Source of the DNA: the human T2T-CHM13v2.0 reference genome, Homo sapiens
Strand: one strand, 5' to 3'
Length of the DNA: 64,000 bases
Assembly: GCF_009914755.1 (NCBI RefSeq)
Contig: NC_060934.1
The notes beneath the pieces were generated by a model, which searched no databases, had not been told where the DNA came from, and saw only the letters and a program-made list of their open reading frames with translations. Both the position numbers and the translations under genes were made by a program. Shown piece after piece: positions 1-64,000 of the stretch (position 1 is the stretch's first letter; each line of letters opens with the position of its first letter).

Positions 1-1954
1 TTCAGATGGCAGGTCAGAGAAAGGCTGGGAGAAGAGGATTAGGAAACAGGGTGAGAGGGGGTATCTAAAAAACACAGTGGGACAAAAATAGCACTTTATG
101 TAACCTCCCTAGTCCCTAGCACAACTTGTATTAGTCTGTGGAAATTGTATTAAGGAGAAATATTGAAACATTATACATAATACATTGAATTAGTTAGATT
201 CATTTAACTACTATAGAACATAATCAGCAGTTCATTTACAGTTAACTCTGAAAAGATGTTTAATTCATTTTAATGGTATGAAAAAGAGACTTTACCATGT
301 TAAATGCAGGTTACAAGTACCAAAAAATTGCAAGCTATGATTTTCAGTGTCAAATTTACAATACAACAGATCTATGGGGTTGGGGAGTAAAGGGGCCAAA
401 AAAGCCACCAAAATACCCTTTCCTCCCATTATTTCTAGAATTGCTTGAAGTGGCAGCTTTCATGAAGATAAAATTGCTATGCCTCTTCATTAATAACAGT
501 AGGTTCTCATTTTCAAGTGTATCTCATTCAGCGATAGGGATGGGGGGATGGGGAAAAGTCCTTTTCAGTTTTTGCAGTTAGTCGTAATATGCTTGAATTC
601 AACGCGCTTTCTCAAAAAAGGCTCATTTATTTGAGTGGCTCTGATTTGAATAAAGTCTCACCTTATCTGAAGCTGCTGAATTGCAGGCGGGATTGATCAT
701 GGCTTCTTAGAGGGATAAACTCTGAGGAAGGGATTTCCACAGTACAACTACTTGCCTTAAATAGTACAGCTTTGGGACAAAAGCACTTTGCTCTTCTCAG
801 TCAATAGCAATAGCTCAGTTGGAAATTTTGTTAATGTTAAAAAAAAAAAAACCTGTTAGAGACAACATAGATTGCTATGTTGAAAGAAAATTCTATTATG
901 TCTGTGACTATTTCCATCTTGTTTTTTTACTATGGCATGTGAAATTGTTTCCTACTTTTATTTTTTGAGAAAAGCATGTGTTGGCTGTTATTTACCAAAA
1001 ACACATGTGAGCCTTCGTGTGTACACACACACTAGAGTTTTGTTTTGCTGTTATGATTCACTGTCTGGCTAACACGTACCATAATTATCCATATTTGTAC
1101 ACATAGCATGGTCTTGTATAATCAAAGATGACACTGTTGAGGCATAAACTCTAAATTGGGGTGTGATCAAGGGAATTTTTTCACAATCCTCTATGGTTGG
1201 ATAAATAGACTGGACTTTGAAGTCTGGACGGACCACTTGAAGTATGTGACCTCCAAAATTCTGCCTTTTTTTTTGTCGTCTCCTGGCAACGTAACATATT
1301 TATACTTTGGCCACTACCTCTCCTTCCAGAAAGGTCTGCTGCTGTTTTAAAGTTTAAAACAACAAATGAGAAAGTTGTCCCGATTGAAAGTTCAGAATTC
1401 CTGAGGTTCTCCTCTCTGCTTTCTGTTTATGTCGACAGATAATAGCAATGCAGACTACAAATAAATCAACAGAAAGAACCCTTCTCTTTTCAGATTAGTG
1501 AGCATGCATCTAGTTATAATGTCATTTTCATTAAGCCCTTTTCACTGTTTAGCAAAGACAACTTGGGGGCAAGTGACGGGAGCAGGGGATGGAAGGAAGT
1601 TGGAAACAAGCTAAGGACAAATGTTCCACGGTGTGAATACGAGCTGGGACTGCAGAAACCTCAGGTCCTTCCATCTGCAATCTGACACCCAGCTACTCCA
1701 GTGGCGTCTGTGCGCTTCTCCCAGAATCACAGAATAACTGGGCACTTAACTGAGATCCCAGGAGCTGCTTTTGAGACCCACGGGGGTCTGGTTTTTCTCC
1801 TCCTGCATTTTGCCTCTCCAGTCTTCTGTCCTACTTTCAAGCAATCTGAACAAGATGGAGAAAGAATTTGAATTTCACATTCTGGGATCTTAGGTTATAC
1901 TTGAAAGCACTTCACATTGACAGCTTTGACGTAAAGGGCACCTTCATTTCTGGC

Positions 1955-2174
1955 CAGTTTCTCATTCTCAGCACTATGGACATATTGTGCAGGATTGTTC
2001 TTTGTGATGAGAAGCTCCCCTGTGCATTGTAGGATGCTGAGCAGGAACCCTGGCCTCTGCCCACTAGATTCCAGTAAACTCCTCACCCCTCCCCATCGTG
2101 GCAAGCAACAATGGCTCCAGAAATTGCCCAATGTCCCCTGAGGGGTCAAAATCACCCCCATTCGAGAACCACTG
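1955..2174 (-). mobile_element. MER20 (hAT-Charlie MITE)
   Basis: Reverse complement follows the MER20 consensus (CAGTGGTTCTC...GGGGACATT.GGCAAT...CATCCTACAATGCACAGG). Confidence 0.85.
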
Positions 2175-2690
2175 AGTTACAGCAAAGGAAATCAACATTT
2201 ATTTGGCAATTCTGGTGTGCCAGATGTGTACTAGATGTTTTATGTCATTCTGGCAATTATCTTTTGAAGTCTTATCCTCTTTTTATAGATTAGAAACCTG
2301 GGAGATGACAAGGAGAAGCATTGTTTTGTTTCGTGCTTTCCTTTCACTGATTTTCTGGTACTCAACAATGAAAATATAACCAGAAAAATTATTTCATAAC
2401 TAGGAAAAAAACCGTGAAAACATGCTATTTTAATATATTTATCCCATAATATGACTATACATTTCAGACATTCGTTACCTAAGTTACAGACATCTAATGT
2501 GAAAATTTGTCAGAAGTATGAAAAGTAAAAAAAAAAAAAATACCGTTGGATATGGACTTAACCACTTAAATTAAGATAGCCTTTCTTTTTCTATTCTCTT
2601 AACACTGGCAAGTGACCAAATTGTCTTGGATTTCTTATTTCTTCTGGTGTCAGGCATGACAAATTATCTATCATCTAAACCATCACTTTC

Positions 2691-3003
2691 ACAGGGTGTG
2701 ATGGCTCACACCTGTAATCCCAGCGCTTTGGGACGCCAAGGTGGGCAGATCACTTGAGGCCAGGAGTTCAAGACCAGCCTGGCCTACATGTTGAAACCCC
2801 ATCTTTAGTAAAAACAAGCAGACAACAACAACAAAAATAATTAGCCAGGCATGGCGGAGCATGCCTTTAATCCCAGCTACCTCAGGAGGCTGAGGCATGA
2901 GGATTGCTTGAACCCAGGAGGCAGAGGTTGCATTGAGCCAAGATGCTCTCCAGCCTGGGCAACAGAGCGAGACTCTGTCTCAAAAAAATATATACATATT
3001 AAG
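2691..3003 (+). mobile_element. Alu
   Basis: Dimeric Alu with A tail; TSD-like ccatcactt. Confidence 0.95.
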
Positions 3004-3172
3004 TCCATCACTTCCTGTCTTACATGAACCTCAATTATTCTTTTTTCTGGGTTTCAATCTTAGGTCTGTTTCTCACTGATGCATACATTTTTTCCTTAGT
3101 TTTTCCTCATTAGTTTTTCTCTATATGTTCTTACCAAGGACCTCAACAAAATATCTCTCAGTCTTGACAGCA

Positions 3173-3177
<5 letters not shown>

Positions 3178-3219
<42 letters not shown>

Positions 3220-3224
3220 ACACA
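3178..3224 (+). repeat. (CA)n microsatellite
   Basis: Direct reading, one interruption. Confidence 0.97.
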
Positions 3225-3692
3225 GTTATTTAGTAGTAGAAAATTTACAGAAGCTTGGAAAGGCATTGAAATTCCTATATGTTCCATTTAGAATTTCCAT
3301 CCTCATCCTTCTCTTCAAACCTCAGTTGCTTTTGGTTACCCAAAATCATTATTAGTTAACATTTTTCTATTGTAAATATGTTTTGGTGGCATTATAAATT
3401 AAAGTGGGCTGGGTTTGGAAAGCTGATACTCAAATATGCCATTGTCAGAAGAGAGAGGAACTATGGCTTCAAATTTAAAACTGGCATCTAAATATAATGT
3501 TTCCAAACTTTCAGAACATGTCTTTCAAACAAATATAGATTGAATACAGGCCAAATTTTGTTTTTAATTCATTAAAGGAGCCAGCATGGTTAAGCCAGTT
3601 TGAAAGATTATGGGAAAGGTTTAAGTATTTATAGTCATTGAAAGAAAGAACCCTGGGCTATGAATTGTTCAATTAGATACAAGAACTGGTTA

Positions 3693-4034
<342 letters not shown>

Positions 4035-4497
4035 TTAGGGGATAATCTTTCCTACAAGACAGCAATCATTTGCATTTCTCCTAGACCAATTTATTTATAT
4101 TGGACGAATTCATTTGCATGTCTGTCAGCTTTTGACAAGTTAAAGTCTATCCTCACAGAGATAAAAAATATCCTAACCCATAATAAATGCTGAGTTAAAC
4201 AAAGGGTTCTAATTTCCCTAGAAAATTAGATAATCCTTGGTTGCGTGTTAGACACTTAAACTTTATTTGAGGTTGAAAAGTAATACCAACCCATTGTAGA
4301 AAGTTTGAAAAGTACTAAATTTTTTAAAAGGAAAGAAAAAATAAATACCCTCAAACCACTACTTAGTAACCCACAGCCACTGTTAATATAATTCATATGC
4401 TTCCTTACAAGTTTCTTCTAAATATTTTTAACAGTGGAATCTTTACTGTAAAAACAAATTGGTAGTCCACTTTTTTCTTTTGCTTTTTGCTTTTCTT

Positions 4498-4836
<339 letters not shown>

Positions 4837-5206
4837 TAATGGAAGTGTCTCATAAGCATTTTAATGGCCACAGTGGTCTAGCACTTTTTGTATCAAAAAT
4901 TTTTAACAGTTTTTCCTAACTTTAGACATTTATTTATTATAAATTATTTCAGAATACAAAGAAGCATAGAAAATATTATAATGACCAATGATGTAGGTGT
5001 GATCTAGTTTTGAAAACATATTACTGATAAAGTTGCCCCTTCCCCTCACTAACGCTTCCAAATATACTCCTCTCCAGACATAACCACCATCCTGGATTTG
5101 GCATTCATTATTTTCATATTTATTTTTTTACATGTTTTACCACCTGCATAAAATATATAGTATTTCTGCATATTTTCAACTTTGCTGCAAATCATACCAT
5201 AGGTTC

Positions 5207-5845
5207 TTTTTAAAAAAGTCTCTATATATTAAGGTGTACAACATGATGTTTTGATATTCATACACACAGTGAAATGAAACTGGATCGTTATCTTATACCA
5301 TGAACAAAATCAACTCAAAGTGGATTAAAGACCTGAAACCATAAAATTCCTAGAAGAAAACATTGTGGAAAAGCTGCTGAATACTGGCCTTGGTAATAAT
5401 TTTTTTAAAACATCACACCAAAAGCTCAGGCAACAAAAACAAAAATAAACAAGTGAGATTACACCAAACCAAAAAGCTTTCTCATAGCAGAGGAAATAGT
5501 TATCCAAATGAAAAGGCAGCCTGTGGGTTGGGAAAAAATATTTTCAAATTACATACCTGATACGGGGTTAATACCCCAAATATATAAAGAACTCACAGAA
5601 CGGAAAAAAGACATAACCTGATTTTAAAATGTATGAAGGACCTGAATGGACATTTCTCCAAAGAAGACATAAAACTCTGGCCAACAAATATATGTAAAGG
5701 TGTCAACATCACTAATCATCAGGGAAATGCAAGTCAAAATCACAGTGAAATACTAGTTTACTCTTGTTAGGATGGCTGTGATCAAAAGGACAAGAGATAA
5801 CAAGTGTTGTTGAGGGTGTGGAGAAAAGGGAACCCTTGTACACAT
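5207..5845. mobile_element. L1MA-like fragment with internal inversion
   Basis: Antisense L1MA 3' end (5207-5275) joined to sense ORF2 sequence (gaaactgga...ggaacccttgtacac). Confidence 0.75.
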
Positions 5846-6000
5846 AGGTTCTCAAGGTACCTTAAAGTTCCAAAACTTGATTTTTCTATCAACATTGTGT
5901 TTGTAGGGATTTACTCAAGTAGGTAACTTCCAGACCCTTCACTTTCACTACTGAATAGTATCCAAAATTTTATCCACTTTTCTGTTGATATGCATCTAGG

Positions 6001-6125
6001 TTTTTTCTTTCCTTCTTTCCCTTCCTTCCTTCTTTCTTTCTCTCTCTTTTTCTTTCTTTTTCTCTCTCCTTCCTTCCTTCCTTCCTTCCTGACTTCCTGC
6101 CTTCCTGCCTTCTTTCCTTCTTTCC

Positions 6126-6147
<22 letters not shown>
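6001..6147 (+). repeat. Polypyrimidine (CTTC/CTTT)n tract extending an Alu tail
   Basis: Direct reading. Confidence 0.95.
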
Positions 6148-6597
<450 letters not shown>

Positions 6598-6627
6598 TGA
6601 CTGTACCAGTTTATACTCCCACCAACA

Positions 6628-6920
6628 GGCTGGGCACAGTGGCTCATGCATGTAATCCCAGCACTTTGGGAGGCCAAGGCAGGCAGATCGCTTGAGGTCA
6701 GGAGTTCGAGACTAGCCTGGCCAATATGCTGAAACCCCGTAACTACTAAAAATACAAAAATTAGCCAGCTGTGATGGCACTGGCCTATAATCCCAGCTAC
6801 TCAGGAGGCTGAGGCAGGAGAATGGCTTGAACCTGAGAGGCAGAGGTTGCAGTGAGCCGAGATCGCGCCACTGCACTACAGCCCGGGCAACACAGCAAGA
6901 CTCCATCTCTAAATAAATAA
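6628..6920 (+). mobile_element. AluS
   Basis: Full Alu; TSD ctcccaccaaca. Confidence 0.95.
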
Positions 6921-6970
6921 CTAAGATATTCTCCCACCAACAGTATGTGAAAGTCTAGTTGCTCTGCATC

Positions 6971-7300
6971 ACAGGCTTACAAACCTTTTCTGTAAAGGGC
7001 CACGTAGGACATATTTAAGGCTTTGTGAGTTACATGGTCTCTGTTGCAATGACTGCTCTTGTAAAGAGCACAAAAGCAGCCATGGAGCATACGTAAATGA
7101 ACAAGCCCGTATGTTCCAATAAACATTTATTTAAGAACATTGATTTGAATTTCAGGTAATTGTCATGTGCCACAAAATACCATTCTGTTTTTTATTTTTT
7201 CCCCAGTAATTTAAAAATGTAAAACACATTCTTAGTTTGTAGGTTATACAAAACAGGTGGCTGACTGAGCTTGACTGTGGGCCATAGCTTGCCATCCCCT
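6971..7300 (+). mobile_element. MER58B-like hAT MITE
   Basis: aaacttttctgtaaagggcca...gttccaataaa...gggccatagcttgcca. Confidence 0.8.
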
Positions 7301-7859
7301 TCTTGACATTTTCACCAAGATCTGAGATTTTCAGATTTTTTAAAAATATTTCCACCATGATGGATGCAAAATGGTAAACTGTGATTTCAGTTTGTATTTC
7401 CTGATTAGAAAGGAAGTCCTGTGTATTGACCACTAGAATTTTATCTCCTATGATTTATCTATTCACGTCTTGTTTTCCATGTTCTTTTAGTTGTGGGTCT
7501 TTTGGTTGTGAGCCTTTTGATTTATAGGAGTTCTATTTCCTGGATAGTAATACCTATATATATACATATATGTGTGTGTTGCAAGCATGCTCTCAGAATA
7601 TTGTGTTTATTATTTCAATGTTTAATGCTGTCTTTTAATATAAAGAAGTTTTTAATTTACAAAAGGTAAATGTCTCCAAGTGATACTCATTTGACTGTGA
7701 AAAAAATTAGATTTTCCATACACACTGAGAACTTGAAAGGCAACGAAAAAAGAAAGATATCACTTTCTTGTGTGCAAAAGAGAAAATATTTCTTCAGTGG
7801 GTGGGAGTAGAAAAATATTTTTACTTTTATTGCAGACTTTCAAGACAGTAGTTTCTTTG

Positions 7860-8315
7860 AATGCTAACAGCTTATCCAGTTATGCAACCTGTTGTTCTGT
7901 TCTGAAGAAAGGATTCTCGAGCAGGGCTGGAGTCCTGGCTGCCTGGAGGGACCTGTCGCATCTGATACTAATGAAGTGTTACTGTACTTTGACAAGTTTG
8001 CAGGCGTCTGTCTTCCAAGCCAGCTGACGTAATTCAGAGGAGAATAAGACCCTCCCACTTGCATTTGTTAATTGACTTTGATGAGCTCCTCTGCTCTGCC
8101 TAAGTGGTTCTGGAACAGAGAGCTGTTGTGATCCGACGAACTTTAGAAAGTCACACTAACTAAGACTACACACCCCAAGCCAGCAAGAAAAAGGAAAGCA
8201 GTTGCTATGCTGTTCAGCAAAGCAAGACTTGGCTGCCTTTTAGCTAGTCCTGAATTCTTGCTCCTGTGAAGAAAATTCCTGCTGGAGTGCTGGGCGCACT
8301 TGGAATTGGTCTAGC
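7860..8315 (+). promoter_or_regulatory. CACNB2: Putative beta2b promoter / 5'UTR
   Basis: Repeat-free, relatively GC/CpG-richer DNA directly upstream of the beta2b ATG. E-box CAGCTG 8021-8026 overlaps CRE-like TGACGTAA 8025-8032. TSS cannot be fixed from sequence. Confidence 0.6.
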
Positions 8316-8366
8316 ATGCTTGACAGACGCCTTATAGCTCCTCAAACTAAATACATTATTCCTGGG
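8316..8366 (+). CDS. CACNB2: CACNB2 alternative first coding exon of isoform Cavbeta2b (MLDRRLIAPQTKYIIPG)
   Basis: ATG CTT GAC AGA CGC CTT ATA GCT CCT CAA ACT AAA TAC ATT ATT CCT GGG translates to the known 17-aa beta2b N-terminus. A at -3, in-frame upstream stop TAG at 8241, donor GGG|GTAAGC at 8367 in phase 0. Confidence 0.97.
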
Positions 8367-9734
8367 GTAAGCATACGGGAGAGAAGCCGGCCAGATGCAC
8401 GGTGCGGTTTAAAGAAAACAGGAATGCATAGAACTGTTGCCGAGCTTGAGCTAAAATCATACTAGTTACTTAACTTTTTAGACTTTCTTATCTTGCCAGA
8501 AATGTTGCCATTCACAGTGTTATTACTTTAATGCTGTGGTGATTTAAGCAAGTGAAACTGTAACTCTGGTTTTAAACTGTATGTTACTGAGCTTCATTTA
8601 GTAGCTTAGGGAGAGAGTCCCGGTGCAGACAAATTTAGTGGAAAATGAAAATGCTTTTTCCAGCTATAGACCAGCACTTGTCTTGAGTATCACTCTGACA
8701 GCCTAGCCACTGACTTCTTGTGTGTCTGAGACCTATCTGTGTAAATCAGGATGGTCTGACTTGCTGTGTTGCTGCAAATTAAGATTCTTTTACTATTCAT
8801 CAACTTTAGAAATTTTGAATTTAATAAAATACAAACATGACAGTCTAAAGTTTAAAATACTTAAACATAAAGCTTTGCCACACGAGGACTGACTGTTTGG
8901 GTCTTCGGATTTGGTTTAGAACTTTTAAAGAAAAGACTTTATTATTATTTATTGGTGCCTTTTTAGGAAAGGATGAAAACATGCACAAAAAAAACCCTGA
9001 ACCTAAAACTAAACCAGAGCCCGTAAAAATAAAAGTCATAAAGTTACAAATATCTGTGCTAATAGGACATGAAAATACCATTTTAAAATTAATAGTTTGT
9101 CTAAAAATTATTTTAAGTACTTCTTTTGTTTCTAATTGTTCCAACCTATACTAAATTTAGTATAATAGAGAAAAAAATGCTTGCTAGGAAATATCTTTGT
9201 GGTCATTTCTTCTATGTTGTATCATATAAAACTGGAAACTGAGATACTTTTTATGTGATTTTGATGATTCTTTTATTAGATTTTACTTTAAGTTTTCTAA
9301 AGATACAGAATTTTACTTGCTGAGTTGGCCCTCATTAAGTATTGTACGTGACAATTCTATTTCTTTAGGTTCTGACATGGCTGGCAATGTATACACTAAT
9401 TATCAACGGTTTCTGGGCATTAGATATGTCACGCCCACCTATCAAATGCTACTCATGTCCAATTTAGAAATTATTCTGTACCTGTTTGAGTACATCTGGA
9501 ATCATTTCCTGTAAACTTGCTTGCTTTTTAAGAATATTATCAAACATGAAATAACTGCTATATTTTTTCCTGCAGCGGAATTCTGTGAATTACGAAAACA
9601 TGTATAACCTAAAATGCAAATTGCCAAATACATTCCATTGGCCATTTTGAATATTTTCAGCAACAAAACTGGTCACAATTATGTCACAGTTATTTAATAA
9701 GAATGACAATCTATATGATATTAAATAGTCACGA

Positions 9735-9860
9735 GGCCAGGTATGGTGGCTCACACCTGTAATCCCAAAAGTTTGGGAGGCCAAGGTGGGAGGATCGCTT
9801 GAGGCCAGAAGCTAGAGACCAGCCTGGGCAGCATAGCAAGATCTGTGTCTACAGAAATAA
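9735..9860 (+). mobile_element. FLAM (free left Alu monomer)
   Basis: Single monomer. Confidence 0.9.
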
Positions 9861-10744
9861 TAGTTATCACATGAATAATTTATCCTACAATTAATTTTAG
9901 TCCTGTCTTTAAGTATCATGGGGAATCTGCACAGGGATGTTTAGTCTTTTAAATTACTTCTTTCCTAAAAATAGACTTTTTGTTTCCTATGGCCTGGCTA
10001 CCTCTCATTTTAACTAATAAGTATGCTTGAATAGGGCTTATAAACACATGGATTTTTGGATTTTTGAATGGTTAAAGTTTAAAACAACTCTTTTTAAAGT
10101 CTTTATAACCATTCAACACTTTAAATTCAGTCTTTCTCAAAGTTCTCCAATAATGACAGAAATTCTTTCAAGTTTGGACAAGAATATAAATGGAGATAAT
10201 TTTTTAAATTATACATATGTATATTTATATATGTATATTTATATGTGCCTGTATATGTATTATGGGATAGTTGTTTAGAATGCTGAATAAACTGTGTGGT
10301 CTTTATTTTTGTTCTAATCGCAAGTATGATTTCAGTTTTTATATCAGTTTCAGTTTATTTCAGTACCTTCTAAAGTCATTCCAAACCTCAAATGCAGGAA
10401 ACACATTTAGAAATTACCCATTTAATTCTCATTGTGCATTAAAATGAAATCAATAAACCAATGCAATTTGGTGTAATTACTTTCTACCGCCAAAGGCAAA
10501 TATATATAGATCAGTCTAACTAGTTTTAAGTGCATAATTTATTTATGAATCCTGGTATCATTGCATTGTAAATTTCTTGAACATGGTATCTTTAATAACT
10601 GCAATTGAGTGCCATTATTCTTAGACCCAGATGGTCACTTCCTCTCTATCCTTTCTTCCCTTCCTCCAAATAACAATGATCTCTCTGATTTGGGCAGGTT
10701 TTTTTTTATTATTATTGTTACCCGTAATTTTTGTTTTTTCTGAC

Positions 10745-10975
10745 TGTGGTTAAGAGAAAGTATTTGGATCCAGTCAGACTTGACGTTGAATACTAAACCG
10801 TCCCCTAAATAATGGTGTGATTTGGCAGATTTTATCTTCTCTGAGCCTCAGTTTCATCATCTGTAAAATTAGGAATAATAATAACTGTGTTTCAAGATAC
10901 TTGTGAGAATTTTTTAAAACGATCAGAGTACATGCATAGAATATAATTATATGGATGGCTTAGCATAGTTCCTAG
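10745..10975 (+). mobile_element. MIR
   Basis: Core ctctgagcctcagtttc..catctgtaaaat. Confidence 0.8.
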
Positions 10976-11759
10976 AGTTATTCAGGGAAGGTGTATGCCT
11001 TCCTATATTTTCTGCAATAGCTAGGAATGAAAGAACTTAGCTCTGAAATCCCAAACTGTGATACTTCTGATAGGCAGCAAAGGAAAGTGATGAGTTGAGT
11101 TTTTATTTGCATATTGGAGGACAGGGAGAGAGATTAAATGTCCCCCTTGTGAAGTGTGACTTCTAATTGGAGACCTGTGGGTCAGCTATCAGCGGGCTGG
11201 GAGGGGAAAGCAAATACAAACGCTCTAAAACTGTGTGCAAATATTTCAGTCTCTGCATGTGTGAACATTTTCTAGCTTCTGCCAATTATCAAAGTGGTCC
11301 TCAACTTCTAAATGGTAATAAATAAATAAATCTGAGTGGGCGTAAACCTGAGACAACAAATAAGATGATGATGATGAAGTATTCTAAGAAGGCTAGTAAT
11401 TTTGGGTCGATTATTTTTTCTTCCTCTTTAATTTTATATTGCTCAAGCATTTATCAAAAAAAAAAAAAAAAGAAAGTTAGCATGTGACTGTGTATTCCTG
11501 TATGTTATAAGACAAATAATGATCTAAGGCTGCAGGCTTCTACATCACTCTTCAGATATAATTTGTATTTAAATGTAAGTATAATGTCCATAAGGCCTGG
11601 TGGCTAATGTATGTACATGGAGATGCTGGCTTCAGCATCAAGAGGAGCCATCCTGTTTGATTTTACTTTGCCCCATAAAACGATCAGTTTGTGGAAAGAG
11701 TCATTTTGTGCAGTCGCAATAGAGATTTGCAGTTATTTTCATTATTAAAATTGACAAAA

Positions 11760-12043
11760 CTTTTTTTTTTTTTTTTAAACAGAGTCTCACTCTGTCACCC
11801 AGGCTGGAGGGCAGTGACATGATCTTGGCTCACTGAAACCTCCACCTTTTGGTTAAAGTGTTTCTCCTGCCTCAGCCTCCCAAGTAGCTAGGATTACAGG
11901 CGTCCTCCACCAACCCCAGCTAATTTTTTTTGTATTTTTAGTAGAGACGGGGTTTCACCATGTTGGTCAGGCTGGTCTCGAACTCCTGACCTCAGGTGAT
12001 CCACCCACCTCGGCCTCCCAAAGTGCTGGAATTACAGGTGTGA
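11760..12043 (-). mobile_element. AluSx-like
   Basis: Antisense Alu, slightly 5'-truncated. Confidence 0.95.
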
Positions 12044-12100
12044 AAAGAGCTCTATCCTTCAAAGTAATTAAAGTTTTTACTACTAAAAATAGAAGAAATT

Positions 12101-12184
12101 GGCTGGGGGCAGTGGCTCATGCCTGAACGACACCAGCCTGGGCAACAACTCCGTCTCAAAATAAAATAATAAAATAAAATAAAA
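12101..12184 (+). mobile_element. Internally deleted mini-Alu
   Basis: Alu 5' end fused to Alu 3' end plus tail; TSD agaagaaat. Confidence 0.85.
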
Positions 12185-12891
12185 CAGAAGAAATATTAAA
12201 GGAATGTGGGTGTAGGAATACCCCACAAGCTCACCATGCTGTGGTCAGATATTTTTATGCTGGCATATTGTACTGCAGTTCTTTTCTACAAGCATACATA
12301 TTTTTATAGTTGTAACTGCAGTGTTCAGACAGTTGTGGGTTCTGCCTTTTTTCCTTCAACCTTATTTTGAGATCACTGTTTAATCAGATCACTGTTTAAT
12401 CAGCATAATATAACATCGTGACGATCTGCCATTGATTGTCCAATAAAATGGTCATTTATTTTTGGACTTTTTAATTGATTTTATAATTTTGTTTTCATAG
12501 ATAAATCTATAACAAATTTGAACATATGGTTTTCAGCTCCATTAAATAACTTATTTGAGATAAATTATCAGATGTGGAATTATTTGCACAGTGAGTGGGT
12601 TTGAATGTTCTTATAAGTCCCTGGCTATGCTTTTGATATCTTTTTTTCCAAATTCTACCAGTGGACAATGCCAGTATTATTCATATACTAATTTTATCAC
12701 AATGTATGCAGTATTATGTATTAATGATTGCTTTTCATGTAAATAGTTATACAGCATTGTTTTAATTTCTGTTTAGTGGATTACTACTGAAGGTGAATAT
12801 TTATATACTCTCTGTATTTCTGTGCGAATTGTTTCATTAGGCTTCCTGCATTTAGATTAATAAGTTACTTTTTATTTGTTGGATATTAACA

Positions 12892-13005
12892 GGCTTTCCC
12901 TCTCTCACCTTGGAACTCCCATCCGTCTGTCTCTGTATGGGGGAGCTTCTTCCTTCTTTCTTTCCTATTAAACACACTCCGCTCCCTAAAACAAAACAAA
13001 AACAA
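12892..13005 (+). mobile_element. ERV LTR 3' fragment with A-rich tail
   Basis: LTR-like cctATTAAAcacactccgctccctaaaac followed by (AAAAC)n. Confidence 0.5.
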
Positions 13006-13228
13006 TCCTTACAGAATTAACTGTGGAATAGTTTTTCCCCTATCCAATACTATGCTATCAAAATACTGTCTTTCATATAAATTTATCTTAAATTTATATT
13101 CTAATACCCTACTGGTATCTCTAGAGGTTGGCTTGAAGAAATAGAGTATTCGCATAATTAGAAATCAACAGATAGACTAGTCACAGGATTAAACCTCAGT
13201 TTCGGAATGTGGAGCAAAAAGCTTTTGA

Positions 13229-13825
<597 letters not shown>

Positions 13826-13918
13826 AGAACTGGAACTTTCTATATGGTTTTCTGGTAAGGGATCTGCTAGTATTTTGATCTTAATGTAATATCATGTCAT
13901 TTGTTAATTCACAAATAG

Positions 13919-14504
<586 letters not shown>

Positions 14505-14550
14505 TGATAGGATGGACATATCTGACTGCACTGAAAGGACAAGAACAAGA

Positions 14551-14878
<328 letters not shown>

Positions 14879-15820
14879 TAATTCTAGCACTGGCTCCTTA
14901 GTTTTTGAGCAAGTTGATTAACATCTCTAGGCTTTTTTTTTCCCCCTATACAATGAAGGCAATAATTTTTATCTCTCTACTGCTCTGTCTGGAAGGCTAT
15001 AAAAGCCTATACGGGTAATGCAGTATCCTTAAAGCATCTGAGAATAGCTGTCCCTAGTTTTGTCTTTACTTTGAAGCCTGAGTAATTACTTAAGGAATGT
15101 ACCTTGAATCTTGAGACCATGTTTCTAACAACACAGGTATTTCTGCAACCTGAAATCTGATGAGCCTGAGATCCTTTCTGTTGGACCCAGGTTGAGGACT
15201 ATTTTCGTGACTTCGCTTAATGAGATTTAATGTTCAATATAAACACTTGAAAGGAATTTTTCAAGGCTAAATTCTACATCAGAAGGTTTTGAGCGTCGTG
15301 CACAGCTCAACTTCCAAGTCTTTTACAGTGGGCTGTGAATAATTAATGCTGATTTGATATCTGGGCATTCTTTTAAAAAACGTGTATATCCACCCAAATA
15401 TAACAATATAGAAAAAAGAAGAGCCTCATGATATTGCCCAAAATTTTAATGACTCACATGTGATATGCTGAGTACTATCTAGGTGAAGTTAAATGTGGCC
15501 TCTGTTGACGAAATTGCCACTTACTTGGATAACATAACAAGATAAAAACACGTTTGCAACGATGTACATTTTGAGAAATCATGAATTTCTGCATTGTAGA
15601 CATAAATATTTAAAGAACTCTCCGGGTAAAAGATCAGTTGAAAATTTGGAAATTGTGGAATTCAGTTCAATTTAGAATACTTACTGAATGACAACAATTA
15701 GAGAATAATTTTGTCAAATGTCTCTTTAAAATGATTTAATTAAGATACATATGTTTGGCACTGTAGCTGGAATACAGAGGCCCAAGGTGGTTATATGGGC
15801 TAAATTTGAACTCAGAAAAA

Positions 15821-15902
15821 GGATGGATGGACGGACGGATGGACAGATGGATGGACAGACAGACAGACAGATAGATGGATGGATAGGTGGATAGATAGAT
15901 TG
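15821..15902 (+). repeat. Compound tetranucleotide microsatellite (GGAT/GGAC/AGAC/AGAT)n
   Basis: Direct reading; occupies the tail position of the adjacent Alu. Confidence 0.95.
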
Positions 15903-16174
15903 TTTGAGACAGAGTCTTGCTCTGTCACCCAGGCTGGAGTGCAGTGGCCTGATCTCGGCTCACTGCAACCTCCACCTCCTGATTCTCCTGCCTCAGCCTC
16001 CCGAGTATCTGGGACTACAGGTGTGCACCACCATGCCCGGCTATTTTTGTATTTTTAGTAGAGATGGTGTTTCACCAGTTTGGCCAGGCTGGTCTGGAAT
16101 TCCTGACCTCAGGTGATCCACCCGCCTTGGCCTCTCAAAATGCTGAGATTACAGGTTTGAGCCACTGTGCCCAG
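15903..16174 (-). mobile_element. AluS
   Basis: Antisense Alu. Confidence 0.95.
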
Positions 16175-16210
16175 ATACAAAGTTTATATTTTAAAGAGAC
16201 CTCAGAACTA

Positions 16211-16503
16211 GGCCAGGCAAGATGGCTGATGCCTGTAATCCTAGCACTTTAGGAGGCCAAGGTGGGAAGATCGTTTGAGCTCGGGAGTTTGAGACCAGCC
16301 TGGGCAACGTAGGGAGACCCTGTCTCTACAAATATATTTTAAAAATCAGCCACATGTGGTGGTGTGTGCCTGTGATCCCAGCTCCTTGGGAGGCTGAGGT
16401 GAGAGATCACTTGACTCCCGGAAGTTGAGGCTGCAGTGAGCTGTGATCGTGCTTCTGCACTCCAGCCCGAGTGACAGAATGAGTCCCACCAAACAGAACA
16501 AAG
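16211..16503 (+). mobile_element. AluJ
   Basis: Sense Alu. Confidence 0.95.
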
Positions 16504-16929
16504 GGACCTCAGCCTTTCTTCACTTCTTTGTTCTTCATATGAAGGGTGGGCATTCACAGGACATTGCAGGAGGTGTGATAAGATTCAGAGTTCCCCATAC
16601 AGCCTCCACTTGACCGCTTCTATTTGAAGGATGTGATGCTGTGGCTGGAACAACTGGTTGGTGAAAATGTTGTTGAAAGTCGTTTGTTTAAAGAGACCTA
16701 AAAAGAACCGTTTTCCCGGAGCTCCGGCATACTACAATGACCTAAGTTAATAGACCACAGCGAGTGTGAAGAATAATGGGTCCAATTGTTGATGCAGTAT
16801 CTGCTTTTAGGCTGAGAAAATATATATTGGTTTAATTTCCACAACTGAGTTTGCCTGACTTCTCTGGGACCATTTTCCATTCCAGCAGCATAAACCTGGC
16901 TCAAAATGCCATTAAAATTGATGACAATC

Positions 16930-17258
16930 TGCTAGGTGAGATGAGCCAGACACAAGGAGACAAATACAGAATGACCCCACTTATATAAGGGACCTAGAAT
17001 AGACTCACAGAGTCTAGAATGGTGGTTTCCAGGGGCTGGGAGAAGAGGGGAGTGGAGAGTTAGTGTCTAATGGGGACAAACTTTCAGTTGGAGATGATTT
17101 AAAAAAAAAAAAAAGATCCTGGAGACAGAAGATGGTGATGGCTACCCAATAATGTGAATGTATTCAATGCCATTGAACTGTATGCTTAAAATTGGCTCAA
17201 ATGGTAAATCCTATGTTATGCATATTTTGTCACAATGCTTAAAATACAATTTAATAAA
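16930..17258 (+). mobile_element. L1MB-like 3' end
   Basis: agccagacacaa...gatggtgatggct...tgccattgaactgtatgcttaaaa. Confidence 0.85.
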
Positions 17259-17336
17259 AACCCACCTGTATTGCGCACGTATGTTGCATGAGGCCAAATG
17301 CTTTATATCTATTATTATTATTTTTAATTCCGTAAC

Positions 17337-17898
<562 letters not shown>

Positions 17899-18189
17899 CT
17901 AGAGCAGTCGACGTTCCCTCAGGAGTAGCGCTTTAGGTTCCCTTAATCTTCACCCAGGGGTACCTCCTTGACCTTGAACCCTGCAGGTCCTGTAGCAGGA
18001 GGTGAGATTGCCCATCAGCCCTCCAGGAGTCCACCAGACCTGGCAGGCCTTCATGCAGCAGAACAAAAGGCCAGCTGTTTATTTCCTAGGCAGAGTTCAT
18101 GAAAATCACCCCATGGGTGTGATACCAAGATCATCTTAAAATTAACTTGTGTTTTAAAAACCATTTTCTGTTTGGTTTTTTAGTGGTGG

Positions 18190-18287
18190 TGGTTGTTTTT
18201 GAGACAGGGTCTCGTTCTGCCGTCCATGCTGGAGTGCAGTGGCACAATCATAGTTCACTGTGGCCTTGTACTCCTGAGCTCAAGCCG
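18190..18287 (-). mobile_element. 5'-truncated Alu fragment
   Basis: TSD ttaaaaaccatttt. Confidence 0.85.
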
Positions 18288-20503
18288 TCATCTATCACAG
18301 TTAAAAACCATTTTTAATCTTCTCTAAACAAGTAACTTTTCTTAACATAGTTTTCAATCTTCTAGAATGATCAACTAGAATTTTTTTAAATGAGCTGCTT
18401 TTTTCTTATTATATGCCAGCTACTTTTTGGAAAAACAATAGCATAGAGTCATTCTCACAGGAGAATGTATATAAAAACAAAGTAAATATATTTTTATAAA
18501 GATCACATGTACACCCTTTCTTTTCTTTTTTTTTTTTCTTTTTTGCTAAAATGTGTATTTATAACCAGATTTCTCATCAGGCTTTCTTGGGATCTTTAAA
18601 ATATGTTTCTTTTGCAAATATAGGCTTAGGACTAAATATATTCTGTATCCCGTCATCATGTTGTATTACAGATGAGAAGACAATTAATTCTGTGATAAAG
18701 TATCATAAGGCAAGAAAGAAGGTGCTTGGGGAAATTGGACTGTGCTAGAGATCTTTTCTGATTCTGCAATATACTACGTATTCAGTGATCTGCTATATAC
18801 AATGATTACTGTCTCTTTACATTCTTCTACCTATATTTTTTAATTGGGTGAGATGATGAACTGGAAAATGATTTGCTACATCCAGAAATTTCAAAGCATT
18901 CTTAAGGATTTTGTTGAAAACACATGTTATTCTATTGTTACCGTTTTCTGCCTTTTTCACTCTACCATGGAAAACCAGATGGTCTGTACAAGCCGAGAGA
19001 AATAATTTCCAACCCAGTGTATTTGCATAATTTCCTCTCTGCCCTTAATCTGGAACAAAAGGAAACAAAATGAATTGAGTTCAGCATAATAAACTAGATT
19101 GGTTCTTAATTACAGAATTAGGAAAGTTTTTCACATAATTTAAGATTCTTTGGTTGTATTGCTTTCAAAGTTAGAGAAAGTCTCTTTTAAAGTGTGATTT
19201 CTATTAGAGGCTTTTTTTCCTGATGAATTCATTGATTCAACAAGTCAAAATGGGTGACAGTTTTTGCAAACCAAAGGAAGAGAGTGATGACATTTAAAAC
19301 ACATATATAGACATAGAGAATTTCAAATGTTCTACACTCCTGCTGCTCTCTCAAGGCGTGTTCAGAGTCTCCTAAAAAGGATGTTTGACCTGTTTGCAGA
19401 GCTCTGACAGATGATATTTTGACAGGTCTATTTCTTCTGCGTGTTCAATGCAATGCCCAAGATGAATAGGCATTCAACCTAAAAGTACAACTTAAAAGTA
19501 CATTTTTGCATCCAAGCCAGCCTCTGCGTACTTCATTCTTATCCTTATATAAGGGTAAGATATTTGATATTCTGATAATCCTGTTACCTTTCTGATCGCA
19601 TGAGTTGAGTGGACTTCCACGCATCACGTCCCATGACAGGGCTCCTCTGTGAAGCAGGGAAAAAGCATGGCATCTGATCTCCTTAATTCTTACAACACCA
19701 ACAGAACATAATTACTTTATCATACAGGGCTATGAAGATAGCACATGTCACCACTGTATGAAAGCTCTTAGGTTGTGGAATTTAGTCTAATGTTATCATG
19801 GAAGAGTACTGAAATAGGGAACAGTAGGGTTGATAAATAGAGAAAGAAAAGAGAAACCAGGAATAATCAGTGAATGATAAGCAAGTAACATGGTTTAAAA
19901 GCATTCCAGGAGTTCCATTTTTAAGCACTCTTGTTTACTTAGTTTTGCTACCCACTTGTTGCTTTGGAAGAGTTTCTATTAATTAGATGTCATTTTTCAA
20001 AAGTGCGTACTTAATTGTTATATGAATTACAAGGGACTGCATAGGTTTCGTTGCAAAAATGTTTTTCAAGGAACACTTAGAGGAAACATGCTTCGTAGCA
20101 TTTCATAGTATATGACATTTTTAAGGGAGAATGCTTTACATGTAATATGTAGCACAATTTGGAATTATTAGTATATTGGATTTTCTCATGTTCTGGGCAA
20201 ATGAAGGAACATATATGTTTGTATCAATAAAAGCTGTGAACAGAATATGTGAGCATATTTTGAATCCATCAAATGTATTACATCATCTCTAGTAAAGCTA
20301 TAAATTATAGAATACTTTAATAAAGTTATTTTTCTTATTCATGAAATATTATGTCTGGTAGCAGGAAAATGTGATCTGTTCAGAAAAAGGATAATGAAAG
20401 AAATCTTTTATTAGAGAAATATGATTGCTATACAATAATGTGGCCTACATTTAATTCTACATGTTTTAAAATTAGAATTGGGCTTTAAAAATTTATGGTT
20501 CTA

Positions 20504-20797
<294 letters not shown>

Positions 20798-22253
20798 TTA
20801 TGATTCTATATGAAACGTACGTTTGTATGGACTTGGAAAAGTCTTAGTTAAGGACATAGGCCTTCTCAACTCTTTTTAACTCTGTAACTTTATGATATAA
20901 ACAAAATATGTAAGCATTTCTTCACAGTTCGCCGATCTACGTTGATTCAGTATAAGGTACACATCAAAGTAAAATTAACCAAAGACTCTAATTTGAGGGA
21001 ATAATAAGGCACATGGTTGATAAGAAAGAATACAATATTCCAGGGGTTATGAACTATTAGCATTTCTGATTCATGGCAATCCAATTTGAGAGTATAAATT
21101 TGGATTACCAGCTTAGTTCTGAAAAACTTTCTTTATACTGCTCTATGGCAGCTGAGGGCTTCCGGTTCATCACATGTATCTGTTTAGTCTGCTAACTCTG
21201 ACAAAAGCCATTATCTATTTTTTTTGCCCAAAGGCATTATAAGGAAATAGTATGAGCAAAGTTTTCTTTCTAGTATAAACAATAAATCTTACTAGCCATT
21301 GGGCAAACTCATATTCTGGTGAATATTTGAAAAAGCTTGGCACTCATTAATACCAGCAAGTGTCCAGTAGCTTGATGAGTACTTTATAGTATTTAAATGG
21401 AATGTATAGTCTGTCAAAAAACTATAGTAGGCCTTAATTAGCTGGGTGACATTGGACAAATTATCCAGAGTCAAATCCCTGAGAGTCAATTTGCTTATCT
21501 TTTCATTTGGAGTAATAATGATGTATGACCCCTATAGACCTCAAGGCTCAAATATAATTTGAAAATCTTAAAAATAGCAAAGCACTGTATGATAATGAGG
21601 TATTAATCATTTAACAAACACTTGTTAAGTGTTAGCTCCTTTTTTTCCTCCTGACTTGGGCCCTTAAACTGCTTGCCTGTCTTGGGAAGAGTCTCCTTGG
21701 TGAGGTCCTATGAGAACTTTCCACTGTGCCTGGTCCCAACCACCACCCAACTCTCCACCCTTCCACCAACTTGTGCTGGCCTTGAAAAGGTCAGAAGGCT
21801 GTTGGAAGAGTCCTGGGGAGAGAAACATGGCAGCCGAGCGCAAGACAGTTATGGTGGGGCCTAGAGAGGAGCCAGATGTCATGGTGTGGTTGATTGTGTT
21901 GGATGAAGCTGAGGTCACAGAAGATGAAGGCTGAAAGGAAAGCTAGGGTTATTTTGCGGTGTTTTTGTTGTTGTTGTTGCTGTTTTTGCTTGTATGTTTG
22001 TTTCTCAATTACAACTATAGGGATGGGGGAACTATCTTTAGAGGAGTCTCAGGACCCAGCAGGCCCAACAACAGAGGAGTGGGGACTTCTGAGAAGTCTG
22101 GCAGAGCAGGTGATGGGCAGTAGCTTTTCCGGTTCTGAAAATATCTGCATAATCTACACAGGGGTCAGCAGGGTTCAGAGAATTAACCTAAAGCACAACC
22201 ATAAAACCATGTGTGGTTTCTTTCTTCAAAGTCACATCTGAAGCTCAATATTA

Positions 22254-22574
22254 CAGGTTGAGCATTCCAAATCCAAAAATCCGAAATCCAAAACTTTTTG
22301 AGTACTTAACGTAGGCTAGAGACACCTTTGCTTCCTGATGGTTCAACGTACACAAACTTTGTTTCATGCACAAAATTATTTAAAATATCATGTAAATTAC
22401 CTTGAGGCTATATGTATAAAGTGTACATGAAACATTAATGAATGTTGTATTTAGACTTGAGTTCCATCCCCAATGTAGCTCATTACATACATGCAAATAT
22501 TCCGAAATCCAAATAAAATTTGAAATCTGAAACACTTCTGTCCCAGGCATTTCAGGTAAGGGATACTCTGCATG
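22254..22574 (+). mobile_element. Tigger4-like (TcMar-Tigger) MITE
   Basis: TA|CAGGTTGAGCAT.CC...aaatccgaaatcc...taagggatactc...|TA. Confidence 0.85.
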
Positions 22575-23005
22575 TACACTCTTAAGTGTTTCAGGGTGCT
22601 TAACATAGTACTTCTATCATTTCTTGTTATTTGAGCTTTCTAGATTTTGGAGTTCTGGATGAGAAGCTTATCTTTTACAAACATTACTTGTAGTTATTCT
22701 TTTCCAGGTATAAACCTAGGTAGAAAAAAGTTGTTATAATGAAAAGAAAAATGTATCGTCGTTTTTTTAAAAATGGGACTTCTATATGTAACTAACGATT
22801 TGGTGTTAGTGTGAGCTATGATTTGTTCTCAGGATCATGAATGATATCACACAAATGATTACGACACTTGAATAAATGTGGCCTTTATTTAATTTTTTGA
22901 TGCTATTGCAGAGCTGCTGCTAACATTCAGTCCTAGTTATAATCACAAAAGTATCTGCCATAAGCCCAGCTGATTAGGCTCTGCAAGTTTGATCTGATTT
23001 TTCTC

Positions 23006-23310
23006 TTTTTTTTTTTTTTTTATTTTTTTGAGACAGAGTCTTGCTCTGTCGCCCAGGCTGGAGTACAGTGGCGCGATCTCGGCTCGCTGCAACATTTGCC
23101 TCCTGGGTTCAAGCAATTCTCTGCCTCAGCCTCCCGAGTAGCTGGGATTACAGGTGCCTGCCACCACGCCTGCCTCATTTTTTTGTATTTTTAGTGGAGA
23201 CAGGATTTCACCATCTTGACCAGACTGGTCTTGAACTCCTGGCCTCATGATCCACCCGCCTCTGCCTCCCAAAACACTGGGATTACAGGCGTGAGCCACC
23301 ATGCCCGGCC
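23006..23310 (-). mobile_element. AluS
   Basis: TSD tctgatttttt. Confidence 0.95.
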
Positions 23311-24014
23311 TCTGATTTTTTATTCTCCTCTGTAATGTCCGAGTCAACTAACATGCACGTAAAATATGCAAAAAACCCCACAACTTTCTGGAAGGTTTCT
23401 GTAAGGATTGCTCCACGGAGACTCTGGCACCCCAAGGCTGCAGGCCCCTGGAGGTCCCAGGAGACCTGGATCTCTGCCCACTGCCCCATGCATTGACACA
23501 GCCCTCCCTTCCCACCTTCCCCGCTGTAATATTGCTTACCCATCTTGATTCCTTCAAGGATGAAGCTGCCATAGGCTGGGCCTCTGCTCCTGCTTTTTTC
23601 TGATGCTTCATTCATGCAACTATCCCAACTGCCCAGCACCCACTTTGCATCACGCTAGCTCTGGGCACCATCAGGAAGCCCACTGTCTATACCCTGTGCT
23701 CTGTCTCACTCCACCTCATCATCACTGCTTATTTTCCTCACTTTCTCCAGCAAGCCAACTTCTTTCCACCTTTCTGGTCTTGCTGGATTATTATTATTGT
23801 TGTTGTTATTATTTTAAACCTGGAATATTCCTCCCTGCCCTTTACTTTGATCCTAAACATCTCTGTGGTTCTGCAGAAAAGCTTTTCCTGACTACATTGC
23901 ACAAAGGAGCTTCTCCCATTATTCACATCACCCAGTTTGCTTCGTATAAATGTAATTATTTGACCAGCAGTTTACATTTTGATCCTCTCTCCTCTCGTCT
24001 CTTTTTCTCCTTCA

Positions 24015-24625
<611 letters not shown>

Positions 24626-25487
24626 GACTCAATTTCTTTTACCTGTATTTCAGCACTCGTCCTTTATCATCCTGAAGTGAAATGTATAGTTAATGCAAAC
24701 AACCAACACACAAATTTTTAAAAACCATTTGGGTCAAAATACTGACCCAATGAATAAAAAGATTAATTTATTCTCTGGTAATGTGTATTTCAATGGGTTA
24801 TTATGCTGGCATAACCACACTAGAAAACGTGAGGAAGCAGTTCCATGGATAGGGCCACTGCATGGACGGATTAGCGGTGATGTACACCTACAGGTGTGCG
24901 GCTATTAAAGACAATAGTTAACAATTTGGTAAAGTTCCAAACAAAGTACAATCTTTCATTGATTGTCACAGTACTTTCATTTCTGGAAAATTCAGTATAT
25001 TTTACAACTATGCGAAAAGACTTGTACTCATATCCAAAAAAAGATTTAGATTCTAGGTTCAGATAATTTTATATTTTTCGCCCACATGAATTCCAGCAGG
25101 ATAGTCAAAGATCGTGAGAGGAGGTGCACATCCATCTTATAATCACATAGGATTGCTGTGTAAAATGCAAACAGGTGTATTCCTAGCCACTGTGTACAAG
25201 CATCCTGTAATGCTTCTCAGTCATTGAAACAACCAAAAATCCAGCAGTACCTTTCTGGAACACTCCTTTTGGGGACCCATTAGTTTAGACGATAAACTCC
25301 TTAAGCTCCTCCTGCATGGCGGGCAGGAATCATATTTGCCTCATCTACTATACAAGCCTCAACATCCAGCACATCATTGTCGCAGTGCATGGCAAATATT
25401 TAAAGAAGGAATAAACGAATGAGTGAATGGAAAGGAATACGCAGAAACAGGAAAACACATTCATCCATTCAATTGATTGATTAACTG

Positions 25488-25770
25488 GAGACAGAGTCTC
25501 ACTCTGTCACCCAAGCTAGAGGGCAGTGGCACGATCTCAGCTCACTGCAATGTCTGTTTCCCAGGTTCAAGTGATTCTCCTGCCTCAGGCTCCTGAGGAG
25601 CTGGTACCACAGACACGCGCTACCACGCCTGGCTATTTTTTTGTGTTTTTAGTAGAGATGGGTTTTCACCATGTTGGCCAGGCTGTTCTCAAACTCCTGG
25701 CCTCAAGTGATCCACCCACCTCAGACTCCCAGAGTCCTGGGATTACAGGTGTGAGCCACCATGCCTGGCC
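25488..25770 (-). mobile_element. Alu inserted in L2-like sequence
   Basis: TSD catc.attcaat. Confidence 0.93.
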
Positions 25771-25878
25771 CATCTATTCAATGTATAAATGTTTACTGAG
25801 CAACTAGTATATGCTACCTGCTGTTCTAGAACCTAGGAATACAGCAATGAATGAGGGAAATTCCTTTTCTAATGAGCA

Positions 25879-25880
<2 letters not shown>

Positions 25881-25916
<36 letters not shown>
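25881..25916 (+). repeat. (CT)18 microsatellite
   Basis: Direct reading. Confidence 0.97.
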
Positions 25917-25918
<2 letters not shown>

Positions 25919-26596
25919 AGCTGCTTTGTGATTGCAGTATGACATCTGGTTTTCCTATACAGGTACAAGGTGGCTGTGCTTGAGACATGCCAAGTTTTTT
26001 TTAACTCAGAATACTTACCATATAAATAGAGCAATAGAGTATGATAGACAAAGCTGGCTAGGAAATAAAAAGCAGTGGAAGGAATTCAGTTTGATGACAA
26101 AGAAGTGTGAATTGCCCTTAAGAAACAAACAATAGAATAAAATGAGAGCCTGAAAATAAATAACTTGGTTATTTATAGATTTCTTGTGTCTGTCAATACA
26201 GCATCACAGACCAAAACATTTAAATTCAGGGGTTTTGTTGTTGCTGCTGTTCTTTTCATAAATATGGCCATATTAGAAAAACTTTACATGGCGTTTTTCT
26301 CTTATGCAATCTTTTTTATGTAGCAGTTTCCTGGGAAATGTTATGTCAGCTTTAATACAGGCCTGAATTTAACTGGCAAATAGTGACACAAATTGTCATG
26401 ATGGAAAAGTAACATGTTGGGGGTTTTAATAACCACTGAAATACTGATAGCCATTTTCTTTTTTTTTTAACTTCTACGTTATTTAGGGACCTATTTTGCA
26501 GACATAACCTTAAACTAAAATATCCCGTGTCCATTGAGAAGCCTACCCCCACAAAAATAAATAAATAGATGTGGGAATGATATTTGGAGTTTGTGA

Positions 26597-26918
<322 letters not shown>

Positions 26919-26940
26919 TGAAGCTTATAAGTAACATTCT

Positions 26941-27136
26941 GTTTTGTTTTTTTTTTTCTTTTTCATACTTTAAGTTCTGGGGTACACGTGCAGAACATGC
27001 AGGTTTGTTGCATAGGTATACATATGCCATGGTGGCTTGCTGCACCCATCAACCTGTGATCTACATTAGGTATTTCTCCTAATGCTGTCCCTCCTCTAGC
27101 CCCCCACCCCCCAGCAGTCCCCAGTGTGAGATGTTC
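26941..27136 (-). mobile_element. L1PA 3' end (about 190 bp)
   Basis: tactttaagttctggggtacacgtgcagaac... Confidence 0.92.
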
Positions 27137-27577
27137 TTAAACTGGCATGTTTCTTGGCCACATCTCTTGAATTTTAATTATTGTACTTTGAATTATTTTG
27201 ATGTTAAGATTAACTTTTATGCTTATGCTTATTGCTGTCGTGAGTGGTACTAAAGAGTCCTGGGTTGTAAATTGAGCCACGAGTGCAAAGAGGAAATTAA
27301 ACTATTCTATATTCAAATTAAGCCATAAACATAGGAACTGGACTCTATACTGGGGAGGGCGGGTAAGAACAGTACAGGAGCATAGGGTGATCCAGCGTCA
27401 CACAGAGCAGGTGCTCAGGAAAGACATCAATAAACTGCCGATGAATCAACATTGTAAGAACAGGGGAATGAACTTTGAAGTTTCTTTGACATCAGTTATT
27501 CCAACAACCTCAGAAATAGGTGCTGCCTCCTCTCCTATATAAAGGAGGAAACTGAGGCACAAAGAGTTCAGTTTAGG

Positions 27578-27868
27578 TTTATTTTAAGAGACAGAGTCTC
27601 ACTCTGTTGCCTAGGCTGGAGTGCAGTAGAGCAATAATTACAGCTTACTGCAGCCTCAAACTCCTGGGCTCAAGCGATCCTCTTGCCTCAGCCTCCTGAG
27701 TAGCTGGGACTACATGTGTGCACCACTATACCTGGCTAATTTTGTTTTTTGTAGGGATGGAATCTCACTTTGTTGCCCGGGCTGATCTTAAATCCTGGCT
27801 TCAAGGGATCCTCAGGCCTCAGCCTCACAAAGTGCTGGGATTACAGGCATGCACCACTGCACCCAGCC
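27578..27868 (-). mobile_element. AluJ amid MIR remnants
   Basis: Antisense Alu; gaaactgaggcaca MIR cores near 27550 and 27975. Confidence 0.93.
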
Positions 27869-28552
27869 TTATTTTGTTGTTAAGGCAATATTTATGCTGT
27901 GTTTCTAATAATTCACTTATCACTCACAAGAGTCCTGTGAGGCAGACCTATTGTTTTTATTTCACAGAGAAGAAAACTGAGGCACAGAACTTTAAGTGGC
28001 AGCTTTGATCACGGGGCTAAGATATGGTGGCCACACATAGTCATGAGTGAGGAGAGCAGGCTCCATAACTTGTCCTCTTAGACGACTTGCTGGCTGTATA
28101 TTCCCCTGCATCTGGGGTGTCAGATTATGCACCTGCTGAATACACAGCCAGCAAGGAGCAGAACAGGACTGTCTGATTTCAAAATCTATGTCCTTTCCCC
28201 TATCCTTAGCTGCAAAACCAGTGATATTCCCTACTCACTGTGGGAAGAAGCATGAATGCCTTCCTAATCATCAAAGCCAAGAGGTTTTGTCCACAATTCA
28301 AATTCCTGCTGACCTTTCTTTTCTGTTCATTGTTCATCCCTCCTTCATCTCATTGTGGTTTTTTTCCTGCCTCCTACTTCTCTGAGCATGACCTCTCATT
28401 CTTCTCTGACTTTTCCCCCATCTACTAAATGTGTGTGTTCCCTTAAGTTTTATCTTAAACTCTCTTTATTCTTTTATCTGCTTGGAGCATCTGTGTCTTA
28501 GCATTCTCCTCTACTTCCCGGGCTCATCCATTACCTTTATGTAGCCATCCTA

Positions 28553-29257
<705 letters not shown>

Positions 29258-29331
29258 TAAGGTAGCATTCTTAATTGCTGTTTCCCAAAACCAACCCCTG
29301 TTTCTAACTTCCATATTATTACTGCTACACA

Positions 29332-29434
29332 TTTTTTTATATTTTTTATATTTTGTAGGGATGAGGTTTTCCCATGTCGCCCAGGCTGATCTCAAGCTCC
29401 TGGGCTCAAGCAATCCTCCTGCCTCAGCTTCCCA
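29332..29434 (-). mobile_element. Alu left-monomer fragment
   Basis: Partial antisense monomer. Confidence 0.85.
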
Positions 29435-29963
29435 ATGGGTAGCAGATATAAGACAATTTGTTTAACAATTAACACTCAGTTTATCTAGCAGTGGTTCACC
29501 TAATGATTGAAGCCTCTTTCGAGTGTTTTTGTATACATGCATACATCCTATTCTTTTCAGCCATATTGTTTTTCTTGTTAAGGACTTCTTAAACATGCTT
29601 ATTAAAACATTTTCAACTTAATTTGTATTTCTAAAAAGTCATGATGAATTTTGTTTCAGTTATAGCTATTAAGGGTTTTCTAAAGATCCTCTCTTCAAAA
29701 TGTTTTGTTAGGAGCAATAGATATTTGTAAAATTTATGAAAATTTGACTAGTTTTTTCTAATTCTTTACATTGTGTGATTACTGTTTCCTCCTTGTTTTT
29801 TTCCCCCAAGTGATTATATTAGTATTCTATTTTTGTCATTTTAGAGAATGGACACAGAAGTCACCATAGGTGAATTGACTTAAAATCTTTTAAGTATAAG
29901 AAAAATAGCAAAAATGATAACCTGCGAAGTGGGTGATCAATTTTTTAAGTCCATAACGTGTTA

Positions 29964-30314
<351 letters not shown>

Positions 30315-31294
30315 TCATTAAGTGACTTCATTAACTCTGGGCTAATTGGCTCTACCTGTGAGCAAAAGCTGATTGTCTGTGTTGAAGACAGTTTATCCAC
30401 CTGTCTCTCCTCTCTGTCATAGTCACATGTTGCCTCTCCCCCATCTTCTCTGCTCACACATCTCAGAAGCTCCTAACCAGCTTTTCTTCCCATGAACAGT
30501 AAAATAGGTTTCCTAAATAAAGATTTTGACATCCCAGCCCCTTGTGTTAAAATCTGGGATGGCTCATTATTTACAAGATCAATTTCAAAAGTATTAGCCT
30601 GGCGTTCCAGGCTCTCAACAGGATGGATGGCTCAGGCTTGGCTTTTCAGACATAACACCTATGGTTTCTGTACAAGCACCAAGCAGCACGTCTACTCACT
30701 TGAGGATGTCTTGTACCCAGTCACCCCCGCTTTCTTCCTGGTTGAAATCCTGTCGCCCCATGGGGCCTTCTCTGTTCCCCATGGAAGCTTCATCCTCTGA
30801 TCCTCAGTGCCATATGGTATTTGTTGTGCTGGTTATTTCTTGACATGTCTGTCTTATGCTTTCAAAGAGTGTGCACTCTCTGAAGGTTCAGCATGAAACT
30901 ACCAGTACCTTCCATTCCCTTCAGTCTTCTATTCTAGTAAGCTCAAAGCTAGCAGTTCAAAGCTAGTATTTAATAGCATGTTTAAAATATGTATATGACT
31001 AGACAATGTGGCCAAAGGAAGTGTCTGAGCCAGAGGGTCTGAATTCAGGTCTTTGTCTAACATACTCATTATAGCTGTGTGACACTTGGTATGGCACCTA
31101 ACCTCTCTGGAAATCAGTTCTTTTTTTTTTTTCTTTAAATAGTAAGGATAGTTATACCAATCAAATAGGTTTGGTTTAAAAACAGATCATTTTGGATAAG
31201 TGCATTCTATATCATAAACTGCTTTAAAAATGTTAATACTGGCAATATTTTTATTAATGCTGTTGCGAATAGTAGGGTCTTGAAGGCAGTTTAA

Positions 31295-31597
31295 TTTTTT
31301 TTTTTTTTTTTTAGATGATGTTTTGCTCGTTGCCTAGGCTGGAGTACAATGGCACAATCTAAGCTCACTGAAACCTCCGCCTCCCGGGTTCAAGTGATTC
31401 TCCAGCCTTGCCTCCTGAGTAGTTGGGATTACAGGCGCCTGCTACCACACCCAGTTGATTTTGTATTTTCAGTGGAGATGGGGTTTTGCCACTTTGGCCA
31501 GGCTGGTCTTGAACTCCTGACCTCAGGTGATCAGGTGATCCACCCACCTCAGCCTCTCAAAGTGCTGGGATTACAGGCATGAGCCGCGGTGCCTGCC
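31295..31597 (-). mobile_element. AluS (left unit of composite)
   Basis: Antisense Alu; caggtgat duplicated. Confidence 0.95.
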
Positions 31598-31645
31598 TTC
31601 TACATGCGTTTTCTATAGCAATATTTGTTATGGATTTTTAACTAA

Positions 31646-32206
<561 letters not shown>

Positions 32207-33529
32207 TAGTATGTATAATAGGGTTTAAAAGTGATCGGAGATTAAAGAATTATCATAAAATCCAGAAGTCCATACAATTTCTCTTGCACTTAGGATAGCA
32301 TTTTTTTCAAGTGCTGTTTTATTTGTAGGCACAGAATTTTGGAATGTTAGTAGTAGAAAGAGGTGTATAAATTAATCTAATCCAATCTACTTGGGTTAAG
32401 GATGAAAGCAGATGTCTAGAGAAGTTAAGGCACTTGTCTTGGACCTCAGAGTTAATTACTGACTGAGTTGATAGTTAAGACCATTTCCTGAGTTCAACTT
32501 ACTCTTGTCTCATTTTTTGCTAACCACTGTATTGTGTTTCCTGCCCCTGAGTTTGGTTAAGGGCACCATCTGGGAGTTAGTTTGTTTTCAGCATGCAATC
32601 AAGCTGATTGGCTTTGAACGAGTTATTTACCCCTCTGGCCTTGACATTCTCATCAGAATATGAGAGGACAATATAGAGATTCTTTAAGGCCTCTTTTTAA
32701 TTTTCAACCTTTCTTCATCCATATTTGACAGTTATTTGGTGACGGCCAATTATTTACAAATAAAAGCGATTTGGACTCTTACATTCAGTTTGCCTTCATG
32801 TTTTATTCCAAATGCCACCCAAGTTTGGGCTTCTTTTGGGCATTACTGTATTTTAATCTATACAACCTCATAAGCTTCTCCAGGATTTGTTTAAATTATT
32901 TCTAATTAAAACATGATGGCTTTCTGGGCAGAAATCCTGTCCTTGTACTACAAGGATGTTTGGCAAGGTTATTGTTATTTTTTAAGAGGCTGAAGGAAAA
33001 TTAAATATTTTGCTGAAATATTTTCTCTGGATTATAACGTTGGGACAGAATAGTGCAACATGCTTAGTGTATACTACCTGAATGTTGAAAAAGAGAGCCT
33101 CCATTATTCCTTATTTGGAGAACAGTATAGTATTAACCATTCATTGATTTCAGTGAATACTTTCTCACACAAATTATTCACAATGTGAAGGAAACTCAGA
33201 TCAAGAAAGAAAAGAAATGTATAGAACTATCTTTGTTGAGGATGTAAGAATCTGTCAATTTGGCCTGTGGAGGGTAGGAATTCCAGGAAGTTTCTGAGCC
33301 CTCTCACTTCTCACAAACACTCACATTCCCTTCAAATTCATAGAAAACCATTCTACCCATTTAAATAAACAAGAAATAAGTCTTGCTTATTTCATTCTGG
33401 TTCATTAGGGTTCTTTTCCCATCTACCTGGCTCACTGGAATGTTGGCTGGTTCTACCTTTCAAATGTAGGAGCCTTTCCACATCTAGGTCTGGGTCATGT
33501 AAATAAACAGAAACTTGAATGAAATTCTC

Positions 33530-33828
<299 letters not shown>

Positions 33829-33906
33829 TTATCCTGGCCCAGCACTTTCTTTGGTTTATTTTGCTTTTAATAATCAATTAATATAGTCCATCGAAGACTG
33901 ATTTTG

Positions 33907-34147
33907 GGCTGGGCAGAGTGGCTCACGCCTGTAATCCCAGCACTTTGGGAGGCTGAGGTGGGTGAATCACTTAAGGTCAGGAGTTCAAGACCAGCCTGGC
34001 CAACATGGTGAAACCCCGTCTCTAAAAATATAAAAATTAGCCGGAAATCACTTGAACTCGGGAGGCAGAGGTTGCAGCGAGCGGACATTGTGCCACCGCA
34101 CACTCCAGCCTGGGCAACAAAGCGAGACTCCGTCTCAAAAAAAAAAA
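33907..34147 (+). mobile_element. AluS with deletion in the right monomer
   Basis: TSD ctgattttgg. Confidence 0.93.
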
Positions 34148-34149
34148 GC

Positions 34150-34397
34150 TGATTTTGGCTGTTTATGGAATTTTCAGTCAGTTTGCCAGAGCATCATTTC
34201 CTGAAGTGCTTACAAATAGTCATTTTTTGTCTTTTGGTGTCTGAGAGCCTATTTTAAGAGCATTGCCAAGCGTGGGAAACTAGTATCACTATATTCCAGC
34301 TGTGGAAACTGTATCACTGTCATAATGCACTTGAACTTCCTATGAAAGGATTTCTTAGCGGACATGCTGAGAATTTACTTCGAGGTGTGTACGAAAC
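34150..34397 (+). promoter_or_regulatory. Putative promoter/5'UTR of the candidate MYYDDDEPSEV exon
   Basis: Unique DNA between an Alu tail and the ATG. Contains CGTGGGAA 34271, CAGCTG 34297 and a duplicated GGAAACT(A)GTATCACT. Confidence 0.4.
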
Positions 34398-34430
34398 ATG
34401 TACTACGATGACGATGAGCCTTCTGAAGTG
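34398..34430 (+). CDS. CACNB2: Candidate additional CACNB2 alternative first coding exon (MYYDDDEPSEV)
   Basis: gaaacATG with A at -3, in-frame TGA at 34368, 11 codons, then GTG|GTAAGA in phase 0 (same phase as the beta2b exon). Local CpG cluster. Peptide resembles the beta3/beta4a N-termini. Confidence 0.7.
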
Positions 34431-36968
34431 GTAAGAAACATATACCCATTGACATCTGACATTTTTCATCATTTTTTTAACCATTTCCAAGTTTGTTTTT
34501 AAACTTTCCACTAAAGTGCTTGTTGTCACTAACAGTAATATAAAACAAATAGTATTTTTTTTTTTTCCCTTAGGGACTAGCACAAATGTTGAAATACTTT
34601 GGGACAAAGTTTGAAATGAACACATTTTATAATTATATTATTTTGTTATATGCGGAATTATTTTTTGTGCTTGAACTTGGATTTTAAATAGTTTTCAATA
34701 TCTTCACACGTCTTCTGAAAAGGTATTTTTAAAAGGTTTTATAAGTGTAACTATAGACAGTTTACATTCTTTTTTAAAAAACTTGATTTCCTAGTGAAAT
34801 TATATCTGTTAAATATAGTTAAAAGTAATTGAATTGAGAATTGTATATGTTATAAAACTTTGGATGATTTGTAAATACTTAGTAAACTGTTAGTGAAACC
34901 TCACTGTAAGAAATGTTTCTCTTAAATGTTTAAAAAAGTATTTAAATTAAGAGTATATAACTAATTAGGATTCTGTATTGTTCTCAAGACATAAAATTAT
35001 GTAAAAATTCACATTTATCAATACACATAGCAAAACAGACAGTAAATGTAGTCACCTGTTCCTTGTATGCAAATAAAAGATGAAGCTAAACTTTAAGAGT
35101 TAGGGATACATTTTTGAAATTGTAGAAAGCTATATTAAACCATATACTTCTTTGAAATAGTATATAATTCAATTCAAATTTAATAATTATGTTTCTGCTT
35201 CCTTAATATCTTATTGAATTGTGATGTAATTTAATTTGATTTTAGAAAGACTTAAGAATTCTAAGTTTGACTGTTAAGAAACGAACCTATGTTAAAGAAT
35301 ATATTTTGGCCGTCTGGTCATATTCTACTGAAAACGAAATTCCCTTTTTAGGTGCGTTTGGGGGTACAGTAGAATGAGATTATTTCACTTTTTGTCATAT
35401 GGCCAGGAGGAAAGAAATTTCTTGAAAAGCAACTGAGCTCTCTCCTGTAAACACAGCAAGTTGAAATCGCACAGCTCCTAATTTGGTGTCTTTATTTCAA
35501 TCTTTGGAGTAAGATTATGAACAATAGCTATAATTCCATTCTGAGAGTTAAAAGTTTTCATTGTAAATTTCAAAATGGTCATTTCTACTAATATGGGCAT
35601 TATTTTTCCAAAGACCCACTTCTGTCTCTTGTTTTTCGCCCTCGGGTCACTGGCAATATGGAAAAAAACTTTCAAAAGAGTAGGATATGACTCCATTCCA
35701 GTGTTCCCAGGAACTGAAAGTGATTGCAAAATTATAAGCTTTCAGAATAACACAGAGAAAACTTCTACGAAACAAGTAATGCAGAAATGCATCCAATATT
35801 TAGGCCTTGCTCTCTATTTTTATTGCCTGCATCACATGTGGCTCATACAGAATTTTCAAACTATTTAAGAGTTGCATTTAAGCATATGCTACCAAAAAGG
35901 AAAAAAGTATTTTGAGGAATGGTGTTAACATTTTAGGGAAAGCATTCCTGAAAATGAGTTCCAGGTTTTGTTATTTTTTTAATAAAAGAATGTAAATGTA
36001 TACAGAAATTATTTCCTAGAATGTACTTGAAGGAGTATTTTAGGAATACAAACATTCATTAATTAACCCTCATGTGTTTAAAATATACACCTGTTATATA
36101 TGATTATGCACAAAAGCCAGTTTTTCATGAATAATTTGTGTCTTTTTTACATAATTTCAGAAACCATATGCTCTATAATGAAGAAAAAATATTTAAAGTA
36201 TGTAATCATGTTAAACAGTTACAGCATGAGTCACTCTATTTAAAAAAAAAGAGAGAGAACCAGTCTGCACGTGACAACAAGAACTTAAAGGATCTGGTGT
36301 TCATTTGAAATGTACTGGTAATTTAACATCACTGTAAATTCATTAACTTAGGTCATTCTGGTTATTGAGATCAAATTTGAAATTTTTCTTTTGTTAAGTA
36401 TTCAAATGTTTAAAAGCCCTGTAAACCAGATCAGAGTATTAGGACATAAATTTGAGTGTGTTTATTCCTTAAAATGAGGTCTACATAACTGTTTTAAAAA
36501 TTGCCTCTGGTAATTCTTCTAAGTCTTACAGTAAAATTTGCCAGAGGCGTACTATTTAAATTACAATTAAGCTATCAAATTTAAAAATTACTTTTTCATT
36601 TCTTTTAGTTCTGTTTTTCTCCCCGTGAATCAAATATTGTTTGTGCTACTAATAATTTTTTGTGGATTTGTCATTATTTTTGAATATTTAAAATATCCTG
36701 TACTTTGCTGTAGTATAGGTGGCAGTAGTCTAAACCTTGATCTTTTTAATGCATTCACATCAGGATTTTTATTTTTGTGGGAAGGTAAAAATCATTATTT
36801 TCCCCTAAGGTCAGTGATGTGGTCTTATTTTTAAGAAGAAACATGCATCAATAAGAAACATAAAAATAGGCTGCCTTTGAAAGGACTACTTTATTTAAGA
36901 AGATATATTTCCTTATTGTGTCTTGTTAGAGGGTGGAACTGGGCCATTAGTGGACAAAAGGGATAAGA

Positions 36969-37382
<414 letters not shown>

Positions 37383-37385
37383 TCA

Positions 37386-37550
37386 ACACTGTCCAATAGA
37401 AGTTTCTCTGATAATGGCAATGTTTATATCTGCACTGTCCAATATGGTTGCCACTAGCCCTGCCTGGTTATTGAGCACTTGAAATGTGGCAACTAAACAA
37501 TTGAATATTGAGTTACATTTAAATAGCCACACTTGTGGCTTCTACTAGAC
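37386..37550 (+). mobile_element. MER3-like hAT MITE
   Basis: ctgtccaatagaa...ctgtccaatatggt.gccactagcc...ttgagcacttgaaatgtgg. Confidence 0.8.
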
Positions 37551-37639
37551 TCCTTTCTGTACAAAATGTGCTCCCTGCACCAGGAGTGCCGGCATTACCG
37601 TGGAGCTTGTTAGGAATGCAGTCTCAGAAACCACATCTT

Positions 37640-37957
<318 letters not shown>

Positions 37958-38544
37958 TAACAAGAACCCCAGGTGAATTAATAAACTCATTACCATTTAG
38001 AAGTCCTCATAGGGCTGGGGAGCAGCCTTGTAGAGCTCATGCTTACTTAAAATTTCCATCATTCTTTAGGCATTAAAAAAGTAATCCAAGCTTACATATC
38101 ATAATTTTTAAAGTACTCTTTATAATTAAACTTTCTCCCATTGTTGGGCATTTAGGTTGTTTTACACATACACGCAGGCACATATTTGTATAGATACACA
38201 CATATGTGTATATATTTCAACATCTATATCTCGATATGTAAATATAGATAGGTACACATGTATATGTCACATGGTGAACATTCTCTTACCTAAATATTTT
38301 ACGTGCATCTTTTTCTTTCACAAAGATTCCAGAAAAAGATAATTACTGAGTATTTACTTTTAAAAGAGTAATATGTATTCATACACTGCTTTTCAGAAAG
38401 GTTATACTAAATTTAGACTTCCAACAGCCAGCAATGTTTGAGTTCCACTGTATTACTATTATTTAAAAATAGTTATTTGATAGACAAAAATATTATCTCA
38501 TTCTTAAACATGTGCATATTTCTGATTACTGTTAAGTTTACTGT

Positions 38545-40051
<1,507 letters not shown>

Positions 40052-40278
40052 CTGTTTTCATATTTTTAAGCCATATTTCCTTCTTCCTCATTTATGTGTC
40101 CTTGGATAAGTTATTTAAACTATCTGCACTTTACTGTCTTCATCTTAAGTTGCTTTGTAAGGTCGCTGAAGACCAAATGAGTTAGTATATTTCACATACT
40201 GGGAACAGCAGGTGCTGAATAAATTCTTAGCTACTATTACTCTTAGTCCTTGGTATGACTTTTGTCCACTTTCTCAGT

Positions 40279-40460
40279 TGAGTAGCTGAGACTACAAGTG
40301 TGAGTCACCACACCCAGCTTATTTTTTTTATTTTATTTTTTGTAGGAATGGAGTCTCACTATGTTGCCCAGGCAGGTCTGAAACTCGTGGCCTCAAGCGA
40401 TTCTCCCACCATGGCCTCCCACAGTGCTAGGATTACAGGTGTGAGCCACAGCACCCAGCC
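40279..40460 (-). mobile_element. AluJ fragment
   Basis: Left monomer plus part of the right. Confidence 0.9.
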
Positions 40461-40759
40461 CCATATTTCCCTAAAGACTAGCAGAACTCACCTCAGGCTG
40501 CACTGTCAGGAGGTTGTAAAGAAGCCTCTTTTTGAGGGTTCCTATTATCTGTGTTAGAGGCAGAAACTTACCCCTCTCCTTTCATTCATTCACTCAGCAG
40601 GGATTTATTAAACCTTTATGAAATCCAGGCACTGCTTTCTGCTGCTCTGAACTCAATGCTGATTTGTTATTGATTCTACTGCTATATTTTGGTCTCCCAA
40701 ACAAGGTAGGACAGCTTTCCTTAAGGGCCTTCAACCCACCATGATGATAGCAGCTATTA

Positions 40760-40950
40760 TTTATTGAATATTTATGGTAAGGCATTATATTAAGTGATGT
40801 ACATATATTATTCCAAACAATGTTTTTATATGCAAAATTTACAGATGAGGAATTCGAGGCTTAATGAGTTTGAAAAATGTGCCCAAGATCACATAGTTCA
40901 TAAGAGGTAGAACCAGAATTCAAGCTTGGGCCAGCCAACTGCAAAATCCA
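40760..40950 (-). mobile_element. MIR
   Basis: attttacagatgaggaa..gaggct...tgcccaagatcacatag. Confidence 0.8.
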
Positions 40951-41790
40951 AGCCTCTTCATTGCTTTACTCTGTTCCTCCCATGAAGTCACCCTCACAAT
41001 TTCTCATTTGTTCTCTCAAGCCTTTGAGGTTAGCCTAGATGTTCCTTCAGATTTTTCATTAGTATTTTTTTGATTTATATTTAGTTAATGCATAAGATGT
41101 TAGAATTATTAATGCAGTTGCTATGTGATTTGCTTTGGGGGAAGTATTTATCCAGTAGATCTCTACTGAAGACATTGGTGCTTGTACCGGTTCTCTCTCC
41201 AAGACAATACTGATTTCCACACTTCCAAAACAAAGTTAAGATGTAAAAACAGAGAATACAGTGTGGGAGGAAATCTTGAAGACTTGTGTAGAGGAATAGA
41301 AGCAAATGTAAACAAAATAAATAAATTAGCCTCCCTCTTTCACACTCCCATATTGCATTGTAACACTGTACTGATTTAGAGAAAAAATATTATAATTAAC
41401 AGCATATCAGGGATAGATAGAATGGTAGAGGAAGAAGAAGCTATACAGTGATTAAAGACATAAAGTACTGTTTTGATTGAGGTGGAAAAGCCTGCAGAGA
41501 TGATTCACAAAGCTATAACCAGAGCACTGGATGAGCAAGAAAAGATTTGAACATGAGATGTTGCCTCTGAAGTTTCCAGAACAGGGAAGGCTTAGGAGAA
41601 AGTCAGTGGATGAAGAGATGCCAAGTAGACCAGAGGGAAAAATGGAATCACAAGATCACCTTTCAAAGGCCGAAGAGAGAGGGATTGATCCTGAATTAAT
41701 AAGAAAGAGAGGTGTCCCCTGTGATGAGTATAAAGGGGAACAGGTGACCTGAGAGCTGAACCAGAGGCAATATCAAATTAGTCAAGGCAA

Positions 41791-41925
41791 GGCCGGGTAC
41801 AGTGGCTCATGCCTATAATCCCAGCACTTTGGGAGGCTGAGGCAGGAGGATAGCTTGAGCCCAGAAGTTTAAGACCAGACTGGGCAGTATAGTGAGACCC
41901 TGTCTTTATTTTTTAAAAAATAGAA
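41791..41925 (+). mobile_element. FLAM
   Basis: TSD aaattagtcaaggc. Confidence 0.92.
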
Positions 41926-42371
41926 AATTTAAAAGAAATTAGTCAAGGCTAAGGTGGTGTAATCTGAATAATCTTTTGAAGTCCTTTGTCACCTAGATAG
42001 GCTTTTTGTATTCTCCACAGTAGTTCAACACTCTGCATGATGTATGTAGCATTTCATGTCCTGTGCAACAGCAGAATCACAATGTAGCACTAAATGCCAC
42101 TTTCCTTATGCACACCCACTGTCCTTAATGTGTTACTTAGCATCAGCTCTATGCATAGGGTACAGCCTCCTTCCCAGTTTTCAGATAAAGAAACTCAGCC
42201 TTAGAACTGTAATGTAATTTGTCCAGTAGCCCCTAGACTCTCAGATTTAGTATTTGTCAGACTACCCCCTAAAGACAGGGTACTTTAGTAAAAGCAAAAG
42301 CCTGTGTCCCTAAGATTTAGCCTAAGGAGAAAGTTCTACTTTCTCTGTTTGTTAAAACTTGAAAATGCACA

Positions 42372-42696
<325 letters not shown>

Positions 42697-43256
42697 TCAA
42701 TGTGCTAATGGGGATGAAGTCTGTTGTTAAATTCATCATTTTCTAAGTCTTCTGAGAGGTAGTATTTACTCTTTGGATTGAGCTTTCAGACCTATGCATT
42801 GGGAAAATGTCAGGCCATTTAAACTAGAAAAAGTAGCTTTTAATTGATGAAGACCTTTGTATTTATTTTCCCTGAGTAGCCTCTTGTTCCTTAAAACCGG
42901 GAAATAGAAGGCAATATTTGTCACAAAAATACTTCTAGCAAGCAATTGAAAATTTAATTTTTCTAGGACCCTTATTGGGGTTGTGCAGGAGCCCATTCTC
43001 TGAGTGACATCTCTGATAATCGTAGGCCTGAGCATGTTTATTCATACATCTGAAGCCCAGAGAGCAAATGCCTGAACAAATGGTATTGCCTGTGTCTACA
43101 GTTGAAGGATGGTTCAATGTTACCAGTTTGTTGATACGCTGAAAACCACCAGGAAATTGCCTCCAAATACCTTTGACATAGATTTGGACAACAGAAATAT
43201 TTTTACATCAGTTGAGGTAACTGGATTTAATCACTGGATTAAAAACCACCTTTACT

Positions 43257-44490
43257 AACCACTATAGAGAACAGATGGAGGTTGCTCAAAAAACTAAAAA
43301 TAAAGCTACCATATGATCTAGCAATCCAATTTCTGGATATATACCCAAAAGAAAGGGAATTAGTATTTGGGAGAGATATTTGCACTCCCATGTTTATTGC
43401 AGCACTATTCACAGTAGCCAGGATTTGGCAGCATCTTAAATGTCCATCAGCAGATGAATGGATAAAGAAAATGTGGTACATTTACACAGTGGAGTACTAT
43501 TCAGCCATAAAAAATCAGTTTCTGTCCTTTGCAGCAATATGGATGAAACTTGAGGTCGTTATGTTAAGTGAAATAAACTAGGCACAGAAAGACAAATTTC
43601 TCATGTTCTAGCTTCCACTTATTTGTGTGAAGCTAAAAATTAAAACAATTGAATTCATGGAGATAGAGAGTAGAAGCATGTACCAGAGACTGGGAAAGGT
43701 TGTGGTAGGGGCAGGCATTGGGGGACAAGGGGATGGTTAATGGGTACCAAAAAATAGTTAGAATGAATAACACCTAGTCTTTGGTAGCACAACAGGATGA
43801 CTATAGCCAATAATTGTAAGAGTTAATGAAAGAGGAAAGAAACACAAAATGTGGCTGGACAGTTAAAGAGAGAATTATTTTAGATAAAATAAACTTGAGA
43901 GGGGCTTCTGGCCAATTTTGGTCAGGAGCACTTTCTCTTACAGGCTTAGAGTGGTTTTAGGGTGAGGAGGCTTATCACAAGCTTAGAATGTTTCTGTGTG
44001 AGGGAGAAGTTTTATGGTGGGGTTGGACTATCTCTGCCTAGAGGGGAGGTTATCTTGGGGCAGACATCTTTCCAGCTCGGAGGAGGGTTATCTTAAGGCT
44101 GGCATCTTCCCAGAGGGTTTATCTCAGGGCTAGCATGTCCCCGGTCAGGGAGGAGTTTGGAATGTTTCTGCTGGGAGATGTTATTTGGTTTATAGTCATG
44201 CTGACCTTAGCCATTAGGCTGATGCCCTTTGGATTTAGGCAGTTTTTGATTACGGTGAACTTTAGAATGAGCGGCTTGTCCAAGATGGCGATGTTCCTGC
44301 TCTGTCAATAATAATTTAATTGTAAATTTTAAAATAACTAAAAGAGCATAATTGAATTGTTTTTAACCCAAAGGATAAATACTTGAGGTAAGGGATATTC
44401 CATTTACCCTGAAGTGATTATTATATATTGCATGCCTGTATCAACATATCTCATGTACCACATAAATATATACACCTGCAAAAAGAAAAC
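43257..44490 (+). mobile_element. L1MA-like 3' end split by a solo LTR
   Basis: ORF2 C-terminal peptide ([36 protein letters not shown]) and L1MA 3'UTR that resumes at 44308. Confidence 0.92.
43815..44307 (-). mobile_element. Solo ERV LTR (ERVL-type, LTR32-like)
   Basis: TG...CA ends, 5-bp TSD ATAAT, sense start TGACAGAGCAGGAACATCGCCATCTTGGACAAG; subfamily tentative. Confidence 0.85.
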
Positions 44491-44722
44491 CAAAAACCAC
44501 CCGTTCTAAGATACCAGTTTAAGTGTAAATAATTTTAATTAGTGGGTATGTGAGAAGGGGAGGAGATTTCTTGTACTACATAGATGGCTTCTAAAGTTAA
44601 ACTCCTCCATTACGTTTATAGAAAGAAGAATTGGAGTAAGGAATGACTTGATACCAATATTACCAATATGTGTATTGACATCTTGTGAGCTATATAATAT
44701 TATGTCTGGTGTATCCTGTAAT

Positions 44723-45048
44723 ACAGAGGTTGACAAAGTTTTTCTGTCAAGGGCCATGTAGTAAATATATTTGGCTTTGAGGCCATAAGATCTGTGTTGC
44801 AACCACTCAGTTCTCCATAAAAGCAGCCATGAACAATTCGTACAAGACTAAGTGTGGCCATGTTCCAATAAAATTGTATTTAGGGACACTGAAATTTGAA
44901 TTTCATGTAATTTTCGCAACATGAGATGTTCTTCTTCTTTTGATTGATTTCAACTACTTAAAAATGTGGACATCATTCTTAGCTCAAGAACCATACAAAG
45001 AGGCAGTGGATCAACTTAGGCCCATGAGCTATAGTTGGCTGATCTCTG
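44723..45048 (+). mobile_element. MER58B-like hAT MITE
   Basis: Same motif series as 6971-7300. Confidence 0.8.
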
Positions 45049-45780
45049 ATATAGTCTGTGTGGTTAGAGCGGGGAAGGTATTTTTATACCAGCAAAAACG
45101 TTATGCTTTCTCCACAAGCCTGGTATAAAAATTGGGAATGCGCTACAGATGCCACTTGGTAGAAAGCTGTTTTATTAAGGTTTCTGAAAATTAGACTTGC
45201 CAACACAAACATTAACCTTCGCTCCCTTTATTCAGATGTTACATTTAAATTTTTACCCAGACCTGGGAACTGAGTAAAATTATAATTATGATAGACACAG
45301 GGCCCTTGAACTCTTTCTTTTGGCTGTTTTGAAAGGTCGTTGTCTTCATGTTAATTAGGAGCCAGGAACATTCTGCTTCAGCTGCTTGTTGGGAAGGCAT
45401 TATCATTAGGGAAATGATCTAATCAAGAGTTTGCATGGGAGGTGGGGTGTGGGCCTGGAGGCTAGGAAACCTGAGAGGTTGAATTACAGGGACACGCAAC
45501 TGATAATTATAATAAACTTCTCCCTAGACCTGAATGCACAGCTTGGAACCTGTCAGTTTTCACATTGGAATTATTATACTCAACCAATGACAGTGTATTT
45601 GGTGATATGTCAACATTTTCATTCTGAATGAGTGTTAATTGGGTATTTTAGTGCTTGAAATTATTTGTTACCAAAAACACTGACACAGCCTGACATTCTC
45701 TGCTTTTTATAATTCTGTAGCACCTATAAAATTTCTTTCTCTAGATTTAATTGCTTTATACAAAATATGTACGTCAATTA

Positions 45781-46122
<342 letters not shown>

Positions 46123-46534
46123 TTAAGTATGCCTAAATCAGCCATTCACAGGTCAGGGGGTTCTGAAAGGGGCTCTTCAGAATTATAAACTTCAATTTTA
46201 AAACCAAAAATTACCTCCCTTCCTCTTTCTGCTCCCAACTCCTTAGAACAAATTTGAGTTGAGTGCCTGCCAGCCCAGGGCTGTTCTAGGTGCTGGGGGC
46301 CAACAGCACAGACCAGTGTTCCAAAGCCAGGAACCCGGGCTTTCTTCCAGCAGACTTTTATTGTAATGCATCCATTTGCTTACTAGAGAGAATTTCTTCT
46401 GTGTGTCAGTTTTTTATTGTAAATTTTGAGGCTTACTCTTGAGTTCTCCACCTGAAATCAAATTTGGCTTTGTCTTTTCTTAAAAATTATTTTATTGTGG
46501 CAAAACATACATAATATAAAATTTGCCATTTTAA

Positions 46535-46858
<324 letters not shown>

Positions 46859-46990
46859 CCATTTTAATCACTTTTAAGTGTACAGTTCTACAGCACTAAT
46901 CCATCACATTGTCGTACAACCATCACCACTACCCATTTCCAGAACATTTTCGTCTTTCCTGGCTGAAACTCTGTGCCCATTAAGCACTAA

Positions 46991-47436
<446 letters not shown>

Positions 47437-47767
47437 TAATGTCTTCAAGATTTATCAGAAACTTTACATTCTTAAAAAGTTTTTTCAATGTAAATTTTTA
47501 GTTTTAATTCAATCAGGTTAAAGGTCATATCTCAAGAATGAACAGTGTTCCTCATTCCTTCTTAAAATATTTTTAAAATGTTTTTTGAACCACCAAATGG
47601 CATTTTCATTTTGTTTTTTCTTAGCAAAAAAATAAAAATTAAAAGGTCTTATTGGTTGAAAACCCTTGAATATTACAGTCTAACTACGAGAACCAAAGTA
47701 CATTCTTTGCATAGGGGTCAGGAACTATTTTAAGAATAAATTCTTCTTTACTTTCTAAAGTAAATGA

Positions 47768-48142
<375 letters not shown>

Positions 48143-48571
48143 TAATATTCTTAATTTTTCAGCGCATTAAAGAAAAGATGAATAGGAAAGGAGATAAATA
48201 ACATCCCAACTGGGGGATCCTACTTTTAAAGAAAATGTGTAGACTTTTCACCATGCGATCCTCATACAATCTTGATCTTATATTAATTAGCATATTTCCC
48301 CTATGTGCGGAAATCTGTAATGCCCTTCCTCTGTGGTGGGCTGCCTTGCTTTGAAAACACCACCAGGAGCCCCTCTGAAGAATGACAGCAGCAGGTGTTC
48401 TGAGAGAAAGTAGTGAGATGGACAGAGCTGTGGATACTAACTGCAGAGACCAAGTCTCCAGACACAGGGCCAGCTGGGGAAATTCTACTGCTGGCTGCCA
48501 TTCCTTGGTTCTGTTGTCAGTAATCACAGGTCACAAGCCTCGCCTCTCCTGCCTACTAGATGGTTCATTTT

Positions 48572-49059
<488 letters not shown>

Positions 49060-49713
49060 TTAATGTAACTTAGTTGACTGTAGAATTTGGAATGTGAAGG
49101 GATAGGATTGTATTAATGAGTGTTGTGTTCGTATATTACATCATGCTGTACCCACAGAAACAGGTCCTAAGAAATGCTATTCTCTAACAATACACATTCA
49201 TGATGTGGCTCACCCAGAGCACCAAAACCCTGCTGGCCATAGCAGGTAGGGTCCACTTATCCCCGGCATCGCCTGGGACATCATATGGACATGTTCTTTT
49301 ACTTGGTTCTTCATGACAAGCACAAAAGCATAACTTGAGAAGGATTGAACTTACATTAGAATGAGACTTTTATGTATTTTTATAATATCGTCATCTTAAG
49401 CAAAATTAAATGTGTTATAAATGATATATGGTGGACCTCTGATGTTCATGTGTGTTTTTCACCTCACCGAAGAATGCTAAAAATTAATCTTAAATATAGC
49501 AAAATTACAGCAACAATAATAATAAAATATACTTGCTCAGAATGGATCTTGTGTCCTCCAGCATTGTCTAGAATTTTCCAGATTTTTCAGGAGGGCTGTC
49601 TCGTCTCATAACTCTGTGAATGTATATCACTCCAGAACTGCCTTTTTTCTCTGCTTAGACAGTTGTATCTTTCTTTGTATTGAGTATTCTTCGGTGAGTT
49701 AGCTCAGTGCCTC

Positions 49714-50310
49714 TTTTTTTAAAATTTTTTATTTTCATTTTAAGTTCCTGGGTACATGTGCAGGATGTGCAGGTTTGTTATATAGGTAAATGTGTGCCAT
49801 GGTGGTTTGCTGTACCTATCAACCCATCACCTAGGTATGAAGCCCAGCATGCATTAGCCATTTTTCCTAATCCTCTCCTTCTCCCTTCCCCACCCACCAA
49901 CAGGCCCCAGTGTGCGTTGTTCCCCTCCCTGTGTCCGTGTGTTCTCATTGTTCGGCTCCCAATTATAAGTGAGAACATGCAGTGTTTGGTTTTCTGTTCC
50001 TGTGTTAGTTTGCTGAGGATCATGGCTTCTAGCTCCATCCATGTCCCTGCAAAGGACATGATCTCATTCCTTTTTATGGATGCATAGCATTTCATGATGT
50101 ATATGTACCACCTTTTCTTTATCCAGTCCATCATTGATGGACATTTGGGTTGATTCCATGTCTCTCCTATTGTGAATAGTACTGCAATGTACATACGAGT
50201 GTGTGTGTCTTTGTAATAGAATGATTTATATTCCTTTGGGTATATACCCAGTAATGGGATTGCTGGGTTAAATGGCATTTCTGGTTCTAGATCTTTAATG
50301 AATTGCCACA
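49714..50310 (-). mobile_element. Older L1PA 3' fragment
   Basis: ORF 49778-50311 is L1 ORF2p C-terminal sequence (PFNPAIPLLGIYPKEYKSFYYKDT) reading into the 3'UTR. Confidence 0.95.
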
Positions 50311-50988
50311 AGCTTGGTGTCTCTTCTGTGTTTTCCTAGCCCACAGGATGGCACGGGTGCTGTTTCACTCATGATGGCATTTCCCACTGGTAGGAAATAT
50401 GCATGTTATATTATATGTGACAAAATCCATGGAACACTCACCAAAGCCACAGAAGTTGTATTTTTACCTGCTTAACAGCCGGTGTCATCCAAGGTTTGAT
50501 GTGACAGACACATACTTTATTCTGTTAGCTACAAATATTTATTCTGGTACAGGATGTGTTTAAAGGCATAGGCAAAGGCCACATTATACAGGTAAGGAGC
50601 ATGGATTTTAAGTGGAATAGAAAGAAATTGAAGTCTTCTAGATAGAGGAATGAAACGATCTGCTGTATGTCTGAAGATGAACCTGGCCACTGGAATATAG
50701 AGGGGCTAGCAGAAGTGGGTATAAGCAGAGAGACTAATTACAAAGGCACCGTAAGAGTCTACGCAGTACAGGTGAGTGACTTGACTAGGGTTGTGGTAGT
50801 GGAGTGGGAAGAGTGAGGCTTGTTATGTTCATAGAGGTGTATAACAGAGCAATATCGTCTTCATGTGCCAAGCCCTGTGCTAGGTCTTGGGGATTCAGCA
50901 GTGACAGAGGCAACACAAATCCCTACTTTCATGAAGCTTTCATATTAGCAGCGAGGGGTAAACCATAAATAAATACATAAGTATGTAG

Positions 50989-51351
<363 letters not shown>

Positions 51352-51788
51352 TAGAATGCTGTTTAAAATGCCACAGTTATTTATGTAAAATCTGTGATCT
51401 TTCACATTGTTAGGAGAAGGTAAAAAGTGCATCCAGAAGCAAGGTTATCAGGGCCAAAGAGGCACCGTGTTCCCAAGGAACCTGTAGTCACTGGTAGAGT
51501 CAGTACTGAGACTCCCGAAGATCAATAGGACCAGCATATGGTGTCTTGGCCATATCATCACGATCTGTGGTCATGTTTTGAGGGCAACTTGAATATTTTT
51601 CATGATAAAAATATAGTGTACCTCTTTTTCTGTAATTGAAAAACAATTTCCAAGTAATGGCTGTGTATATTACGTGAAAAATTACCACAGAAATCGAGAG
51701 TGGAGAAAGGTATCCCAAGTCTTTCATAGAAAATGACCTGGAAATTTTCCTTTTAAATGTCTCTTTTTAAAGTAGTATGAATATGGTT

Positions 51789-52157
<369 letters not shown>

Positions 52158-52290
52158 TCAAGCATTACAAGAGGTTACCCAGTGCCAGGTTAAGTCCCTC
52201 CCATCTCTGGCTGCTGGTTCCTCAGTTTTCTTCCCCACAAGCAACCACGGTGACCAGGTTCTTGGTGTCACTCTGGCATTGTGGTTCTCA

Positions 52291-52640
<350 letters not shown>

Positions 52641-52815
52641 GGTTGCCTTATCCCACCTCCAGAGGCTCTAATTAAATTGCTTTTGAATATGCCATAGAGA
52701 TTTGTAATACCCCCCCCCCTCGCCCCCCACAGGTTTTAAAAATGTGCAGCCACTTAAATGTTCTAGAGCTAGCCTACATACTCATAAATGTATGCATTCT
52801 TTAAAATGCACTTAT

Positions 52816-53006
52816 CAAAAAATTAGCTGGGCGTGGTGGTGTGTGCCTCTAATCCCAGCTACTAGGGAGGCTGAGGCAGGAGAATCGCTTGAACTCAGGA
52901 GGCAGAGCTTGTGGTGAGCCGAGATCGTGCCAAGCCGAGATCGTGCCACTGCACTCCAGCCTGGGTGACAAGAGTGCAACTCCATCTCAAAAAAAAAAAA
53001 AAAAAA
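52816..53006 (+). mobile_element. Alu right half
   Basis: Contains a tandem duplication of gccgagatcgtgcca. Confidence 0.92.
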
Positions 53007-53049
53007 TTTATTCAAATGACAGCAAAACGGTGTATTTCTACCAATGATA

Positions 53050-54050
<1,001 letters not shown>

Positions 54051-55104
54051 TTTATTTATGATTTTTAATCTGATATAGTAAAATGTATAGCTTTTATGTT
54101 TTGGAGTGTTTCAAGTATCAGTTGGTAAGAGAGCTAGGTACTGGAAGCTATTGGAGAACAGAGAATATGTCATCTATATTCTTAGATCCTCAGTGCCCAG
54201 CACATGGTAGATAATTGTTGACAGAATAGTTGGATGTAAATGTGATGATGATGATGAAGGATCATGAAAGTTGATCCCAGGTATTCATCCAGAAGAAATT
54301 AAGGCAGTAACAGTATTATCATCATTTAATTCCCTTCATAATTAAACGCTCCAGCGTATAATCACGGTGTATAATACTTCTGGTATAAACTGAAAGTACT
54401 GAGTTTCAGAAGGCAGATCTAGCTGAGTCGTCTCAGAGCCGTCATCTTGGTCACTAAGCTCTTGCTCCTTAGAAACTCGAAGATCCTCCACCCCTTCCCA
54501 TTGGTCTTTCTGCCTCGGAATGTTGTTCCCTTGCCTGTATCTATGACTGTTTCCTGCCAGCTGCAAAACACAGCCTAAATATCTATTTCCCTTTAGAAGC
54601 TTCTTCTGAGTCCCATCTTCATCTCCCTGCCATCTTCCCTCATAGTGTCCCATGGCTTTCCTTTATAGTAGTTATCAGAACTGTCATAAAATAATGTTTT
54701 GTGTTACAGCCTCTGTGATGTGTCTCCCTCACTCGACTGGGAACCCCAATCACTTCTTCTTCCCTCATGTCCACTGGGAGTGCTCTGGGATTGGGGAACA
54801 GAGGTAAACAAAAAAAGCTCCCTGCCCTCCTTTGAGTATTACATTCTACTGTATATATGTGTTGGGAAAAGGAGATAATAATAATACTGAGTTGTGCATC
54901 ATATCCAATGATTGTCATTTAAATGAAGCAGAAAAGCCAGTAGGTGCATTTTTGGCTTGGAGTATCTGAGTCTGGTTTGTGTCTTAATAGTAGAAGGATC
55001 TAGCACATAACATATGCATACACTACCAGGCTGTGAGACTGTGGTCACCCTCGTGCAAGTCAACAGACAGCTGTCAGCATAGTCACCGAGCCATTTCTTT
55101 CTCT

Positions 55105-55402
55105 CTTTTTTTTTTTTTAGCGACAGGCTCTCATTCTGTCACTCAGGCTGGGGTGCAGTGGTACAATCAAGGCTTACTGCAGCCTTCACCTCCCAGACTC
55201 AAGTGATCCTCCCACCTCAGCCTCCCAAGTAGCTGGGACTACAGGTGTGTGCTACCATGCCCAGCTCGTTTTAAAATTTTTTGTACAGATGGGGTCTCGT
55301 TATGTTGTCCACGTTGGTCTCAAACTGCCGAGCTCAAGCAATCCTCCTGCCTCGGCCTCCCAATATGCTGGGATTATAGGAGTGAGCCACTGCACCTGGC
55401 CC
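55105..55402 (-). mobile_element. AluJ
   Basis: TSD agccatttct. Confidence 0.95.
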
Positions 55403-56487
55403 AAGCCATTTCTCATCCTTACCAAAATGTATTCTTACCAAACTGTCAGGCCATTTTTGCCCTGCTTGATGGAAGTTTTGCTATCATTAAAGTCCATTAC
55501 ACCTTCAAATGCAAAATAGAGCAGATATTTTCATGCAACAAAAGATGCTTTTTCATTTGCAAGACAAGAAATAGGATATAAACTACTTTTGACCAATGGT
55601 ATATGTCCAGTATTTTATTAAACGTTCTGAATATAGTCTAGATTTTCTAATATTAATATTATATATCTGTGGCACATTTCCAGCTAAATAATCTAAAATT
55701 TACAGCCTTTTTAAAACACAGAGGTGAATGAACCAGATTGTCTCTAGTTCTGAAATCACCTCCTGAAGGTGGGTTTGCTGCTTAAGGGATACATTAACTA
55801 TATTAGGTCCCTAGGGTACTTTCCAGTGCTTTATTTCTGAGTACTCCACACCACTGGCATTTTTCCAGACAAATCCCTGATGGTGTAGCCTGTTTTTTTA
55901 ATATTAAGTCTCTCTGAACCAAAGTCATATCTTTCCAGAAGGTTAGACTTTTAGAACAGTATATTAATATTTTACTACCAAATTACTGGGTCATTTTGGC
56001 CTGCTTAAGTACCTAACCTAGTACCAACAAATTATTTAAGCAATCATAGGAGAAAAATCCAGTATTTCAGGTAGACACTTAAATAATCATTTCTATACAT
56101 TATACACAGAGAAATTTACTTCATAATCATAAAATTTTATGTCTAAGTACTTTTCTTTTAATTATTTTCTTGCCTGTCATAATTCCCATAGCAACCTTTA
56201 CTTTGTTCTCTGTTTTTCATGTGCATAAAGAGGCTTTCAGGAGACCTGGTCCTTGCCTCCCTTCCCCATATGCAAACAACTACGAAGGTGAATCAATTAC
56301 AGAAAATATGTATAAATCATCTCTTTTACAACATCAAAAATATTTTCAGGGTACTTTGTGAGAAATTTCAATTGCAATAGGAAGGGCCTTTTATTCACAA
56401 ACATAGGAACATTACAGGAAAAGAATTTAACTGAACTCCCAACATTTTTTGAGAAAATGGAATCCAACCTTATCTCTTCTGTTACTG

Positions 56488-56805
<318 letters not shown>

Positions 56806-57444
56806 TGAATGTATGTATATATAGAAATGATTCAGTTTTGTTTTTGTTGTTGTTTTCTGGTTTTATTAAATACAGTCATCATAAACATTTGCCTGTAATC
56901 ATCTTTAGTCTTTGTAACTATTTTCAAGGTTATCTAATAGTCTACTAAGCATGTGAACCATAATTTTAAAATTTTCTTAAACTAGTTCCTAGAAGTGAAA
57001 TTAATAGCCTAGGTACATCTAAATGCATGTCTAGTTACACATAGAAAGTAAATTGTCTTCCCAAAGGGTTGCGTGAAAGCCAAAAACTATCAACAAGGTG
57101 TGAAAGTATCAATTTAAGTGTGTCCCCCTGACATTGTGAATTGGGACTTTGCAAAGAGCATTGGTTTAATGATGGAAAATGGTATTGTGTTTAATTTAAT
57201 GAGGTTGAACATCTTTTCCAGATGCTTATGGCTAATTGATTTTTTCGTGAATTTTCTATTAATATCCTTTATTTATATCAATTCATTTCTTACTGTTTTA
57301 CTTATCAATTAGTGTGCCTTTTATATATGCAAAGAAAATGTTAAACAGTAAAATATTTAAGGACTGAAGCCATATCCCTTTTCACAAGTGTGTAGTTCCC
57401 TGGAGAACACAGAAGTTAGCTGTTCATTCATGCCTGTAGATTAA

Positions 57445-57856
<412 letters not shown>

Positions 57857-58799
57857 AACATGGTCTTTCTTTGGTAGTAGAGAGTCTATTAAGATATTCT
57901 AGAGTTTTATATTTATTTGTCCAGTTATTCAGTTGCATTCCTTTATATTACCCAACATTGCTTGAAGAAATATCTTCTCCCTGTATTGGCTTGATTTTTG
58001 AAACATTCTGAATTATTATAAGTTATATGTATAGTCATATTTTCTGCTGTAAATTTGAACTCCATCTCTATAGGAATGTCAGGGGTAGTGCATAAGAAGT
58101 AAATCAACAGTCACTCACACAATATGTTATATTTACAATATATTCGCAACCATCTGTAAGAAAATTTGCAAGTGCATTCTTTCTAGTAGCTTCAATTTAG
58201 TATACTCATTTTACAAATGAGAGAATTAGCCAGAGAATTATTTACATGCCTTGCCTTTGGCTATGCAATGAGTCACTGGTACTTTTAGGATTGGAACTTT
58301 AAGTTCCTGGAATGAAGAAGCAGAATTAATGGGAAAAGAAGCTTCACAAAAAATAAGTTGTAATCATATTTTCAAAATATAAAGTCTCTCTTAGATTCAC
58401 TGGAAAAAGGATGCTAAACAAATTTCAAGTACAATGACTGTTTTTGGAGTGGCTTGCTTGTTATGAAACATGGTTATTTAATCAACTGGCCTATAGTTGA
58501 CATTTGCACCAAGTTAATTAAGTTGGCATTTGTGGAGGTTTGTGATAAAACACTGGGGATAGCTTCAAGCTGAAGCCTTTGTTTTATTCTTTATTCATTA
58601 TAAATATTTATCATCCGTTCATCATGGAAAGTCACATTTCTGTTTGTGTTTTTTAATTAAGAAAGAGACACTAGCACATTTAGGAATGTTTAAGAATGTT
58701 TAGGAATGCGAAAATGGATCGGGAGAGCTTTCTTGTAAATTGGGAGAGCTTTAAACTATAGGATGTAAGAGAGAAGAGGTTTTCTCTCTTTCAGTCCTT

Positions 58800-60000
<1,201 letters not shown>

Positions 60001-60273
60001 TGATTCAATAGAAAAACCCTAAGTGTAGTGACATCCATGCAGTTTCTGGAGTACCTGTAACCAGCATGAATTTCTAGACCAAAAATTCCCTACATACAAT
60101 TTATTCACTCCTTTTCTCCCATTTCATTGAATTTTCTGCAGCTATGTATTGAGACAGTTCAACTCTCCCAAGCCACTATTTTTCTGCTCCCTGCCTACTT
60201 GTTTTCAATTTCATAACTGATAAGATAGTTTGTATATAAAAAATTATATTAGCATGAAAAAATTCTTGTCATT

Positions 60274-60609
<336 letters not shown>

Positions 60610-61304
60610 CTAGAAAATTTTCCCAAAACACACATACACATACATAATGTTCTAATTTTTTTAAATTACTTAGCCTATGACTGAAATCCAAAACTCAAAA
60701 TAATATCAAAATTGCCCCTCTAATTTTAACTTTTTCAAAATGGTTCCTTTGGACAATGTCAAATTTTGCAAATATTGAGCAGAGGCTCTTCTATAAACTG
60801 TAAATAGCCATCATACCCTCATGTTAAGGAATAATTTGGTGGTAACAGCATTTTGATATGTTCGTTTTTTAAAAAAATGAAAGTCACATGTCTGAACTTC
60901 TTGCCTACTATTTGTACTTTATAATAACTTCAGCTTCAGTACTGAAAACCAGCAACTGTTCCTTTTGAACTGAAAGAAGACACTTGAATCCTAGCCACTT
61001 TCAGGCAGGATGAGCTGCCGACCAGTCTACTGAAGGCCAGCTTGCCAAAGTTCTATTCATTTTCAGCAAAGAGAGAAAAACTTAAATAGCCGGTGTCTTG
61101 GCTTCTATTGTTTTCCGATTCTAATCTACTTTCCCTTGTAGATAAGTAATGAAAAGAATGCTTGGTGATGCTGAGATACTCTGAAGTGAGGAAAATTTCA
61201 GAGGAGCAGCCAAGTCTTTCCACAAAACAGCATTCTATTAATGAATGTAAAATGAGCCCTCGGTGTACTTTCGTTGTGCCTTTTTGGAAAGATAAAATTT
61301 GAAA

Positions 61305-61613
61305 TTTTTGTTTTTCCAAGTAGGAGTCTCACTCTGTTGCCAGGCTGAAGTTCAGTGGCACAATCTTTGGCTTACTGCAACCTCTGCCTCCCAGGTTCAG
61401 GCAATTCTTCTGCCTCAGCCTCCCGAGTAGCTGAGATTACAAGCGCCCACCACCATGCCTGGCTAATTTTTGTATTTTTAGTACAGACAGGGTTTCACCA
61501 TATTGGCCAGGCTGGTCTCTTGGCCAGGCTGGTCTCGAATTCCTGACCTGGTGATCTGCCTGCCTCGGCCTCCCAAAGTGCTGGGATTTCACCGTGAGCC
61601 ACTGCGCCTGGCC
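61305..61613 (-). mobile_element. AluS
   Basis: Internal tandem duplication of ttggccaggctggtctc. Confidence 0.95.
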
Positions 61614-61979
61614 CAAATTCGAAAATTTATAGATGTGTGTGAGAGAGAGCAAGCGAGCGTGCCTAAAGCTTAGCAAAGACATAGCTAAGCATTACAAAAC
61701 TATCACGATGCCTTTATGATCGTTAGAAATGGCTATACCTATGACCAACAAACAGAAAAAACATATGCTTTTGATTAACAAAAACATCAGATGCATGTAG
61801 GAATTTGTCCTAGCTTTTCTTTTTATGAGCAGACACATGCATGGCACTTGAAATTTGACTGCTAAAGGTTTACTCCTAACTCTGTGGATCCAATTTGTTA
61901 TATACTCATTTTACAAAGGGAGGAATTAGCCAGGGAGTTATTTATATGACTTGCATTTGGCTATGCAATGAGTCCCCTG

Positions 61980-62130
61980 CTTCGTGGCCTTGCTCAGGTA
62001 GCTTCTCTATGTCTCAGTTTTCTCATCAGTAAAAATGAAGATAATCGAAATTACATTAGGTAATACTTGTGAATCAGCACAGTACCTGACACAGTGTAAG
62101 CATTTATGAAATATTTGCAATTATTATCAT
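61980..62130 (+). mobile_element. MIR
   Basis: tctcagttttctcatc.gtaaaaatg..gataat...cacagtacctgacaca. Confidence 0.75.
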
Positions 62131-63195
62131 TAATAAGATGTATTATTATGTGCATAGCCTGATCTTAATTGATTATCCTCATTATGAGTATAATATAAAA
62201 CAATCTTCAAAACGCACTCTTTTAGCCTCTAAGTAATTGTGCTGGACTGAGAAGGAAGAAAATACAAGAACTCTGTTTATATTCTCCGGAGACATCATGT
62301 TTCCAGTAACGTGGAGTTCACTAACAACAACTTAAATGTAACTCCGAATTAAGGAACTCACACAGGCTGAAGGAGTTTTTCTGGGAGGTAATCCCATGTT
62401 GATGGAGTCTCACATGTGTATTCCAGGAGTGCCTGAGTATATATCACATGCAGAGTGAGAGAAAAAGAGAAGGGAGAGAGAGAGAGAGACTGAACAAGTT
62501 TAAATAAATCTTACTAAAAATTAATGTTAGCATGTTAGATACACTGACCTCTTTTCAATTCCTCAGACATGCAAGCATTTCTTGTACACAAGGCCTTTGC
62601 ATATGATGTTCTTTCTGCCCAGACATCCCTCTTCTCAATGCGTTGCAGGGCTGAGTTTTTTCTTTCATCGTTTAGATTTCAGCTTAGTGTCATTGCAGAC
62701 TGTCATCTCATTACTCTAACTAAAATACCATCCCTCCCACCATCATTTTATTATCTCAGCTTTTTTTCTTGTCTCTCATAGCCGTTATTTTTCTGGTGCC
62801 TTTTAAAAAAAAATCAGTTTCCTTCACTGAGATATTAAGTTTCATGACAGAAAGCTTTAATCTTTTTTACAGCCCTGTTTTCAGTATTTAGCTCACAGTT
62901 ACAGCACAGAGTTTCAAAGTAATAAGTACTCAATAATTGCATGTAGTTTGGGGAGTTGTTAAATAAAATTTAATCTCTTCATTAGTACATCCTATAGCTA
63001 TATGTTTATAAATTTTCATATTGTCTTGAGAAAATTGAAACTGACATTTTGGCTTTTACAGGATCATAAAAGTATCACACAGGGATGACCCTGCAGCGAT
63101 GTATTGCTATCACCTCTGTTACTATTTTGACACTCAGCTAAATGATAGGTCAATCACATTTGAGATTTTCATCATCGTATGAATTTGAATAATAA

Positions 63196-63621
<426 letters not shown>

Positions 63622-63834
63622 TGATTTTATTTATGAAGAAACCAGTAAAGCAGAGAATAGCAATTCAGATTTCTTGCATCTACATTGCACCAGAGAACAG
63701 AAGGTAATTCTAAACTGTGAAAAGAGATGACAACACCATGAAAAATGAAAGAATTATCTCCCTTCCCCCACAGACAATACAAGATAGAACCCTTTCCCCT
63801 TGGTCCTGGCCCGCTGAAGTCTATCCCATTTTGA

Positions 63835-64000
<166 letters not shown>

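What the first reader, a model, noticed from the sequence alone, without database searches (positions are those of the whole stretch)
34398..34436. Candidate non-canonical Cavbeta2 N-terminal exon MYYDDDEPSEV, a beta3/beta4a-like first exon inside the CACNB2 intron
Seen: gaaacATG TAC TAC GAT GAC GAT GAG CCT TCT GAA GTG|GTAAGA. It has a Kozak A at -3, an in-frame stop 30 nt upstream (TGA 34368) and a strong donor in phase 0, the same phase as the beta2b exon at 8366. Five CpGs fall within about 55 nt of otherwise AT-rich DNA, at the start of a roughly 2.8-kb stretch with no recognisable repeats. Known: CACNB2 isoforms are made by splicing alternative N-terminal exons onto a common exon starting GSADSYTSRPS. 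The N-terminus controls membrane anchoring and inactivation (beta2a palmitoylated MQCC.., beta2e polybasic MKATW..). Cavbeta3 starts MYDDSYVPGFEDSEA-GSADS and beta4a starts MYDNLYLHGIEDSEA-GSADS. Inference: MYYDDDEPSEV-GSADSYTSRPS shares their MY...acidic...SE(A/V) layout and may be the CACNB2 paralogue of that exon. It would give a short acidic, probably non-membrane-anchored beta2 isoform 6 aa shorter than beta2b. It may already exist as a predicted transcript model, which I cannot check.
Basis: partly seen in the sequence, partly recalled or inferred. Interest (0 to 1): 0.9.

Follow-up and report, generated by a model that had tools for sequence, protein, structure and literature searches.

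The report
Annotated ancestral-type CACNB2 first exon
This is a real alternative first exon of the human calcium-channel beta-2 gene that RefSeq already annotates; it is the human copy of a short acidic N-terminal exon found in beta-subunit genes from sharks to mammals, but papers on the mammalian gene seem not to mention it.

Summary
The sequence is exactly as described: ATG at 34398, 11 codons (MYYDDDEPSEV), a phase-0 GTAAGA donor at 34431, an in-frame TGA at 34368 and A at -3. The hub table shows that RefSeq already has a CACNB2 exon at 34105-34430 ending at this donor, so the exon itself is not new.

Public protein sets contain beta-2 isoforms in which an 11-residue first exon joins the common GSADSY exon. 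They come from clouded leopard, blue whale, turtle, skink, frogs, newt, teleosts (including the cloned zebrafish beta2.1_tv1), sturgeon and sawfish. A profile built only from the non-mammalian copies ranks the human peptide 1st of 1369 ATG-started open 11-mers in the window. Aligned from the splice junction, it matches the last 11 residues of the CACNB3 exon 1 and CACNB4 beta4a peptides read from this genome.

The peptide has no cysteine pair and no basic residues. I infer a cytosolic, beta2b/beta3-like isoform.

Usage in human tissue is untested. Four upstream ATGs and a 5' end inside an Alu argue for weak translation.

Verdict: already known as annotation, uncharacterised in mammals, moderate interest.

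The parts
34105..34430 (+). Alternative first exon of CACNB2 as annotated by RefSeq (293-nt 5' leader plus 33-nt coding part)
   Evidence: The hub gene table lists 34105-34430 under 'exons of other transcripts'. Its 3' end coincides with the donor read. No AG precedes 34105, which fits a transcript start rather than an internal exon.
34398..34430 (+). Coding part: 11 codons, MYYDDDEPSEV, net charge -5, ending in phase 0
   Evidence: Ranks 1st of 1369 window 11-mers, and 2nd of 6135 overall, on a profile of non-mammalian beta-2 orthologues. Top of 45 mini-exon candidates by similarity to the beta3/beta4a peptides. Net charge.
34431..34436 (+). 5' splice donor GTAAGA. With the last exon G it gives G|GTAAG, six contiguous matches to the consensus.
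   Evidence: The paralogous exons end ...SEA|GTGAGT (CACNB3) and ...SEA|GTAAGT (CACNB4).
34368..34370 (+). In-frame TGA 30 nt upstream of the ATG. It closes the frame, so 34398 is the first possible start of the long ORF.
34364..34411 (+). Upstream ORF (15 codons plus stop, context gcggacATGc) that overlaps the main ATG. Three further uATGs lie at 34165, 34325 and 34342. All would lower translation from 34398 if transcripts really start at 34105.
   Evidence: One search lists the ATGs and their frames.
33908..34148 (+). Alu element with poly-A tail. Its last ~44 nt form the annotated 5' end of the exon.
   Evidence: Read. Identified by eye from the recalled Alu consensus; no repeat library was run.

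Best explanation
Window 34105-34430 is a genuine alternative first exon of CACNB2 with its own transcription start. Its 33 coding bases (MYYDDDEPSEV) splice in phase 0 onto the common exon that begins GSADSYTSRPS, which lies 34.8 kb downstream at window coordinate 69279, outside the window. The product is a beta-2 subunit with an 11-residue, strongly acidic N-terminus.

The exon is the human orthologue of an 11-codon 'MY-type' first exon found in beta-2 genes of cartilaginous fish, ray-finned fish, amphibians, reptiles and other mammals. The set includes zebrafish beta2.1_tv1. The exon is also the paralogue of CACNB3 exon 1 and of the CACNB4 beta4a exon. This makes it the beta-2 copy of the ancestral short N-terminal exon of Cav-beta genes.

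The peptide lacks the cysteine pair of beta2a and the basic residues of beta2e. I infer that the isoform is not membrane-anchored and behaves like beta2b, beta3 or beta4a, supporting channel trafficking while allowing fast voltage-dependent inactivation.

Shown here: the sequence, the splice phases, the annotation and the orthologue/paralogue series. Inferred: the actual exon join in human RNA, translation from 34398, localisation and gating effect.
For: 1. Sequence and phase. ATG 34398, 11 open codons, GTAAGA donor and upstream in-frame TGA. The CACNB2 common exon sits at chr10:18421279-18421404 with acceptor ...ctctccag|GGTTCGGCAGACTCC, phase 0.

2. Annotation. The hub table gives a RefSeq exon at 34105-34430 ending at the same base.

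3. Orthologues. Searching with the common exon (3711 proteins at E<=0.001, best 120 listed) and with residues 1-53 of a frog isoform (2543 at E<=0.001, best 120 listed) gave 233 proteins. A strict pattern finds an MY-type N-terminus directly before the common exon in at least 74 of the 233. Examples:
- Neofelis nebulosa isoform X9: MCDDGSEHSEV
- Balaenoptera musculus: TYDDGSEHSEV
- Pelodiscus sinensis X3: MYLYGSDDYEV
- Tiliqua scincoides: MYLYDSEDYEG
- Xenopus tropicalis: MYVYASEESDE
- Rana temporaria X7: MYLYCSEESDT
- Pleurodeles waltl X8: MYLHDNEDIEE
- Danio rerio 'beta subunit 2.1_tv1': MYLSTSEESDL
- Polyodon spathula: MYHYGSEESDV
- Pristis pectinata: MYLYGREEPEE
All are 11 residues, as in human.

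4. Independent statistics. A position matrix built from 23 distinct non-mammalian beta-2 11-mers scores the human peptide at 12.1 bits. That is rank 2 of 6135 ATG-started open 11-mers in about 310 kb (both strands) and rank 1 of 1369 in the window. The only higher scorer has no GT donor.

5. Paralogues read from this genome. CACNB3 has MYDDSYVPGFEDSEA|GTGAGT 4.4 kb upstream of its GSADSY exon. CACNB4 has MYDNLYLHGIEDSEA|GTAAGT about 90 kb upstream of its GSADSY exon. Only these two exons and the human beta-2 peptide reach alignment score 21 or more among the 6135 11-mers. In the junction-anchored alignment, Tyr2, Glu7, Ser9 and Glu10 are shared by all three. Across the 28 distinct 11-mers the columns are M 27/28, Y 23/28, acidic 27/28 at position 7, S 23/28 at position 9 and acidic 27/28 at position 10.

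6. Function, by analogy. Passages of PMC6960213 and PMC9307272 state that beta3, beta4 and beta2b-d are not N-terminally anchored and do not slow inactivation, whereas palmitoylated beta2a and polybasic beta2e do. The 11-mer has no Cys, Lys or Arg.

7. CpG retention. There are 5 CpGs in 87 nt, against about 0.9 expected at the window-wide rate (Poisson p about 0.003, my hand calculation, post hoc).
Against: No human RNA or protein data could be examined. The only evidence of transcription is the hub's annotation row, which gives no accession or model type, so the transcript could be a prediction.

The annotated leader holds four upstream ATGs. One uORF (34364-34411) has a purine at -3 and overlaps the main ATG. 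The main ATG has T at +4.

The annotated 5' end lies in a primate-specific Alu, so the promoter is not obviously conserved.

Mammalian copies are much more diverged than fish and frog copies. Human positions 3-6 and 8 differ from the cat and whale sequences and from the consensus. The blue-whale record starts with T rather than M. The one bird record (Pavo cristatus) has a different 17-aa N-terminus, MQHKGRHLYSGSSPEEN. No rodent or other primate MY-type isoform appeared among the 233 proteins seen, but only the best 120 of thousands were listed in each search.

A direct word search with the human peptide (43-aa stop-to-stop ORF) found 2 candidates, none scoring E<=10. The human protein was therefore not retrieved.

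The field's isoform lists (beta2a-e, plus beta2i) do not include this N-terminus.
Confidence: 0.78

Rival explanations
1. The exon is a true homologue of the vertebrate MY-type exon, but in humans it is a decaying relic. It is transcribed weakly, perhaps from an Alu-associated start, and is poorly or never translated, so it makes no physiologically relevant beta-2 protein.
For: Four uATGs lie in the annotated leader, including a uORF that overlaps the start codon. The 5' end lies inside an Alu. Mammalian sequences have drifted: human shares 6 of 11 residues with the cat and whale records, the whale record lacks the Met, and positions 3-6 and 8 are off consensus. Published mammalian isoform panels treat beta2a-e as 'all' N-terminal variants, and reviews add only beta2i. 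No rodent copy was seen among the 233 proteins.
Against: The ATG, the 11-codon length, the open frame, the phase-0 GTAAG donor and the conserved Tyr2, Glu7, Ser9 and Glu10 are all intact in human. Five CpGs are retained in 54 nt of otherwise CpG-poor DNA. RefSeq carries the exon (hub table). Absence from older RT-PCR panels is expected, because their primers were designed for the known exons.
Confidence: 0.19
2. A chance short ORF followed by a GT, picked up by an automatic gene model. The likeness to beta3/beta4a would be coincidence.
For: The bare pattern is common: 45 such mini-exon candidates in the window. An unrelated 11-mer in CACNB3 intron 1 (L011:8223) scores even higher on the beta-2 profile. 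Eleven residues is too short for a formal database E-value.
Against: Rank 1 of 1369 in the window on a profile built without any mammalian sequence. It is the only non-paralogue reaching score 21 among 6135 11-mers. Length, phase and junction are identical to the orthologues in more than 70 database proteins. The annotation end at 34430 is independent (hub table). The high-scoring CACNB3 intron 11-mer lacks a donor.
Confidence: 0.03

Closest known systems
CACNB3 exon 1 (MYDDSYVPGFEDSEA, read from G000 chr12:48780955)
   Same: An ATG-containing first exon that splices in phase 0 straight onto the GSADSY exon. It is acidic (net -5). It shares Tyr, Glu, Ser and Glu at junction-anchored positions -10, -5, -3 and -2. 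It has no membrane-anchoring residues.
   Different: It is 15 rather than 11 codons, with four extra N-terminal residues. It is the only first exon of its gene and lies 4.4 kb, not 34.8 kb, from the common exon. It has a GC-rich context, where the beta-2 exon sits in AT-rich intron.
CACNB4 beta4a exon (MYDNLYLHGIEDSEA, G000 chr2:152425583 minus strand); the beta4a A domain has a solved structure, PDB 2d46
   Same: An alternative first exon deep in a large intron (about 90 kb upstream of the common exon), used in place of the long two-exon N-terminus. It has the same phase, a GTAAG donor and the same conserved Y...E.SE motif.
   Different: It has 15 codons. It has been characterised experimentally and a structure is solved. 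The beta-2 exon has neither.
Zebrafish beta2.1 transcript variant 1 (Ebert et al. 2008, PMC2365960; database protein P0168 named 'calcium channel beta subunit 2.1_tv1', N-terminus MYLSTSEESDL)
   Same: An 11-codon first exon of a beta-2 gene joined to the GSADSY exon, sharing M1, Y2, E7 and S9 plus an acidic residue at position 10 with human. It was cloned by 5' RACE (four tv1 clones; section 5 of the paper).
   Different: [quoted passage not shown] Equating that exon 1 with the MY-type exon is my inference from the tv1 record and from its presence in Tetraodon and Takifugu; the figure that shows the sequence is not held. Human shares 4 of 11 residues with it.
Human beta2b exon (window 8098-8366; MLDRRLIAPQTKYIIPG)
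   Same: A short, phase-0 alternative first exon of the same gene, 26 kb upstream. It encodes a non-anchored N-terminus.
   Different: The peptide is unrelated (basic and hydrophobic, 17 aa). It is a canonical, functionally tested isoform.

Membership tests
Short ('Cav-beta B' / exon-2 type) alternative N-terminal first exons of Cav-beta genes, MY-type subclass (beta3 exon 1, beta4a exon, fish and frog beta-2 11-mer) | An ATG-containing exon whose coding part ends in phase 0 and can join the phase-0 acceptor of the common GSADSY exon | tested here: met
   Donor after codon 11. Acceptor cag|GGT TCG GCA GAC at chr10:18421279. The join itself was not observed in RNA.
Short ('Cav-beta B' / exon-2 type) alternative N-terminal first exons of Cav-beta genes, MY-type subclass (beta3 exon 1, beta4a exon, fish and frog beta-2 11-mer) | Lies inside the gene, on the sense strand, upstream of the common exon | tested here: met
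   The window is intronic to CACNB2 on the + strand (hub table). The exon lies 34.8 kb upstream of the common exon and between the beta2b exon (8316) and the beta2e exon (window coordinate about 68387).
Short ('Cav-beta B' / exon-2 type) alternative N-terminal first exons of Cav-beta genes, MY-type subclass (beta3 exon 1, beta4a exon, fish and frog beta-2 11-mer) | Junction-anchored peptide motif: Tyr at -10, acidic at -5, Ser at -3, acidic at -2, and an acidic overall charge | tested here: met
   Human has Y2, E7, S9 and E10, with net charge -5. Column counts over the 28 distinct 11-mers are Y 23, acidic 27, S 23 and acidic 27. Position -4 is acidic in 27 of 28 but is Pro in human.
Short ('Cav-beta B' / exon-2 type) alternative N-terminal first exons of Cav-beta genes, MY-type subclass (beta3 exon 1, beta4a exon, fish and frog beta-2 11-mer) | Orthologous exon of the same length in beta-2 of other vertebrates | tested here: met
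   11-aa N-termini in beta-2 records of a felid, a whale, a turtle, a skink, 7 amphibian species, many teleosts, sturgeon, paddlefish, sawfish and a skate. Synteny was not testable, because no other vertebrate genome is on hand.
Short ('Cav-beta B' / exon-2 type) alternative N-terminal first exons of Cav-beta genes, MY-type subclass (beta3 exon 1, beta4a exon, fish and frog beta-2 11-mer) | Used in human transcripts and translated | not testable with these tools
   Only the hub's RefSeq row is available, with no accession or evidence type. No RNA-seq, CAGE, Ribo-seq or proteomics tool was on hand.
Membrane-anchored beta-2 N-termini (beta2a palmitoylated; beta2e polybasic; beta2i hydrophobic) | A Cys-Cys pair at positions 3-4, or a cluster of Lys/Arg, or a long hydrophobic stretch | tested here: not met
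   MYYDDDEPSEV has no Cys, Lys or Arg and no hydrophobic run. Compare MQCCGLVHRRRVRVSY, MKATWIRLLKRAKGGRLKNSDIC and MLVKLLLTASVLYVAMPKSPKGKNVSW in database records. The anchoring roles are taken from passages of PMC9307272 and PMC11938310.

The most novel reading that the evidence does not exclude
Human beta-2 has a functional, tissue-restricted isoform with the ancestral MY-type acidic N-terminus. This is the counterpart of beta3 and beta4a, and of an equivalent beta1 exon still present in turtles, sturgeon and sharks. The mammalian literature has overlooked it: the exon class was called teleost-specific in 2008, and isoform panels that claim to cover 'all' N-terminal beta-2 variants do not measure it. 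On this reading, all four vertebrate Cav-beta genes inherited both a long and an MY-type short N-terminus. The shortest beta-2 N-terminus would then also be a natural test of the reported length-dependence of Cav1.2 modulation.
Probability: 0.35. Interest if true: 0.5.

Novelty: already known. Interest (0 to 1): 0.35.

Why it matters
CACNB2 N-terminal variants decide whether the beta-2 subunit is membrane-anchored and how fast Cav1 and Cav2 channels inactivate. The gene is also a risk locus for arrhythmia and psychiatric disease.

If this exon is used in human tissue, three things follow:
- Quantitative isoform panels built on beta2a-e under-count cytosolic beta-2.
- Variants in 34398-34436 would need a coding or splice interpretation.
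- The evolutionary picture becomes simpler: one ancestral short acidic first exon retained in beta1 (non-mammals), beta2, beta3 and beta4.

The exon itself is already in RefSeq. The gain is therefore interpretive (orthology and paralogy, and a correction of the 'teleost-specific' label), not the discovery of a new element.

Tried and rejected
1. Peptide strings in the literature. The human 11-mer, its 5-mer start, junction strings and orthologue strings gave 0 relevant papers. The control strings for the beta3 N-terminus were also not found, so these searches have little power, because alignments sit in figures.

2. RefSeq accessions recalled from memory as possible carriers of the exon gave 0 papers. 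I could not establish which accession holds the exon.

3. A general CACNB2 / alternative first exon / long-read search returned nothing specific in the 20 papers listed of 491.

4. A direct database search with the human peptide failed at first because the query was under 40 aa. As a 43-aa stop-to-stop ORF it gave 2 word-sharing candidates, none at E<=10. Eleven residues cannot reach significance in 5.8 billion sequences.

6. Papers not held: Ebert et al. beta4 paper (PMC2575957), Seitter et al. 2023 and Takahashi et al. 2003. Seitter 2023 defines 'exon 2E' and may list further N-terminal exons. I saw it only through review passages.

7. I checked whether 'exon 2E'/beta2i is this exon and rejected the idea. 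The review describes that N-terminus as hydrophobic. A hydrophobic 27-aa N-terminus in the database maps to chr10:18311025, 41 kb upstream of the window.

8. I looked for an MY-type exon upstream of human CACNB1 and found none in 20 kb.

9. I did not run structure or complex prediction. An 11-residue tail would not give a decisive result.

10. The prokaryote-oriented tools (promoter scan, Rfam, phage and plasmid searches) were not used, as they are not relevant to a human intron.
Full report
**1. The observation**

Window 34398-34430 reads ATG TAC TAC GAT GAC GAT GAG CCT TCT GAA GTG, which translates to MYYDDDEPSEV. It is followed by GTAAGA. There is an A at -3, a T at +4, and an in-frame TGA at 34368.

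The beta2b exon in the same window (ATG 8316, 17 codons, donor after 8366) also ends in phase 0.

Five CpGs fall within 54 nt (34359-34412). CpG observed/expected is 1.35 in 34350-34436 against 0.27 for the whole window.

A whole-genome search with window 34149-37200 found non-self matches only from query position 2808 onward.

**2. Is it more than chance?**

The bare pattern is not. The window has 45 stretches of 'ATG, 6-30 open codons, phase-0 GTRAG', 22 of them on the + strand.

Two things set this one apart. First, the hub's gene table lists a RefSeq CACNB2 exon at 34105-34430, which ends exactly at this donor. Second, the peptide is unusual:
- It is the top candidate of the 45 by similarity to the beta3/beta4a peptides (score 21, next best 15).
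- Among 6135 ATG-started open 11-mers in about 310 kb of this genome (both strands), only the true CACNB3 and CACNB4 exons and this peptide reach score 21.

**3. Gene context, read from the window's own assembly**

A Pfam PF12052 search of the genome located the common GSADSY exon of all four Cav-beta genes. The CACNB2 copy is at chr10:18421279-18421404, which is window coordinate 69279 and lies outside the window. Its acceptor is ...ctctccag|GGT TCG GCA GAC, phase 0. The 11 codons therefore join it in frame across a 34.8-kb intron.

The beta2e exon (MKATW...SDIC) lies 0.9 kb upstream of the common exon, at window coordinate about 68387.

The paralogous short first exons were also found in this genome. 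CACNB3 has MYDDSYVPGFEDSEA|GTGAGT 4.4 kb upstream of its common exon. CACNB4 has MYDNLYLHGIEDSEA|GTAAGT about 90 kb upstream of its common exon.

**4. Orthologues**

The large protein collection does hold vertebrate records. A search with the 42-aa common exon returned 3711 proteins at E<=0.001, with the best 120 listed. Among them were frog beta-2 isoforms with an 11-residue N-terminus in front of GSADSY.

A second search, with residues 1-53 of one of these (Eleutherodactylus coqui isoform X2), returned 2543 proteins, again with the best 120 listed. Of the 233 proteins seen in all, at least 74 carry such an N-terminus by a strict pattern, and a few more were seen by eye.

Examples, with names as given by the sources:

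| Species / record | N-terminus |
|---|---|
| Neofelis nebulosa X9 | MCDDGSEHSEV |
| Balaenoptera musculus | TYDDGSEHSEV (no Met in the record) |
| Pelodiscus sinensis X3 | MYLYGSDDYEV |
| Tiliqua scincoides | MYLYDSEDYEG |
| Xenopus tropicalis | MYVYASEESDE |
| Rana, Lithobates, Aquarana | MYLYCSEESD(E/T) |
| Pleurodeles waltl | MYLHDNEDIEE |
| Many teleost beta-2a records | MYHSGSEESDL and close variants |
| Danio rerio 'beta subunit 2.1_tv1' | MYLSTSEESDL |
| Polyodon spathula | MYHYGSEESDV |
| Acipenser ruthenus | MYRCDSEESDV |
| Pristis pectinata, Rhinoraja longicauda | MYLYGREEPEE |

Beta-1 records of turtles, sturgeon and sharks carry the same kind of exon (MYLYWLDDSEE, MHLYGLDDSEL, MNVE+MYLYGIDDSEV).

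A position matrix built from the 23 distinct non-mammalian beta-2 11-mers uses no human or mammalian input. It scores the human peptide at 12.1 bits. That is rank 1 of 1369 in the window and rank 2 of 6135 overall. The single higher scorer (L011:8223, in CACNB3 intron 1) has no donor.

**5. Alignment**

Anchored at the splice junction and without gaps, human beta-2 shares Tyr2, Glu7, Ser9 and Glu10 with the last 11 residues of both the beta3 and the beta4a peptides, 4 of 11 each. Across the 28 distinct 11-mers the columns are M 27, Y 23, acidic 27 at position 7, S 23 at position 9 and acidic 27 at position 10.

However, the Met-Tyr of beta-2 corresponds to residues 5-6 of beta3/beta4a. The four extra residues of the 15-aa forms have counterparts in cyprinid beta-2a (MFID-) and shark beta-1 (MNVE-).

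**6. What is in print**

Ebert et al. 2008 (PMC2365960; I read the outline, sections 5, 6 and 12, and passages) cloned zebrafish beta2.1 variants. [quoted passage not shown] The database record named 2.1_tv1 starts with the MY-type 11-mer. That this is their exon 1 is my inference, because the figure with the sequence is not held.

Dawson et al. 2014 (PMC3972191, passages) describe the long ('A') and short ('B') N-terminal forms as older than vertebrates. They list beta2a, beta2b, beta2e, beta3 and beta4a as the short forms, and say vertebrate beta-1 has only the long form.

Passages of PMC6960213 speak of 'all N-terminal beta2 splice variants (beta2a-beta2e)'. PMC9307272 assays the same set. 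A 2025 review (PMC11938310, passages) adds beta2i, with a hydrophobic 'exon 2E', citing Seitter et al. 2023, which I could not read.

That hydrophobic N-terminus matches a 27-aa type seen in the database. It maps to chr10:18311025, 41 kb upstream of the window, so it is a different exon.

None of the ten literature searches turned up a description of the mammalian MY-type exon. The peptide-string searches among them have low power, because even the control strings for beta3 were not found.

**7. How it most likely works**

Shown: an annotated first exon with an intact start codon, frame and donor, and a phase-compatible common exon. The exon belongs to a conserved family of orthologues and paralogues.

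Inferred: transcription from its own start, splicing to the common exon, and translation from 34398. The product would be a beta-2 subunit whose variable N-terminus is 11 residues long with net charge -5. It has no Cys pair, no basic cluster and no hydrophobic run.

By analogy with the non-anchored beta subunits (beta2b-d, beta3, beta4; passages), it should be cytosolic and should permit fast voltage-dependent inactivation. Ebert et al. (section 12) cite a report that N-terminal length alone influences the size of Cav1.2 modulation. This would be the shortest beta-2 N-terminus.

The paralogous beta4a N-terminal domain has a solved structure (2d46). I did not analyse it.

**8. Reasons for caution**

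- No human expression data could be consulted, and the hub row does not say whether the model is curated or predicted.
- The annotated leader has four upstream ATGs. One opens a 15-codon uORF (34364-34411) that overlaps the start codon.
- The annotated 5' end sits in an Alu tail.
- Mammalian copies are far more diverged than fish or frog copies. The whale record lacks the Met, the one bird record differs, and no rodent copy was seen.
- A relic with little protein output therefore remains a live alternative.

**9. Verdict**

The element itself is already known: RefSeq annotates the exon, predicted orthologous isoforms exist in many species, and the zebrafish orthologue was cloned.

Two points appear not to be stated in the literature I could reach. 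The human exon is the orthologue of the 'teleost-specific' beta2.1 exon. It is also the beta-2 member of an MY-type exon family shared by all four Cav-beta genes. Its use and function in mammals are untested.

Interest is moderate at 0.35.

Noticed in passing
Outside the window: G000 chr10:18311025-18311114 (+), about 41 kb upstream of window base 1: A further beta-2 N-terminal exon type, 27-28 aa and hydrophobic, ending ...KGKNVSW before GSADSY. It is present in frog, wallaby, macaque and mouse records. Residues 1-30 of the macaque protein map here at 93% identity, E 1.1e-6. It probably corresponds to the 'exon 2E'/beta2i N-terminus described in review passages.
   Followed up: partly
L011:8223-8255 (+), CACNB3 intron 1, 1.7 kb upstream of the GSADSY exon: The ATG-started open 11-mer MYLYQSEWSSA scores 14.2 bits on the beta-2 MY-type profile, higher than the human beta-2 exon, but it is followed by TTGCCT, not a donor. 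It is either chance or the remnant of a duplicated exon.
   Followed up: partly
Database proteins P0161, P0167, P0178-P0182, P0185-P0188, P0193, P0194, P0198, P0199; loci L031 and L032 (20 kb upstream of the human CACNB1 common exon): Beta-1 records of turtles, sturgeon and sharks have an MY-type short first exon. A 2014 paper states that vertebrate beta-1 has only the long N-terminus. No ATG-open counterpart was found in the 20 kb upstream of the human CACNB1 common exon, which suggests loss in the mammalian line.
   Followed up: partly
Window 34165, 34325, 34342, 34364: Four upstream ATGs lie in the annotated 5' leader. The ORF from 34342 stays open to the exon end in another frame. The ORF from 34364 (15 codons) overlaps the main start codon.
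   Followed up: yes
Window about 33908-34148 (+): An Alu with an apparent internal deletion lies directly upstream. The RefSeq exon start at 34105 falls in its 3' part, so the annotated transcript start is in primate-specific sequence (identified by eye).
   Followed up: no
Database protein P0049 (Pavo cristatus, 424 aa): The one bird record with a short N-terminus reads MQHKGRHLYSGSSPEEN before GSADSY. Its last 11 residues loosely resemble the MY-type exon (LYSGS, as in frog YLSGS) but have no Met at the expected place. This may reflect a shifted start codon in birds or a model error.
   Followed up: no
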